From an uncultured Lentimicrobiaceae bacterium (GTDB taxonomy: Bacteria > Bacteroidota > Bacteroidia > Bacteroidales > 4484-276): a stretch of DNA of 64,000 nucleotides. The DNA lies in the NCBI GenBank assembly GCA_964593705.1, contig CAZQIV010000004.1, positions 27,646-91,645 on the forward strand, written 5' to 3'. The translations under genes were made by a program, and so were the position numbers. The notes under the pieces are model-generated. The model was not told the origin of the DNA. It searched no databases and saw nothing but the letters and a program-made list of their open reading frames with translations. Position 1 is the stretch's first letter, and each line of letters opens with the position of its first letter. Positions 1-64,000 of this stretch are shown piece after piece.

Positions 1-2
1 AA

Positions 3-794
3 GATGGTAAAAAGATAAAACTTAAAGAACCGGAAGGTATTGAGATGCCCCTGAAAGGTTTTGCTGTTGAAGATAACGGCTATCAGGCTCCCGCTAAAAA
101 TGGCAGTATGATAAATATTGTGGTTGCTGAAGACTCGAACAGGCTTCAACTGTTAAGCCCTTTTAAAGCCTGGGATGGTGATGATATTAAAGGAATGAAA
201 TTGCTGATTAAAGCAAAAGGCAAATGTACGACAGACCATATTTCTATGGCCGGCCCCTGGCTCAGATATCGCGGACATTTGGATAATATTTCCAACAATA
301 TGCTTATTGGTGCTGAAAATTTATTTAATGGACTTACCAATTCGGTGAAGAATCAGATAGCTGGAAACTATGGAGAAGTTCCTGCCGTAGCAAGAGCTTA
401 TAAAGCAGAAGGAATCGACACTTTAGTAGTTGGAGATGAAAACTATGGAGAAGGATCTTCACGCGAACATGCAGCCATGGAGCCGCGCCATCTTGGAGTA
501 AGGGCAGTTTTGGTTCGTAGTTTTGCCCGTATCCACGAAACCAACCTTAAAAAGCAAGGCATGTTAGCACTTACTTTTGCCGACAAGGCAGATTATGATA
601 AGATTAAAGAAGATGACACTTTTGATATTGTTGGACTTAAAGATTTTGCGCCCGGGGTAGCTTTGACATTGGTGGCGCATCATACCGATGGCTCGACTGA
701 TAAGATTACTGTAAATCATACCTATAGCCCGGTTCAAATTGAATGGTTTAAAGCAGGCTCGGCATTAAATCTTATCAAAAAACAAAATAAGTAA
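3..794 (+). CDS. Aconitate hydratase, C-terminal part (5' end outside window)
   Basis: The frame is open from base 3, upstream of the listed Met. [40 protein letters not shown] is the conserved aconitase swivel-domain signature. Confidence 0.85.
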
Positions 795-813
795 ACCAAC
801 ATCAAATCACGAA

Positions 814-857
814 AAAGCCCTTTGAAAAATACTTTCAAAGGGCTTTTATTTTTTTTC
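814..857. terminator. Bidirectional rho-independent terminator between convergent genes
   Basis: Perfect 14-bp stem aaagccctttgaaa / tttcaaagggcttt (814-827 / 833-846) with a 5-nt loop. An A-run lies upstream and a T-run downstream. Confidence 0.8.
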
Positions 858-881
858 CCGATTAACAACCATTTGCACGGG

Positions 882-1865
882 TTAATACCCTGCATCAGAA
901 AAATACCTCATAAACTGTGTGCGTTCAAAGAGCACAGGTTGCTTAATGTTTTTCCGACTGGCTTTTCCCCTGAAATTCTCAATCGAATTGTAATTATGCC
1001 GCCGCATCCAATCAGTTAAGGTTTGTGTCATTTCGCTTAACACACTTGGCCCGTGTTTGTATATTGCCGAAACAATCTGGGTAACCTGCGCACCTACCAA
1101 AAGATTTTTGATTACAGCTTCTCCATCAAAAATACCTCGCGAAGCTGCCATATCCAAACGGACTTTCTGATAAAGAATCCCTATCCATCGGATGGTCATA
1201 ACATTGAGTTCTTTGCAACTCAGGATGTCACCAGGAATAATTTTCTCTTTTTCAATATCAACATCCGGACTGTAAAATTTATTAAAAAGAACAACAGCGG
1301 AGGCTTTAGTTTGAGAAACTTTATAAATAAAATTAGCAAGCCCCGAAAAATAATAAGAGATTTTAAGTGCATAAGGAATAGTAACAACATTACCGATCTT
1401 TTCGATAATATCGAAATAAATGTTCTCTTTTTCCTGGCCGGTATGATCAATTTCTGCCGGAAGCAAAAACAGATTGATCTCAAGCGCATCAGCGCCGGCC
1501 TCTTCAATCATTTTAGCATACGAAATCCATTCATCTGCCGACACACAGTTGATACTTGCAATCACCGGGATACTTAGCGCTTCTTTGTTTATTTTGATCA
1601 GCTTGATGTATTGTGAAATGTTATGTTTTTTAGAAAAATACATGGCATAATTTTCCTGATCGCTATAGGATCCATACATATTGTTCAATCGCTGTTCATC
1701 CACATCATGAAGGATTTGCTCCTCAAAAAGTGATTTTAGCACAATAGCGCCGACACCGGCTTTTTCGTAAGCAATCGAATTTTCGATATGTTCGGAAAGG
1801 CCGGAGCTACCGACAATGATCGGGCTTTTCAATTTAAGACCCATGTATGTTGTTGAAAGATCCAT
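882..1865 (-). CDS. Dihydroorotate dehydrogenase-like / PreA-like FMN TIM-barrel protein (last gene of Mbx-like operon)
   Basis: N-terminus GLKLKSPIIVGSSGLS and an overall class-1 DHOD/DPD barrel pattern, 327 aa, no ferredoxin domain. It lies 61 nt downstream of the GltD-like gene on the same strand. Confidence 0.7.
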   Translation of the reverse strand: MDLSTTYMGLKLKSPIIVGSSGLSEHIENSIAYEKAGVGAIVLKSLFEEQILHDVDEQRLNNMYGSYSDQENYAMYFSKKHNISQYIKLIKINKEALSIPVIASINCVSADEWISYAKMIEEAGADALEINLFLLPAEIDHTGQEKENIYFDIIEKIGNVVTIPYALKISYYFSGLANFIYKVSQTKASAVVLFNKFYSPDVDIEKEKIIPGDILSCKELNVMTIRWIGILYQKVRLDMAASRGIFDGEAVIKNLLVGAQVTQIVSAIYKHGPSVLSEMTQTLTDWMRRHNYNSIENFRGKASRKNIKQPVLFERTQFMRYFSDAGY

Positions 1866-1926
1866 AATTATAAAATTTAGAAGTTGGTAAATTTAATAGA
1901 GCAAATCTTTTGAAACTTAAAAAGCA

Positions 1927-3729
1927 TTACTGTTTATCAGGATGCAAAAACCTGTCGATTCCTTTTGCTGCGCTGTGTCCATTGGCAATACCATGTATTA
2001 CATCAGGCCCCTGGATAATGTCGCCACCAAAAAACAGCCAGGGCAAACTTGATTGGAAAACATCATTTACCATGATTCTTCCCCGTGGTCCCATTTCGAT
2101 ATTATCTTTTATATCCTGCGAAAGATAGCTCAGATCCATGCCCTGCCCGATGGATTCAACAACCATGTCGCCTTCGAAGAATTTGGTTGTGTCGAGATTG
2201 CATTGTGGGTTGAACATTCCTTTTTCATCGAACAATGAAAGACATTGAGCCACATGCAGGCCTTTAATTTTCCCATCAGATATTTCGATGCGCTGGGGTG
2301 CCCATCCCGGATCTACAATAGCATCTTCTTCGCGCGCTTCTACAACTTCTTCGCGATCAGCAGGCATTTTCTCTTCGGTTTCCAAACAAGTGGCAATGAC
2401 CTGTACTTTACCATACTTTTGCTTTTGAAGCCTTGCCAGCGAACGGGTAATATCCATAGCCACATTACCGCCACCAATAACAATAATTTTTTTGGCCAGA
2501 TGAATTTCTTCACCGAGGGTAATCTTGCGCAACAATTCGATGGCCTGAAAAACGTGCTTATGATCTGAGCCTTCGATGCGGGTGCTGCGACCCAAGTGGA
2601 GGCCGGTTCCTGCAAATACAGCATCAAAATCTTTTTCCAGGTCTTCAAGCAAAATATCTTTTCCTATGGTGGTATTATATTTAATCTTTACTCCTAAAGA
2701 TAAAATGTATTCGATGTCTTTATCGATCTGATCGTAGGGCAACCTGTATTCAGGAATCCCAAAACGCATCATACCCCCGGCATGAGAAAGTTTTTCGTAA
2801 ATGGTACATTCGTATCCCATCAGGGCGAGGTAATGCGCTGCCGATAGTCCGGAAGACCCTGAACCGATAATGGCAACTTTCTTTCCATTTGTGGTCAGGT
2901 TTTCAGTTTCAAGAATCTGTTTGTATTTTTCTGAAGGATTCTGGTCGGCAATGTAGCGTTTGAGCCAGCGAATAGAGATGGCTTCGCCACGATGTCCGAT
3001 CGAACAAACAGTTTCGCATTTGTGAGTACAAATCCTGCCGCATATTTCGGGCAACGGGTTTGTGTCGTATAAAATGCGCAGACCCTCTTCGAGGTCATCG
3101 TTGCGGATGGCTTTGATGTATTCGGGAATTCCCATGTGAGCCGGGCAGGTTGCCGTACAAATACCACATGCAACGCACCGGTCGGCCTCCTTCAGTGCTT
3201 CTTCCTTTGAATAGCCTTTAATCATCTCAACAAACGAGTCACTTCTTTCTTCAGGATGGAGATGCTCCATTCTTGCCCGCTGAAGGCCATAAAATTCGTA
3301 ATTTCCTTCCGGCTTTTTCCAGCCCTTTTCTTCATTTTGCCAGACTTTTTCGTCAACTCCGGGTGTAAAACGATAAGCTTCCGGGTCTTCTTCAACCCAG
3401 TTATAGGCATTCGATAATTTTAGTGAGCCTGTTGTACACACATCCACACACAAAGCACACCAGCAGCAACGGCCATAATCAATACGGGGGCGCAAACCAC
3501 TGTCGCCATCTTTGGTTTCGATGCCTTCGACCGGCACCATATCAATGGCTTCATTTTCACAAATATCTTCACAGGTTCCGCAACCGATACACAGATCAAG
3601 GTCGTTTTGGTGGAAACCACGATAACGCTCTGCACCTGGTCGCTCATTGATTGGATCTTTTAAAGCCACCGGCTCGTCAAAAACTTTTTTCCATGCGGAA
3701 AAAGGAGACAAAATATCTTTAATTTTCAT
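1927..3729 (-). CDS. Fusion protein: NuoI/MbxN-type 2x[4Fe-4S] domain + GltD/NfnB-like NAD(P)H-dependent FAD oxidoreductase
   Basis: N-terminal CIGCGTCEDIC...CCWCALCVDVC. The GltD part has CVACGICTATCP / CGRICTHKCETVC, KVAIIGSGSSGLSAAHYL and IIVIGGGNVAMD. The track start at 3741 is TTG; the ATG at 3729 (MKIKDIL) is more likely. Confidence 0.8.
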   Translation of the reverse strand: MKIKDILSPFSAWKKVFDEPVALKDPINERPGAERYRGFHQNDLDLCIGCGTCEDICENEAIDMVPVEGIETKDGDSGLRPRIDYGRCCWCALCVDVCTTGSLKLSNAYNWVEEDPEAYRFTPGVDEKVWQNEEKGWKKPEGNYEFYGLQRARMEHLHPEERSDSFVEMIKGYSKEEALKEADRCVACGICTATCPAHMGIPEYIKAIRNDDLEEGLRILYDTNPLPEICGRICTHKCETVCSIGHRGEAISIRWLKRYIADQNPSEKYKQILETENLTTNGKKVAIIGSGSSGLSAAHYLALMGYECTIYEKLSHAGGMMRFGIPEYRLPYDQIDKDIEYILSLGVKIKYNTTIGKDILLEDLEKDFDAVFAGTGLHLGRSTRIEGSDHKHVFQAIELLRKITLGEEIHLAKKIIVIGGGNVAMDITRSLARLQKQKYGKVQVIATCLETEEKMPADREEVVEAREEDAIVDPGWAPQRIEISDGKIKGLHVAQCLSLFDEKGMFNPQCNLDTTKFFEGDMVVESIGQGMDLSYLSQDIKDNIEMGPRGRIMVNDVFQSSLPWLFFGGDIIQGPDVIHGIANGHSAAKGIDRFLHPDKQ

Positions 3730-3821
3730 TGTTCTGTTCAATTTTACTGTTGTCCTTCAAGCAGAAAAGCAGTTATTGTTATTCTATAATTGCAAAATAT
3801 TGTTCCAAATATTGTGGTTCA

Positions 3822-5021
3822 TCATCGTTCAATTTCGGGTGGGCAGGTGGCAAGAGAAACCATGATGGCCGACACATCAGAAATATTAGCATTTACAAGC
3901 AGCCGTTCGAGAACCGAAACAGCATGGGTATAGCTGGGGCCGCGCAAGTTGATCCTTCGTGGAAATTCACTTCCATCCGAAACCATATAAAAACCGTATT
4001 CACCACGGCTCGACTCGCATCTTACATAGGTTTCTCCTTTGGGTATTTTCCAGTGTAACACATTAGGAGTTTCCGCACGGATATCGCCTTTGTCGGGCAT
4101 TTTAGCCATGATTTGCCTAAGTAAGTCAATTGTTGTTGTGAGGTCTTTTCGCCGCACCAAAAATCTTGAAAACACATCCGAATCATTTTCGATGTTATAA
4201 TCAAAATCGAGTTGATCGTAATATAGATATGGATAATCTTTACGCACATCTCGTTTAAATCCGGCTGCCCTGGCTACGGGACCAACAATTCCGTAGTGAT
4301 CCACCCAGTCGTTTGGAATATGGCCTATGCCAATGGTGCGCTTTTTAAATACCGCATTATTAAAGATAAGCTTATCGATGTCTTTTGCAAATTCCTCAAT
4401 TTTCACAAGATTTTCTTCGAGGCGTTTTTTAAAGCCATCAGGAAGCAAACCCCTTACTCCGCCTGGCAAAATATACATGTGATAAATTCTGGCGCCTGTA
4501 AGTTCTTCCATTCGGTCGAGGATGAGTTCGCGATAATACAAGCCCCATGCCCCTCCAAGTCCTAAGCCGATAGTTCCGGCCTGCCCAGGCACCATGCGCA
4601 GCAAAACCTGCAAGCGTGCCATTTCGAGTACAATCATCCTAAGCCAGTTTGCCATTTCGGGTACTTCAATTCCGGCCAGTTCTTCAACACCACGTGCCAG
4701 GTTATATTCGTTGGTATCAGGCTCGGGAACACACATGCGGATGCATGTCGGAAAGCATTGAATATAACGGCGGCGCTCGAACAGTTTTTCGAAGCCACGA
4801 TGCAGGTAGCCAACATGGGTTTTCGATTCCATCACCTCATCGCCGCTAATGGTTAGCTCAAGCGACATGTTGCCCGTTACTCCGGGATGGTTTGGCCCTT
4901 GCCAGACTTTTATAAATTTTTGCGACTGTAGATCAAGCACGGGCTTTCCATTTTCGTCCGTTTCGGGGAATAGGCTTCTGTCGGCTTTCCAGTTTAACAT
5001 ATTTCCGGATTTATTATTCAT
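3822..5021 (-). CDS. NuoD / MbxL-like catalytic subunit (not a [NiFe]-hydrogenase: both CxxC motifs are degenerate)
   Basis: 399 aa with GYLHRGFEKL and other NuoD/HycE-family blocks. It reads IRMCVPEPD at the L1 position and ends SLATCPPEIER. It overlaps the NuoC-like gene by 8 nt. Confidence 0.8.
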   Translation of the reverse strand: MNNKSGNMLNWKADRSLFPETDENGKPVLDLQSQKFIKVWQGPNHPGVTGNMSLELTISGDEVMESKTHVGYLHRGFEKLFERRRYIQCFPTCIRMCVPEPDTNEYNLARGVEELAGIEVPEMANWLRMIVLEMARLQVLLRMVPGQAGTIGLGLGGAWGLYYRELILDRMEELTGARIYHMYILPGGVRGLLPDGFKKRLEENLVKIEEFAKDIDKLIFNNAVFKKRTIGIGHIPNDWVDHYGIVGPVARAAGFKRDVRKDYPYLYYDQLDFDYNIENDSDVFSRFLVRRKDLTTTIDLLRQIMAKMPDKGDIRAETPNVLHWKIPKGETYVRCESSRGEYGFYMVSDGSEFPRRINLRGPSYTHAVSVLERLLVNANISDVSAIMVSLATCPPEIER

Positions 5022-5541
5022 CGGGATAGAGCTTTTGTTTCATGTAAGTTGCCGGGTCGTATGTTGTACGTCCGGGCCTCGGGAAATAGGTTTCTTCTGA
5101 GTATTTTTTAGTGTCGAAATCACGACGCATCGGAGGCATGTTATCCCAGCCTTCGAGCAAAAATGGTTCGTCCACACGCGGGCTGCCCGGAAAGTCGATG
5201 CCATACATCTCTTTCATTTCGCGTTGGAAAGTTGCAGCATGACCCCAGAGCGTATGTATCGAATCCATGTTTTCGCCATCGCGGCTAATGAAGGTACGCA
5301 GACCCAGGTCGGTTTTCGTTTCAGGGTTATTGAGCATGTAAGTAATCTGAAATTTTCCATCTTCAATCCAGTCAACGGCAGTAATCAGGATAAGATTCAC
5401 AAATCCCTCAAACGATTTCAGGTATTCGATCATCGGCAACAACTTCGCTTTTTGTACAGAGCAAAAAATTTGATAATCTTTTTTTTGCTGCAAATCGAAA
5501 ATGTCGAACCGGCTAATAAGTGTTTTAATCAAGTTTTCCAT
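5014..5541 (-). CDS. NuoC / MbxK-like subunit
   Basis: The C-terminal part of the ORF matches the NuoC 30-kDa family (TLWGHAATFQREMKEMYGIDF). The track ORF up to 5799 overlaps the NuoB-like gene. The ATG at 5541 (MENLIKT) sits 10 nt after the NuoB-like stop. Confidence 0.75.
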   Translation of the reverse strand: MENLIKTLISRFDIFDLQQKKDYQIFCSVQKAKLLPMIEYLKSFEGFVNLILITAVDWIEDGKFQITYMLNNPETKTDLGLRTFISRDGENMDSIHTLWGHAATFQREMKEMYGIDFPGSPRVDEPFLLEGWDNMPPMRRDFDTKKYSEETYFPRPGRTTYDPATYMKQKLYPDE

Positions 5542-5551
5542 AGTCAAAATG

Positions 5552-6232
5552 TTACCAGTTGTAATCGGGCATATTCCAGTCCTTAATAATTTTTTTCTGA
5601 TTGGCTTTGTACCAATCCAGATTGGTAATATATTCATTGGCGCCTTCGGCTCTGCCAGCTTTAATTCTTTCTTTGAGTTTATTGAATCCTGAGAGGATGG
5701 CTTCGGGACGAGGCATACACCCTGCAACATAAACATCAACAGGCATATAATGATCGAGGCGGTTGATGGTGTTGTAACTGTCCCAGTACATTCCGCCATT
5801 GATTGTGCAGCTTCCCAGGGCGATTACAAATTTGGGGTTTTGCATTTGTTCATAAGTCCTGATGGCGCGTTTGAGGGTTTTAACCGCGAGGTAGCCCGAA
5901 ATGATAATTACCGATGACTGGCGGGGTGTTGGCCGCATGGCTACACCATAACGATAGGCATCGAAGCGGGGTGAAAAAAGCGGTGGAAGCTCAATACTTC
6001 CGCAACCAGTGCCGAATGCCAATACCCACAGCGACTCGGCGCGTGCCCAGTTTAGAAACTTTTCGATGGTTTTATTACGGGGTTCTGATACTTTTGGCCG
6101 TTCGGTGCAAAAATAATCCTGCAATGGATCCACATTAATTTCTTCGCCTTCGGGGCCAATTACAACATGCTTCCGGTTTTCCGGCGCCAGGAATTTATCT
6201 TCCGTATTCTGTATGTTTTTTTCTTCTGACAT
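5552..6232 (-). CDS. NuoB / MbxJ-like small subunit ([4Fe-4S] N2-type)
   Basis: Contains SLWVLAFGTGCGSIE, LGSCTINGG and YVAGCMPRPE, the NuoB/hydrogenase small-subunit motifs. It has a ~60-aa N-terminal extension. Confidence 0.8.
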   Translation of the reverse strand: MSEEKNIQNTEDKFLAPENRKHVVIGPEGEEINVDPLQDYFCTERPKVSEPRNKTIEKFLNWARAESLWVLAFGTGCGSIELPPLFSPRFDAYRYGVAMRPTPRQSSVIIISGYLAVKTLKRAIRTYEQMQNPKFVIALGSCTINGGMYWDSYNTINRLDHYMPVDVYVAGCMPRPEAILSGFNKLKERIKAGRAEGANEYITNLDWYKANQKKIIKDWNMPDYNW

Positions 6233-6259
6233 TTTGAAAATTTTCCTTTGTCAAATAAA

Positions 6260-7168
6260 TTAAAAAATCAATATCACAATTGACAATACGCCCAATACCA
6301 GCGGAATTTTGAGCATCCACGGAATGGACTGATCAACACGGAAGCGCGGAAAAACCATCCCTACAAAAACCGCCCAGAAATACACAAAAAATGATTTCAC
6401 AATCAGTTCGAGCCAGCTTGAGGCTCCTCCAAAAAAGAGATTCATGTAGAGTACCGCTTCGATAACATGAAGTATTGCCCTGTTGGTTTGTAACACGCCG
6501 AGAAAGGTTCCATGGTATTCGGTTGGTGGCCCGATAGGATTTTCTTGCGGAGCCATCACAACATTGAAGGGGGAGTGACCCATAGCTCCTAAAAATGATA
6601 ACATTGCAGCAATGGTTGCCAGTGGATTGGTAAAAATAGTCCAGTGTAATATTCCGCCCTGCTGCATGGCTACAATTTCGGAAATCGACAAAGTTTTATA
6701 CTGGATGGCCAACGAAAGTACTGCCAGTGTAAAAGGCACTTCAATGGCCGTAAATTGTGCCAGACCCCTCGAAATTCCAATTGCTGAATAAGGATGACCA
6801 CCTTCGCCGGCGCCCAGCGCCATTCCAAGCATCCCAAAAAACATAAAATACGCAATGAGGATCAGGTCGCCGGTAAATGAAAAATTATTCCATATCTCCG
6901 AGCCGTAGATTAGCGGCATAAACAAAAAGATACCTACCCCCCCCGAAAGCCTGAACACAGGTCCCAGGTAAAACATTACCCCATGACTGAGTTGCGAGCG
7001 GATGCTGTAGTTTTTAATCAGATTGATATAAGGCTGATAAACTTTTATCCCCCTTCTCATGCTTACCCGCGCAATAATTTTTCTGATAATACCCGCCATG
7101 ATCAGCCCCCAGTTGAGGATGATAAAAAGACCGAGTAAAACGAATCCGATTTTTATAAGTAGTTCCAT
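6260..7168 (-). CDS. NuoH / MbxM-like integral membrane subunit
   Basis: 302-aa polytopic membrane protein of the NuoH/HycD type, placed between the antiporter and NuoB-like genes as in mbx. Confidence 0.7.
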   Translation of the reverse strand: MELLIKIGFVLLGLFIILNWGLIMAGIIRKIIARVSMRRGIKVYQPYINLIKNYSIRSQLSHGVMFYLGPVFRLSGGVGIFLFMPLIYGSEIWNNFSFTGDLILIAYFMFFGMLGMALGAGEGGHPYSAIGISRGLAQFTAIEVPFTLAVLSLAIQYKTLSISEIVAMQQGGILHWTIFTNPLATIAAMLSFLGAMGHSPFNVVMAPQENPIGPPTEYHGTFLGVLQTNRAILHVIEAVLYMNLFFGGASSWLELIVKSFFVYFWAVFVGMVFPRFRVDQSIPWMLKIPLVLGVLSIVILIF

Positions 7169-7169
7169 G

Positions 7170-10100
7170 TTAAAAAATTATCAAATACACAATAATGATG
7201 TATGCAAGAATATGGGCAAGATATGTTTGGCCGTTGCCGGAATAGATTTTCCTAAAACTATCGGCAAAGGCATGGGAAGTGCTGTTTACACCATCCCAAA
7301 AGCGTGTAACTACCGGAGTAGTCAGAAATCCTAATGCCCTGTTGTAGGGGGAAAACATATTGTGCGAAAAATGAGTGGTTTCGGGAGTAAATGGCCGTTC
7401 GCCGGAATAAACAATATTAAACTGTTTTACATTCTGAGCTTTGCGGCTCATTATCAAGAGCCAGGTGAGCAGCGTAACAAACATAACCCCGATCACCAGC
7501 ATAATTTTGTATCCACTCCAGTAACCCAGGTTGGTTGAAGCGGTAACGTTTTCCCATGTTAGCGGGTCGGTGGGGAAATACCCTGCCTGCGAAAGTAAGG
7601 CACCAATAGGTTGAAGTACCAGATCGGGGCGGGCCGAAAATATCATAATGCCAACAATAAGAATAAACTGAGGTAAAATATACCAAATCGGAACTTCCTT
7701 TACCTTCCTGAACTTATCTTTGGGCTGACCCAAAAAGATGGAATAAATCAGCTTGAAACAATATAAGAATGCAATGGTTCCAGAGAAAAATACGATGCCC
7801 CCCTGAAAATACCAGCCTTTAGAGATAACTGCATTGTAAAAAAGCCATTTACCGGCGTAACCCGACAATGGAGGAATTCCGGCAAGGGTAATAATACCTA
7901 TTAAAACGGCGATGAAACTCCAGGGCATACTTTTGATAAGGCCTCCCATTTCGTACATGTTGTGGGTCTTCACACGCATAACCACTCCGCCAATAGCGAG
8001 GAACAGCAAGGTTTTAAACATGAAGTGGTTGATCGAATAAGTTAATCCTGTAAGCCAGCCAACATTGGTCATAAAGGCAAAAGCAAAAAGGATGTATCCC
8101 AGGTTTCCCACACTCGAATAAGCCAGCAACCTTTTCGCATCTTCCTGGAAAACAGCCATCAGGTTGCCCCCCAGGGCAGTTATTGCTCCCAGCCATCCTA
8201 AGGCATAAAGCAGGGGATGCCCTCCGGCATTTTCAGCACCCATTGCCAGAAATAAAACGATAAGCCCAAAAGCGCCTCCCTTTAGCAAAATACCGGAAAC
8301 CATGGGTGAAACATCCGACTCTGCCTCGGCGTGTGCTCCGGGCAACCAGATGTGCAAACCCAGGGCAGCAGTTTTGGTAAGAAAACCTACAGCCAGCAAA
8401 GTGTAAGCCCATCCCGGAAAATGCGTTGTATTGAGCAGTGATAGCGAAATACCCGACTGTCCGGCCACCGAAAGCGCAATGCCCATAAATATCAGGTAAG
8501 CGCCTCCAAGCGAAAACAACATATAATTATAAGCATGAACAAGGGATTTTTTGCCCCTGATGATGAGCACATACGAACCTAAGGTCATCAACTCCCAGGC
8601 AAAGAAAAACTGAAGCAAATTTTTAGCTTCCACCAACCCGATCAAACCGGCATACATCATAATGGCAAAAGGGAAAAACCCGGGGCGTTTGCCTTTTACC
8701 GAATATCCGGCAAATAAGGTGAGCAGGCCGCCAATAAGGAAAATGCCTGCAAAAACCAGTCGCAGGGTATCGTCTTGTAGTGAAGGATAAAGTTGCCATG
8801 CGTAATATCCCATGCCAACAATGGCAATGGTATTTTTTATTCGGGCAGGCAAAAAATCAAGAACAAAAAGCAATAGAATAAAATAAACGGGGATCAGATT
8901 AAGGCTTAACCCACCCGGAACAGCTCCGATGGCAAAATGACTGACACCAATAATTGCCAGCGCAAACACAGCCACAGGAATAAGTTTTTCGATTCCTAAA
9001 TCAATTTTCTGGTCGGCTTCAATATCCAGCTTAATGGCAAATCCCAACCAACGGAAAAGATAAACCCCTTCGAACATCGATCCCAGGAGAATCGCAACGA
9101 TCCATCCAAATTGCCCTTGCGAAGCCAAATCCATGACCAACTGCCATTTTCCAAAAAATGAGGGAAATGGAGGAAATCCTATCAAAGCGAAAGCAAAAAG
9201 ACCGAAAGCGACTAACAGCAACGGCTTGGTTCGCAATACCGACCAGCTTCTGATGTTTTCTTTTCCAATCATACCCGATAACCAAAACAATCCTGCCTTA
9301 GCTAAAAAGTGACTGATAAACAAGCCAAAAAATACCATGCGAAGGTGGTTTCCCAAAAGATGGGAAAAACCGATAACTGCCACCATTAAACCTATCTGGC
9401 CTATTGATGAATATCCCAGCAGTCGGTTTGCATTTTGTTGGGCAATGCCCAGCACATTTGATCCTACAAAAGTTATCATCCCAATTAGGGCAACCACATT
9501 CATCCAGTCGTTTGTTCCGAAAGGCAACAATTTATAAAGCACGAAAAGTGAGGCCGTAGCCGTACCCGATGAAATCATGGCGCTTATTCCCGGATGGGCC
9601 GATTGATAAACATCAAGCCCCCAGCCATTAGCAGGAAAAGGTTTAAGCTCCAGCAGCACCGCAATAATTACAAGAAATACAGCCGTTGACAGTCCTTTGA
9701 CAGCCCCGGTATTTTTGCTAATAAAATCATCGATGTTGAGTGTGCCTGCAAAATAATAGATGAATCCAATTCCTAAAAGTAATACTGTTGAAATTACACT
9801 AACAGCAATTAAATATTTAAAACCTGCCGAAACCGAATCGATATTTTTCTTGAGAAAAATAAGGCCAATGATCGCAATGGAGGCAATTTCCAAAAATACA
9901 AACATGTTAAAAATATCGCGGGTCATAATAATAACATTCAACCCCATGATAAGTACCAGGAAAAGCACAACGGCACTTGCACCAGCTTCTTTAAAGGTTT
10001 TATACAAATATAAAAATCCAAAAAATCCAAGGATATTTGTAGCTGAGGTCAGAAATGCTTCTTCGATACCCATTTTCAGATTGATCGAAAAGGGTGGCAG

Positions 10101-10298
10101 CGCTCCTGCGGTATAAATGATAAATGGTTGCGTGGCATCGCCCATAAAATGGAGAAGCCAGCTAATAGAAACAACTGCCGGGAAAGCAAGTGTAATGAGT
10201 GCAACAAGCCGGGCAAAATCTGAACCGGGTTTTCTGAACAATCCCAGCAGGAATGCAACACTCAGCAGGACAGCAACGATATATACAGGATTTACCAT
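7170..10298 (-). CDS. Double antiporter-like subunit (two NuoL/M/N - MrpA/D modules fused; MbxH-H'-like)
   Basis: 1042 aa, about 30 predicted TM segments. The C-terminal module has the canonical LHIWLPGAHAEAESDVSPMVSGILLKGGAFG. The N-terminal module has a divergent counterpart, GWGLDVYQSAHPGISAMISSGTATASLF. Confidence 0.75.
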   Translation of the reverse strand: MVNPVYIVAVLLSVAFLLGLFRKPGSDFARLVALITLAFPAVVSISWLLHFMGDATQPFIIYTAGALPPFSINLKMGIEEAFLTSATNILGFFGFLYLYKTFKEAGASAVVLFLVLIMGLNVIIMTRDIFNMFVFLEIASIAIIGLIFLKKNIDSVSAGFKYLIAVSVISTVLLLGIGFIYYFAGTLNIDDFISKNTGAVKGLSTAVFLVIIAVLLELKPFPANGWGLDVYQSAHPGISAMISSGTATASLFVLYKLLPFGTNDWMNVVALIGMITFVGSNVLGIAQQNANRLLGYSSIGQIGLMVAVIGFSHLLGNHLRMVFFGLFISHFLAKAGLFWLSGMIGKENIRSWSVLRTKPLLLVAFGLFAFALIGFPPFPSFFGKWQLVMDLASQGQFGWIVAILLGSMFEGVYLFRWLGFAIKLDIEADQKIDLGIEKLIPVAVFALAIIGVSHFAIGAVPGGLSLNLIPVYFILLLFVLDFLPARIKNTIAIVGMGYYAWQLYPSLQDDTLRLVFAGIFLIGGLLTLFAGYSVKGKRPGFFPFAIMMYAGLIGLVEAKNLLQFFFAWELMTLGSYVLIIRGKKSLVHAYNYMLFSLGGAYLIFMGIALSVAGQSGISLSLLNTTHFPGWAYTLLAVGFLTKTAALGLHIWLPGAHAEAESDVSPMVSGILLKGGAFGLIVLFLAMGAENAGGHPLLYALGWLGAITALGGNLMAVFQEDAKRLLAYSSVGNLGYILFAFAFMTNVGWLTGLTYSINHFMFKTLLFLAIGGVVMRVKTHNMYEMGGLIKSMPWSFIAVLIGIITLAGIPPLSGYAGKWLFYNAVISKGWYFQGGIVFFSGTIAFLYCFKLIYSIFLGQPKDKFRKVKEVPIWYILPQFILIVGIMIFSARPDLVLQPIGALLSQAGYFPTDPLTWENVTASTNLGYWSGYKIMLVIGVMFVTLLTWLLIMSRKAQNVKQFNIVYSGERPFTPETTHFSHNMFSPYNRALGFLTTPVVTRFWDGVNSTSHAFADSFRKIYSGNGQTYLAHILAYIIIVYLIIF

Positions 10299-10663
10299 TT
10301 TAGCGATTTGTATTTATTGATATCATAAGTTCTATTTTCGGTGTACATGCGCAAAGCATAAGTAAGCATTAATGCGGTGATGCCCACGCCAATAACAATG
10401 GCTGTGAGTACAAGTGCCTGTGGTAATGGATCCACAATTTTTGTTGCGGCATCGGCTTTGTTAACAGCCCCATCGATAATTGGCGCTGTTTTATTTCGGA
10501 TGTACCCGATACTCACCAAAATCAAGTGAACACTGGTATCGAGAATAGAAAAGCTGAGGATAATTTTAATTATATTTTTTTGAGAGATTATTCCCCACAA
10601 GCCGGCAAGAAAAAGCAGCAAGCCTGTTGCCATACTTATGTATTCGATATTTAAATATTTCAT
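10292..10663 (-). CDS. MnhC / NuoK-like subunit (MbxG-like)
   Basis: 123 aa, 3 TM segments, with DPLPQALVLTAIVIGVGITA typical of MrpC/MnhC. It overlaps both neighbours by 4-7 nt. Confidence 0.75.
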   Translation of the reverse strand: MKYLNIEYISMATGLLLFLAGLWGIISQKNIIKIILSFSILDTSVHLILVSIGYIRNKTAPIIDGAVNKADAATKIVDPLPQALVLTAIVIGVGITALMLTYALRMYTENRTYDINKYKSLKW

Positions 10664-11358
10664 TTTTCCTCTCCTTGTGTTTGATTGAGCACAATAATAA
10701 TTTTAGAAAGTTCGGCACCTACCTTAAGGCCTATAAGGCTATAAATAATTGGGATGGCTCCCGCGCTGAGCAGCTCGCCAAAAGTTCCGAGGGGCAGAAT
10801 TTTATTATCAAGAAAGCCCGCGGCTAAAAAGATTCCAAGTACGCCAAGGATCACAAATCCGAAGCCCGAAAATGCTTCGGTAACTTTAAGGAGTGTATGG
10901 CTGATCCTGGGGCCAGATACCGACATGAGCCACAGAATTATGGCCGAAGCAAGCACAGCCCCACCTTGAAATCCCCCTCCCGGAGTAAGGTGACCATTGA
11001 TAAAAATATAAACTCCTACCAGAATGATGATGGGGAGTAACACATTGGTGGCGGTTTCGAGCAACTCGCTGGTAGCTTGTTCAGGTTTTCGGTTGGAGCT
11101 TTTTCCGGTCGAGAGCATAAAACCAATTATAGCAGCAGTAAGAAACAGGATGGTAACCTCACCCAGGGTATCAAATCCACGGTAGGTAACAACAATAGCA
11201 GTTACCAGGTTGGCAGCGCCGGTTTCGGCAGCGCCATTTTTTGCATAATATTCTGCAGTCGAATTTAGTTTATCTGCGCCGTGGTATGCCGATAGTTCCT
11301 GAAAAAGAATCCATCCCATACCTGCAATTATCAAAATCAGAATACTATTTCGTATCAT
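10660..11358 (-). CDS. MnhB-like subunit (MbxF-like)
   Basis: GAANLVTAIVVTYRGFDTLGEVTILF is the MnhB-domain signature. 232-aa membrane protein. Confidence 0.75.
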   Translation of the reverse strand: MIRNSILILIIAGMGWILFQELSAYHGADKLNSTAEYYAKNGAAETGAANLVTAIVVTYRGFDTLGEVTILFLTAAIIGFMLSTGKSSNRKPEQATSELLETATNVLLPIIILVGVYIFINGHLTPGGGFQGGAVLASAIILWLMSVSGPRISHTLLKVTEAFSGFGFVILGVLGIFLAAGFLDNKILPLGTFGELLSAGAIPIIYSLIGLKVGAELSKIIIVLNQTQGEEK

Positions 11359-11596
11359 CGGTTTGTCGGATTTTATTTAATACATAAAAGAAAATTACCA
11401 CTGTGAGTGCGCTACCAATAGATGCTTCGGTGATGGCTACATCAGGAGCAGCGAGAAAAATATATACCACCGAAGCAAACAAGCTGATAATGCCGGAGGC
11501 GATAACCGCAACCTGCAGGTTCTTGTGATGGATTGCTGTGAATGCCATGACGAGCATGATCAGCGACATTATAATTATGATTATCGAATAGAGCAT
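11345..11596 (-). CDS. DUF4040 / MbhD-MbxD-like small membrane subunit
   Basis: LAAPDVAITEASIGSAL matches the MnhB N-terminal (DUF4040) pattern. The ATG at 11596 (MLYSII) lies 7 nt after the MnhG stop, whereas the longer track ORF overlaps MnhG by 47 nt. Confidence 0.6.
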   Translation of the reverse strand: MLYSIIIIIMSLIMLVMAFTAIHHKNLQVAVIASGIISLFASVVYIFLAAPDVAITEASIGSALTVVIFFYVLNKIRQTDDTK

Positions 11597-11603
11597 ATAA
11601 TTT

Positions 11604-11948
11604 TTATTTAGCTTGTGAAACATTTTCTTCATCTTCGGCCAGCTTATCAATAGCAGTTCTTGATGAAAGTGGAACCTTTATAAAATGTGCTGCCCTGCCT
11701 AAAACATGCGATGAAACCGGATTGGAAATAAAAATAAAAATGATGAGCAAAGCAATTTTCAACAACCAGTCGGGATGAATCAACCCTATGCCAAGCAAAG
11801 TGAGCATCGAGCCCAGCGTAGAGGCTTTTGTTCCGGCTTGTATCCGGTTGTAGATGTCGGGCATACGCAACAATCCGATGCCTGCAAACAAAATAAACAT
11901 AGCCCCGATCAGGGTAACGAATGCGCCAATAATTTCCAGAATTTCCAT
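11604..11948 (-). CDS. MnhG-like subunit (MbxC-like)
   Basis: GIGLLRMPDIYNRIQAGTKASTLG is the MrpG/MnhG signature. Confidence 0.8.
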   Translation of the reverse strand: MEILEIIGAFVTLIGAMFILFAGIGLLRMPDIYNRIQAGTKASTLGSMLTLLGIGLIHPDWLLKIALLIIFIFISNPVSSHVLGRAAHFIKVPLSSRTAIDKLAEDEENVSQAK

Positions 11949-11949
11949 A

Positions 11950-12210
11950 TTACAAACTTTTTGCTAAATATTTAGCTATTACTATCACACCAATAAAACT
12001 CAGTATGCCATAAACTATCGAAACATCGATATAAATTACCCTGCCAAAAAAGTGAGCCAGCATCACTATTAAACCGATAGAACTTACAGTGAGAACATCG
12101 AGGGCTACTACGCGATCGACTACAGTGCTGCCAAGCAAAAAACGCACAATCACCAATAGAAAGGAAATAGCGATTATAACCAATGCGATGGAAAGAATAA
12201 TATTAACCAT
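11950..12210 (-). CDS. MnhF-like subunit (MbxB-like)
   Basis: LLGSTVVDRVVALDVLT is the MrpF/MnhF motif. The ATG at 12210 overlaps the MnhE stop by 8 nt; the longer track ORF runs inside MnhE. Confidence 0.75.
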   Translation of the reverse strand: MVNIILSIALVIIAISFLLVIVRFLLGSTVVDRVVALDVLTVSSIGLIVMLAHFFGRVIYIDVSIVYGILSFIGVIVIAKYLAKSL

Positions 12211-12697
12211 AAAGAACCTCCAGGTATTTTTCAAATTTTCGAATAATGGACTGTGCATACTTTTCGGTATTATCACCATCAATATGTACGCAATGTATAT
12301 AAAGGGTATTTTCTTTGATGTCGATGGTAAAAGTACCGGGGGTGAGCGTAATTGAATTGGCAAGTATCAGTCGGGCCATCTTCGATTTTAATACCGTTTC
12401 AGCTTTGATAATCCCCGGATTGATGGGCAATGCCGGATTGAGCACACGCATGGCAATGTCAACATTGGATTTCACAAGTTCCACAACAAAAACACCCAGG
12501 TAAACAAATGTGTAGTAGATCGACTTTGGATTGATATTAATATCATTAAAAATCGAACATTTCTTACAAATTGCAAAGGATAAGAGTAGCGAAACACCTG
12601 CTCCGATGAGTAGTGGTGCAATTTGAATTGTATTGTTCAGTACCATCCAAATGGCCATGAGCATTACAAATACAACAAAAATTCCCTTAAATTTCAT
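12203..12697 (-). CDS. MnhE-like subunit (MbxA-like)
   Basis: 164-aa membrane protein with the MrpE-typical ITLTPGT motif. Confidence 0.75.
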   Translation of the reverse strand: MKFKGIFVVFVMLMAIWMVLNNTIQIAPLLIGAGVSLLLSFAICKKCSIFNDININPKSIYYTFVYLGVFVVELVKSNVDIAMRVLNPALPINPGIIKAETVLKSKMARLILANSITLTPGTFTIDIKENTLYIHCVHIDGDNTEKYAQSIIRKFEKYLEVLYG

Positions 12698-12710
12698 ATT
12701 TTACTTTTTT

Positions 12711-13361
12711 TTAAATCAGTACTTTTTCTTTGTTATAAAAATTCAGGATTTCTATAAATTTCTCCCGGATTTCGATGAGCTGAACTTCCTGAAGTTTTTT
12801 TCCATAAATCCTGATAAAATCAATAAAATGGGGCTTTTCCATCCAATAGCCAATGGCTGCATCAAAATTCCGAAATACTTTTTTTGATTTCTGATAGGTA
12901 ATGAGCTGCTCAAAAGTTTTCCAATCGAGGGTTTGAGGAATTTCGAGATAAAATATGTCGGACGATAAGGCATTGCTGAAAACATTTTCACCCATAGGGT
13001 TGACCTCAAAAAACGACTTTAAATAGATATGACTGAGATAAGTGTTTATTTTTTTGTTCTGGTGAAAGTTAATTCCATGATTCACAAATAATGCTGCTAT
13101 ATCGTCCAAAGAATGGCCTTGCAAATCTTTTATCCTGATAGCCTTGCTGTATTTTCCAAGCAGCGAGATATGCGCAGGGCAGGTCTGAACACCGAATTTC
13201 TCATGGGCTTCAATACTAATTCTGCAAACAACATCCTGGTGGCAGCAAGCCAGGGTGGTAACCGGCAAATAGTACGACCTTTCTTTGCAGGTGTTGTCGG
13301 TAGGGTTATGTTCGGAGCAATAAAACCCCGGGAAAGGATCCTTTGATTCGAGCACCAACAT
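12711..13361 (-). CDS. Cys-rich hypothetical protein, first gene of the Mbx-like operon
   Basis: The ORF ends 13 nt before mnhE. Cys/His pattern: C-x10-C-x14-CC-x5-C-x15-C-x2-H. The track start at 13544 is GTG and leaves a 25-bp divergent intergenic region. The ATG at 13361 (MLVLESK) is preferred but uncertain. Confidence 0.45.
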   Translation of the reverse strand: MLVLESKDPFPGFYCSEHNPTDNTCKERSYYLPVTTLACCHQDVVCRISIEAHEKFGVQTCPAHISLLGKYSKAIRIKDLQGHSLDDIAALFVNHGINFHQNKKINTYLSHIYLKSFFEVNPMGENVFSNALSSDIFYLEIPQTLDWKTFEQLITYQKSKKVFRNFDAAIGYWMEKPHFIDFIRIYGKKLQEVQLIEIREKFIEILNFYNKEKVLI

Positions 13362-13569
13362 TTTGGAGACAGGTTCAAGGGAAGTATTTGATAATGTTTC
13401 CCTTTTTAAAATTGTACCGTATTTTGCCAATGTATGTTTCAATTGCTTAGTTTTGTAGAAATTTGTTGCAAAAGTGTAATTTGAATCTTTTGGTTTGATA
13501 AATAAAAAATGATTTGTCAACCGGAAAAAATTAAGATATCTCACTTTTTTTGATGTTTTATTTTGTAAA

Positions 13570-14268
13570 ATGCTGAATACGAATACAAAACTTAAATGTA
13601 GCCTGTGTACCTACAAGCAGCAATGCTATTTTAGTAGTTTAACCGAAACCGAATCTGATTTTTTATATCAAAACAAAACAGAAGTAGATTTTAAAGCTGG
13701 CCAAACCATCTATAAACAGGGTACTGTTTCGAAATATCTCATTTTTTTATTGAGTGGCATGGCTAAAGTTTTTATTGAAGGCGACAACAACAAAAATTAC
13801 ATTTTACAACTGGTTAAGCCTTTTCATTTTTTAGACTTCCCCGCCATTTTCGACAACGATATGCTTTTCCGTTCTTCGGTGGCGGTAATGGATTCGCGTG
13901 CCTGCCTTGTTGATATCGATGCTTTTAAATCGTTGGTGCTTTCCGATAAAAAACATTTCCCCCGCATCATCAGGCATTTCAACCAACTTCAGCAACAATA
14001 CTCCACCAGGTTGATCAATGTATTGTATAAAAATATGGAGGCACGCATTGCCGATGCGTTACTTTACCTGGTAAACGAAGTTTATTACAGCCGTGTTTTT
14101 ACCCTGACCATTTCGCGAAAAGAGCTTGCCGAATTGGCCGGCCTGTCCAAGGAGAGTACCAGCCGTATTTTAAGCCAGTTAAAAGATGAAGAAGTTTTAA
14201 AAATTAAAGGAAAAGAAATTGAGGTACTCAATAAAAAATACCTTGAGCAACTTTCAAGAATTGGTTAA
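13570..14268 (+). CDS. FNR-type (Crp/Fnr family) [4Fe-4S] oxygen-sensing transcription regulator
   Basis: cNMP-binding-like fold plus a C-terminal HTH (RKELAELAGLSKESTSRIL). Cys10, 13, 19 and 112 have exactly the spacing of E. coli FNR Cys20/23/29/122. Confidence 0.8.
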   Translation: MLNTNTKLKCSLCTYKQQCYFSSLTETESDFLYQNKTEVDFKAGQTIYKQGTVSKYLIFLLSGMAKVFIEGDNNKNYILQLVKPFHFLDFPAIFDNDMLFRSSVAVMDSRACLVDIDAFKSLVLSDKKHFPRIIRHFNQLQQQYSTRLINVLYKNMEARIADALLYLVNEVYYSRVFTLTISRKELAELAGLSKESTSRILSQLKDEEVLKIKGKEIEVLNKKYLEQLSRIG

Positions 14269-14718
14269 CTCTTTCTGCAAATTTTACCAGCATTTCATTG
14301 AATACATTTTGAACTTGTTTTATGAATAGTAAAAGCCAATTTGGTTACATTCAGATTACTGAAAAATACTTTCACCATATCTATTTTAAAGGTGGCTCTA
14401 CTATCATTTTTGTTGAATTTTGTTTGTTAATTTAATTGCTGTTGATAATGAGACAACAGTGGGCTGTGGGCTGCAGACTGTGAACTGAAAAATTGTTGAG
14501 CCTTTCCAATAATCATGATATCAAATTGTGGCCTTAATACACTGATACAAGCTGCAAAGAAAATCATGGTAATAAAAGGGCTCTCACCAAATCAATAAAA
14601 AAAATGACCTAAACCATTACTTTTGTTGAGCCAGAATCATTGTTAATAAATAAACAATACCCATTAAATTATAATTTTGCACATTAACATATAGAGATAC
14701 TTACATACAACAAGATCG

Positions 14719-16965
14719 ATGAAAACCAGGAGAGACTTTATTAAAATATCGGCATTGGGAACCGCTGGAGCTACACTGGCTGGCAGCATGTTATCCTTTG
14801 GCCGGGGATCCTCGGCAGTGGATGATTTTACGAAAAAGACCGAGCCTCTAAAAAAATTACAACGCTACCCAACGTATTGTGAAGTATGTTTTTGGAAGTG
14901 TGCGGGCTGGGCTTATGCCGATGAAAACAATAAGGTTGTTAAAATTATAGGTAACCAGGAAGACCCGCACTGTAACGGAAGGCTTTGTCCACGGGGTACA
15001 GGTGGAGTCGGAATGGTTAACGACAGCGACAGACTTACGCAACCATTAATAAGGACCACTGTTAATGGCAAACAAACATTTAAGGAAGCAACATGGGAAG
15101 AAGCATTATCCCTCATAGCTTCCAAAATGAAAGATGTATCTGAAAAATATGGGCCGGAAGCTTTCGCTTTATTTAATCATGGATCTGCAGGTCATCATTT
15201 AGGACATCTTTTTAAAGCCTATGGTTCTACAAATATTACTGCACCATCCTATGCCCAATGCCGCGGGCCTCGCGAAGTTGGTTTTGCAGCAACCTTTGGT
15301 TCAGGAGTAGGCTCACCCGAACCTACTGATATTCGCGACACAAGATGCCTCGTTCTGATAGGCTCTCACCTTGGCGAAAACATGCACAATAGCCAGGTAC
15401 AGGAAATGTCGGATGCCATCGACAAAGGCGTTTCCATTATTACCGTTGACCCCAGGTTTTCGACAGTAGCCAGTAAATCAAAATTCTGGTTACCCATCAA
15501 GCCTTCAACCGATCTTGCACTTTTGTTAGCCTGGATTCATGTAATAATCAACGAAAAACTTTACGATAAAGATTATGTTGAAAAATATACTTACGGACTC
15601 GACCTGCTTAAAGCGCATGTAGAAAACATGACCCCTGAATGGGTCTATGGCATAACTACTATTAAGCCAGATGTAATCAGGAAGACTGCCCGTGAAATGG
15701 CCGATGCCTCTCCATCAGTGATTATTCATCCCGGGCGGCATGTTACCTGGTATGGCGATGATAGTCAACGTGCAAGAGCCATGGCAATATTGAATGCATT
15801 ACTTGGATCGTGGGGACGGCGTGGAGGATTTTATTTCAAGGAAAGCATGAAGGTACCACACTTTCCCCACCCTGAATATCCAAAACCAAAATGGTCGTGG
15901 CGCGATACACTCAATGGCAAATATCCATTAGCCGGTTTGGCCATATCCAATGGCCTGATAGATGCATCCATCCCTTCGCCCGACAATAAGCACCAGATTA
16001 AAGCCTGGATGGTTGCCGGCACAAACCTTCCACTCACAATGCCACAAAAAGAACAGTTGAATAAGGCATTTGATGCGCTTGAATTTGTTGTAGTTGTCGA
16101 TACAATGCCAATGGAAATAACAGGTTATGCTGATGTTATTATTCCTGAATGTACTTATCTCGAAAGATATGACGACCTGAGAACTTCGCCAAACCGTGAG
16201 CCATTCATCGCCCTGCGCATGCCGGCCACTAAGCCCTACGCCGATACCAAACCGGCATGGTGGATGGCCAAACAACTGGGTGAAAAACTTGGCCTTGGAG
16301 AATATTTTGCTTACGATAACTATACTGAAGTCTTAGACTGGCAGCTTCAGCAGGTAGGCTCATCACTTGAGGAAATGCAAAAAATTGGAATTAAAAAATA
16401 TAAGCGCACCTCCGGGCCACTTTACCTCGGCAAAGATGAAGATTACACCTTTAATACAAATACAGGTAAAATTGAACTTTACTCCACCGAATTCCAGGCA
16501 AACGGGTTTGATCCCATGCCTGTATTTACGCAGCATCCTGAACCACCATCGGGGTATTACAGGTTAATTTATGGCCGTGCTCCCATGCATACATTCAGCC
16601 GAACGGCAAACAACCCGAATCTTCACGACCTGAAAAAAGAAAATTCTATTTGGATTAATCCGAAAGTAGCCAGTTTGTGGGGTTTGAAAAAAGATCAATA
16701 CATCTGGATTAAAAATCAAGATGGAGTTGTATCGAAATTTCCTATTAAAGTTAGGATTACCGAAAGAATAAGATGGGACTCTATTTATATGGTACACGGA
16801 TTTGGGCATAGTGATAGAAAACTTAGCCGGGCCTATGGCCGGGGCGCCAGCGATTCGGATATGATTACAAATGTAATGGTTGATCCGATAATGGGAGGAA
16901 CCGGGATGCGTGGAAATTTTGTAACATTTTTAACTAAAGACCCAAAAGAGGAGGTTAACTCATGA
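14719..16965 (+). CDS. Molybdopterin oxidoreductase catalytic subunit, PsrA/PhsA-like (polysulfide/thiosulfate reductase family), Tat-exported
   Basis: Twin-arginine leader MKTRRDFIKISALGTAGATLAGS. N-terminal [4Fe-4S] motif CEVCFWKC...C. 748 aa. Followed by 4Fe-4S and NrfD-type subunits. Confidence 0.8.
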   Translation: MKTRRDFIKISALGTAGATLAGSMLSFGRGSSAVDDFTKKTEPLKKLQRYPTYCEVCFWKCAGWAYADENNKVVKIIGNQEDPHCNGRLCPRGTGGVGMVNDSDRLTQPLIRTTVNGKQTFKEATWEEALSLIASKMKDVSEKYGPEAFALFNHGSAGHHLGHLFKAYGSTNITAPSYAQCRGPREVGFAATFGSGVGSPEPTDIRDTRCLVLIGSHLGENMHNSQVQEMSDAIDKGVSIITVDPRFSTVASKSKFWLPIKPSTDLALLLAWIHVIINEKLYDKDYVEKYTYGLDLLKAHVENMTPEWVYGITTIKPDVIRKTAREMADASPSVIIHPGRHVTWYGDDSQRARAMAILNALLGSWGRRGGFYFKESMKVPHFPHPEYPKPKWSWRDTLNGKYPLAGLAISNGLIDASIPSPDNKHQIKAWMVAGTNLPLTMPQKEQLNKAFDALEFVVVVDTMPMEITGYADVIIPECTYLERYDDLRTSPNREPFIALRMPATKPYADTKPAWWMAKQLGEKLGLGEYFAYDNYTEVLDWQLQQVGSSLEEMQKIGIKKYKRTSGPLYLGKDEDYTFNTNTGKIELYSTEFQANGFDPMPVFTQHPEPPSGYYRLIYGRAPMHTFSRTANNPNLHDLKKENSIWINPKVASLWGLKKDQYIWIKNQDGVVSKFPIKVRITERIRWDSIYMVHGFGHSDRKLSRAYGRGASDSDMITNVMVDPIMGGTGMRGNFVTFLTKDPKEEVNS

Positions 16966-17495
16966 GATATGCCATGGCAATAGACACTAAAAAGTGTGTC
17001 GGGTGCAGCGACTGTGTAGTTGCCTGCCAAACAGAAAACAACGTTCCATTAGGATATTGCAGGGATTGGGTAACAGAAACTGTTACCGGCAGCTACCCCA
17101 ATGTAGAAATTGAACTCAGAACTGAAAGATGCAACCACTGCGATAATTCACCATGTGTGCGCTGTTGCCCAACCGGCGCAAGCCATATTGTTGAAGGAGG
17201 CATTGTTCTGGTTACTCCCGAAGAATGTATAGGTTGCGGAGCGTGTATCCAATCCTGTCCGTACGATGCCCGGTATTCACATCCAAAAGGCTATGTGGAT
17301 AAATGCACATTTTGCAACCATCGTGTGGTAAAGGGCGAACTACCGGCATGTGTGGCAGTGTGCCCTACAAAATGTATGTATTTTGGTGATTTAGACAATC
17401 CAAATAGCGATGTGTCGAATGCACTGAAAAACAGAAAATATAAAACCCTGGCTCCTGAAGCCGGGACAAAGCCACACATTTTTTATCTTATTTAA
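16962..17495 (+). CDS. 4Fe-4S ferredoxin-type electron-transfer subunit, PsrB-like
   Basis: Four Cys clusters (CVGCSDCVVAC, CNHCDNSPCVRCC, CIGCGACIQSC, CTFC...CVAVC). ATGA overlap with the catalytic subunit gene. Confidence 0.85.
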   Translation: MRYAMAIDTKKCVGCSDCVVACQTENNVPLGYCRDWVTETVTGSYPNVEIELRTERCNHCDNSPCVRCCPTGASHIVEGGIVLVTPEECIGCGACIQSCPYDARYSHPKGYVDKCTFCNHRVVKGELPACVAVCPTKCMYFGDLDNPNSDVSNALKNRKYKTLAPEAGTKPHIFYLI

Positions 17496-17507
17496 TAAAG
17501 AAACAAA

Positions 17508-18449
17508 ATGAGAGAAGAATTATTTATTAGCGGACGCGACATTCCAAATATCGACCCGTTTTTGCATATCTGGCACTGGCAAATACCGATTTACCTTTTT
17601 CTGGGTGGTCTTGCTGCCGGGATTTTGTTTTTTGCCAGCCTGTTTACAATTATTGGCAAAGAAAAAGAGATGCCGGCAACTGTAAAGTGGGGACCGTTTT
17701 TTGTTCCCGGAGTCCTGGTATTGGGCTTGCTTATGCTCTTTTTAGATCTTAAACACCAAATGTATTTTTGGAGACTTTACACCACCATCCGCATGGATTC
17801 GCCAATGTCGTGGGGAGCGTGGGTACTCATGTTTATTACACCGCTGTCTTTTCTTTGGATTGCGAGTTATATCAAAGAACTTGTTCCTGAATGGAATTGG
17901 AAGTACAAATGGATAGACGAATTTTTAGAATGGTTCAATAGCAGTCGTACACCCATTGCCTGGATTATGATGGCGCTTGCAGTGGTGTTGGGGATTTATA
18001 CAGGCATTTTACTTAGCGCCTTCAATGCACGACCCCTTTGGAATAATGCGATATTGGGGCCTTTGTTTATGGTTTCGGGAATGTCAACAGGTGTTGCAAC
18101 TGTTATGTGGATTTCAAAAAGCCATAGCGAACGTAAAATTCTAGGCCAGATAGACATCCTGCTCATCGTGGTTGAGCTGTTTTTTATTACCCACATGTTA
18201 ATGGGTATGCGTGCCGGATCAGAAGTAATGATTCAGGCTGCCGATTTGTTCCTCGGCGGAGAGTTTACCGTTTCCTTCTGGGTGTTTGTTATAATTCTTG
18301 GACTTTTATTTCCTGCATTGCTTGAAGTGCTTGAGCTTCGTGGGTTTAAAGTTCCGATAGCAATACCAGCTCTGCTTATTTTAATTGGTGGTTTAGTTTT
18401 CAGGTTTGTAATGGTTGAAGCCGGGCAAATAACAAGATATCTCTACTAA
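17508..18449 (+). CDS. NrfD/PsrC-type membrane anchor subunit
   Basis: 313 aa, 8-9 TM segments, typical position after the PsrA/B-like genes. Confidence 0.8.
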   Translation: MREELFISGRDIPNIDPFLHIWHWQIPIYLFLGGLAAGILFFASLFTIIGKEKEMPATVKWGPFFVPGVLVLGLLMLFLDLKHQMYFWRLYTTIRMDSPMSWGAWVLMFITPLSFLWIASYIKELVPEWNWKYKWIDEFLEWFNSSRTPIAWIMMALAVVLGIYTGILLSAFNARPLWNNAILGPLFMVSGMSTGVATVMWISKSHSERKILGQIDILLIVVELFFITHMLMGMRAGSEVMIQAADLFLGGEFTVSFWVFVIILGLLFPALLEVLELRGFKVPIAIPALLILIGGLVFRFVMVEAGQITRYLY

Positions 18450-18468
18450 ATAAATAAAATCTCATATC

Positions 18469-18987
18469 ATGAACGACAAATCGAAAATATACTGGAATCC
18501 TTATTTTGGCGGTGTAATGTTGGGCTTACTCCTACTCGCAACCTTTTACATCACCGGAAGAGGTCTGGGTGCAAGTGGCGCTGCAAAAAGTACTGTAGTA
18601 GCTACTATTAAAAAAGTTGCGCCCGAACACGCTAAAGAATCAACTTATTACAGCAAATTTATATCAGACGATGCGCATCCACTCAACCAATGGCTGGTTT
18701 TTGAAGTTATTGGAATTCTAGCCGGTGCGCTACTTTCGGGTGCGCTTTCAAACAGGCTGAAATTCAAGGTTGAACACTCACCAAAAATTAGCTCCGGCCG
18801 CCGGCTTGCTTATGCTGCTTTTGGTGGCTTAGCATTTGGCATAGGTTCTCAATTTGGACGCGGATGTACTAGTGGCGCTGCCCTAAGCGGGATGGCATCA
18901 TTATCACTTGGTGGTTTTATTGCCATGCTTTCAATTTTTGGAAGCGCTTATATGTTCGCGTATTTTTTCAGAAAAAATTGGATTTAA
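18469..18987 (+). CDS. YeeE/YedE-family sulfur-compound transporter, half-size subunit 1
   Basis: 172-aa membrane protein with GRGLGASGA and GRGCTSGAALSG, the paired glycine-rich/Cys motifs of the Sulf_transp family. Confidence 0.75.
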   Translation: MNDKSKIYWNPYFGGVMLGLLLLATFYITGRGLGASGAAKSTVVATIKKVAPEHAKESTYYSKFISDDAHPLNQWLVFEVIGILAGALLSGALSNRLKFKVEHSPKISSGRRLAYAAFGGLAFGIGSQFGRGCTSGAALSGMASLSLGGFIAMLSIFGSAYMFAYFFRKNWI

Positions 18988-19008
18988 TCACACACAAATT
19001 TAAGTAAC

Positions 19009-19599
19009 ATGGGCCCACTCATTCCATTAGATATTATCGACCCGAGCTGGAATAATGTATTTGCAATTTTAATAGGAATTGCTTTTGGATTTATCCTCGA
19101 ATCATCAGGATTTTCATCAAGCCGCAAATTAGCAGGAGTTTTTTATGGCTATGATTTCACGGTTTTAATTGTGTTCTTTACAGCCGCGATAACTGCTGCA
19201 ATTGGTCTTTACTATTTTTATTATCTTGGATGGATAGACATAAACATAATTTACGTTAACCCAACTTATCTTGGTTCGGCCATTGTTGGCGGAATTATTA
19301 TGGGGCTGGGATTTATTACCGGAGGCTATTGCCCCGGCACAAGCTATTGTGGTGCTGCCATCGGTAAAATAGATGCTATTGTTTATTCCTTTTCCATGAT
19401 GGCCGGCATCTTTATATTTTCAGAATTCTATCCTCTATTCGAAGATTTCTACAATTCAGGTTTCCTCGGAAATATTACTGTATATGATTCACTTGGTATT
19501 TCAGTAAGCTTATTCATGATTATCCTTATTGTAATTGCTTTGGCAGCATTTTATGCCACTTCTTTGATAAAGAAAAAAGTAAAAAAAGTTGAATACTAA
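19009..19599 (+). CDS. YeeE/YedE-family sulfur-compound transporter, half-size subunit 2
   Basis: 196-aa membrane protein with GGYCPGTSYCGAAIG, adjacent to the first half. Confidence 0.75.
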   Translation: MGPLIPLDIIDPSWNNVFAILIGIAFGFILESSGFSSSRKLAGVFYGYDFTVLIVFFTAAITAAIGLYYFYYLGWIDINIIYVNPTYLGSAIVGGIIMGLGFITGGYCPGTSYCGAAIGKIDAIVYSFSMMAGIFIFSEFYPLFEDFYNSGFLGNITVYDSLGISVSLFMIILIVIALAAFYATSLIKKKVKKVEY

Positions 19600-19611
19600 C
19601 TGTTTACAGCT

Positions 19612-20226
19612 ATGAATAAAACCTATATAATACTTGCAGGAATTTTAATCATCTTAGGTCTTGGATTATTCGTACTTGAGGCAAAAGAGCAAAACGAAGA
19701 AATCACTCCCAAAGAATTATTGACCGATCTGATCGAAAACACCAGGTATGTCACTTCCGATGATCTGGCGTGCAGAATTATCGAAGGAGACCCGTCGATA
19801 CAAATGATTGATGTTCGTGATGTGTATGATTTCATGGATTTTTCGCTGCCGGGAGCTGAAAGTATTCCCATTTCTGACCTTGCCACAGACATAACCGGCG
19901 AATTACTTGGAGTTCCTGGAAAAGATTTTATTTTTTATTCAAATGGTGATGTGGAAGCAAATAAAGCATGGCTGATTTCACAGCGATTAGGCTACAATAG
20001 TTTGTACATTTTAAAAGGCGGTTTAAATAAATGGATCGAAACAATTATCAAACCCCAACCACCAGCCGAAAGTCAGCCCCGGGAAGCATTCGACCTTTAC
20101 CAGTTCAGGCTTGGGGCAAGCCAATATTTTACCGGGGATAATGCCACAATTACCACTGATGCTCCTGCACTGGAAATCCAGTTTGAACGGAAGAAAAAGA
20201 AAGGCGCTGTTGAGGGCGGGTGCTAG
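19612..20226 (+). CDS. Membrane-anchored rhodanese-homology-domain protein, catalytic Cys replaced by Ser, C-terminal RKKKKGAVEGGC tail
   Basis: N-terminal TM anchor. RHOD blocks IDVRDVYDF..LPGAESIP and LGYNSLYILKGGLNKW. The active-site loop reads IFYSNGDVEANKA (no Cys). The final residue is Cys. Confidence 0.75.
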   Translation: MNKTYIILAGILIILGLGLFVLEAKEQNEEITPKELLTDLIENTRYVTSDDLACRIIEGDPSIQMIDVRDVYDFMDFSLPGAESIPISDLATDITGELLGVPGKDFIFYSNGDVEANKAWLISQRLGYNSLYILKGGLNKWIETIIKPQPPAESQPREAFDLYQFRLGASQYFTGDNATITTDAPALEIQFERKKKKGAVEGGC

Positions 20227-20249
20227 TCAGCATTGGAATCATTGTATCA

Positions 20250-20442
20250 TAATTAGAGTCCGTTTTTAAAGTAACTTTTAGAAAAATATACGATTTCAGA
20301 TTAACGATTTTAGATTTAAGATGTTAGTGTGTATTAATCAAATCTATAATCTGCTCCAAAGGAGTCCTTCGGACAATTCCCGATTATGCGGTATTAATCT
20401 TAAATTAAAAAATTATCGACACTTTGGACACGCATTAATTAG
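20250..20442. mobile_element. MITE-A family copy (long-cargo subfamily) between the two rhodanese paralogs
   Basis: Imperfect TIRs taattagagtccgtttttaaagt / cgacactttggacacgcattaattag. The first ~50 nt are near-identical to the reverse complement of 43730-43780. Confidence 0.6.
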
Positions 20443-20600
20443 GATCATTTTTGGAGTATTAATGGAAAATTGATAAGTGTAAATAAAAATATGAAATGGG
20501 TAAAAGTAGAGAATGATTATTTTTAGAGAATTAAAAGATACATGGAAATAAATCTCAAAATCATTCACACTACTTTTTGCCATCTAAAATTTAATATGCT

Positions 20601-21239
20601 ATGAAAGAACACAAAACAAAGAGGCTTGTTACAGCAGTTACTGTTTTTTTGGGGGTACTGATTGTAGGTTACATTTTTATGAAAAGCCCCGAATTAGCTT
20701 TTGTGGAAACGCCGCAGCAAACCATCGATTTTTTAATGGATTCGGAATATGAAGTACTACCGGAGGATGTGGCCTACAATGTTGAATTTGGCGAACCTGG
20801 ATTTGTCTATATTGATTTGAGAAACCCTTATGAGTTTGCTAAAGGAAATATTGCAACATCAATCAACATACCACAAACTGATTTGCTTGAAAAAACAACG
20901 CTTAAGTTTTTTAATGAAACAAAAAAAGATTCATTGATGATGATACTGATTAGCTATGACGAAGCCGCGGCAATTGGGCCCTGGCTAATTTTAAAACAAT
21001 TAGGGTACAACAATACAAAACTTATGAAAGGTGGTTGGAGTTATTATGCCAACGAATCGCTGGACCCCTACGATATGCCTGAGGTTCCAAAATATATGGT
21101 TGAAGAGCCTGCTTACAACTTCGCTTCAATTATGGAAATGATGAAATCTTCACCTGCTGCTGCTTCTCAAACAGATGCTCCTGAGATTATTTTGCCTACC
21201 AGAAAGAAAAAGAAGGGAGCAGTAGAAGGGGGATGTTAA
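20601..21239 (+). CDS. Membrane-anchored rhodanese-homology-domain protein paralog, no catalytic Cys, same RKKKKGAVEGGC tail
   Basis: N-terminal TM anchor. IDLRNPYEFAKGNIATSINIP and LGYNNTKLMKGGW. The active-site loop is ILISYDEAAA. The only Cys in the protein is its last residue. Confidence 0.75.
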   Translation: MKEHKTKRLVTAVTVFLGVLIVGYIFMKSPELAFVETPQQTIDFLMDSEYEVLPEDVAYNVEFGEPGFVYIDLRNPYEFAKGNIATSINIPQTDLLEKTTLKFFNETKKDSLMMILISYDEAAAIGPWLILKQLGYNNTKLMKGGWSYYANESLDPYDMPEVPKYMVEEPAYNFASIMEMMKSSPAAASQTDAPEIILPTRKKKKGAVEGGC

Positions 21240-21414
21240 GTATTGATCTTTTCGGGATTACATATTAACCCAGAGATAGTAAAAGAGGTACTACTGCGAA
21301 TTTAGTGGAAAGGTATTATCAAATACACCCTATTTATTCTTTTTCTAATGAAATATTGTTAATAGATTTCTCCTTCCAAAACTTGCTGCGCTACGTTTTT
21401 CCAGTCGAAATGAC

Positions 21415-21600
21415 AAAACCCGGGGTCTCGTATGGGGTGGGTGAAAGTGGGCGCTTTGCGCCCACTTTCACCCACCCCCAAATCCCACCAATACTTTGTT
21501 ACCTCGAAGGAGCTTAGTCCCGCACATGCGGGATTCCGACCCATCGGGGACTGAGACCCGCTTCGCCAGCGAGGCGAGCGAGGCGAGCAAGGCGGGAATC
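21415..21600. repeat. Composite GC-rich hairpin repeat block
   Basis: Contains a perfect 21-bp stem / 3-nt loop hairpin (21434-21478), the tcccgcacatgcggga palindrome and gaggcgagc-type direct repeats. Four track ORFs here only read through these repeats. Confidence 0.7.
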
Positions 21601-21720
21601 TGTTCTTTTATGTACATTGATTTTGCATCCACAAAAATGGTAGTAGAATCTTTTATTTTTTATGATGTATTGCAGGCACTCAACAATTTGTAATTTTGGC
21701 AAATATTATCAAAAGTCTAA

Positions 21721-22560
21721 ATGTCAGAAGTAATATCCAATAAAAAAAAACCGGGAATATTGAATCCTCGCAAGTTGCCACCCAAACGCAACTATCGCGA
21801 TCACCTTTTAAAGTTCCGTAGGGTATTGATTAGGATTGTAGCAATAACAATGCTTTTGGCAGTGCTCGCCTTTATGAACCGTCCTTTCATCTTCGATAAG
21901 ATTTTATTGGCCCCGAAAACCGAAGAGTTTTTCACCAACCGTATGCTATGCCTTATTGGGGAAAGGCTGGAGATTGACAACCTTTGCTTCAACACCGAAG
22001 CGCTTACAATTATCAATGTAAATATGGCAGGCCAGTTCTTAACCCATCTTTACGTTTCGATTGTTGCCGGAGTAATCCTTGCCTTTCCGTACATCCTGTT
22101 TGAGATATGGACTTTTTTGGCCGCCATTCTTAAAATAAAAAACCAACGCACAACAATTGCAACTATTTCTGCCGGTAGTTTTCTTTTTGTTTTAGGGCTC
22201 TTGTTTAGTTACTTCCTCATTGTTCCCCTCACGGTAAATTTCCTGGGTACTTATTTCGTGAGTAGCGAAGTACAAAACACTGTAATGCTTGGCTCCTACA
22301 TCAGCACTATTGCCTCCTTGATTCTGGGAGTTGGAATTTTTTTCGAGCTTCCGGTTTTCGTCTATTTTCTTGCCAGGTATGCCATTGTAAGCCCCGATTG
22401 GCTAAAAAAAATGAGGCGCATCATGATTGTAATTATTCTTATCATTTCTGCCATTATTACTCCGCCTGACATTATTAGTCAAATCATGGTTTGTATCCCA
22501 CTTATTATTCTTTACGAAGTAAGTATTTGGCTTGCAAAACGAGCATACAAGCCGGGATAA
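21721..22560 (+). CDS. tatC: Twin-arginine translocase subunit TatC
   Basis: 279 aa, 6 TM segments, with TatC blocks (LRRVLIRIVA-like start, FEIWTFLAA, ITPPDIISQ). Confidence 0.85.
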   Translation: MSEVISNKKKPGILNPRKLPPKRNYRDHLLKFRRVLIRIVAITMLLAVLAFMNRPFIFDKILLAPKTEEFFTNRMLCLIGERLEIDNLCFNTEALTIINVNMAGQFLTHLYVSIVAGVILAFPYILFEIWTFLAAILKIKNQRTTIATISAGSFLFVLGLLFSYFLIVPLTVNFLGTYFVSSEVQNTVMLGSYISTIASLILGVGIFFELPVFVYFLARYAIVSPDWLKKMRRIMIVIILIISAIITPPDIISQIMVCIPLIILYEVSIWLAKRAYKPG

Positions 22561-22769
22561 TTTATTTGTAAATATTTTTTGAGACCAGTCTAAAAAGGCA
22601 CGAAGCATCATATTTACACAATTATCATCTCAGATTATCAGTATGTTAAAAAATAATATCCGTGCATCAGTGGCTTTTTATTCCGGATTCATTTTATTGG
22701 TTTTAATTTCAATTCATCCACGGGAATTTTAATTTTAAGTAAATATCCAAAACAAAACAAACAATGTGC

Positions 22770-23480
22770 TTACCCGGTTTTACTTATTTTATGTAACTGT
22801 TCAGTGTTTGTTAATGTTATGCTTGAGCCCGAAATTTTAATAAAGCCTTCATTTTGAAACTTTGCAAGGGCACGTGATGTGCTTTCCCGGGTTATCCCAA
22901 GCAGGCTGCCAAACTCATCCCTGGTAACAGGAAACGTAAATGTATTGCTATCAAAAATGTCATTTCCAAAATATAGTAATGCATCAGCTACTTTCCCATA
23001 GGTTTGTTTAGCATTAATGCTAAGAAACCTGCGGTGACTGGAGAGGTTATCTTTGGAAATTAAAACCAGTATTTCGTAAGCAAAATCACCATTACCCCGT
23101 ACCAGATTTTTAAATGTTTCAACATCAATGTAGCAAACCTTTACATCGTTCAAAGCTTTGTACGAATAGTGGTTTATCCTGCCACCAAAAAGTGAGTTCA
23201 GCCCAAGGTATGAAAAGCTTTTTATTATCTGAACCATTTGATCGCGACCATTATCACCCTTTATATATTCTACCACCAGCCCACTGCGCAAATACACAAT
23301 ATGAGAGGTAAAAGAACCCTCAAGTAAAATATGTTCTTTTTTGTGCAGGCTAAGTTCGCGGCAATTTTGTTGAAGTGTGCTTACCTGCTCATTGTTTAAT
23401 AATGCAATTGCGCAAAAGCGATCCAGGCATGATGCACAACTTGAGTATTGCTTGTTTAAAAAACCAAATTCATTGCTCAT
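22770..23480 (-). CDS. FNR-like Crp/Fnr-family transcription regulator with N-terminal Cys cluster
   Basis: C-x2-C-x4-C near the N-terminus plus a fourth Cys 93 residues after the third (same distance as in FNR). HTH RDEFGSLLGITRESTSRAL. The track start at 23498 is TTG; the ATG is at 23480. Confidence 0.75.
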   Translation of the reverse strand: MSNEFGFLNKQYSSCASCLDRFCAIALLNNEQVSTLQQNCRELSLHKKEHILLEGSFTSHIVYLRSGLVVEYIKGDNGRDQMVQIIKSFSYLGLNSLFGGRINHYSYKALNDVKVCYIDVETFKNLVRGNGDFAYEILVLISKDNLSSHRRFLSINAKQTYGKVADALLYFGNDIFDSNTFTFPVTRDEFGSLLGITRESTSRALAKFQNEGFIKISGSSITLTNTEQLHKISKTG

Positions 23481-23647
23481 AAAATTGTTTCTTCTCAACT
23501 TGCAAAGTTAACAAAATTACTCTATGTGATTAATGTCACATATACATAATGAATTAATCACAAAAATAAATTTAGCCTCAGTGCAATCAAATTTTACCTT
23601 TGTGATTGACCATAAAATTTACATAATTATATTTAAAAAATAAACTT

Positions 23648-23887
23648 ATGAAACCATTCGCCTGTAAATGCCTTTTCATTTTACCCATAATCTTATTTGT
23701 TGATTATGTTATTCTGGCACTTTTTGGTGCCACATCCTGCTTTTTCGGTGTGGGTGAAAACGAATATTGTTCGATATATTCATCAGTTGCGATAATGTTC
23801 ACTTCTGCATCGCTGGTTTTTTTTGTAGGAATAATAGCCAGGAAAAACAAAAAAGAAGCTTGCGACTCAGACGAAGTTGCTACTTAA
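23648..23887 (+). CDS. Small Cys-rich membrane protein (2 TM), function unknown
   Basis: 79 aa with two hydrophobic segments and 5 Cys, followed by a strong terminator. No recognisable family. Confidence 0.4.
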   Translation: MKPFACKCLFILPIILFVDYVILALFGATSCFFGVGENEYCSIYSSVAIMFTSASLVFFVGIIARKNKKEACDSDEVAT

Positions 23888-23910
23888 TTTAAGCGAAACA
23901 TTTTATCTCC

Positions 23911-23957
23911 AAATAAAAAACCCGGGTAAGAATTTCTTACTCCGGGTTTATTTTTTA
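23911..23957. terminator. Bidirectional rho-independent terminator
   Basis: Stem cccgggtaagaa / ttcttac(t)ccggg flanked by an A-run and a T-run, between convergent genes. Confidence 0.75.
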
Positions 23958-23971
23958 TCAATACTAAAACT

Positions 23972-25657
23972 CTATCCTATTTTTTTATCTACAATTGCTA
24001 CAATCTCCTTTTCCAGTTCCAGGGCTTTTGTTTCGATTTCGGTGCCTTTTTGAAGCAGATTATTCACAAATTCCTTATCATCCAATCCGGCTCCATTAAT
24101 CCTAACATTCATAAATGCACCACGAACAGCAACACGTGCGCACAAAGCGCCAACACCGGCATCTGAAACAGAGTTTGGATTTCCGGTTTCAGCCATTGCT
24201 TTCATTACCTCCATCGAATCGAAGGCTTTGTGCATCACCTTAAACGGAACTTCCATTGCATACTTCGAGGCATCTTCGATGGCCAGTTTACGCGCGGCTT
24301 TTTCGGCATCCGACCCTTTTGGCAAACCAAAGGCATCCATAATTTTATTGAAAGCATTGGTATCTTCGTCAACGAGGTGTAATAGTTCATCCTTAATTTT
24401 TTGGCCTTTTTCGGCCCAATCCGAGAATTCTTCCCAGCGCTCATCCCAACCACGCTTGTGCGAAGAAAGATTGGCCACCATTGTTCCCAATGAAATCCCC
24501 AGCACACCGGCATAAGCTGCTATCGAGCCACCACCGGGAGCCGGTGATTCTGAAGCAGTTTCATCGGCAAATTCGGTAAGATTCATGTCAACAAGTTTCT
24601 TTTTACCCTCATCGGCAATCATGAATTCAATAATTTTTTCTTCGGGCTTGAAGGGTTTTAAATCATCGAGACCAAGAGACCTAACAGCAATTTTAATCAG
24701 TTCGGATTGTGAAACACCGGCAGATCTATTTTGCTTTTTCAGGAAATATTTACCGGCATCAAGCATGGCGTTCAATGGTATCAATCCAACCAGCTCGGAA
24801 CCTGTAACCCGAATTCCCCGCTCGGCTGCCTTTTTACACGCCTCCTCAAAAGCCACGTGTACCGGAGTAATACTAATATTTGTAAGGTTCAGCGAAATCT
24901 GGGCAATGCCATACTCTTCAATAAACCAACCAATACCTTTTACCGATTTTAAAGTACCCGGAATATTTACTTTATTTCCTTTTTCATCACATACAATTTT
25001 CCCATTAATGGGGTCGCCTTCACGCATTACCCGCCCGCGCTCACGGATATCAAAGGCTATAGCATTTGCTCTTCTTGTGGATGTTGTATTAAGATTAACA
25101 TTATAAGCCACCAAAAAATCGCGTGCACCAACTGCTGTAGCTCCGGATTTAGCATTAAATTTTGCCGACCCAAAATCAGGCTTCCATTCAGGCTTTGCCA
25201 ACTTTACTGGCAGTCCTTCGTATTCTCCTGAGCGGCAGGTAGCCAAATTCCGGCGTTTTTCGGTGAAGGCTGCATTTTCGTAGCAGTACACCGGAATATC
25301 CAATTCTTCGCCAATGCGCTTCGCGAGTTTGCGGGCATACTCCACGGTTTCCTCCATGCTAATATTGGCAACCGGAACCAGCGGGCACACATCGGTAGCC
25401 CCCATGCGGGGATGCTCGCCTTTGTGTTTTGTCATATCGATAATCTGCGATGCCTTTTTAACAGCCCTGAAAGCCGCTTCAATTACTTCATCGGGGGTAC
25501 CAACCATTGTTACCACGGTTCTATTTGTTGCTTTTCCGGGGTCAACATCCAGCAGTTTTACACCTTCTACAGCTACTATTTCATCAGTAATCTGCCTGAT
25601 AATTCCCATATCAAATCCTTCACTGAAATTCGGTACACATTCAATCAATTTTTCCAT
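23972..25657 (-). CDS. ftcD: Glutamate formimidoyltransferase / formimidoyltetrahydrofolate cyclodeaminase (bifunctional FTCD)
   Basis: N-terminus ECVPNFSEG...HPRMGATDVCPLVP (formiminotransferase). C-terminal part SPAPGGGSIAAYAGVLGISLGTMVANLS (cyclodeaminase). Confidence 0.85.
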   Translation of the reverse strand: MEKLIECVPNFSEGFDMGIIRQITDEIVAVEGVKLLDVDPGKATNRTVVTMVGTPDEVIEAAFRAVKKASQIIDMTKHKGEHPRMGATDVCPLVPVANISMEETVEYARKLAKRIGEELDIPVYCYENAAFTEKRRNLATCRSGEYEGLPVKLAKPEWKPDFGSAKFNAKSGATAVGARDFLVAYNVNLNTTSTRRANAIAFDIRERGRVMREGDPINGKIVCDEKGNKVNIPGTLKSVKGIGWFIEEYGIAQISLNLTNISITPVHVAFEEACKKAAERGIRVTGSELVGLIPLNAMLDAGKYFLKKQNRSAGVSQSELIKIAVRSLGLDDLKPFKPEEKIIEFMIADEGKKKLVDMNLTEFADETASESPAPGGGSIAAYAGVLGISLGTMVANLSSHKRGWDERWEEFSDWAEKGQKIKDELLHLVDEDTNAFNKIMDAFGLPKGSDAEKAARKLAIEDASKYAMEVPFKVMHKAFDSMEVMKAMAETGNPNSVSDAGVGALCARVAVRGAFMNVRINGAGLDDKEFVNNLLQKGTEIETKALELEKEIVAIVDKKIG

Positions 25658-25814
25658 ATTCTAAAATGTTTATCTAATAATGCTTATTGTTTTATTATTT
25701 CGCGCAAAAGTAGCTAACGGAGTTGAGATGAAAAAGAGAAGATTTCTCTCGCTGTGATATTTATTTAAAACATTTGTAACTGTATAGCTGTTTTATCAAA
25801 CTCTGAGTAAAATG

Positions 25815-26010
25815 GCTACTACCATAGACCCCCTCTAACTCCTCCGCCAGCTGGCGGAGAGGATTCTTGCGTGCTGGCCGCTGCTGTGGCTAGTGCGGCT
25901 GGTCTCCCTTTCCGCCAGCTGGCGGAGAAGGGGTCGGTGCCGAGACGAAGTCTCGTGCATGCACGAGCAAAGCTCGGCAGGATGGGGTCATGATGATTTG
26001 GGATTCAATA
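25815..26010. repeat. Modular hairpin repeat block (same family, inverted, as 43305..43500)
   Basis: ccgccagctggcgg occurs twice, plus the ctcgtgcatgcacgag palindrome. The 3' end ggggtcatgatgatttgggattcaataatgccacc is the reverse complement of 43310-43345. Confidence 0.65.
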
Positions 26011-26154
26011 ATGCCACCTTAATAATTACAAAGACTTGCTAAAGATCACACCGTTAAATTTTCTAAAATATAAAATCATAATCCTTACTTGTAGGTGCAA
26101 AAATCTATTTTTGGATCAACAATTTAGAAAGGATTTAAATAAGAAAGGCAAATT

Positions 26155-27894
26155 ATGAAGATGAATGAAGTGCTGGAGAAACTCCCAAAACATTTGATGG
26201 GTTTAGTTATCGACCAGCCCTACAACGATTATACCGGGCAGGATCATGCAGTATGGAGATACGTGATGCACCAGAATGTAAAATACCTTGGCAGGGTGGC
26301 ACATAGCTCTTATTTAGATGGTTTAAAAAAAACCGGAATCAGCGTTGACCGGATTCCTCAGATGTATGGCATGAACCGAATTTTAAAAGAAATTGGCTGG
26401 ACTGCCGTTGCCGTGGACGGTTTTATTCCACCGGCGGCCTTTATGGAATTTCAAGCTTACAATGTTTTGGTAATAGCCGCTGATATCCGCCCGATTAATC
26501 AAATTGAATACACCCCGGCTCCTGATATTATTCATGAAGCCGCGGGCCATGCCCCAATTATTGCCGATCCTGATTATGCCGAATACCTGAGAATTTTTGG
26601 TGAAATCGGTTTCAAGGCACTTTCATCGGCAAAGGATCATCAGCAATACGAGGCCATCCGCTATCTTTCAATTTTAAAAGCCGATCCTTATTCTACAAAA
26701 GCAGCTATCGAAAAAGCAGAGCAACATTTGGATGAGATTTCAAACAATATGGGTGAAATGTCTGAAATGTCACTGATCAGAAATTTACACTGGTGGACTG
26801 TTGAATATGGCCTGATTGGCGATTTACAAAAGCCAAAAATTTATGGTGCCGGGCTTTTATCCTCCATTGGCGAAAGTTTTAGCTGCCTCCGGGATGATGT
26901 TGAGAAACTTCCTTATTCGATTGATGCCGTAAATTACGGTTTTGATATCACCAATCGCCAACCCCAGCTTTTTGTAACGCCCGATTTTGAATACCTCACA
27001 ACCGTCCTCTGCCAGTTTGCCAACAGGATGTCACTGCGCCGTGGTGGGTTATACGGTGTACAAAAAGCCATTGATTCAGAAAATATAGCCACTTGTCAAT
27101 ATTCATCAGGTCTGCAGGTTTCGGGCATATACACTGACACTATTGTTGCTTGCGACAGCTTGGTCTATATTAAAACATCATCGCCAACACAATTGTGCTA
27201 CCAGGGTAAAGAAATTCCAGGACATGGAAAAACCTATCATAAAGATGGTTTTGGTTCACCGCTTGGGAATTTAAAACGTTCAAACATTCCTCCCGAACTT
27301 TTATCGCTGAATGAGCTTATTGAGATTGGAATAGTTGAAGATGAAAAATGCAGCATTGAGTTTGAATCGGGTCTTTTAGTTGAAGGAAAGCTTGAACACA
27401 TTTTGAGTAAGAATGATAAAAATTTAATCTTCACTTTTACCGATTGCCTGGTAAAATTTGAAGATAGAATTCTTTTCAAACCCGAGTGGGGCAAGTTTGA
27501 TATGGCTGTGGGTCAAAGAATCGCATCGGTTTATACAGGCCCGGCTGATGCAAATGCGTTCGGGCTTGAATACCCGGTTCCAAGCGAAAAAACACATAAG
27601 ATCATTCATTCCGAATTGGCAAAAAAACTACATGGACTTCATAAACAAGTACGCGAAATCAGGGATAATAAAAAAAACTATGAATCATTATCATCAATTT
27701 GGCAAACGCTAAAAAACAATTACCCGGATGAGTGGCTACTACCCTTAGAAATTCTGGAAATCGTAAAAAAGCAAAATTTCAATCCGGGATTAATTCAGGA
27801 AATTACAGATTTTCTAATTACAAAACAGGAGCACAATGATGAGTTGGTGAATCTTATCAGCAACGGTTTGAGTTTAATTAGTGTCCATCCATAA
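26155..27894 (+). CDS. Aromatic amino acid hydroxylase (phenylalanine-4-hydroxylase-like) with ~290-aa C-terminal extension
   Basis: The catalytic core has PDIIHEAAGHAPIIADPDYAEYL (His-x4-His iron ligands) and WWTVEYGLI. Total length is 579 aa. The last 6 codons and the stop lie inside a MITE-A terminal repeat. Confidence 0.8.
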   Translation: MKMNEVLEKLPKHLMGLVIDQPYNDYTGQDHAVWRYVMHQNVKYLGRVAHSSYLDGLKKTGISVDRIPQMYGMNRILKEIGWTAVAVDGFIPPAAFMEFQAYNVLVIAADIRPINQIEYTPAPDIIHEAAGHAPIIADPDYAEYLRIFGEIGFKALSSAKDHQQYEAIRYLSILKADPYSTKAAIEKAEQHLDEISNNMGEMSEMSLIRNLHWWTVEYGLIGDLQKPKIYGAGLLSSIGESFSCLRDDVEKLPYSIDAVNYGFDITNRQPQLFVTPDFEYLTTVLCQFANRMSLRRGGLYGVQKAIDSENIATCQYSSGLQVSGIYTDTIVACDSLVYIKTSSPTQLCYQGKEIPGHGKTYHKDGFGSPLGNLKRSNIPPELLSLNELIEIGIVEDEKCSIEFESGLLVEGKLEHILSKNDKNLIFTFTDCLVKFEDRILFKPEWGKFDMAVGQRIASVYTGPADANAFGLEYPVPSEKTHKIIHSELAKKLHGLHKQVREIRDNKKNYESLSSIWQTLKNNYPDEWLLPLEILEIVKKQNFNPGLIQEITDFLITKQEHNDELVNLISNGLSLISVHP

Positions 27895-27977
27895 AGTCGC
27901 TACTTTCCAATAAGAAAAAGCATCCCGCAGATTTCGCTGATTAGCGCAGATAAAACCTGCGCTAATCAGCGAAATCT
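27875..27977. mobile_element. MITE-A partial copy (one terminal repeat + central hairpin)
   Basis: ttaattagtgtccatccataaagtcgc followed by cccgcagatttcgctgattagcgcag / ctgcgctaatcagcgaaatct. Confidence 0.6.
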
Positions 27978-28001
27978 TGGTAGAAAATTATTTTCATTTT
28001 C

Positions 28002-28158
28002 AATATTTCGGTGCTCTGCACCTTAAAAATACATATCCTGAATATTTTTCTACCAAGATTTCGCCACGCTGTGGTTTGAAAAAGGTGCAGCGCACCGACA
28101 ATCTTTGTAGTAACGATATTCTCTGATAGAAATGTAAGGTGCAGAGCACCGGAATATT
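28002..28158. repeat. 24-bp inverted repeat pair flanking ~110 bp (MITE-like)
   Basis: aatatttcggtgctctgcacctta (28002-28025) is the exact reverse complement of taaggtgcagagcaccggaatatt (28135-28158). Confidence 0.65.
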
Positions 28159-28434
28159 AAAAGCACGGATTTTTGCAGGCAACCATTAAAAACCTTGCAC
28201 CTGAAGCAAAACATTTTTAACCAATACCTAAGTTGTTAATGTATTACAGGTTTTTCAGCAGCCCCCAATTAGTGAATAACAATTTTTTTAACAGGCAGCG
28301 AAAGGTGAAAATTGTTTAAAGTTTTCATCTTTTTCTTTGCATAATGGCAATTCATTTCAAATTTCAAATTTAAAATTCTTGTTTACATCTCAATTTTTCA
28401 GTATTTTTATGGCATTAACCAAAACACTTTAGCC

Positions 28435-29127
28435 ATGGATAACTTTTTAGAGGAATACCTAAAGCAACAACATCTGGATAGCATAATTACGGAAGTTGCA
28501 CCAGGGCCGGTTCTAACCCTGTCAAGAGAGTTTGGCTGTGAGGCTCAGCCCATTTCCAAACAACTTGTAAAAACGCTTAACACGTATCACATAGGCATCG
28601 GGCAAAGCGAAAAATGGAATATTATCAACAAAGAAATTCTGGACGAATCAGCAAGAGAACTTCAGACTGATAATAAAAAAATTGAATATCTGTTTAGCTT
28701 CGAAAAACGATCGTTCATCGATGATTTCCTCCTGTCGATGACCACACGCTATTATCAGAGCGACTGGAAAGTAAGGAAAACGATTAAAAAAGTGGTGCAT
28801 GCTTTTGCAGTTAAGGGACATTCGATTATAGTGGGTCGGGCCGGTGCACAAATTGCAAGAGATATCCAGAATGCTGTACATGTAAAAATCATTGCCTGCT
28901 TCGATTGGCGTATGAACAGAATTAAAGAAAAATTTCAGCTATCGGAAAAAGATGCCGTGAAAAAAATAAAGGAAATGGATGAGAATCGTAAAAGACTGAT
29001 TGAACAATTTTTGAGCAAAGACAGTTGCGACTATTGTTATGATGTAATTTATAACGTTGAAAATCTTACCAACGAGATGGTTGTTTCGGATATCATTCAT
29101 ATAATGCAATTAAAAAAACTCATTTAG
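28435..29127 (+). CDS. Cytidylate kinase-like family protein
   Basis: 230 aa; the VLTLSREFGCEAQPISKQLVKTL start is typical of the cytidylate-kinase-like (AAA_33-type) family. Confidence 0.6.
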   Translation: MDNFLEEYLKQQHLDSIITEVAPGPVLTLSREFGCEAQPISKQLVKTLNTYHIGIGQSEKWNIINKEILDESARELQTDNKKIEYLFSFEKRSFIDDFLLSMTTRYYQSDWKVRKTIKKVVHAFAVKGHSIIVGRAGAQIARDIQNAVHVKIIACFDWRMNRIKEKFQLSEKDAVKKIKEMDENRKRLIEQFLSKDSCDYCYDVIYNVENLTNEMVVSDIIHIMQLKKLI

Positions 29128-29305
29128 GCTCTTTGAAAACAACCAATGCTAACATTACCCCGGACTTCAGTCCGGAATTAAAAAGGGTTACATTATCTTC
29201 CGGGTTTTTGCACTAATTATAGAACAGTAGCTTAAGTAATAGGGCTCTCCTTAGGAATGCCTTCGGCAAAAGCCCGGTGGGTTCTTGTGTTTTTCTTGAC
29301 CACAG

Positions 29306-29371
29306 GCTAAAGCCTGTGGTAAGTCAGGCTAAAGCCTGTGGTAAGTCAGACTAAAGCCTGTGGTAAGTCAG
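29306..29371. repeat. Tandem repeat, 3 x 22 bp, each unit carrying half of a hairpin
   Basis: Unit gctaaagcctgtggtaagtcag at 29306, 29328 and 29350 (third copy starts with a). The first copy pairs with the preceding gaccacagg. Confidence 0.85.
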
Positions 29372-29455
29372 ATTAAATTATCTATTCGGATAAATATTTT
29401 ATGACTGACTATTACCCTGCCGGAATTAGTATTTTTGCCCGATAAACAGGATAAA

Positions 29456-30298
29456 ATGAACAGTGCAAAATTAAAATCACTCATACTTCAAAAAAAATCA
29501 TTTTTGTGTATCGGGCTCGATGCTGACCCACAGAAAATTCCGGAGCATCTCTTTAAATTTGATGACCCCGTTTTTGAATTCAACAAACAAATTATTGATG
29601 CTACCCACCAGCTTGCCGTAGCCTACAAACCAAATGTTGCTTTTTATGAAAGTATGGGGCATGAAGGGTGGCTTACACTCGAAAAAACAATCCAATATCT
29701 AAACAACTTTAAGGATACAATATTTACAATTGCTGATGCCAAGCGCGGGGATATCGGGAATACCTCAGAGCGGTATGCAAAAGCTTTTCTTGCTGAACAA
29801 CCCGAAGGCCTTGGGTTTGATGCCATAACTGTTGCCCCCTACATGGGCGAGGATTCAGTAAAACCCTTTTTGAAAATAAAAGACAAATGGGTGATTTTGC
29901 TTGCACTAACTTCAAATACCGGCGCTTATGATTTTCAAACGCAAACACTTGAAGATGGTACCCGATTATTTGAAAGGGTATTAAAAACTTCCGGTGCATG
30001 GGGCACTCCCGATAATATGATGTACGTGGTTGGTGCAACAAAAGCAGAAATGCTTGCAGGTATCAGAAAAATAATTCCTAATCATTTTTTATTGATTCCG
30101 GGAATTGGCGCTCAGGGCGGAAGCCTTGAAGAGGTTTGTAAATACGGTTTAAACCACGATTGCGGACTGCTTGTTAATTCATCAAGAGGAATAATTTATG
30201 CATCATCCGGGACGGATTTTACCGAAGTTGCCACACAAAAAGCTACGGAACTTCAAGAATTGATGGCTCAGGAGTTGCAAAAAGCAGGAATTAACTAA
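29456..30298 (+). CDS. pyrF: Orotidine 5'-phosphate decarboxylase (long/type 2 form)
   Basis: [25 protein letters not shown] and [10 protein letters not shown] motifs. The track start at 29435 is TTG; the ATG is at 29456. Confidence 0.85.
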
Positions 30299-30358
30299 GC
30301 AGGAATATGCTGTATTTTTCCATTTTTTTTCGAAATAAAAAAAATTTTCTTATATACA

Positions 30359-32926
30359 ATGAAAAGTAAATCCATCCCTAAGCAGAAAAAAAAACTGAAA
30401 GGATATCCTAATAAACAAACAAGTACAATTATTTCCGGCTACATTTTTATTGGACTTTTAATTATTGTACTCCCCCTTGTTTTCAGCACCCATACCCTCG
30501 ATCCGGTATTGATGCCACGCTTACTTGCCCTTAATATTATTATTCTGATATCAACCCCGTTAATAATTAGAAAAAGGAATTTCTCGTTAAACATCGGGAT
30601 TTTCATACCCATCATCGCGTATCTGCTCATTAGTACAATTTCACTGTTTTACGCTTTCAATTATAAAGAAGGCTTTTACGATGTTGCTAAAACAACCACT
30701 TTTTTATGGGTTCTGCTATTACTTGTCATCACCTTCAACAAACATGAAAACGTTTTTTATTCACTACCATTTTTCATCTCACTGGCAGCGTGTATTGCGC
30801 TTATCATAGGCTTCCACAACCTAACAACTTCAAGTTCATTATTCCAAAATCCATACCTCACCGATGGTCGCCCGGCAATTTATGCAGTTTCAGGTCTCAT
30901 GGCACACAAAAATCAATATGCAATTTCACTGATGCTGATGTTGCCCTTCACTATATTTGGAATTTACAAATATAAAAGCTACAAAAAATACCTCGCCGTT
31001 GTTGTCACAATACTCCTTCTGCTTATGATTGCGATGTTAAAAACCAGGTCGGTATGGGTAGGAATAAGCGGAGGATTATTAACAGGTCTGGCTCTGTTGT
31101 TTATTTTTTATAAAAATCTTAATTTAAACAGCCAACAAATAAAAAAACTTGCCCTTGTCTCCCTTGCCGGCTTAACAATAATTTCGACAACAGTATTTTT
31201 TTCCGTTAATAACTCCAACTCAAAGCCCTCAATTATAAAGGAAATTTTTGATACACACAGCGCTACAAATATTAACAGGTTTAAAATATGGACTGTTACC
31301 TGTGACATGATCCACGATAACCCGGTATTGGGCGTAGGCAGTGGAAACTGGAAAATCAAGTCGCCCGGGTATTTCTCTGCGGTGCATTTCGACAGGGATC
31401 TTTTAAACTGGCTCAGACCTCATAATGACTACCTTTGGGTATGGTCAGAAAAGGGGATTGTTGGACTTGCAGCTTTCTTATCAATATTTGGAGTAGCTAT
31501 TTTTTTTGCTATAAAGATATTGCTGTCCAAAAAAGTTAATTATCAGGAGAAAATTTTTACTGTGCTCCTTTTATCGGGTATGATGAGTTATATGATTGTA
31601 TCCTTTTTTACTTTTCCACTTGAGAGGATAAATCAGCAAGTTTACCTCGCACTTATTATTGCTTCGATTGCAGCCATTTATAAATATAGCAATCATGGAT
31701 TAAAAATAAATATCCACACCTGGATTGTTATTGCCCTGATTGCAACTACAAGCCTTCTGTCGATTTTTTACAGTTCATCAATTATTAATCAAGAGAGAAT
31801 AATCAGGGAAACCAGGATTTTGCTAACACAAAAAAATTGGCCTGCAATGCTAAGCTCCGCCCTTAATATATCATCAAGATTTAAAACTATCGACATCGAT
31901 GGAATGCCTGTAAACTGGTACGCGGGGCTTGCTTATCAGGAAATGAATAAATTTGAAGATGCGGTTAATCAATACGAAAAGGCTCTTGAAGCTCACCCCA
32001 ATAAGGCAAAAATCCTTAATAATTTAAGTTACTGTTATGCAGAATTAAAAAATTACGATGCCTCAATTGAATGTTTTGAAAAAGCTATAAATATCCAAAA
32101 CAACTACACTGAAGCCTTGCTGAATTTATCAACTTCCTATTTTCGAAAAAATAATTTCAATAAATGCTATCAAACTTTGGTCAGGATTCCGTATTACGAG
32201 CGAGATGAACGATTAGAAAATTACATTAAAAATGTTTCTCGCAAAAAAGATTTGCTAAATAGAGATCAATGGTATATTGGCAGTGAATCATTTACCGGAA
32301 ATTTCATAAGCAAATGGATCCATACCATCCAAAATACCCCTATATGGTACGAGCAAATTATTGAGAAATCGGAAAAAGAACACAAAAGCATAGATGAGGT
32401 ATTATATCTAAACGCATGCTATTATGCTGAAAATAATGGCTTTGAAAAATACCTTACCTGGGTTGGAGCACAACACTATGTTAGTTTAATAAACAAGGAC
32501 AGCAATTGGAAAAACCAAATCACAAATTCTGCCCAACGAAATGGAAATTCTGTGGAAACCGAACTATTAAATAATGCGATCTACCTGTTTAAGACAAAGT
32601 ATCCTAATATTTTTGAAAAAAACACAATGATCAACAATTACAAAAAAGAAATATTGAAAGACGAAGAATGGCGAACAAAATTGGACATGCAAGCTACGAT
32701 CAATAATATTGAAACCAGTGATTTAATTGATGCAACTGCCGGATTTCTCGCTGAAGCGAACACAAATGGGCTGAATGATTTTGAGAAAAAGGTTGCCGAC
32801 ATCGTTGCTCAAATACAAAATAACCCTGACTGGATTTTATTGATAAAAACAAAAGCCCAATCTTTAAATAAACCACTTAAAGATGTAATGCGCCAAGAAG
32901 CTATATACTTGCTTGAGCATCAATAG
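30359..32926 (+). CDS. O-antigen ligase (Wzy_C)-like polytopic membrane protein with C-terminal TPR domain
   Basis: About 12 TM segments and the RPHNDYLWVWSEKGIVGL motif, then TPR-like repeats (AYQEMNKFEDAVNQYEKALEAHP...). Confidence 0.7.
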   Translation: MKSKSIPKQKKKLKGYPNKQTSTIISGYIFIGLLIIVLPLVFSTHTLDPVLMPRLLALNIIILISTPLIIRKRNFSLNIGIFIPIIAYLLISTISLFYAFNYKEGFYDVAKTTTFLWVLLLLVITFNKHENVFYSLPFFISLAACIALIIGFHNLTTSSSLFQNPYLTDGRPAIYAVSGLMAHKNQYAISLMLMLPFTIFGIYKYKSYKKYLAVVVTILLLLMIAMLKTRSVWVGISGGLLTGLALLFIFYKNLNLNSQQIKKLALVSLAGLTIISTTVFFSVNNSNSKPSIIKEIFDTHSATNINRFKIWTVTCDMIHDNPVLGVGSGNWKIKSPGYFSAVHFDRDLLNWLRPHNDYLWVWSEKGIVGLAAFLSIFGVAIFFAIKILLSKKVNYQEKIFTVLLLSGMMSYMIVSFFTFPLERINQQVYLALIIASIAAIYKYSNHGLKINIHTWIVIALIATTSLLSIFYSSSIINQERIIRETRILLTQKNWPAMLSSALNISSRFKTIDIDGMPVNWYAGLAYQEMNKFEDAVNQYEKALEAHPNKAKILNNLSYCYAELKNYDASIECFEKAINIQNNYTEALLNLSTSYFRKNNFNKCYQTLVRIPYYERDERLENYIKNVSRKKDLLNRDQWYIGSESFTGNFISKWIHTIQNTPIWYEQIIEKSEKEHKSIDEVLYLNACYYAENNGFEKYLTWVGAQHYVSLINKDSNWKNQITNSAQRNGNSVETELLNNAIYLFKTKYPNIFEKNTMINNYKKEILKDEEWRTKLDMQATINNIETSDLIDATAGFLAEANTNGLNDFEKKVADIVAQIQNNPDWILLIKTKAQSLNKPLKDVMRQEAIYLLEHQ

Positions 32927-32928
32927 AA

Positions 32929-33070
32929 CAGTCCAGTATAAAAAGCCGTAAGACCCCTAAATCCCCTGAAGGGGACTTTCCCAAACTTCTGATTTTTAGT
33001 ACTTCACCCTTTAGGGTATGGGGTAAAAAGGACTAAAAATCAGAAGTTTTTGAGTTTTTAGACTGGACTC
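32929..33070. mobile_element. MITE-B copy 1 (~142 bp) with 6-bp flanking direct repeat ATAGAA
   Basis: TIR agtccagtataaaaa / tttttagactggact. Internal hairpin aaacttctgatttttagt / actaaaaatcagaagttt. ATAGAA occurs at 32923-32928 and 33071-33076. Confidence 0.75.
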
Positions 33071-33085
33071 ATAGAAATAATACCT

Positions 33086-35632
33086 CTATTTTTCCAGAGG
33101 TAGTTTGGTCCGTTTAATTCCATCGAAAGCATAAAACGCGTTGGCAACGGCAGCCGCAGTAGGTACTAAGCCAATTTCACCAATACCTTTTGCGCCATAA
33201 GGCCCAACCGGATCTTTTACTTCAACGGGCTTTACCACAATTTCAGGGGTTTCGTGGGCACGAAGAATTCCAAGGTCGCGCATCTTTTCACTAAGCAAAA
33301 AACCATCTTTCATGGGTAAGTTTTCAGAAAGTGCATAACCCAAACCCATGTGAACACCGCCCTCCACCTGTCCTTCGAAAAGCATCGGGTTCATAATCTT
33401 CCCTCCATCATGGGCGGCAACAATTTTTTCAATTTTACCTTCATCATCCAAAATACACAACTGGGCTGCATAGCCGTATGAGTAATGAATTACGGGGTTT
33501 TCAGCGCCCGATCCGGGTTTTGAAGTCCAGTCGCAAACAAACTGCCCATGATAGGTTTTCCCTGCCAATTGGTTTAAATCGTATTTTTTCAAATCTTTCT
33601 TTAGCGCTTTTGCAGCGTCAATCACTGCCAGACCAACAAGCGCTGTTGCCCTCGACGAAGTTGTCATGCCAGTTTTGATTTGAGCTTCGGTATCTACTTC
33701 CACGGTAATTATTTCAGGGTCGATGTTGGTTTCCTCGCACAGTGTTTGCAGAGCCATATTATGCACCCCCTGCCCCATCTCGGTCCAGCCGTGTTTTAAA
33801 ATTATTTTCCCACCATCACAAATCCCGATAATCACTTTTGATTCGTCAATCATGCCGTTGCCAACACCTGAATTTTTTATCGCGCAAGCCAACCCGGCAA
33901 ACCTGGCATTATAAAAATCCTTTTTTACCGCTTCGAGCGATGCACGAATACCAACGCCAAAAACCTTTTGCCCGGTGGAAGTTTTTAATCCATCTACCAG
34001 TGCATTGTCGTATCTGAATTTCCAACGGTCGAATCCAGCTTGATAGCAAATATCATCAATACAGCTTTCGAGGGCAAAGCACACCTGGTTGACGCCAAAG
34101 CCCCGCATTGCTCCTGAGGGAATATTATTGGTGTAAACGGTTTTGGCCTCAATATCAATTACAGGGATAAAATACCCTCCGGCAGCATGTCCGGCCACAC
34201 GCTCAAGTACTTTCATGCCCACCGAAGCATAAGCTCCCGTATCGCCAACCGCCCTTAATTTAAGGGCTGTTAATTTCCCTGATTTATTTGCTGCCAGACT
34301 AATATCCATAAATACAGGATGCCTTTTGGGGTGAAGCCTGAAAGATTCAGGACGTGTAAGAGTTATTTTTACAGGCCTGTTCATAAGGAAAGCAAACAAT
34401 GAAGTTTGCCCCTGGACACTCAAATCTTCTTTCCCACCAAAACCACCGCCATTGGGGACAAGAATTACCCGAACTTTTTCTTCGGGCAGTCCCAATATCA
34501 TTGCTACCTGCCGGCGGTCTTCATAAATTCCCTGGCTCTGACTGTAAAGAACAATTCCACCTTCACCATCCGGCACTGCTACGGCAGCCTCCTTTTCCAT
34601 AAAGGCGTGCTCTATTCGCTGCGTTTCGTATTGGCCTTCCGATTTAAATTCAGAGTTTTTAAACGACTCATCAAAATTGCCGATTGTAAAAATTGTGGTG
34701 TCGAAATTATTTGGCCTTTCGGGATGAACACGCTCGCCGTCAATGGCTTCAAAAACATCGGTAACAGGCTTTAAAACTTCATATTCTACACTGATTAATT
34801 CTATTGCCCGGCGGGCTATTTCATCAGAATCTGCAACAACCCCCGCAAGTACGTCCCCGATGTAATGCGTTGTTTCGCCCACTCCGATCATCACCGGCCA
34901 ATCCTGAAAAATCAAACCCACATATTGTTCGCCGGGGATATCTTTTGCAGTAAACACACGATGAACGCCCGGTAAAGATTCAGCCGCCGAGGTATTAATT
35001 TTTAAAATTTTAGCTTTTGGATGAGCACTGAATTTTAAAGCAGCAAACAGCATATCATCCAAAAAAATATCATCAACAAATTTCCGCTGACCAATGGCAT
35101 TAATATAAGCCTCATATTTGGGATGAGAGATGCCGACCTTTCCGGAAGTTTTTGTGATTTCTAATTTTTTATTATTTCTGATGGCCTCAGCAGCAGCAAA
35201 TACGCCACTTTCAATTTTTTTGTATCCTGTACATCTACAAAGATGTGGTTTTATTGCTTTTTGAATATCCTGGAGGGAAGGATTGGAATTATCCTGCAAA
35301 AGCACTTTTACCCTGCTCATAAATCCGGGGGTACAAAACCCGCATTGCACCGCGCCACTATTCACAAATGCTTTGGCAATGGTATCTTTCACATATTCGG
35401 GAAATCCCTCGGGTGTGAAAATTATGGCGCCTTCAAGTTTCTTCATCTTCATCACGCACGAAAGCCTTGCTTTTCCATTAATCTCAACTGTGCATGCTCC
35501 ACATGCCGACTGTGCTGAACAACCGTCTTTTACAGCCGTGAAATGATTATCCAAGCGTAAAAATTTCAACAGGCTTCTTTCCGGATCGCCGAAATAATTG
35601 ATAAGTTCTCCATTTAATGTGAAGGTAATCAT
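33086..35632 (-). CDS. Molybdenum hydroxylase of the xanthine dehydrogenase / aldehyde oxidoreductase (MOP-like) family with fused N-terminal 2x[2Fe-2S] domains
   Basis: N-terminus CSAQSACGACTV..C and CGFCTPGF..C.C, followed by ~700 aa of Mo-pterin-binding domains (GGGFGGKE, MGQG). No FAD domain. Confidence 0.8.
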   Translation of the reverse strand: MITFTLNGELINYFGDPERSLLKFLRLDNHFTAVKDGCSAQSACGACTVEINGKARLSCVMKMKKLEGAIIFTPEGFPEYVKDTIAKAFVNSGAVQCGFCTPGFMSRVKVLLQDNSNPSLQDIQKAIKPHLCRCTGYKKIESGVFAAAEAIRNNKKLEITKTSGKVGISHPKYEAYINAIGQRKFVDDIFLDDMLFAALKFSAHPKAKILKINTSAAESLPGVHRVFTAKDIPGEQYVGLIFQDWPVMIGVGETTHYIGDVLAGVVADSDEIARRAIELISVEYEVLKPVTDVFEAIDGERVHPERPNNFDTTIFTIGNFDESFKNSEFKSEGQYETQRIEHAFMEKEAAVAVPDGEGGIVLYSQSQGIYEDRRQVAMILGLPEEKVRVILVPNGGGFGGKEDLSVQGQTSLFAFLMNRPVKITLTRPESFRLHPKRHPVFMDISLAANKSGKLTALKLRAVGDTGAYASVGMKVLERVAGHAAGGYFIPVIDIEAKTVYTNNIPSGAMRGFGVNQVCFALESCIDDICYQAGFDRWKFRYDNALVDGLKTSTGQKVFGVGIRASLEAVKKDFYNARFAGLACAIKNSGVGNGMIDESKVIIGICDGGKIILKHGWTEMGQGVHNMALQTLCEETNIDPEIITVEVDTEAQIKTGMTTSSRATALVGLAVIDAAKALKKDLKKYDLNQLAGKTYHGQFVCDWTSKPGSGAENPVIHYSYGYAAQLCILDDEGKIEKIVAAHDGGKIMNPMLFEGQVEGGVHMGLGYALSENLPMKDGFLLSEKMRDLGILRAHETPEIVVKPVEVKDPVGPYGAKGIGEIGLVPTAAAVANAFYAFDGIKRTKLPLEK

Positions 35633-36849
35633 GATATTAGTTTTTTGAGGTTATCCAAATTTGGAACAATGGGCTCAGGAAAGTGCAAGGTTGATTTTAA
35701 GGCTGCAATGTCTTTCAGACCGCTCCCCGTAAGCAATACAACATTTTTAGAGGATTTTTCGATCTGATGACTTTCGAGCAATTTCAGGTATCCGGCATAA
35801 GCAGCAGCAGATGCCGGTTCGGCAAACAAGCCATAAGTTTGGCTCAGATTGATGGATGCATCCAATATTTCATCATCAGGAACTGAAATTGCCATACCCG
35901 CATATTTTTTCAAATATTTTTTTGCCATGTAAAAATTGCGCGGAATATCCACCGAAATAGAATCGGCTATGGTGCTACTTTGTTTAACCTGAAAATTAGA
36001 AGAAAATAAGTTGTTGATTAGATTATTTGATCCTTCAGCCTGCACCGCGACAATCCGTGGTATCTTTTTTATAATTCCCAAATTCAACAAATCTTCAAAA
36101 CCCTTATAAACCCCTGAAATAATTACACCATCACCCACTGGCACAAATATCCGCTCAGGGATATTTAAACCAAGTTGATCGAACAATTCAAAACTCACAG
36201 TTTTTTTACCTTCAATGGTAAAGGGATTAAAAGCGGTGTTGCGGTTATACCACCCAAAAGCTTCGCCGGCCAGCACACTTAAATCGAAGGCATCGTCATA
36301 GGTTCCTTTTACAGGAATAATTTTAGCGCCATACATCATAATCTGGGTAAGCTTGGCAATTGGCGCTTTTTCAGGGACAATAACTATGGCCTTTTGATGC
36401 TGCGCGGCACAAATCCCGGCAATGGAAGAACCCGCATTTCCGGTTGAGGCTGCAACAATGGTTTCCCAACCTTGCTCTTTTGCATAAGCAGAAACCAGCG
36501 CCGAAGCCCGGTCTTTGTAAGAGTAAGTTGGATTTTGTGAATCATCTTTAAAAAACAAGCCTTCGTCAACTTTATAAAGCGGAGTATTTCCGAAATCCAG
36601 GAAGGGCATGCTATCGAGATTGTTGATAGGAAGCAAATCAAGAAATCCGATAGACTTCAATTTGGAGAAGTCGGTTTGATTTTCGTTTAAAAGATCAAAA
36701 TCATAATTAACTTTCAAAACACCAAGCGGAGGTTTATCCTTTTGGTTTTTCGCATTACATACCGGACAAAGGTATTTTGCTTCATCCCCGGCATAATGCT
36801 TACCGCAGTTGATGCATTCAAAATGAAATTTCTTTTTTATTTTTTTCAT
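35629..36849 (-). CDS. Threonine synthase-like PLP-dependent enzyme with N-terminal zinc ribbon
   Basis: CINCG..x..CPVC ribbon, then NPTYSYKDRASALV (PLP lysine) and STGNAGSS. Its stop overlaps the downstream Mo-hydroxylase start (ATGA). Confidence 0.7.
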   Translation of the reverse strand: MKKIKKKFHFECINCGKHYAGDEAKYLCPVCNAKNQKDKPPLGVLKVNYDFDLLNENQTDFSKLKSIGFLDLLPINNLDSMPFLDFGNTPLYKVDEGLFFKDDSQNPTYSYKDRASALVSAYAKEQGWETIVAASTGNAGSSIAGICAAQHQKAIVIVPEKAPIAKLTQIMMYGAKIIPVKGTYDDAFDLSVLAGEAFGWYNRNTAFNPFTIEGKKTVSFELFDQLGLNIPERIFVPVGDGVIISGVYKGFEDLLNLGIIKKIPRIVAVQAEGSNNLINNLFSSNFQVKQSSTIADSISVDIPRNFYMAKKYLKKYAGMAISVPDDEILDASINLSQTYGLFAEPASAAAYAGYLKLLESHQIEKSSKNVVLLTGSGLKDIAALKSTLHFPEPIVPNLDNLKKLIS

Positions 36850-36854
36850 CTATA

Positions 36855-36950
36855 CAAAAATAGCCACTGCTTGCCCGCCTGCTGGCAGGATACACGAATG
36901 ATCGGGGCAAGCGTGGGAGTTAATAATTATCATTCAATTATGCCTATCAT
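36855..36950. repeat. Dispersed hairpin repeat (same family, inverted, as 48205..48315)
   Basis: gcccgcctgctggcagg hairpin plus gggagttaataattatc, which is the reverse complement of gataattattaacaccc at 48236. Confidence 0.55.
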
Positions 36951-36954
36951 CACT

Positions 36955-37405
36955 CAGTTCGCTTCGTTCTCTAAAGTCTCTTAGTTCTCTAAAGTCGCTT
37001 AATTCGCTTAAGTCGCTTAGGTCTCTAACGTCTTTTAGGTCTCTAAAGTCGCTTAATTCGCTTAAATCGCTTAGGTCTCTAACGTCTTTTAGGTCTCTAA
37101 AGTCGCTTCGTTCTCTTAGTTATCCTCGTTCTCTTAAGTCGCTTCGTTCTCTTCGTTCTCTAAAGTCGCTAAAGTCTCTTAGTTCGCTTAGTTCTCTAAA
37201 GTCGCTTCGTTCGCTTAGTTATCCTCGTTCTCTAAAGTCTCTTAGTTCTCTAAAGTCGCTTCGTTCGCTTAGTTCGCTCAAGTCTCTAAAGTCGCTTCGT
37301 TCTCTAAAGTCGCTTAGTTCTCTTAGTTCTCTAAAGTCGCTTAGTTCGCTCAAGTCTCTAAAGTCGCTTCCGTTCGCTCAAGTCTCTAAGTTCGCTTCGT
37401 TCGCT
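36955..37405. repeat. Minisatellite: 50 tandem 9-bp units (consensus NNNgtYKct), 451 bp
   Basis: Forty-six consecutive units are in strict 9-bp phase, then one 10-bp unit and three more. A 54-bp higher-order duplication covers 37000-37053 / 37054-37107. The array abuts the stop codon of the gene at 37406. Confidence 0.95.
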
Positions 37406-38875
37406 TTACATATACTCCTTCAACAATCCGGTAGCTTCGTTAAATTCGTTAATCTTTTCATCCCACTCTTCAACTTTTGCATACCTCGACTTCCAGTAAT
37501 TATCATCGTACCACTGGTCGTTGAGCTCCTCGATAGTCTTGCCCTGTTGTTCAATCCAGGTAAAATACTTTAGGTTATGCATCCGCTTTTTCTCGTAGTA
37601 ATTCATCTCTATGATATGATCGACACCCAAACCCAACATGTCAGCATCAAAACTTACTGCTGCATCCCTGTTGGTAAATTCGCCATGCTTTTGCTTTTCT
37701 TCAGCAACCCTTGTCTGGTACATTTCCATCGAATCGGTAGCAACAGTAAATACAACATCATCTTTATTCAATTCGTAATATTTAGCCATCTTTATGGCAC
37801 CCATCAGATTCGCGATGGAGGAAATACCCATCAGATTTAGTTTTTCAATCAAAGCAGCATCGATGCCAATTTCATTTTTCAGGTAATCCTTCCCGGTCTG
37901 CTCATTAAACAAACGCATCAGTCTGATATTTGGATTATCATCGATTCCGGCCACCATATCCATATTTTTGATGTTGTGTATCCATGGAACATGCTTGTCG
38001 CCAATGCCTTCGATGCGGTGCTCGCCATAGCCGTTGAGCAATAATGTAGGGCATTGCAACGCTTCGCCGGCACAAACTTTTATGTGAGGATAAACTTCGC
38101 GCAGGTAGTCGGCACTGCCCAGCGTTCCTGCCGAACCCTGGGTAAGAAACATCGCGCTAAATTTCGATTTATCAGTTTTTACCTTATTAAAAACTTCTTC
38201 CATGGCGGGGCCTGTAACCGCATAATGCCAAAGTGAATTACCAATTTCCTCAAACTGATTGAGGTTTACAATACCGTCACCACGCTCAGCCTTGAGTTCT
38301 TTTACTTTGTCATAAATTTCCTTTACATTGCTCTCGCTGCCGGGGGTGGCAAAAACTTCGGCTCCCACTTTATGCAGCCAGTCGAAGCGCTCCTGCGACA
38401 TACCCTGGGGCAATACTGCGATGGATTCACATCCCAACAAATAGGAATCGTAAGCACCTCCACGGCAATAATTTCCGGTGGAAGGCCACAAAGCCTTTTG
38501 TGTAGTAGGATCAAAACGGCCACTTACCAGCTTCTCAACCAAGGGGCCAAAAGTAGCTCCAACCTTATGGGCTCCGGTCGGGAAATATTTCCCAACCAAC
38601 ATGATAACCCTGGCCTTAACCCCGGTAAGTTCAGAAGGCAATTCAAAATAATTAACACCGCCAAAACCACCACCAAATTTTACCGGCTCGTTTTTCCAGG
38701 TAATTCTAAACAAGTTGAGCGAATTTAAATCCCAGAGCCCAATGTTAGCAAGCTTTGCTTGTATTTTTTCAGGAACCAATTCAGGATTTCGCATTTGTGC
38801 ATAAGTAGGCAGAATGATATGTTTTTCCCTGCACCTTTCTATTGTGTTTTTTAAAACTTTCTGTGTATCTTTCAT
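37406..38875 (-). CDS. TrpB-like / fold-type II PLP-dependent enzyme, specificity unknown
   Basis: 489 aa. FPTGAHKVGATFG resembles the TrpB H-x-G-[STA]-H-K PLP-lysine motif. Also has a glycine-rich GSAGTLG loop. Confidence 0.6.
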   Translation of the reverse strand: MKDTQKVLKNTIERCREKHIILPTYAQMRNPELVPEKIQAKLANIGLWDLNSLNLFRITWKNEPVKFGGGFGGVNYFELPSELTGVKARVIMLVGKYFPTGAHKVGATFGPLVEKLVSGRFDPTTQKALWPSTGNYCRGGAYDSYLLGCESIAVLPQGMSQERFDWLHKVGAEVFATPGSESNVKEIYDKVKELKAERGDGIVNLNQFEEIGNSLWHYAVTGPAMEEVFNKVKTDKSKFSAMFLTQGSAGTLGSADYLREVYPHIKVCAGEALQCPTLLLNGYGEHRIEGIGDKHVPWIHNIKNMDMVAGIDDNPNIRLMRLFNEQTGKDYLKNEIGIDAALIEKLNLMGISSIANLMGAIKMAKYYELNKDDVVFTVATDSMEMYQTRVAEEKQKHGEFTNRDAAVSFDADMLGLGVDHIIEMNYYEKKRMHNLKYFTWIEQQGKTIEELNDQWYDDNYWKSRYAKVEEWDEKINEFNEATGLLKEYM

Positions 38876-39004
38876 ATTATATCTAATATTTATTCATTTA
38901 TAATTTTAATTTTTATCATGGCTAAAATTTGTAGTTATTTTTTTTCAAAACCAAAAACCTAACAGGTTGATTTGTTTAACCGTATTCATATTTTCTAATC
39001 AGTT

Positions 39005-42000
39005 TTACGCTGCTTCCGGGGGTAAACCTGTTAGGGTTATGACACTTTCCAAAATAATCATCATTTGAGCAGTAAAACTCAAATCCATTTCAAAAGGAAC
39101 ATCAGTCAATAATTTATATTTTTCAATACTAAAATCTTTGTTGATTTCAAGTTCAATTTTTTCGGTATTAAAATAGAAACCATGGTCTGATTTCATAAAA
39201 CTGAATGTGTCTCCTTCGTCTTTAGCATGCAGAATTTTCCCATCCCAAAAAAAGCCTGTTTTTTCACTTTCAAAATATTCTTTATTTAAAAACAGATGGG
39301 GTTTATTAAGATATGGAGCGCCTTCGGTAGGACAAAAAGTATTGCAATTGCCGCACTTGTTGCACCAATCGGCAATATGCAGAATCTGGTATTTTTGTTT
39401 GACTTCAAAAAATCCATCATCCATAATCTGAACCTTTCCATCCTTAACAATCAGTTTTTGATTTTTGATTTTTGATGGAATAATTTCGTAAGTCATCAGT
39501 GCATTATTTGGGCATACCGTAGTACAAATACTACAAAGCTCATCGCATTGCAAACATCTTTTCGATTCTTCAATCCCCTGTTTGAGGGTAAGCGGCGATT
39601 GAACCAAATCAAAATTCATTCGGTCACTCACCGGTTTTTCTTTAACAATTGCAGGTTTTATTCGCTTTGACTTATCAATAATGTGCTGCCTGAAACTTTT
39701 TTCGGGACGTTCAGTTTTGGTTTTGGTTTTAAAATTCAAACCTGCTTTATCGATGATTTCCTGTGCTGCTTTTCGTCCATCGCCAATTGCATTGATTGCT
39801 GTGGAAGCACCACGCTTGGCATCCCCACCGATAAAAACGCCGGGTATGCCTGTTTCGTAACTTCCATTTTTTGCTACAAGCTGGCTTTTATCCAAAAAGT
39901 CGAAGGCCAGGTTCTGGCCAATTGCGGGGATTATGGTATCGGCAGAAATCTCAAAATCGCTACCTGGAATTTCTATGGGCCTTGCCCTGCCCGATTCATC
40001 CTTAGCTCCTTGTTTCATTCTACGGAAAGTCATGGATTTTACCAGACCATCTTTGGTGTTTACGCTTACAGGAGCAACAAGTTCAATAATTTCCACGCCT
40101 TCTTCAATCACAGCTTTAATTTCACCAAGATCGGCAGGCATCTCTTTTATCGTGCGGCGATAAGCGATGGTTACTTTCCCTTGTTTACCGGCAACACGCC
40201 AGGCAGTCCGCGCGGCATCCATGGCTGTATTGCCCCCGCCAATAATTAAAATATTATGTCCTGCCGCGGTTTTCTTTCCTGATTTTACATCAAACAAAAA
40301 CTCCAGTGGATCGAGCACTCCTTTTGCCATTCCATTTTTTACAAGAAATGGTTTAGATTTTTGCGCACCGGCTGCTATATAAACAAAATCATTTTCAAGT
40401 CTTAACTTGTCAAAAACTACTTTATTAATTTCACTTTCGTAATGAATATTAATCCCCAGGTCGGTAATGCGTTTCACATCCAACTCAAATGCCTCACCGG
40501 GAAGCCTGAAAGATGGGATTGCTCCCGACACCATGCCACCCGGTTTTTTCTTTGTCTCGAAAATCTCAACATCAAAACCTGCCTTAGTAAGAAAATAAGC
40601 ACAGGATAAACCTGAAGGGCCGGCTCCGATAACTGCAGCTTTTAATGGGTTTTTGGATCGAACAAACTCAGGGCTTTTCAATGCATCTTCAGGCGCATTT
40701 TCGGCAATCACCCTTTTCACTTCCCTTATCAGGACAGAGCTATCGTAGTTGATACGCGTACATTTTGTTTGACATAAATGGTCGCAAACCATTCCGGTGG
40801 TGATCGGGAACGGATTGGTTTGGGTAACTACTTTTGCAGCCTTATCCAAATTGCCCTTGGCAGTGTAATACAAATAGTCAGGTATTCCCTGATGCGTGGG
40901 ACAAGTGGTTTCGCAGGGTGCATGAATGCAATCGAAAAAGCTTAAAGGTTGATTGGTTTTTATGTCCGGGTTTTTAAGGTAAGTCCGGCGGTAATCCTTC
41001 ACTTCCAAAACTTTATCAGCATAATCGTTCAGGTATTTTAAAGGATGAGTTTGCTCAATGCTGGCTTGACTAAGATTTTGGATGTATTGATTTAACCTCC
41101 CGTAGCCGCCTGGTTTAAGCAAGTCGGTGCAAACAGTTACCGGCGATAATCCACAGCAGACCAAATCCACAATATTAAAAGCATCAGCGCCACCTGAAAA
41201 AGAAATATCAAGTGTGCCTGAAAAATCATTTTGCAGTTTTCGTGCAAGATTTACCGACACCGGATGCAAAGCACGGCCACTCATGTACATCATGTCCTGG
41301 CTGCTATCAAAAATTTCTTTGTGGTTTTTACTTTCGAGGGTATTTGTAAGTTTAAGGCTGAATTGAAGATTTTGTTTCCCTGCAAGGTTTGACAGATTAT
41401 TAATAATTTTAATTGCATCGGGATATTTCAGGTCGTGCTCGAAAGCCTCATGGGGTATTATTGTCTCGAAGCCGTTATTACTAAAAATTGCAGACAAATC
41501 CTTTTTACCAAGCAAGGTTGGATTTAATTTTATGGCTGTGTGTAATTTCTTTTCATTAATCAAATATTCACCAATTTTCTCAATTTCGTCCGGCGGGCAG
41601 CCATGCATCGTGGAGAGGGTAATGTTATCGGACAGGCATGAATTAATTTTTAGGTTTTTGATATTTGGATAAATATCTTTTATCGTTTCAATTTTTTGAG
41701 CAAGTTCGGCGGATGCATCCTTCATTTTATCAAAAAACCACTGCACATTTTCCTGAAGTATGCCCTCCAAATTGTATCCAACGCTCATATTGAAAATAAA
41801 CCCGGGAATATCAGGATTTCCAATATTCAACTTATCTTTTAAAATATGAATCAAAATCCAGGCATCGAGATATTGATGGAAGGACTGGTGAATTTTCAAT
41901 TCCTGGGACCACTCACAATTGTAGCCCTCATCCTGCATATCGATACAGGGCTTTGAAACTTCCAGTTCATCCATAGTCTGGATGGTTTTAAGTTCGATAA

Positions 42001-42241
42001 ACCGTGCACCGGTCAGCCAGGAAGCCACAATATTTTGCGCAAGCTGGGTATGGGGACCTGCGGCAACTCCGAAGGGTGTTTCAAGCGCCTGCCCGAATCT
42101 TTCAATCCGGAAAGGATCATCAATATTTGGAACAAAAAAGAGTTCTTTCGGGATAGAAAAAATAAAGCCACTTCTATCGTATTGATTTAAGATACGCTGC
42201 AGCAGTTGACTTAAAGGAAGCGGAAAAAATTTGTCTGACAT
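39005..42241 (-). CDS. ygfK: YgfK-like multidomain Fe-S flavoprotein (DHOD-like barrel + GltD-like FAD/NAD(P)H module + 2x[4Fe-4S])
   Basis: About 1078 aa. N-terminal TIM-barrel region, central CIHAPCETTCP...CDHLCQTKC and KAAVIGAGPSGLSCAYFL, C-terminal CLQCDELCSICTTVCP / CNKCGNCNTFCP. The track start at 42253 is TTG; the ATG is at 42241. Confidence 0.7.
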   Translation of the reverse strand: MSDKFFPLPLSQLLQRILNQYDRSGFIFSIPKELFFVPNIDDPFRIERFGQALETPFGVAAGPHTQLAQNIVASWLTGARFIELKTIQTMDELEVSKPCIDMQDEGYNCEWSQELKIHQSFHQYLDAWILIHILKDKLNIGNPDIPGFIFNMSVGYNLEGILQENVQWFFDKMKDASAELAQKIETIKDIYPNIKNLKINSCLSDNITLSTMHGCPPDEIEKIGEYLINEKKLHTAIKLNPTLLGKKDLSAIFSNNGFETIIPHEAFEHDLKYPDAIKIINNLSNLAGKQNLQFSLKLTNTLESKNHKEIFDSSQDMMYMSGRALHPVSVNLARKLQNDFSGTLDISFSGGADAFNIVDLVCCGLSPVTVCTDLLKPGGYGRLNQYIQNLSQASIEQTHPLKYLNDYADKVLEVKDYRRTYLKNPDIKTNQPLSFFDCIHAPCETTCPTHQGIPDYLYYTAKGNLDKAAKVVTQTNPFPITTGMVCDHLCQTKCTRINYDSSVLIREVKRVIAENAPEDALKSPEFVRSKNPLKAAVIGAGPSGLSCAYFLTKAGFDVEIFETKKKPGGMVSGAIPSFRLPGEAFELDVKRITDLGINIHYESEINKVVFDKLRLENDFVYIAAGAQKSKPFLVKNGMAKGVLDPLEFLFDVKSGKKTAAGHNILIIGGGNTAMDAARTAWRVAGKQGKVTIAYRRTIKEMPADLGEIKAVIEEGVEIIELVAPVSVNTKDGLVKSMTFRRMKQGAKDESGRARPIEIPGSDFEISADTIIPAIGQNLAFDFLDKSQLVAKNGSYETGIPGVFIGGDAKRGASTAINAIGDGRKAAQEIIDKAGLNFKTKTKTERPEKSFRQHIIDKSKRIKPAIVKEKPVSDRMNFDLVQSPLTLKQGIEESKRCLQCDELCSICTTVCPNNALMTYEIIPSKIKNQKLIVKDGKVQIMDDGFFEVKQKYQILHIADWCNKCGNCNTFCPTEGAPYLNKPHLFLNKEYFESEKTGFFWDGKILHAKDEGDTFSFMKSDHGFYFNTEKIELEINKDFSIEKYKLLTDVPFEMDLSFTAQMMIILESVITLTGLPPEAA

Positions 42242-42257
42242 AGTAAAATTCAATTAT

Positions 42258-42402
42258 GAGGCCAGTCTAAAAAGCCACAATACCCCTAAATCCCCTAAAG
42301 GGGACTTTCCCAAACTACTGATTTTTAGTGCTTCTCCCGTCATCTGACGGATTGGGGTAAAAAGGACTAAAAATCAGTAGTTTGGGGCTTTAGACTACAC
42401 TC
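42258..42402. mobile_element. MITE-B copy 2 (~145 bp) with 6-bp flanking direct repeat AATTAT, in the ygfK-like/mocA divergent promoter region
   Basis: Same TIRs and internal hairpin as 32929..33070 (cccctaaatcccct.aaggggactttcccaaact.ctgatttttagt). AATTAT occurs at 42252-42257 and 42403-42408. Confidence 0.75.
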
Positions 42403-42493
42403 AATTATAAAAAAAGAACCGCCAAAAATACTTTAAATACGGCTAAAATATTATATTTGGTTCACTTTTAAACCTAATAAGGATTCATTCTAA

Positions 42494-43087
42494 ATGCCAA
42501 TAAAACCTACATCAGCAATAATTTTATCCGCAGGATTTTCAAGCCGAATGGGGCAGCCTAAATATGGACTCAGGCTTCCTGACGGGAACTCATTTTTAGA
42601 GCAAATAGCTCAACAATATTTTGATTTTGGATGCGAGGAAATTATCGTGGTAATCAACAACGATGGGAAAAAATATTTGGAAGATACTTTTTTTAAAAAC
42701 CCCGGGAAATTAAGATTTGCAGTCAACCATACCCCGGAAGCCGGACGCTTCGGTTCAGTAAAATGTGGTGCAAAAGCATTAAAAACTAACACTCCGGTTT
42801 TTATTCATAATGTTGATAATCCTTATGCACGAATACCAACGCTTGAAAAACTAATGGCAAATCTTGAGGGATATGATTTTGTAAAACCTGTTTTTGAAGG
42901 CCGGGGTGGGCATCCTATTTTAATTGGAAATAAAGTAATAAATGCAATTATTAATGAAACAAAACCATCCATAACACTGCGATCTTTTCTCAAACCTTTT
43001 AATCATAAAGAAGTTGAGGTGGAGGACTCATCCATACATATCAACATCAATACAACAGAAGATTATCAGCAATTTTGGAATATATAG
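42494..43087 (+). CDS. mocA: Molybdenum cofactor cytidylyltransferase (MocA/YgfJ-like nucleotidyltransferase)
   Basis: AIILSAGFSSRMGQPK N-terminal NTP-transferase motif, 197 aa, adjacent to the ygfK-like gene as in E. coli. Confidence 0.75.
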   Translation: MPIKPTSAIILSAGFSSRMGQPKYGLRLPDGNSFLEQIAQQYFDFGCEEIIVVINNDGKKYLEDTFFKNPGKLRFAVNHTPEAGRFGSVKCGAKALKTNTPVFIHNVDNPYARIPTLEKLMANLEGYDFVKPVFEGRGGHPILIGNKVINAIINETKPSITLRSFLKPFNHKEVEVEDSSIHININTTEDYQQFWNI

Positions 43088-43197
43088 TGACTGTCCATAA
43101 AGTCAACTATTTCTGTTCGAGGAAAAGGAATCTCCCGCAGATAACGCAGATTTTCGCAGAAAAAAATCAACGCAAACCAGCGGCATCTGCGGGAAAC
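43085..43197. mobile_element. MITE-A degenerate copy; its first three bases are the mocA stop codon
   Basis: tagtgactgtccataaagtcaactatttc... then a degenerate cccgcag...ctgcggg hairpin. It aligns with the reverse complement of 54497..54640. Confidence 0.6.
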
Positions 43198-43304
43198 ACA
43201 ACTAAAAAGACAAACACTATTCAGAATCACTCATAAAAAAAATGCCGGTTCAGATTTATAATCCTTACCGGCATTTTTAAAATTTTGTAATTATTTATGT
43301 GGTG

Positions 43305-43500
43305 GAATTGAATACCAAATCATCATGATCATGATCCCATCCCCGGCCCTTCCCCAAATTGGGGAAGGGTGCCTGAACTCATGGGACTTGTAGGAAATGA
43401 AAAAGCAAAACGCTTCGCCCTATGCATACAAATCCAATGAGAGAGAGCTCGCCTTGCTGGCAAAGCGGGCCGTCTGCAGTTAGCTTGCGTAAAGGCGAAG
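43305..43500. repeat. Modular hairpin repeat block (inverted copy of the 25815..26010 family)
   Basis: ggtggaattgaataccaaatcatcatgat...cccatcc matches the reverse complement of 25975-26010. Also has the ccttccccaaattggggaagg hairpin. Confidence 0.6.
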
Positions 43501-43545
43501 CAGGCAATTAACTAATAACATTATAACCCAATAACCATCCTTTAT

Positions 43546-43780
43546 TTAATGTTCGTCCAGAAAGTTGACAATTTTTCAATTTAAGATTAACGAACGGAGA
43601 TTTTAGATTTTGCTGAGTATCACCAACATCTTAAATCTATGCCATAGGCTCGCCTCGCGAAGCGGGCATCCCAATGGGAAAAACGCCTGCCTCGCCTGCA
43701 CACGAGCCACTTCTGGCGGCAAGGCGGGTTAATCTGAAATCGTATATTTTCTAAATGTCACTTTAAAGACCGACACTATT
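43546..43780. mobile_element. MITE-A family copy (long-cargo subfamily); its terminal repeat supplies the tricorn gene's TAG stop
   Basis: TIRs ttaatgttcgtccagaaagttgac / gtcactttaaagaccgacacta. The right end is near-identical to the reverse complement of the left end of 20250..20442. Confidence 0.6.
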
Positions 43781-46700
43781 TCGACTTATCGGGGAAAGGT
43801 GGAACCTTTGGATATTCCATCGGATTATTGCGAAGGTCTTCCAAAAGTACTTCGATGGCTTTGTTGAGTTGCTCATCAACTCCCTCATATTCCAAAGCCG
43901 GGTCGTTTCTAACTTCTATATCCGGCGTAACACCCTGCCCTTCGATAATCCAATCTGTACCTTCGGAATTATAGTGGGCAAATTCAGGCTTGCGTAAATC
44001 GCCGCCATCGATAAAGGGCAAACTTCCGCGGATGCCAACCACACCACCCCAGGTGCGGGTTCCGATAAGTTTACCGAGATTATGCTTCTTGAATTGGTAA
44101 GGGAACAAGTCGCCATCGGAAGCAGAATATCCATTAATCAAACAAACCATCGGCCCCAAAACCATTGCTCCGGGCGTAGGATCTCCAATGGTATTTCGTC
44201 CCATCTGCATCATCGACATTTCTCTTTTCAAACGTTCGATAATCATTGGCGAAACATTGCCGCCGCCATTACCACGATCGTCAATAATCAACGCTTTTTT
44301 GCGCATTTGCGGATAGAAATATTTTACAAACTCGTTCAAGCCACGCGGCCCCATATCAGGAATATGGATGTAGCCAATCTGACCGTTTGAAGCTTCGTTT
44401 ACTTTGCGAATATTTTCATGCACCCATTCATAATAATATAAATCACTTTCATCATCGATGGGCTTAACCAGGACTTTTCTTGCATCTTTATCTGTAGCTG
44501 AAGAATTAACGCTTAACTCAACAATTTCGCCGGCTTTCCCGACCAGGGAGCGGTAAATATCGTCCATGTCTTTAGTGCTTTGGCCATTTACAGCAACAAT
44601 GTAATCGCCCTCGCTAACATCAACTCCAACTTCGCGCAATGGAGAAGTAACGGCTTTGTTCCAGTTTTGCCCTTCCAGGATTTTATCAATTTTGTAGTAA
44701 CCTGAATTATCGCGGCTTAGTTTAGCGCCCAGCAACCCGGTTTTTACACGATCGGCTTTAATCCGATCTCCGCCACTTACATAGGCATGACCAACATTGA
44801 GCTCCCCAATCATTTCACCAATTACATAACTCAGGTCGTAACGGTTATTAACATAAGGAATCAGGGCATTGTACTTTTTATAAATATCGTCCCAGTCCAG
44901 GCCATGCATGTTGGGATCGTAGAAAAAGTCGCGCATTTGGCGCCACGATTCGTCATAAATTTGCTGCCATTCAACCCGGGGGTCAACCCAAAGTTTAACA
45001 TTGGAAACATCAATAAATTCATCAATTTTAACTTTGCTTGTTGGAGGATCAATTACAGCCCATTTACCTTTTTCCGAAACCAGCATTTTCTTACTATTTC
45101 CCGAAAGGACATAGCCCATGTTATTCCCCAATTCGACTTCTTTTTTCTTTTTCAGATCAAAAAATACGAAGGTTGAACCATCGCCACCGGATTTAAACCT
45201 TGAGTAGTAAACACCTCCATCAACAGCCGTCAGACCCCAATAAGCGCCGGCTTCACCACTCACTTCCATTACCCTTTGAGTAATGCCGTCAAAATCAATT
45301 TTTACAGTTAGCTCCTTTTCTTTATCCGCATCTTTATCTTTTGAATCAGACTTATCCACTTTGCTTTCCTTTTCAGTATCATCGCCCTCAATTTCTGCCT
45401 CATCGTTTTCCAATTCGAAAGGCGATTCGGTATCCTTAGTTAGCGTTACCATATAAACTTTCATCATATCGTTGTAGGCATGATTCCATTCCGTCCAACT
45501 ATAAACGGGGTTGAAAGAGCGAGCAGAAGTAAAATACATGTATTTTCCATCGGGGCTAAAGGATGGGTCTCCTGCATCAAACCATTCATCAGTCATGGGC
45601 TGAGAATTTCCTGTTTCAATGTTGTAGGCATAAATTCTGCCCACTTGCTCGAAACTTGGTTTTACGTAAGCCAGCCATTTGCCATCAGGGGTAAATGCAT
45701 AAGTTCTAAATTCTCCTTCATCGGTCTGATCGACAAGTGTTGTCTTTTTAGTTTCGATATCCACAATTTGCAATCTTTTCTTTTGATCGGTCCATGCAAT
45801 TTTTTTGCTGTCGGATGCCCATTCGAAACCGAATTTGTAGGTATCAGCATTTTTAGTCAACTGCACGGCTTCTTCACTCCCATCCGACTTGAGAATATAA
45901 ATTTCAGTTTCACCGGTTTTATCCGAAATAAAAGCAATCCACTTTCCATCGGGCGACCAATCCTGATTTCGATCGTGAGCACCATTGCTGTTGGTCAAAT
46001 TCTTTGTAATTCCACTTTTTACAGGAACAGAAAAAACATCGCCCCGCGAACCAAAAACAACACGTTTACCATCTGGTGAGGGAAAGCCTCCATTGATTTT
46101 TTTACTTCCATCTTTCCATTGGGGCCGGCTGGCCGCAAAATCATTCAAAATCTTTACTTCAATTTTAACGGGGGTTTGCGAATTCAGATCATAATAATAA
46201 AGATATCCGCCATTTTCGTAAATAATGGCATTATCACCAAGCGAGGGGAATTTAATGTCGAATTTGGTATAATTGGTGAGTTTTTTTGTTTCCCTGGTTT
46301 TTGTATTGTAGGAGAATAGATTCATGGTGCGATCGCGGTCGGACAAGAAATAAATAACATCGCCATGCCACATCGGGAAAATATCCTGTGCATCATTATT
46401 GGTAACATTTATTGTTTCTTTGGTTTTGAAATCATAAATCCAAACCTCATCGGCCATACCTCCTCTGTAATACTTCCAGGTGCGGAACTCACGAAAAACC
46501 TGGTTGTATGCAAGTTTTTTCTTGTCGGGTGAAAAACTACAAAAACCGCCTGTGGGCAATGGTAACTCCTTAGATAAGCCACCCTTGGACGAAACTTCAA
46601 ATAGTTGTCCCTGAAACGAATTAAAAGTTTGCTTGCGCGAACGATAAATAATGTATCCATCATCTTTCCAGGTCATTACAATATTGTTTGGCCCCATTCG

Positions 46701-47048
46701 ATCCGACACATCATCGCGAGACAAAGTGGCCGTATAGGTGAGCCTTTCAGGGACACCTCCATCGGCAGGAATGCTGTAAACTTCGGTATTGCCATCGTAC
46801 TGGCCTGTGAAAGCAATGGTTTTTCCATCGGGAGAATATTTTGGAAAAAGTTCCAGGCCATCGTCATTGGTCAATTTGCGGGCAATACCACCCGACTTTG
46901 CAACTGTGAATAAATCGCCGGCATAGCTAAAAACCACCTGATCGCCGTGAATGGTAGGGAAGCGCATCAAGCGTGCTTCCTCATCCTGTGCAAACATTGT
47001 GGCTGAAATAAGCATTGCCACAAGAAATAAGAATTTGTTTTTGTTCAT
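43776..47048 (-). CDS. Tricorn protease homolog (beta-propellers + PDZ + S41 peptidase)
   Basis: 1090 aa. Signal peptide, MRFPTIHGDQVVFSYAGDLFTV start, WSPDGK repeats, and a C-terminal S41 region (GNGGGNVS). Confidence 0.85.
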   Translation of the reverse strand: MNKNKFLFLVAMLISATMFAQDEEARLMRFPTIHGDQVVFSYAGDLFTVAKSGGIARKLTNDDGLELFPKYSPDGKTIAFTGQYDGNTEVYSIPADGGVPERLTYTATLSRDDVSDRMGPNNIVMTWKDDGYIIYRSRKQTFNSFQGQLFEVSSKGGLSKELPLPTGGFCSFSPDKKKLAYNQVFREFRTWKYYRGGMADEVWIYDFKTKETINVTNNDAQDIFPMWHGDVIYFLSDRDRTMNLFSYNTKTRETKKLTNYTKFDIKFPSLGDNAIIYENGGYLYYYDLNSQTPVKIEVKILNDFAASRPQWKDGSKKINGGFPSPDGKRVVFGSRGDVFSVPVKSGITKNLTNSNGAHDRNQDWSPDGKWIAFISDKTGETEIYILKSDGSEEAVQLTKNADTYKFGFEWASDSKKIAWTDQKKRLQIVDIETKKTTLVDQTDEGEFRTYAFTPDGKWLAYVKPSFEQVGRIYAYNIETGNSQPMTDEWFDAGDPSFSPDGKYMYFTSARSFNPVYSWTEWNHAYNDMMKVYMVTLTKDTESPFELENDEAEIEGDDTEKESKVDKSDSKDKDADKEKELTVKIDFDGITQRVMEVSGEAGAYWGLTAVDGGVYYSRFKSGGDGSTFVFFDLKKKKEVELGNNMGYVLSGNSKKMLVSEKGKWAVIDPPTSKVKIDEFIDVSNVKLWVDPRVEWQQIYDESWRQMRDFFYDPNMHGLDWDDIYKKYNALIPYVNNRYDLSYVIGEMIGELNVGHAYVSGGDRIKADRVKTGLLGAKLSRDNSGYYKIDKILEGQNWNKAVTSPLREVGVDVSEGDYIVAVNGQSTKDMDDIYRSLVGKAGEIVELSVNSSATDKDARKVLVKPIDDESDLYYYEWVHENIRKVNEASNGQIGYIHIPDMGPRGLNEFVKYFYPQMRKKALIIDDRGNGGGNVSPMIIERLKREMSMMQMGRNTIGDPTPGAMVLGPMVCLINGYSASDGDLFPYQFKKHNLGKLIGTRTWGGVVGIRGSLPFIDGGDLRKPEFAHYNSEGTDWIIEGQGVTPDIEVRNDPALEYEGVDEQLNKAIEVLLEDLRNNPMEYPKVPPFPDKSK

Positions 47049-47586
47049 AGTTTAAAATTTGATAAAATTTTTGAATGAATATTATTTGATAGGTCAATCA
47101 TAAGGAATTTGTCATTAATGAATTGATCCAGGGTATTTTTACAAAAAATAATATTGAAGCTAACAAAATTAAAAAATAATCGAATTAGTAATACTAAGGG
47201 ATTCGGATGTAACCATTTTTATACCAATATTTTTATCTCTTTCAAATTAAGCAATTAAGCAATTAAAGCAGGTAAAAAACCTTTTTGTTAAATGTTCACA
47301 AACTTACAAGACTTGTCCGAATGCGAACATTTAATATGCGTTTAAATGCGAAACTTCTCCATGTTTTAGATGCCCTGAAAACCACAATTGCAAAATTTTA
47401 CCGGTAATTTCCGATGGATTCCCAAATTTCCCGGCATTTTTTGAGACCCGAAATTGTTCAACGCTCCCAAATTCTGATTCATCTTTTTCAAGCAATTTTT
47501 GAGGCATTTGTGTATCAACAAAATAAAACAAGTGTTTTGTTTTGAACAAATGTTCATTACATTTGCAGCCATATTTTTATAAAATA

Positions 47587-48189
47587 ATGTCACCACGTCC
47601 TAAACTTACACGAAAAGTATTAGACCCACCAGGTTTCAGAGGGTTTAAACCTTTTGGCTGCCCTGCAGTTTCGGGAAGTGAAATAAAATTGCTTTTAGAA
47701 GAATATGAAGCCATCAAACTGGCAGATTATGAAAAACTTTCACAAGTTGAGGCTGCAAAAAAAATGGAGGTTTCCCGTCCAACTTTCTCAAGAATTTACG
47801 AAAGTGCCCGATATAAAATTTCAAAGGCCTTTCTTGAAATAAAACCTATTGTAGTGGAGGGAGGTAACATTGAACCGGTTGAGGACTGGCTTCACTGCAA
47901 CGATTGCCAAACCATTTTTAAAATTAACAACCTGCAAGGGAATAGTTTAAACTGCCCGGTTTGCAAAAGCACAAATACCGACAAAATTAATACGCCGGAA
48001 TCGGTAAGCATCGCCAAAGATGAACCTTCGGAAGATGTGTTTTGCATCTGTCCGAAATGCAATTATTCGCACCCACACATCCCCGGGCAACCTTGCCGCA
48101 GCAAATATTGTCCGAATTGTGAAGTAAGTTTGATAAGAGAAAATTCATTTCATCATAAAGAGCTTAAACGGAAATTAAAGAACATTTAA
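47587..48189 (+). CDS. DUF134 (UPF0251) DNA-binding protein with C-terminal double zinc-ribbon extension
   Basis: MSPRPKLTRKVLDPPGFRGFKPFG plus a sigma-70 region-4-like HTH (LSQVEAAKKMEVSRPTFSRI), then CNDC..CPVC and CICPKC..CPNC. The track start at 47542 is TTG; the ATG is at 47587. Confidence 0.7.
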   Translation: MSPRPKLTRKVLDPPGFRGFKPFGCPAVSGSEIKLLLEEYEAIKLADYEKLSQVEAAKKMEVSRPTFSRIYESARYKISKAFLEIKPIVVEGGNIEPVEDWLHCNDCQTIFKINNLQGNSLNCPVCKSTNTDKINTPESVSIAKDEPSEDVFCICPKCNYSHPHIPGQPCRSKYCPNCEVSLIRENSFHHKELKRKLKNI

Positions 48190-48204
48190 ATAATATAAAA
48201 ATGA

Positions 48205-48315
48205 GGTATTCCCGCCATGAGGGCGGGCAGGCTTTGATAATTATTAACACCCACTGGCACGAATGAAAACATCATTAAATATCATCCGTGCATCCCGCCA
48301 AAAGTCGGGCAGGCA
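48205..48315. repeat. Dispersed hairpin repeat (family of 36855..36950)
   Basis: Hairpins cccgccatgagggcggg and cccgccaaaagtcgggcagg flank gataattattaacaccc. Confidence 0.55.
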
Positions 48316-48333
48316 GTGGCTAATTTTATACAG

Positions 48334-48669
48334 ATGAGAAAAATAGCAATTCCTTTAGTTAACAACATGTTGTGCAATCATTTTGGCCACAGCGAACAAT
48401 TTGTATTTATTGAAACTGACAACAGCAATATTGTAAAAGAAGAATTTGTTACACCCCCAACCCACGAGCCCGGATCAATACCGAAATGGCTTCATGACCT
48501 TGGAGTTACTGATATAATTGCAGGTGGTATAGGGCAAAAGGCTATACAAATTTTATTGGGAAATAAGATTAATGTTTATGTGGGAGTAGCATCAAAACCA
48601 TCGAAAGAATTGGTAAATGAACTACTTGATGGAAGCCTGATTGCCGGTGTAAATCTTTGCGATCATTAA
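48334..48669 (+). CDS. NifB/NifX-family (dinitrogenase FeMo-cofactor-binding-like) protein
   Basis: MRKIAIPL...HFGHSEQFVFIE...IIAGGIGQKAIQIL pattern of the Nitro_FeMo-Co domain. The ATG at 48334 is preferred over the track's GTG at 48316. Confidence 0.7.
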   Translation: MRKIAIPLVNNMLCNHFGHSEQFVFIETDNSNIVKEEFVTPPTHEPGSIPKWLHDLGVTDIIAGGIGQKAIQILLGNKINVYVGVASKPSKELVNELLDGSLIAGVNLCDH

Positions 48670-48941
48670 ATCTATAACTCCACGCTTAAACCTAATCATA
48701 AAGCTTGGATATTTTACTAAGTGAATCTTTGTGACCTTAGTGGCTTATGCCATAGGCATCACTATGTGAGTGGTAACCTGCTAAAATTCAACACTTAGAC
48801 ACTTAGAACACTCAGTAGCACTAAGTAATAAAGAAAAAAGTAATATACTTTTTCTAAGAAAATATTCATGTTTATTAAATTAAGCAGGTATTCTGGAATC
48901 AAAATATTGACTTGTGATTAGGTGGAAGTAATTTTAAAACA

Positions 48942-49817
48942 TTACTGCTTCAAAATCCAGGCATCTTTGTATTTGTCGCCCAAACTGCTTTTGGCTTTAA
49001 GGGCTTCTTGCTGAGAGGGATAATTCCCCAAAGAAACACGAAAGTTTCCACCGGATTTTAATACTGAAGGACTACGAAAACCCCGGGTTTTATATTTGGT
49101 TACTTCTGAATTTGCCAATACTTCATCATTAAAACTCGCTACAACAAGGTAATATCTTGGCCCTTTGGCTGTATTTGCCTTGTCCAAAGCTTTCGCTTTA
49201 TCGATAAGTCGCCCGGCCATTTTGCCTGTTGAACATACTTTTACGCCCTGTTTTTCGTCACTTTCAACGCCAAACCAAACCACGGCATAACCTTTTAACA
49301 TGCCTACCCCAAAAGCGTTCCATTTTTTATCTTTCCAAATATCCTGGTTCAGCATCAAATCGTTGGAGGCTGACGATGATTGCCAAAGGTCAAAGACAAT
49401 TTCAGGAATGGCATCCACGCTTTCCCAAAAAGCTATCTCGTAACCCTTGCCCGGATATTTAGTAAGTTCTTTCGGCTTGGAAGTCATGCAGGAATTATTA
49501 AATTTATCGCGGCCATAACAACATTCAACCCAATGCCCCTGATCAGACCACGAGTGCAAGTTGCAATGGGCTGTATCGGGATGGTTATAGTTCAAATCGC
49601 TTACATGCAATTTGGCCACATAACACAAATTTTCTGAAAGTGGAATCTCAGGGAGCTTATTTTCCTTCCTGTATTTATTTACAAGGTTGTAGAGCTTCAA
49701 CTCTTCGCTTGAAATGCAAAAATCTTCGGGTATTTGATTTTGCGAATATCCCTGTAAAAACAGGCTACCCGCAAGAATTATCAATAAAAAATTTAATTTA
49801 AAAAACCTTTTCATCAT
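48942..49817 (-). CDS. Secreted CAP(SCP/PR1-like)-domain protein with C-terminal SPOR domain
   Basis: Signal peptide MMKRFFKLNFLLIILAGSLFLQG. C-terminal YYLVVASF...RVSLGNYPSQQEALKAK is SPOR-like. The first 71 codons of the track ORF (to 50030) are MITE-A sequence. Confidence 0.65.
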   Translation of the reverse strand: MMKRFFKLNFLLIILAGSLFLQGYSQNQIPEDFCISSEELKLYNLVNKYRKENKLPEIPLSENLCYVAKLHVSDLNYNHPDTAHCNLHSWSDQGHWVECCYGRDKFNNSCMTSKPKELTKYPGKGYEIAFWESVDAIPEIVFDLWQSSSASNDLMLNQDIWKDKKWNAFGVGMLKGYAVVWFGVESDEKQGVKVCSTGKMAGRLIDKAKALDKANTAKGPRYYLVVASFNDEVLANSEVTKYKTRGFRSPSVLKSGGNFRVSLGNYPSQQEALKAKSSLGDKYKDAWILKQ

Positions 49818-49896
49818 TGCTTTATCTGATTTGGGTACAAAAATACAAAAGAATAATTCAAGTTGTGTTTTTAGTTTAATTGATGGAAAAATAGCA

Positions 49897-50036
49897 TTAA
49901 TTAGAGTTTGTCCTTTTAGTAATGTTTCCCGCAGATTTCGCTGATTAGCGCAGAATAAATCTGCGCTAATCAGCGAAATCTGCGGGAAATTTTTTTCTCC
50001 TTGATAGAGGCCGACTTTATGGACACGCACTAATTA
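49897..50036. mobile_element. MITE-A complete copy (~140 bp)
   Basis: TIRs taattagagtttgtccttttagt / gactttatggacacgcactaatta. Central 26-bp-stem hairpin tttcccgcagatttcgctgattagcgcag / ctgcgctaatcagcgaaatctgcgggaaa. Confidence 0.75.
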
Positions 50037-50138
50037 TTGGCTATTCAAATAATCTAAAAATGGTTTTGAATTTTTTTCATCGTTTATCACTTTTATAGGA
50101 TGGCCAAATAACTAATAAGCTATCAATTAACTCAAAAA

Positions 50139-51335
50139 CTATTTTTGCATTAAGGTATTCACTGCAATCCAAGCCATCAGGCTCATACCGGTTTGCAGGC
50201 TTTTTTCGTCCACATTAAAGGTTGGTGTATGCAGGCTGGAATTTATCCCTAATGATTCGTTTGCCACGCCAAGCCTGTAAAAACATGACGGAACTTCATT
50301 GGCAAAATAAGAAAAATCCTCGGCAGTCATGCGAATGGGAAGTTCAATTACATTTTCTTTTCCCAATAGTTCGATAGCCCATCCGCGTGCATTTTCGGTG
50401 ATTTGGGGATCGTTGTAAACAAAGGGGTAGCCGGCATCCACAAAAACATCGCAACTCCCGCCCATACCTTCGGCAATTGATTGTGCCATTTTCGTAATTT
50501 TTTGATGGGCTTCTTTTCTCCACTTTTCATCAAAAGTGCGGATAGTACCTGCAATTTTTACTTCGTTGGGAATAATGTTGGTTTGCCCATCGCCGATAAT
50601 CCTACCAAAGGAAAGAACCGTAGGCATTTCGGGTGAGTTGTGGCGGCTCACTATTTGCTGCAATGCCACAATAATGTGAGAAGCGATTAAAATCGGGTCG
50701 ATATTCCGTGATGGCTGCGCAGCATGGCCGCCTTTGCCTTTTACCGTAAGAAATATTTCATCAGTTGAAGCCATGTACTGACCGCTTCTAAAACCAACTT
50801 TCCCGGCTTCGAGTTCAGGATAAACATGCTGGCCAAAAACATGCTTTGGTCTTGGATTTTCCAGAGCCCCGGCCTTAATCATTTGTATTGCGCCTCCGGG
50901 GTAGCGTTCTTCTGAAGGCTGAAAAAACAATTTCACTGTACCTTCAAAATCATCTTTTAATTCACTCAATATTTTAGCAGTCCCCAGCAACGATGAAGTA
51001 TGCACATCATGACCGCAGGCATGCATCACACCATTGTTTTTCGATTTATAATCCAGATCGTTGGCCTCAAGTATGGGCAAGGCATCCATGTCAGCGCGAA
51101 GGGCAATTGTTTTTTTTTCGGGATTTTTCCCATAAATCAAGGCAACAATCCCGGTTTTGGCAATTCCTTTTTCGTAGGCTATTCCAAACTCATCAAGTAG
51201 TGCAGCCACGTAAGCTGAGGTCTGGTATTCCTGCATCGAAAGCTCGGGATTGGCGTGAATATGCCTGCGCCATGAAATAACTTCGTGGTGATAAATTTTA
51301 CTAAGCTCTAAAATTCTATTTTTAAGATCGTTCAT
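50139..51335 (-). CDS. M20-family amidohydrolase (N-acyl-L-amino acid amidohydrolase / hippuricase-like)
   Basis: RRHIHANPELS, MHACGHDVH and FQPSEE motifs; 398 aa. Confidence 0.85.
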   Translation of the reverse strand: MNDLKNRILELSKIYHHEVISWRRHIHANPELSMQEYQTSAYVAALLDEFGIAYEKGIAKTGIVALIYGKNPEKKTIALRADMDALPILEANDLDYKSKNNGVMHACGHDVHTSSLLGTAKILSELKDDFEGTVKLFFQPSEERYPGGAIQMIKAGALENPRPKHVFGQHVYPELEAGKVGFRSGQYMASTDEIFLTVKGKGGHAAQPSRNIDPILIASHIIVALQQIVSRHNSPEMPTVLSFGRIIGDGQTNIIPNEVKIAGTIRTFDEKWRKEAHQKITKMAQSIAEGMGGSCDVFVDAGYPFVYNDPQITENARGWAIELLGKENVIELPIRMTAEDFSYFANEVPSCFYRLGVANESLGINSSLHTPTFNVDEKSLQTGMSLMAWIAVNTLMQK

Positions 51336-51525
51336 TCTGAGTCTATTTATTGAAAAACAAAGATATTAATACGATTAGCACCAAAAGGATTTCAATTCCA
51401 AATTACGAAATTTTCACAATCTACCCATATGGCCAAGAAGGCACTAATTACCTCTGCGAAATTTCATTATTGGGGTGTTCAATTGCTTACTCATTATTTT
51501 TGCCAAATTGGTATTTCTTATTTTT

Positions 51526-51599
51526 GAACACGGATGACGCGGATTTAACTGATTTACACAGATCAGTGTTAATCCGCATCATCAGTGTTATCCGTGTTC
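51526..51599. repeat. Imperfect inverted repeat (hairpin module)
   Basis: gaacacggatgacgcggatttaactgat versus atcagtgttaatccgcatcatcagtgttatccgtgttc. Confidence 0.6.
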
Positions 51600-51748
51600 T
51601 TATCCTTTAAAAAAATCACCAACTATTTTTATATTTCTTTCAATCAAAGGCAATTCATTTAATTGGATGAAAAAATGGTTCAGCTTTTTCGTAGAGAATT
51701 TTTTATCAGATGATTGATATTAGTATTTAATTTAACACCTCAATTTTA

Positions 51749-52438
51749 TTATCTATTCTGTATTTCCTCTAAAAACTTTTTCTCAACCAAATCACTTTTC
51801 TTAAGCACCTGCCTTGTCCAGTCCAATACAACATCTAATTTTTCATCTTCGGTAAGTTGCCAGGGTATATCGGAGTTTCGCAATTTTTCAGAAAGGTAAA
51901 ATAAGCAAAGTGCCGCTGAAACTGAAATATTGAAACTTTCGGTAAAACCGTACATGGGTATCTTCATGTATTCATCGGCCATTGCCAGGGCATCATCGGT
52001 AAGGCCACGCATTTCGGTGCCAAATAGCAAAGCTACGGGCCCTTTACTGAGGTCAAGTACTTGCAAATTTACATCATCTTTATGGGGAGTGGTGGCCACA
52101 ATTCGGTAGCCTTTGTCCCTGAGAGATTGGATGGCGGTGGGCGTATTATTCCCTGCTTCGGTATATTTTACAAGGTTTAACCACTTTGACGATCCCAACG
52201 CAACATCAGGATTCACTTCGTAAATATTTTGATTTTCGATGATGTGTACATCCTGAATCCCAAAGCAGTCGCAACTTCGCAAAACGGCACTCGCGTTATG
52301 TGGCTGGTAAATATCTTCCAAAACCACGGTAAGGTAGCGCGTACGATTTTCGATAATTTTTTGAAAAAGCGAGTTTTTATTCTCAGAAATAAATTGAGAT
52401 AAATGTTCTAAAAGTGCCTGTTTGGTTTCCTTTTCCAT
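51749..52438 (-). CDS. trmH: SpoU/TrmH-family RNA 2'-O-methyltransferase
   Basis: NASAVLRSCDCFGI, LLFGTEMRGL and IPMYGFTESFNISVSAA motifs. The ATG at 52438 gives ~229 aa, the usual TrmH size. Confidence 0.8.
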   Translation of the reverse strand: MEKETKQALLEHLSQFISENKNSLFQKIIENRTRYLTVVLEDIYQPHNASAVLRSCDCFGIQDVHIIENQNIYEVNPDVALGSSKWLNLVKYTEAGNNTPTAIQSLRDKGYRIVATTPHKDDVNLQVLDLSKGPVALLFGTEMRGLTDDALAMADEYMKIPMYGFTESFNISVSAALCLFYLSEKLRNSDIPWQLTEDEKLDVVLDWTRQVLKKSDLVEKKFLEEIQNR

Positions 52439-52666
52439 TGCTTTGCGCTGAAATTTAGAAGTATTGATAAGTTCAAAATATTTTGCAAATTTATTTGAAA
52501 ATCTACTTATCCAAGGAGAAAACATAAAAAATCACCCACTTAATTAGGTTATTTTAGATATTTTTGTTCCCATATCAAAAGTTACCACCCATTTTGGGAA
52601 GGAAACAATATGATAAAGAAAAGAGTAAGAGCAAATAGATTAACTTTGTATAAAAAATAAAGTAAA

Positions 52667-52924
52667 ATGGAACATCTAATATCAATAAGTTATCCGGAAT
52701 CTTTAGCGTTTTCACTCAAAATGGGAGATCAGGAATTTAGGAGTGAAATAAAAATACTTTCGCTTGTAAAACTATATGAATTAGGTAAAATATCATCAGG
52801 ACTTGCGGCAAAGTTATTGGGTATAAATCGGGTTGATTTTCTTGATTTACTTGAAAAATATAATGTATCATATTTTCATCAAGGACTTGAAAACGAATTA
52901 GAATCAGATTTAAAAAATGCATAG
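52667..52924 (+). CDS. UPF0175-family antitoxin-like protein
   Basis: 85 aa. The LYELGKISSGLAAKLLGINRVDFLDLLEKY HTH is typical of UPF0175. Overlaps the downstream gene by 8 nt. Confidence 0.7.
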   Translation: MEHLISISYPESLAFSLKMGDQEFRSEIKILSLVKLYELGKISSGLAAKLLGINRVDFLDLLEKYNVSYFHQGLENELESDLKNA

Positions 52925-53399
52925 AATAATTTCCAACACTACCCCAATTTTATCCTTGCTTAAAATTGGAAAACTTCATTTGCTGGAAAAAATTTACGGA
53001 AAAATAATTGTACCGTTTGCGGTTTATAATGAAATTGAAAATGGAATACACAAACCATATTATCAGGACTTAAAACTAATTGACTGGATTGAAATTCTGG
53101 AAATCAATAATCCCAACTCAAAAGACTATTTCATTGATTTAGATGAAGGAGAAGCCGAAGTATTAATTCTTTCAAAAGAACAAAATGCTGATTTAGTTAT
53201 TATGGATGAAATAATGGGGCGAAGGTATGCGAAACAACTTGGCTTCAACCTGACAGGAACGATTGGAATCCTATTAAAAGCAAAGGAAGATGGATTTATT
53301 AAATCGATAAAAGAATCGTTAACAGAACTTGTAGAAAAAGGATCTTGGTTAAATCCAAAATTAATTTCAAAAGCCTTAAAATTAGCAGAAGAAGAATAA
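52917..53399 (+). CDS. DUF3368 (PIN-like) toxin-like protein
   Basis: 160 aa. IISNTTPILSL, GEAEVLIL and DEIMGR acidic motifs of the PIN-like DUF3368 family. Confidence 0.7.
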   Translation: MHRIISNTTPILSLLKIGKLHLLEKIYGKIIVPFAVYNEIENGIHKPYYQDLKLIDWIEILEINNPNSKDYFIDLDEGEAEVLILSKEQNADLVIMDEIMGRRYAKQLGFNLTGTIGILLKAKEDGFIKSIKESLTELVEKGSWLNPKLISKALKLAEEE

Positions 53400-53587
53400 A
53401 CATGTGGTAACAAAGTATAAAAATAATAGCCAAAATAGTAGTAATCCAGATAGTTATCGGGACATGGATTGTAGCCCGCTTCCCCCGAAAACTTTCGGGG
53501 TTTCGTGTAACATGACAGAAATGATACCCTCTCCCAAAAGCTTTCGGGACGGCTACTATTCCTATACTGACCGATAAAATCCTGCCA

Positions 53588-54343
53588 ATGACAAAACTTG
53601 AAGAAAATTTACAAAGGGCTGCGCAACTTATCAAAAATTCAAATTACCTGATAGCTTTTACCGGAGCCGGCATTTCAGCCGAAAGTGGAATACCCCCGTT
53701 CAGAGGCCCGGAAGGGCTGTGGAGTAAATACAATCCTGAAATTCTTGAGTTAAATTACTTTTACAGGAATCCTAAAGATTCATGGATTGTAATCAAAGAA
53801 ATTTTTTATGATTTTTTTGGGAGCGCTAAACCAAACCCCGGACATTTGGGACTATCAAAGCTCGAAGAAATGGGATTGCTCAAATGTGTGATTACCCAAA
53901 ACATCGACAACCTGCACCAGGCTGCAGGGAGCACAGTTGTTCACGAATTTCACGGGAACTCGCAGAAATTGGTTTGCACAAGTTGCAAGCAGCATTATGG
54001 CGTGGCGGAGGTTAATCTTAAAACACTCCCACCAAAATGCAATAAATGCAGTGGCCTGTTAAAACCCGACTTCATCTTTTTTGGAGAATCCATCCCCATG
54101 GACGCTTACCATGCCTCTGTTGCAGCAGCCGAAAAAGCTGATGTGCTACTTATCATCGGATCGACAGGAGAAGTGATGCCGGCAAATCAAATCCCATCGA
54201 TAGCCAAACAAAACGGGGCAAAAGTCATCGAGATAAATCCTGAACAATCAAATTTTACAAGTTTCATCACCGACATTTATCTCAAAGGGAAAGCCGGTGA
54301 AGTTATGACCAGCCTCATGCAGCATGTAAATTCTATTAGTTAG
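53588..54343 (+). CDS. cobB: NAD-dependent protein deacylase (Sir2 family)
   Basis: GAGISAESGIPPFRG, QNIDNLHQ, HG and a CxxC...CxxC zinc site. The stop TAG is the first triplet of a MITE-A terminal repeat. Confidence 0.9.
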   Translation: MTKLEENLQRAAQLIKNSNYLIAFTGAGISAESGIPPFRGPEGLWSKYNPEILELNYFYRNPKDSWIVIKEIFYDFFGSAKPNPGHLGLSKLEEMGLLKCVITQNIDNLHQAAGSTVVHEFHGNSQKLVCTSCKQHYGVAEVNLKTLPPKCNKCSGLLKPDFIFFGESIPMDAYHASVAAAEKADVLLIIGSTGEVMPANQIPSIAKQNGAKVIEINPEQSNFTSFITDIYLKGKAGEVMTSLMQHVNSIS

Positions 54344-54503
54344 TGTGTGTCCATAAAGTCGCCCACCACCACACACCCCTCTAACTCCCCTGAAGGGGAG
54401 AACCAGCCAGCGCCTTGGCAGCGAGGGATTTCCCCTTTAGGGGACTAAGGGGTTGCGAAGGAAATTAGCGAAAACATCGACTTTATTGACCGACACTAAT
54501 TAG
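54339..54503. mobile_element. MITE-A family copy with different cargo
   Basis: TIRs ttagtgtgtgtccataaagtcg / cgactttattgaccgacactaattag. The cargo has cccctgaagggg and cccctttagggg hairpins also seen in MITE-B. Confidence 0.6.
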
Positions 54504-54640
54504 AGTTCGTCTTTTTAGTCAGGTTTCCCGCAGATTTCGCTGATTTGCGCTGATTTTTTTCTGCGCAAATCAGCGAAATCTGCGGGAGATTCTTTAGCCT
54601 CGGATAGAAATAGTTGACTTTATGGACACGCACTAATTAG
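54497..54640. mobile_element. MITE-A complete copy, abutting the previous element
   Basis: ctaattagagttcgtctttttagt ... tttcccgcagatttcgctgatttgcgc / gcgcaaatcagcgaaatctgcggga ... gactttatggacacgcactaattag. Confidence 0.75.
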
Positions 54641-54738
54641 GTTCTACTACCATTTTTGTGGATTTAAATAATGAAATCATTAATATTTTACTTTCCACTA
54701 AATTCGCAGTCGTACTATAGACTAAAACCTTTTAACTT

Positions 54739-56298
54739 ATGAAATCAGAAATATTTAAAACCTCTACTTTTTTGATCGCAGCATTTTTTATGCTCATCAA
54801 TTTAAACTTAAATGCACAAGATAAATCCTATAAAAAAGAGCTCAGGGAATTGAAGGATTATTACACGCAGTCGATTCAGGATTGGGAAGTCCCGGGCATG
54901 GCCATTGCCATTGTAAAAGATGGTGTACCAATATTTGCCGAAGGATTTGGTGTTAAAAACATCGACACACAAGAACCTGTTGACAGCAAAACCATGTTCC
55001 CGATTGCTTCTAACACTAAAGCATTTACCGCAGCTGCATTGGCAATTTTGGTAGATGAAGGAAAAATTTCGTGGGATGATAAGGTTGTGGATTACCTCCC
55101 ATATTTTAAACTTTACGACCCTTATGTAAGTGAAAATATGACCATTCGCGACCTGCTGACCCACCGTAGCGGGCTTGAAACTTTTAGTGGAGACTTGCTC
55201 TGGTACGGAAGCAATTACAGCCGCGAGGAAATTGTAAAAAGGGCACGGTTTTTAAAACCCGTTTACGGATTCAGGGAACATTTTGGTTATTCCAACATTA
55301 TGTATGTTGCGGCAGGCGAAATTATCCCGGCGGTTACAGGTCAAAGCTGGGACGATTTTATAAAAACTCATTTCTTCGATCCGCTGCAAATGAACCGATC
55401 AATTAGCTCAACTACTGAGCTTTCGGATTTTGAAAACATTGCCACGCCACACACCGATTTTGAAGATCATGTTATTGCCATTGATTACCTTAATTGGGAT
55501 AATGTAGCAGCGGCAGGAGCAATCATTTCGAGTGTTGAAGATGTTTCGCAATGGCTTAAGCTGCAGCTTAACCAGGGTGTTTGGGAGGGCGATACTATAT
55601 TTTCGCCTGATCGCAGCCGTGAGATGTGGAGCCAAAATACAGTGCTGGGCATTTACGGATTTTCGGAACGTACCTGGCCTTCTACTTTTTTCAAATCCTA
55701 CGGTTTGGGATGGTCGTTGTCCAATTACCTGGGTCATAAAGTTGTGGGGCACAGTGGTGGCTATGATGGCATGATATCTTACACGTGCATGGTTCCCGAC
55801 GAAAATCTCGGTTTTGTTATTCTCACCAATAAAAACTCAAGTGTTTATTATCCCCTGATGTACAAAACCCTCGATGTTTTTTTGGATGGCGGTGATGAAG
55901 ATTGGAGCGAATTCATTCTTGGCTTGATGGAAACCCGAAAGGCAGCGGATGCCAAAGCTAAAGAAGAGAAGCTCAAAAACAGAATCGAAAACACGAAACC
56001 ATCGCTGGAGCTTCCGGCATACGCCGGGACTTATGGAGGTGAACTTTATGGCGATGCTACCGTTGAAATTGAAAACGATGCATTTTTTGTGCAGTTTGTT
56101 CCATCTCCCAAATTCCGTGGAAAACTAAAGCACCTCCATTTCGATACTTTCGAAATAACTTTTACTGGATTTTCTTCGCTTCCACCGGGTACATGTGCTT
56201 TTATACTTGATGCCGAAGGTAAGGTGGGTGAGATGAAAATTGATGTTCCAAATCCAGATTTTGATTTTACAGAACTGGAATTTATAAAGGAGGAATAA
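54739..56298 (+). CDS. Secreted serine hydrolase (beta-lactamase / class C-like family)
   Basis: Signal peptide, SxxK (ASNTKAF), YxN (GYSNIMY) and HSGG motifs; 519 aa. Confidence 0.8.
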   Translation: MKSEIFKTSTFLIAAFFMLINLNLNAQDKSYKKELRELKDYYTQSIQDWEVPGMAIAIVKDGVPIFAEGFGVKNIDTQEPVDSKTMFPIASNTKAFTAAALAILVDEGKISWDDKVVDYLPYFKLYDPYVSENMTIRDLLTHRSGLETFSGDLLWYGSNYSREEIVKRARFLKPVYGFREHFGYSNIMYVAAGEIIPAVTGQSWDDFIKTHFFDPLQMNRSISSTTELSDFENIATPHTDFEDHVIAIDYLNWDNVAAAGAIISSVEDVSQWLKLQLNQGVWEGDTIFSPDRSREMWSQNTVLGIYGFSERTWPSTFFKSYGLGWSLSNYLGHKVVGHSGGYDGMISYTCMVPDENLGFVILTNKNSSVYYPLMYKTLDVFLDGGDEDWSEFILGLMETRKAADAKAKEEKLKNRIENTKPSLELPAYAGTYGGELYGDATVEIENDAFFVQFVPSPKFRGKLKHLHFDTFEITFTGFSSLPPGTCAFILDAEGKVGEMKIDVPNPDFDFTELEFIKEE

Positions 56299-56462
56299 AA
56301 AACAAGCTGTGAGATTGAATATTTGAAAAGTTTTTGCTTTTGCACAGCCAATTGCTGGAGTATCTCAGTTGGTAGTCCGCCAGTTGGCGAATCCCAAGTT
56401 GAGGGTCGTGAGTTCTCCCTTGGGGATTCCTTCGGAATATCCTCATTTACCGCTCACTGGAA

Positions 56463-56504
56463 AACAGAGAGTTAAATTAATTTTTAACTCTCTGTTTTTT
56501 TTTT
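56463..56504 (+). terminator. Rho-independent terminator
   Basis: Perfect 14-bp stem aacagagagttaaa / tttaactctctgtt followed by a 10-nt T-run. Confidence 0.85.
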
Positions 56505-56590
56505 GGTGTAAACAATTAAGGTGTTGACAAGGTTAATGACCTTCATTTAAAACGACCTCAATATTACCTACAAGAAAAGTGAAATCAATA

Positions 56591-57313
56591 TTAAAATTCA
56601 CGCTTCAATTGTGCCTGAATAAAATCAAGCACTTTTTGATTCGATATAATTTCAGTCAATTGCTCCCATGTAATTACTATCAATGGTACCTTAAGTGACT
56701 CTTTATTTTGAATCAAACTTGCTAAATTCGATCCGGTTTGGTTTTGGTGACTTTGATTATTCTTCCATTTCTTTTCTGAAACTAACAGCACTTGAATACC
56801 GCACTTTTCGGTCGTTTTTCCCAAGTCGATGATCCGTTGTTGGACTTCCTTAATATCTTTTTCATAAGTCCAGTCAGACAGATACTTTACTTCAATCGAA
56901 AGAAAATGCTCTTTGCCCCAGATAATAATGTCAGAGACTTCTCCGCGATCAGGATAATTTTTTATCACCTAAATCAAATGATAATCAAACGAAACTTTAA
57001 TATCAGTAAGGGCTAATTCATGCAAGCTGTTGCTAAGCGAATCATTATCAATTCCGGGTTTACTGAAATATTGCTTACTACCAATCTTATCTTTCAGTAA
57101 ATCGAAAAAAGCAAATTTTTTCTTTTCATAATCCGGCAACAGCTCGTTAAATAAATAACCTACAAAAACCTTGTAGTAAAAATTACGCTCTTTGTAGGAT
57201 TCAAAAATTTCGAGCGGTTTTTCGGAAGAAGAGTTAAGGAATATCATAGCTGATAAATTTAATCTAAAACTATTTTTAAATAATATACTTATTACTATCC
57301 CACCATCGGCCAT
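56591..57313 (-). pseudogene. PD-(D/E)xK nuclease-like ORF interrupted by a single in-frame TAG (56969-56971)
   Basis: Track ORFs 56969..57313 and 56591..56968 are contiguous and in the same frame. The downstream part has YPD...x20...EVK. It could alternatively be two genes, with a GTG start at 56968. Confidence 0.45.
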
Positions 57314-57516
57314 TCTTTATACTGCCCTTCGGCTTGTTCCATAATTTCGGGCAGGTGCTTGTATTTTTGATTGATAAAATGGATGAAGCGATCTTTCAGT
57401 ACCACTTTTTTCAAATCACGGTTAATGTCCCCACCATGAAGGTAGGTGTAGCCCAGTTCTTCCAGCCATTCGATGGCTGCCAGTTCGATGTCCGATTCTG
57501 CCAGTTTATTCTTCAC
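57295..57516 (-). pseudogene. hsdR: Relic of type I restriction enzyme R subunit (first ~60 codons only)
   Basis: (M)KNKLAESDIELAAIEWLEELGYTYLHG...VVLKDRF matches the characteristic HsdR N-terminus. The ORF stops after 73 codons and no helicase domains follow. Confidence 0.6.
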
Positions 57517-57518
57517 AG

Positions 57519-58142
57519 CTAATCACTAAATTCGTGGATGCAATAACTCAATCCTTCCCAAAAAATCTGAAAACTTTTGGACCTGTTATTAAGTGGCTCC
57601 ATAAATTTTGAGATTTCATTTGCACATTCAGTTTTTCGTAACCCAGACTTAAAATAACCTCCAGCTTTTAATACCCTTTCCAAAGCTTCCCAGGTTCCAC
57701 CTCCGATCGAATCAGGATCTCTGTAATTGGCCTTTTTTTCAAAATTAGGTGATACTCTTGGAAATGCCGCACGAACTGCATCTGCATCGCCGAAAAACCA
57801 AGCTTCAAGTTCTTCAATAGCTATGCGTGTTAGCACCGAAAATCGATCACCCCCTGGAACACTGGTTTTGCTTCTCAAATTTGCTTCGGATGCCATGTTC
57901 TCCAATTTAGACTTCAGCTCATTACAATCCTCATTGTCTCTATCAACGAGAATGAGAATAATATATTCATCGGTAATCCATCTTGAGTATCCCCTTAATT
58001 CATTGGGAAGTTTTTTAAGCATATCTGTTTTCCCCTGAAAAGTAATAATACGGTAAGTGTGTTTTCCGGTTATTAACTTTGGTAAAATATTATGCAAAAC
58101 TTTTTCCGCAGAAAGCTCCTCAGTTAAAATTTCGAAATGCAT
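57519..58142 (-). CDS. DUF4276-like / Toprim-like small protein
   Basis: 207 aa. An N-terminal acidic residue (ILTEELSAE), a DRD triad (ILVDRDNED) and IEELEAWFFGD. The start is 2 nt after the ATPase stop. Confidence 0.6.
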   Translation of the reverse strand: MHFEILTEELSAEKVLHNILPKLITGKHTYRIITFQGKTDMLKKLPNELRGYSRWITDEYIILILVDRDNEDCNELKSKLENMASEANLRSKTSVPGGDRFSVLTRIAIEELEAWFFGDADAVRAAFPRVSPNFEKKANYRDPDSIGGGTWEALERVLKAGGYFKSGLRKTECANEISKFMEPLNNRSKSFQIFWEGLSYCIHEFSD

Positions 58143-58144
58143 AA

Positions 58145-59392
58145 TTATTTTTTTAGGGGTTTGAATTTATAGCTACCAGCATTTACCAATGGGTCTCCAA
58201 CATCAAAATGTCCTTCTACCCATAAATTACCTAACAAAGCACCTTCTTCAACGAATTCCTTTATACCCTGCATATCAACTGCACATTTTGCCTGGGTATA
58301 GCCCTTATCATCTCTGAATAAAACCCACAGTTCTTTTGGCTTTAAGCCGTTAACAAAAAATGGGCTGTGCGTTGTTACCATTAATTGTGAGGATTCAGAA
58401 GCAGCCCGGCACTCTTCAGCAAGATCGGGCAATAACCTTGGGTGTAGTTGATTCTCCGGTTCCTCAATACCTATGAGTTGAGGTGGCTCTGGATCATACA
58501 AAACTGTAAGATATGCAAGCATTTTAAGGGTTCCGTCAGAAGTAAATTTCGACAGGATTGGTTTTTCAAATGGGGCATCTTTTATTTGAAGCAATAGCCG
58601 GCCATCCTGCATGATATCGGCTTCAACCTTTTCAAGTCGAGGAACTCTTTCGGCTAATTTCGACAATATCTCATTTAGCTGAACAGGATGCTGTTCTTTT
58701 AAATATTGAATAACATTTGGCAAGTTGTCTCCCGTTGCTGAAAGTCTTTCCTGTGGCCCGGCTTCAGGCACACCCCGTGTATGATCTGCAGTTAGGTAGG
58801 AGAGATACCATCCTGTAATAAATCTTCTTAATGCTATTACACGTGGGTTTTTGGCAAGTTGACCAAGTGTATTTACCGCCAACATTTCAGGGCTGTCCAG
58901 TGATTCTTCCATCTTTTCGTCTGAAATATCCGGAGCTTCGCCCGTGATTACTTTTCCTTTACCTTTTTCAAATTCCAAAAAAGCAAAAGGATGTCCAACG
59001 CTACTTCGTTTCCATGAGAGCTTTTCGCTTACAACATAAGGCCCTTTTTGGCCTTCATCAATTTTTAGTGCGTAGGTAATAATTGGCGTTTTTTTCTTTT
59101 CACGGTATTTAATTTCAAACTCGATGGGGCCTGAACAATCTTTTGTACGAAGCTCTTTGAACCGCCCTCTCCTGTCCCAGGCTTTTCTTAGCCCGATGGA
59201 AAAACATTCGCTTAAAAAAGCAAATACATCAAAAACCGTGGATTTACCACTTCCGTTGGGGCCGAGGAAAACTGTTAATGGTGTTATATTTTTTAGTTCA
59301 AGGTTTTGTAAGGCCCTGTAATTCTTTACCCTCAGGTACTCAATCCTTGGAACTTCCCTGGATTGTATTTTTGACTTTTTCATGTTTTTCAT
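58145..59392 (-). CDS. ABC/SMC-type ATPase of the AAA_21/AAA_15 (OLD-, PARIS AriA-, AbiL-like) class
   Basis: Walker [10 protein letters not shown], Walker B/D-loop [14 protein letters not shown]-loop VTTHSPFF; 415 aa. Confidence 0.8.
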
Positions 59393-59640
59393 TTTAAAAA
59401 GTTACGCGATTCAACTACAAAGATATTGAACTTACTCCAACCTCCCCGCTAATCAGTTTCGGAAAAAGGTAATCGCGGGTTTGGGTTAAGGTTTGGTTTT
59501 CTTTATGATTGCTTCTGATTTGTTTGAAGTATGGCTCAACATTGAAGCCCGGAAAAAATAATTGATTGGAAATATTTTAAAATAGATTCCTCACTTCGTT
59601 CGGAATGACAGCCAGTTACGTTTATTTGGTGGGGGTTAGG

Positions 59641-59703
59641 GGCGGCAGCACAAAGTTCTTTTTCAAAATCAATATCGGTGCGTAGGGTAGATTTTGTAGC
59701 CAT
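59641..59703 (-). pseudogene. hsdM: Possible relic of type I R-M methylase subunit N-terminus (about 20 codons)
   Basis: The sub-threshold ORF MATKSTLRTDIDFEKELCAAA resembles the HsdM start ...GFE.ELW/F.AAdkLRG. It then runs into a dispersed repeat (…CHSERSEES). Confidence 0.3.
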
Positions 59704-59773
59704 GAAATTCAATTTGGGTTGAGTAGGTCAAAGGCAGAAAAAGTGGGGAAATAATTCATTCATTTGTTATTTG

Positions 59774-61444
59774 TTAGCCTTTCTTCTTCAAAATCCTAAT
59801 ACGATATTTTGATACCTGTTGATTTTTTAATGCAATCGGTGTAAATTTATAGAGCGTAGCATTAGAAAATATTTCAACAGAGCCTATCATTTTATATTTA
59901 TCTTCTGAATATTTATTGAGGTACCACGAGAATATCTTTGAAGGTGATTTTGGTCTTCGCAACCAGGATTTATTCACATCAACAATCACTACCACATCAG
60001 GGTCTGCTTCCTCGACCTCGGCAATCATCTGCGCTTGCATCGGCAGATTGTATTCATGATCTTCCATCATTGGATACATGTAAATAAACCCTGTGGCCGA
60101 AACCCTGTCGGCATGGAAATAAACCTGGGGTTCGGAACCAAGCACCAGGATTTTATCATCTTCGTTGGTATTCCTTTTGATAAAACCACCAATTGCTTCT
60201 GATTCTACAAATGGATTAAGGCCATAGATTCGCCTTGAGATATCCTTTGATTTTTCTTTAAAAAAATATTCAGCATTATTATTTATACCTATCCCAACAA
60301 TTACCATGATAATAAGCACCGATAATGTCTGCAAGGCCATGCTATTTTTACCTTTGATTTTGAGATTAGCAATAGAACCGACCGCTATGCCTGCAAAAAT
60401 TCCTACTGCAGGCAACAAGCAAATGAAATAGTGGGGTCGAAAATATAATCCCGGAACAATGGTCAAAAATGAAAAAATCAGAAATAAAATAACAAAAATA
60501 ACAGTGAAAGTATTTTTTCGGATAGAAGCATTAAAAAACAGTAATGGAATCCCTATTGCAGCAAAAACCCACAATACGGTAAACCCATCCATAACAGATA
60601 CCAGACTATTTGATAAATATTTCATGCCCCTATAAAAAGGAACCTGGCCTCCGTAGGCAAAGGGATACTCTATGGTCCAAAACAAAAAACTATCAAATAC
60701 TCCGGAAATATACAACATGAATAAAACTAAAATTATTGGAAACAGGCCACCTGACACAAAAATTCCAAGGTTCTTGAGGAACTGTTTGAAATTTCTCCTA
60801 TTTTCGATAATACCATGAGTTATCAAAATAAGGCCTCCAAAGGCACTAAAAAATATACCGCTTTGTTTGAATACCGGTGCGAGTCCAAAAAATATCCCTG
60901 ATATAAAATACAGGTACAATTTATTATTGTCGAAAGCTTTGAGCAGCAAAAGGATACCCGTAACTGCGGCAAAAGTTACAAAATGCGTAGCATGTCCGGC
61001 AAAGCCAAGAATGGTATCATTAAGGGATAAAAGTGAAAAAACCAATGCAGCAACCAATGCTCCGGAATTTCCTATTAATCTCTTAACAATAAAAAATAGG
61101 AATAAGGAAGTAACAAGGTTGATAATCAATAATCCAAAATGAATTCCTGCCACACTTTGTCCGAAAATCAACATAAAAAATGCATACATAAAATGTGTAC
61201 CCGGGAATTTCATGGTATATGCAGCTTCAAAAGGGGGGATACCGGCAAGCATCAATTGCCCAAAATAAGCATATTCGCCTTCATCCCTTTCGAGCGGAAT
61301 ATTCAATAAGCGAAGTCTGATAAATGCTGTAATGAGCAATATTACACCCAACAAAATAAAAACGATGTTCCTGTAAAAAAAAGATGGGGCTTTACTTTGA
61401 ACTTTGTTCGGTTTTAGCTTCTGATTGTTTTTCTTTTTCTTCAT
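59774..61444 (-). CDS. GT-C fold glycosyltransferase (ArnT / PMT_2-like, family 39/83)
   Basis: About 13 TM segments with a first-loop ERDEGEYAY motif. The track start at 61477 is TTG; the ATG (MKKKKNN) is at 61444. Confidence 0.7.
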   Translation of the reverse strand: MKKKKNNQKLKPNKVQSKAPSFFYRNIVFILLGVILLITAFIRLRLLNIPLERDEGEYAYFGQLMLAGIPPFEAAYTMKFPGTHFMYAFFMLIFGQSVAGIHFGLLIINLVTSLFLFFIVKRLIGNSGALVAALVFSLLSLNDTILGFAGHATHFVTFAAVTGILLLLKAFDNNKLYLYFISGIFFGLAPVFKQSGIFFSAFGGLILITHGIIENRRNFKQFLKNLGIFVSGGLFPIILVLFMLYISGVFDSFLFWTIEYPFAYGGQVPFYRGMKYLSNSLVSVMDGFTVLWVFAAIGIPLLFFNASIRKNTFTVIFVILFLIFSFLTIVPGLYFRPHYFICLLPAVGIFAGIAVGSIANLKIKGKNSMALQTLSVLIIMVIVGIGINNNAEYFFKEKSKDISRRIYGLNPFVESEAIGGFIKRNTNEDDKILVLGSEPQVYFHADRVSATGFIYMYPMMEDHEYNLPMQAQMIAEVEEADPDVVVIVDVNKSWLRRPKSPSKIFSWYLNKYSEDKYKMIGSVEIFSNATLYKFTPIALKNQQVSKYRIRILKKKG

Positions 61445-61559
61445 AGCCAACTTAATAGATGCATTATTTAAGGACAATTTGCAAATATATTGAATGTTTA
61501 TAGTAAGCCAGCCAAAAAACCAATTTTTAATGTGCGTACTAAGTACTTGTCATGAAATA

Positions 61560-61925
61560 ACGTGACTCATTGTAATAGATTTCTCCCGGCAACACACCCC
61601 CGAAAAATCGGGGCAGGCTGCTTCGCTTTGTGTTTTGGTACTAATGACAAGTAATGGTAATAAGCTGGAGTCCATGTTGCTGGACAGACCTCTCAGTCGC
61701 TACACTCCTACCAATGACAAATTTTTGTAACAAGTTTATTACAAATGATAAAATAGATTTCTCAGTCGCTACGCTCCTTCGAAAAGACACGGCTGTAATG
61801 TAGTTGGGGGGGAGAGGAACATCGGGCGCTCCGCGCCCGATGTTCCTCTCCCCATACAACCCAGTGTGAAGCCATGTCTTTTCGATCGCAGGGAGAAATC
61901 TATTCCACATTGTCATTTCCTTATT
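61560..61925. repeat. Cluster of nested Bacteroidetes-type intergenic repeats
   Basis: Three copies of atagatttctc... modules (61575, 61753, and inverted at 61900), aatgaca motifs, and a perfect 21-bp-stem hairpin at 61809-61853. The track ORFs here are artefacts. Confidence 0.7.
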
Positions 61926-62039
61926 ATGCCCAAAAATTTTGGGTGAACTCTCGAAAAGACGTGGCTATGGCTATACATGGGGTGAAAGAAAGCGATGAGG
62001 CAACAATTATCCGGCATGCCCTTTACTATCACTTCAAAC

Positions 62040-64000
62040 TTAGCGTTCAGGTATAGGTTGCCCGCGCATCCAGGGAGCCCCGGCCTTGATGAACTGATCT
62101 TCGAGTGCCGGAATGCGGTTTCCGCGGATATCTTCGATTTGCATCCTGATGTTGTCAAACTGTTGTTCGGCAACCTTTAGATTATCGAGGTGCGTTTTAG
62201 TTGGTCCGTAGGTAGAGCTAAAGGTTACCGACCATGCCGTATTCATCCTATCCATAATAGATAATGGTGTAGTTTCACCCACTTCCCTCCTCGAACTATT
62301 GCCCTTAAGCTGTTCATCCAGATCATTTAAATCCTGTTTGAGGGCATGAATTTTTCCAAAAAGGTCGCCTTGAACTTCGGGCACTGATCCAAGTGAGACC
62401 TCCATGGCAATAAGCTGTTTTTTCATATCGTCCATTGCAAGATCCACAGCAGAAAATGCCCGCCTCAAATTACCCAATCTGGCATAAATATCAGCAAGCT
62501 CTTCATCAGTAGAACCTTTAAGTACACCCTCATAAAGTTTTTCAACCTCGAAATTTATAGGTTTGGAAAGTTCAGTAATAACACCATCAATTTTCCTGGA
62601 GATTGTGGCCGTGTAAATTCCCGGATCGGCATATAATCCTGCCGGTTGGTCACCCACTGTAACCCTGTCAACATTTATTGCACGGGTAGAAGACTTTCTC
62701 AAATCCCAGGCAACACGGTGGAAGCCTTTGCCCACCGGACCTGAGAATTGCCTTATAGCATTTTCTTTGTCATCCTTTATTGTAATTAGTATTTGCGGGG
62801 CTTCCTGCCGCTTTTCATCCTCAAGGGCATCCCACCCGGGAAATGGAATATTTTCACCATTGAGTTTCTTTTCCATTTCCACCCGCTCCTGTTTTTTGGT
62901 TTTATAGTCCTTCCCTAAATAATAGGTAAAAACTGCGCCATAGGGTGGATTTGGTGCCTGGTAAAGTTCAGCCCCCTTTGATCCACGTTCGCCAAAACTG
63001 ATCACAGGCTTAGGGATGTACCACCAGGCCTTACGTGCAGGAAATAAAGTTGCTTCTTCGTTGAGTTGCTCTTCCGTTACCTCGCGCAGAGCGCTGTAAT
63101 CGTCAAGAATATAAAAACCCCGGCCAAAAGATGCGCCCACGAGATCGTTTTCCCTTGGCTGAATAGCAAGGTCGCGGAAACTAATGGTTGGTAAACCGCC
63201 GGTAATTTTTATCCACCTAATGCCTCCGTTAATGGTAAAGTAAATTCCAAATTCAGTTGCAGCAAAAAGCAGTTCCTGTTTTACATGATCCTGAACAATT
63301 CTCCAAACCAAAGTCCTCTCCGGAATGTTCCCGCTGATAGATTTCCAGTTTTTGCCCCCGTTTTCACTTTTAAAAATATAGGGTTTAAAATCACCAAATT
63401 TATGGTTGTCCAAAACTACATAAACCGTATTTTCATCAAACAAGTCAGCTTTGATATCATTAACAAAAGCTGTGGCCGGTACGCCGGGCAATGAAGCGAC
63501 CTGGATCTTGTTCCAACTTATGCCTCCGTCTTTGGTTATCTGAATAAGCCCGTCATCGGTTCCGGCATAAATTAATCCTTCCTTAACCGGCGATTCGGAT
63601 AAGGATGTAATGGTGTTGTAATTGGACATGGCGTGCAAATCCCAGTGAGAATCCCAGCTTTGCTGTTTGCCCATAATGGGTAGTTCGATGCGTTCCTGGT
63701 TAAGGGTAAGATCAGTAGAAACCGGCATCCAGCTATCTCCACGATCATCCGAACGCCACAACCTTTGCGATGCAAAATACAATCTTGGGGGCGAATGTGG
63801 GCTAACAAGTATTGGCGAATCCCAGTTCCAGCGTTCGTCAGGATCATCAAGTCCGGGCTGCGGCCTAACGCTAACAACCTCATTCGTGGTCATGTCGATA
63901 CGGCTGAGATAGCCCTGCTGCGACTGTGCATAAACAATGGCCGGATTTCCGGGTTCGGTGGCCGGTTGATGCCCATCGCCTCCAAGAATCACCCTCCAGT
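62040..64000 (-). CDS. BNR/Asp-box repeat (sortilin/VPS10-like) protein, 5' end outside window
   Basis: Repeated S/D-x-D-x-G-x-x-W boxes (SDDRGDSWMPV, KDGGISWNKI, ENGGKNWKSI, INGGIRWIKI). The frame stays open upstream of the listed GTG to base 64000. Confidence 0.75.
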   Translation of the reverse strand, partial: WRVILGGDGHQPATEPGNPAIVYAQSQQGYLSRIDMTTNEVVSVRPQPGLDDPDERWNWDSPILVSPHSPPRLYFASQRLWRSDDRGDSWMPVSTDLTLNQERIELPIMGKQQSWDSHWDLHAMSNYNTITSLSESPVKEGLIYAGTDDGLIQITKDGGISWNKIQVASLPGVPATAFVNDIKADLFDENTVYVVLDNHKFGDFKPYIFKSENGGKNWKSISGNIPERTLVWRIVQDHVKQELLFAATEFGIYFTINGGIRWIKITGGLPTISFRDLAIQPRENDLVGASFGRGFYILDDYSALREVTEEQLNEEATLFPARKAWWYIPKPVISFGERGSKGAELYQAPNPPYGAVFTYYLGKDYKTKKQERVEMEKKLNGENIPFPGWDALEDEKRQEAPQILITIKDDKENAIRQFSGPVGKGFHRVAWDLRKSSTRAINVDRVTVGDQPAGLYADPGIYTATISRKIDGVITELSKPINFEVEKLYEGVLKGSTDEELADIYARLGNLRRAFSAVDLAMDDMKKQLIAMEVSLGSVPEVQGDLFGKIHALKQDLNDLDEQLKGNSSRREVGETTPLSIMDRMNTAWSVTFSSTYGPTKTHLDNLKVAEQQFDNIRMQIEDIRGNRIPALEDQFIKAGAPWMRGQPIPER

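Follow-up and report, generated by a model that had tools for sequence, protein, structure and literature searches.

A nonamer tandem array beginning at a stop codon between two PLP enzyme genes, and its dispersed repeat family, in a marine Bacteroidales genome

The short tandemly repeated repetitive (STRR) sequences of heterocystous cyanobacteria are heptamers, and the REP and BIME elements of enterobacteria are extragenic palindromic hairpins that are linked to RAYT transposases and can affect mRNA stability and termination. The Bacillus trp leaders recognized by TRAP carry 9–11 (G/U)AG triplets, which are separated by 2–3-nt spacers and overlap the antiterminator in the 5′ leader. Long simple sequence repeats, in the summary that PMC4679880 gives of Mrazek et al. 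2007, have units of 5–11 nt. TAACTGA forms intergenic direct repeats in marine Beggiatoaceae, cyanobacteria and five Bacteroidetes (MacGregor 2015, PMC4679880). These repeats occupy more than 100 intergenic sites beside unrelated genes, mostly as 2–6 heptamer copies just upstream of starts, with stops in three frames; some sets overlap the upstream stop codon in ‘forward’ orientation, relatives have shorter, repeat-free spacers, and single-strand RNA-binding proteins have been proposed as their readers (PMC4679880). BrickBuilt of Porphyromonas gingivalis is a species-restricted minisatellite-MITE with 19 dispersed intergenic copies, always 49–591 nt from coding sequences, which is built of a 23-nt unit with conserved leader and tail subunits and inverted-repeat ends (Klein et al. 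2015, PMC4596501).

Here we describe a tandem array of nonamers, and the repeat family to which it belongs, in a 310-contig metagenome-assembled genome (MAG) of an uncultured marine Bacteroidales bacterium. The family resembles STRRs and long simple sequence repeats in its spacer-free tandem arrays of one short unit, in its many dispersed and mostly intergenic loci per genome and in its sporadic, lineage-restricted occurrence, and its host genome is rich in heptamer arrays too. It differs from them in its host, in its 9-nt unit, which combines a fixed AGNGA core with 4-nt spacers drawn from a small alphabet, in the length of its arrays (up to 50–70 units) and in their habit of starting at stop codons in a G-rich sense orientation. 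With TAACTGA it shares the short unit, the many intergenic sites by unrelated genes, the contact with stop codons and the repeat-free relatives, but the nonamer preserves frame, forms far longer arrays and is anchored at the upstream stop instead of the downstream start. As with BrickBuilt, a Bacteroidales genome harbors a dispersed, intergenic, spacer-free minisatellite, whereas the nonamer arrays lack a shared leader, are often in contact with a stop codon and end in heterogeneous tails. Like REP and BIME, the loci are mosaics of small dispersed modules in transcribed 3′ regions and intercistronic spacers, although the array itself is non-palindromic and folds worse than its shuffles.

The focal array and its genetic setting

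The array (36955..37405, minus strand) occupies 451 bp of the window, by which we mean the whole 64,000-nt stretch of DNA analyzed, and lies between two genes for PLP enzymes. The minus strand is its sense strand, on which the 50 units read N-AG-(C/A)-GA-NNN and the base composition is 40% A, 26% G, 17% C and 17% T. Parsed from the upstream gene, four units (37405–37370) are followed by one additional base and then by 46 units in exact 9-nt register to 36955. This parse reproduces the 50 units, the uninterrupted register of 46 of them and the single 10-bp unit (37369..37378, minus strand) described in the earlier note; the 10-bp unit shifts the frame on both strands. Tandem Repeats Finder reports period 9 (44.7 copies), along with periods 18 and 54, over 36959–37369, and 66% matches at period 9 indicate that the units are degenerate. 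Position 2 is A, position 3 is G and position 5 is G in 48 of the 50 units each, position 6 is A in all 50, and positions 1, 4, 7, 8 and 9 are bi- or tri-allelic. Three cores in succession (AGNGA-N4-AGNGA-N4-AGNGA) have 35 occurrences in the window, every one of them within 36950–37405 on the minus strand, as opposed to 0 in 100 shuffled controls. Two neighboring 54-bp higher-order copies of six units each (36992..37099, minus strand; blocks 37046–37099 and 36992–37045) differ by one base. This pair, which had been noticed before, is the signature of a recent internal duplication.

The upstream gene (37406..38875, minus strand) encodes a 489-aa fold-type-II PLP enzyme (Pfam PALP), and its TAA stop codon (37406–37408) directly adjoins the first array unit. 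It had initially been called TrpB-like, an assignment that is not demonstrable: the protein is weakly CysK/CBS-like, with similarities below curated cut-offs. The downstream gene (35629..36849, minus strand) encodes a 406-aa PLP enzyme with an N-terminal zinc-ribbon, and its score against TIGR00260 (180.9 bits; cut-off 167.1) bears out the earlier assignment to the ThrC family. The array ends 105 nt before the ATG of this gene (start 36849), in agreement with the first estimate of ~100 nt, and the intervening sequence is non-repeat and has hairpins of its own. Directly after the array lies a dispersed mini-repeat of ~38 nt with arms GAATGAT...ATCATTC (36895..36933, minus strand), which is predicted to fold as a hairpin and is present in at least 20 copies on at least 20 contigs of the genome (blastn-short, 92–97% identity). 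A second dispersed module, GCTTGCCC...GGGCAAGC (36856..36902, minus strand), has further copies on contigs C4, C9, C77, C107 and C145 and is likewise predicted to fold as a hairpin (MFE −33.6 kcal/mol, z −1.5); it was not called in the terminator scan, and TATTTTTG comes after it, immediately ahead of the ThrC-family ATG.

The sense RNA of the array is less structured than 98% of shuffles (z = +1.85). Searched against Rfam 15, the window gave no hit that reached the gathering score, and 36750–37500 gave nothing at E ≤ 1. Consensus scans in and beside the array detected intrinsic terminators and promoters no more often than expected by chance, and no promoter hexamers were called near it on the gene strand. 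The empty Rfam search and the unstructured array give no sign of a known RNA family, a riboswitch or an attenuator.

Dispersed nonamer loci and orthologous sites

The array is not the singular feature of one operon that it had appeared to be. A motif scan of the 7.3-Mb genome identified ~35 loci comprising 52 arrays and ~770 units, and a BLAST search with the array against the same genome returned 71 matches. The family unit reads N-AG-(C/A)-GA-(CTT/ACG/ACT/CTG) on the sense strand. Five loci lie at contig ends, which fits the expectation for repeats that break assemblies. The genes upstream of arrays differ in kind and are mostly metabolic, as judged by reading their sequences; we take them to encode a glycogen-branching enzyme, a LOG-family protein, PrmA, an ABC-2 permease and others. 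On their 5′ side the arrays are bordered by the stop codons of unrelated genes or by other microsatellites, and the 3′ tails fall into at least three groups. Tandem repeats of all kinds occupy 1016 loci in the genome, with periods 7, 14 and 21 dominating and many heptamer arrays.

All nine unit positions use a restricted alphabet and, at eight of them, rare variants stay below 5%. Their rates are 0.8–2.0% at core positions and 0.2–4.5% at spacer positions, and the position-2 G variant reaches 9%; as a test for purifying selection on the core, this comparison revealed no clear excess of constraint over the spacer. The restricted alphabet and the similar rates of rare variants imply that the ‘variable’ columns represent shared unit types and not relaxed third positions.

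Arrays start within 18 nt of a stop codon at 11 of the 19 loci that are co-directional with a gene (sense) versus 1 of the 11 antisense loci (Fisher p = 0.018), and some begin within the TAG or TAA itself. About 40% of the family loci are antisense to genes or far from them. Among tandem repeats located at most 20 nt after a stop, G exceeds C on the mRNA strand in 110 and C exceeds G in 30 (p = 6e-12), and no such bias is seen for tandem repeats farther from stops. An ORF-calling artefact was checked as the source of the strand bias and is not its cause, and the rule of G-rich repeats after stops also holds in G001 and in the closest congener (G003). The strand of the motif follows regional GC skew at 17 loci and runs counter to it at 12, which lends no support to a Chi-like, replication-linked orientation.

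We searched for the unit beyond this genome, as the earlier note had proposed, and found the family in two of eight congeners. Other genomes of the taxonomic family and order gave single weak matches in two of 32, and a few metagenome contigs (L109, L139, L143) carry the nonamers. The pattern (AGNGA-N4)x6 matched 246 stretches in metagenome and viral contigs, of which only 12 have family-like units and most are unrelated 9-bp coding or satellite repeats; it proved too unspecific for finding the family. Orthologous proteins of the other family-bearing species are 70–89% identical to those of the host, and the unit alphabet is unchanged. Our search of the literature on repeats in Lentimicrobium-like bacteria found nothing.

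The two PLP genes are adjacent in many phyla, with gaps of 6–200 nt. Their orthologous spacer measures about 60 nt and has 0 units in congener G008, has 3–4 units counted from the stop codon in G003 and has 50 in the focal genome. These numbers at one orthologous site point to in situ expansion and make a clean case of minisatellite birth within a conserved gene pair. Other orthologous sites have 0, ~9 and 20 units. Nine sites were compared with G003: the family is present in both genomes at three (the focal site, ABC2-prmA and C51/C195), and two others have a different G-rich tandem repeat in one genome (the host or G003). The repeats that replace nonamers at some orthologous sites are 7- or 8-mers. 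These observations hint that something about the sites, or about the arrays at them, is maintained.

Possible origins and roles of arrays behind stop codons

The array is probably a non-coding member of a lineage-restricted, genome-wide nonamer satellite akin to STRRs and long simple sequence repeats, which would grow by slippage and be tolerated in transcribed spacers behind stop codons only in the G-rich orientation. The unit falls within the 5–11 nt of such dispersed short repeats, and the family is arranged head-to-tail at many loci, mostly intergenic and sporadic and restricted to a lineage. The array would then have no function specific to the two PLP genes. The common ancestor of the host and its closest congener may have acquired a few units at the stop codon, and slipped-strand mispairing or unequal exchange would later have lengthened the array where it stood. 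Co-transcribed with the upstream gene, they would form an unstructured, purine-rich stretch with more G than C, whose position and orientation may be what RNA just out of the ribosome tolerates or what mutation favors. A C-rich, G-poor orientation would mimic a loading site for Rho, which is encoded in the host genome, and cause polarity; the G-rich orientation would evade Rho and may promote R-loop-driven expansion.

The earlier note had considered the 9-bp periodicity and the synonymous-looking variation hard to explain by slippage alone. This view does not extend to the growth of the array, which is explained by slippage given the 54-bp duplication and the series of 0, 3–4 and 50 units at one site. 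It does stand for the unit alphabet, since AG(C/A)GA with CTT, ACG, ACT or CTG is kept at ~35 loci and in other species. The shared alphabet counts against pure local slippage, under which each array would drift to a private unit. Both it and the sites that are occupied in the host and G003 alike are at odds with a satellite.

It is possible, though we think it unlikely, that the arrays are instead multivalent binding platforms, in which the AGNGA cores, phased at 9 nt in unstructured mRNA after the stop codon, would be bound cooperatively by a putative RNA-binding protein or by one that binds single- or double-stranded DNA. This is the main rival of the satellite, and as part of it the arrays would act as 3′-UTR or intercistronic elements on mRNA stability, on processing or on insulation of the downstream cistron. 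TRAP provides the model for a multimeric protein reading such an array. Its targets resemble the focal array in their short purine motif, fixed spacing, unstructured RNA and location beside amino-acid-metabolism genes, but the focal array has 50 units at 9-nt spacing, lies 3′ of a gene and belongs to a family with dozens of unrelated loci. A binding platform is consistent with the near-invariance of the core (48–50 of the 50 focal units, without conditioning on the core), with spacers that vary in sequence at a fixed length of 4 nt, with the unit alphabet common to loci and species, with sense-oriented arrays abutting stop codons, with the unusually unstructured RNA and with a family that, among the nine orthologous sites compared, occupies three in the closest congener too. 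It is harder to reconcile with otherwise equivalent sites that have anywhere from 0 to ~70 units, with congeners entirely devoid of arrays, with the substitution of 7- or 8-mers at some orthologous sites, with rare variants about equally frequent at core and spacer positions and with the ~40% of loci that are antisense to genes or far away. The upstream genes have no function in common, and no candidate binding protein was identified.

We also raise, tentatively and as a minority view of our own, the idea that the stop codon is a structural boundary for the birth or the function of repeats. In an RNA-bound version, a multimeric RNA-binding protein would read G-rich AGNGA-N4 arrays in the naked mRNA behind the terminating ribosome, which, if true, would be a new post-transcriptional system; to our knowledge, Hfq, CsrA and ProQ are largely missing from this phylum. 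In an R-loop version, R-loop-driven expansion would make arrays at this place, and Rho would be powerless on G-rich, C-poor RNA. Either version would account for the 110:30 bias and for arrays that start inside TAG or TAA. The rule that tandem repeats of this lineage accumulate right at stop codons and place their G-rich strand in the mRNA outweighs the single array in importance, and it bears on the long-standing puzzle of how STRR-like repeats persist. If it reflects Rho avoidance, R-loop-driven expansion or an RNA-binding reader, the lineage would be a natural system in which to study how transcription and translation boundaries shape the evolution of bacterial repeats.

There is little to suggest that the loci are non-autonomous mobile elements carrying a minisatellite in the manner of BrickBuilt and brought to gene 3′ ends, 3′ tail included, by transposition or targeted insertion, and we regard this as quite improbable. 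Many loci do share a mosaic order of modules, (GAATGAYT)n, (AGNGA-N4)n, GGCGAAT... and (CGATTAAC)n, the tail GGCATAATTGAATGATAATTATTAAC at the 3′ end of the focal array is related to tails at other loci, and the neighboring modules are themselves dispersed repeats. However, the 5′ ends are stop codons of unrelated genes and not a conserved leader, and flanks read by eye showed neither a conserved leader-and-tail pair nor evident terminal inverted repeats or target duplications. The proteins flanking the largest loci, as far as reading them reveals, include nothing like a transposase or reverse transcriptase; these flanks read as housekeeping genes, with no source element beside them. The gradation from 0 through 3–4 to 50 units at one site is consistent with in situ growth.

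An element specific to this operon, coupling its genes or acting as a contingency (phase-variable) locus whose copy number tunes expression of the ThrC-family gene, had been among the first proposals and is very unlikely. The genes on either side of the array do run in one direction, tandem repeats are prone to mutation, and species differ in copy number. Against this, nonamer arrays follow dozens of unrelated genes, the orthologous spacer of congener G008 has none, and 105 nt of non-repeat sequence with hairpins separate the focal array from the ATG. Contingency loci have near-perfect repeats inside an ORF or between promoter elements, whereas the focal units match at only 66% at period 9 and lie outside any ORF, with no promoter hexamers on the gene strand in the consensus scan. 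An assembly artefact, which a 310-contig short-read MAG with several arrays at contig ends might suggest, has a negligible probability, as independent Logan contigs (run X1) match both junctions and parts of the array without a mismatch, at depths of 70–96x that come near those of the flanks, and two other genomes and unrelated metagenomes have the family as well.

Coding potential of the array

The plus-strand frame across the array, which had been reported as stop-free from 36902 and start-less, is indeed open for 223 codons, and its first ATG, GTG or TTG comes 645 nt in, past the array. Measured against modal codons, this X-S-L frame does best of all six: its differences are synonymous in 39 cases and non-synonymous in 34, and none creates a stop. 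The synonymous pattern pointed out in the earlier note is thus present, but it is a consequence of the design of the unit and not of coding. It arises because two fixed dinucleotides (AG and GA) start 3 nt apart, so that the variable positions 1, 4 and 7 become third codon positions in one frame per strand; on the antisense strand the fixed dinucleotides give TC- and CT-, the prefixes of four-fold-degenerate Ser and Leu codons. The unit consensus also explains why the antisense frame is open, since position 9 is almost never A.

A translated repeat, whether as an antisense protein of (X-S-L)n or as an (S/R)(D/E)(L/F/R)n tail added to the PLP enzyme by read-through, is effectively refuted by the frame data, even though the antisense frame is open in 17 of the 22 arrays with at least 12 units, the fixed dinucleotides yield degenerate Ser and Leu codons and no phase shift separates the focal array from the PLP gene's stop codon. 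The open frame has no ATG, GTG or TTG in or ahead of the array. Across the family, nearly every spacing that departs from the register (8, 10, 17, 19 nt and the like) is not divisible by 3 and breaks the frame, and the phase of the arrays relative to the upstream genes is random (5/5/4). The focal sense frame hits a stop after 15 codons and is interrupted, as described earlier, by two AGGATAACT units and by the 10-bp unit. Long ORFs that overlap arrays are generated by the repeats only, the arrays sitting between unrelated genes, and no Pfam family scored above its cut-off.

The array is non-coding, and the reading as a hidden gene, like the relic or unconventional coding repeat initially listed as a candidate, is rejected. 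Annotation should not take the long open frame across the 9-bp array for a gene; spurious low-complexity ORFs are to be expected from gene callers at ~35 places in the host genome. A C-terminal relic of the PLP gene is ruled out by the ends of its homologues: the 489-aa protein is full length, its C-terminus coinciding with that of more than 80 homologues, and across many phyla the PLP homologues finish at residue 488 or 489 and have no such tail.

Structure of the array and its gene neighborhood

The tandem array at 36955-37405 consists of 9-bp units that read N-AG-(C/A)-GA-NNN on the minus strand, the sense strand for both flanking genes (e.g. AAGCGACTT, TAGAGAACT, AAGAGAACG). Tandem Repeats Finder returned a period of 9 with 44.7 copies and superimposed periods of 18 and 54. 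Four units are followed by one extra base and 46 units in perfect register, and two adjacent 54-bp blocks (37046-37099 and 36992-37045) differ by one base, so that the repeat parse bears out the 9-bp register, the single 10-bp unit and the 54-bp duplication described in an earlier note. The window contains 35 instances of three consecutive AGNGA cores spaced 9 nt apart; every one falls within this array, and 100 shuffles gave none. The sense strand is unstructured and purine-rich (z = +1.85), and the array matched no known RNA family.

The array belongs to a co-directional cluster comprising a YgfK-type oxidoreductase (TIGR03315), a 489-aa fold-type-II PLP enzyme (Pfam PALP; 37406-38875, minus strand), the array itself, a ThrC-family enzyme with a zinc ribbon (TIGR00260, above cut-off; 35629-36849, minus strand) and a selenium-dependent xanthine dehydrogenase (TIGR03311). 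The upstream gene, previously described as TrpB-like, is indeed a fold-type-II PLP enzyme, but the TrpB label is loose, the weak similarity being CysK/CBS-like. Unit 1 starts at the base directly after the TAA of this gene and 105 nt separate the last unit from the ATG of the downstream 406-aa gene, in agreement with the placement first proposed (directly after the stop and ~100 nt before the ThrC-like start). These 105 nt (36850-36954) are made of two dispersed mini-repeat modules. One is ~38 nt long, has GAATGAT/ATCATTC arms and is present at least 20 times in the genome; the other is a hairpin, GCTTGCCC...GGGCAAGC, copies of which lie on five contigs. This second module is followed by TATTTTTG, which resembles the Bacteroidetes -7 promoter motif; no TTTG element is present upstream of it.

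Full-length homologues of the 489-aa protein (60-88% identity) occur in more than 80 genomes of many phyla and all end at residue 484-489; in many of these genomes the ThrC-family gene follows 6-200 nt later, and larger gaps hold small inserted genes rather than repeats. Since the homologues are full-length and the pair is closely spaced elsewhere, the array is an insertion between the two genes of a conserved pair. It is foreign to the design of that pair and does not represent a decayed C-terminal extension.

The four-gene cluster (33086-42253) is itself conserved, and its two PLP genes are neighbors in Bacteroidota, Cloacimonadota, Marinimicrobia, Caldisericota, Elusimicrobia and other groups. 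Small genes take the place of repeats in the spacers of some relatives (L013:4459-5140, L014:4468-5560 and L016:3011-4092), the inserts being a 160-aa ORF between inverted catataaggcatttaag repeats, another ORF of 354 aa and two small ORFs that resemble a toxin-antitoxin pair in size and arrangement. The spacer looks like a place where insertions land repeatedly. In a Guaymas-type Bacteroidetes MAG (L034:4456-5010) it is occupied by unrelated low-complexity repeats (GTTTTTGA, GTTTCAAG and similar), a hint that repeats have colonized it more than once. Elsewhere in the window, at 29303-29371, a 22-bp unit (CAGGCTAAAGCCTGTGGTAAGT; 3.1 copies, 97% identity) forms a hairpin-containing tandem repeat of another family.

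The dispersed nonamer family and its orthologous sites

Used as a query against its own assembly (G000; 7.3 Mb, 310 contigs), the array yielded 71 matches, and a motif scan detected 52 arrays with ~770 units, merged to 35 loci, five of them at contig ends. Short tandem repeats are unusually abundant in this genome (1016 loci, 87 kb; main periods 7/14/21 and 9/18/27), and nonamer arrays often share mosaics with GAATGAYT octamers, CGATTAA-like heptamers and small hairpin modules. The family is present in two of eight congeners, almost absent from 32 other genomes of the family and order, and found on a few unrelated metagenome contigs (L109, L139, L143); as the compared genomes are all fragmented MAGs, array numbers and lengths are lower bounds. 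The locus was located in one public sequencing run, a marine metagenome. On contig C1 of G000, arrays at 154198-154520 and 154976-155190 are followed by the same units inverted (GGTGACAAAA, then TTCGCTTAGTTCGCTTAAGTCGCC...), a layout that would allow a long imperfect hairpin to form, in contrast to the array between the PLP genes.

The PLP genes lie 60 nt apart and repeat-free in the congener G008, whereas the spacer of G003, the closest relative by four compared proteins (72-89% identity), reads AGTGAAGGA-AGCGACTTT-AGCGAACGG-AGCGGGTGC from the stop codon, then other small modules. Copy number at this site therefore runs from 0 (G008) through 3-4 (G003) to 50 units (G000). Together with the near-identical 54-bp duplication, this series is what one would expect of a few seed units that multiplied on site through slippage or unequal exchange. 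The spacer between an ABC-2 permease gene and prmA holds 20 units in G000, ~9 units starting inside the TAG in G003, and only 12 nt, without repeats, in G007. After prmA, G000 has nonamers, G003 heptamers and octamers, and G007 and G008 no array; after a LOG-family gene, an array is present in G000 and missing from G003, G007 and G008. In the reverse comparison, the G000 site orthologous to one further G003 array also carries nonamers, different heptamer arrays occupy the G000 counterparts of two sites (one from G003, one from G001), and the remaining sites are empty.

Post-stop position and strand bias

With crude gene calls (4753 ORFs, long ORFs only), 19 of 32 nonamer loci lie downstream of a co-directional gene and 11 of these 19 start within 18 nt of its stop, versus one of 11 arrays facing a convergent gene (Fisher p = 0.018). 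The genes upstream of post-stop arrays, as judged by reading their sequences, are unrelated and mostly metabolic, and the same habit is seen in G001, G003 and metagenome contig L143. The TAG or TAA is often itself within the first, slightly degenerate unit, as at C235:294-401, C104:8754, C1:177229 and C138:9588 of G000; at C235 the last three ORF codons are repeat units, so that the array supplies the stop.

Among all tandem-repeat blocks within 20 nt of a stop (n = 143), G exceeds C on the mRNA strand in 110 and C exceeds G in 30 (p = 6e-12), with a weak bias of A over T; blocks more than 20 nt from a stop have no G-over-C bias. ORFs running into repeats do not account for the bias, as only 15 blocks overlap gene 3' ends, and array orientation does not match regional GC skew (17 agree, 12 disagree).

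The array is almost certainly a non-coding member of the dispersed nonamer family. We consider it somewhat probable, taking these observations together, that it is a satellite tolerated or favored after stop codons on the G-rich strand and has no role specific to the PLP pair, the lack of any dedicated function being the uncertain part. It is presumably co-transcribed with the 489-aa gene, and we infer that the strand rule stems from which sequences are tolerated or favored in RNA just freed of ribosomes. From what is established about Rho, a C-rich, G-poor array would resemble one of its loading sites and cause polarity, and rho is present in the G000 genome. A G-rich array would escape Rho and might even favor R-loop formation and continued growth.

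Under slippage alone, each array would be expected to drift to a unit of its own, yet the same core and small spacer set are shared by 35 loci and by species with only 70-89% identity between orthologous proteins, and at several post-stop sites both G000 and G003 carry arrays. Either units are spread from locus to locus by homogenization or seeding, or some factor reads the AGNGA-N4 phasing, the obvious candidate being a multimeric RNA-binding protein. This recurrence keeps such a factor under consideration, but we regard it as unlikely: copy number ranges from 0 to ~70 units, the family is wholly absent from the other congeners, different repeat families take over the same post-stop sites, and the core has no clear excess of constraint over other unit positions.

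Reading frames and known repeat classes

A coding repeat with synonymous variation, one of the candidates initially raised, is rejected by frame-breaking spacings, missing starts, random phase and a complete upstream protein. The underlying frames are real: on the plus strand, the X-Ser-Leu frame runs for 223 codons without a stop, its first ATG, GTG or TTG coming 645 nt in, and the sense (S/R)(D/E)(L/F/R) frame is interrupted by two AGGATAACT units and the 10-bp unit. Core-to-core spacing across the family is 9 nt in 611 cases and 18 nt in 91, and the register-breaking spacings (8, 10, 17, 19 etc.) are nearly all non-multiples of three. The antisense frame is open in 17 of 22 long arrays because the consensus there reads rc(NNN)-TCN-CTN and an A almost never occurs at position 9; no start codons were found in these open frames. 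Array phase relative to the upstream gene is spread 5/5/4 over the three phases, read-through from the 489-aa gene would stop after 15 codons, and Pfam returned nothing above cut-offs.

The synonymous appearance stems from the unit design, in which two fixed dinucleotides start three bases apart and positions 1, 4 and 7 thereby become third codon positions, in one frame per strand; on the antisense strand the fixed pairs are the four-fold-degenerate prefixes TC- and CT-. By our count, random placement gives such a pattern in 9 of 126 arrangements of four fixed positions, or one of three for two dinucleotides. Across 639 interior units, not conditioned on the core, the alphabet is restricted at every position, rare variants staying below 5% at eight of nine positions (position 2 has 9% G). 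Their frequency at fixed positions 3, 5 and 6 (0.8-2.0%) is slightly below that at bi-allelic positions (0.2-4.5%); as these rates are similar, the variable columns reflect a shared set of unit types and not relaxed wobble.

The array has every feature tested for dispersed short tandem repeats and lacks those tested for a MITE, contingency locus, coding repeat, REP or TRAP-type array. It comes closest to the STRR heptamers of cyanobacteria and to the 'long simple sequence repeats' that Mrazek et al. surveyed (as cited in PMC4679880). The TAACTGA repeats found in Beggiatoaceae, cyanobacteria and a few Bacteroidetes are close to it as well (PMC4679880); some sets of them likewise overlap upstream stop codons, and the spacers of relatives are repeat-free. 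Unlike the array, the BrickBuilt minisatellite-MITE of P. gingivalis has a conserved leader and a conserved tail at its ends and stays clear of genes (PMC4596501).
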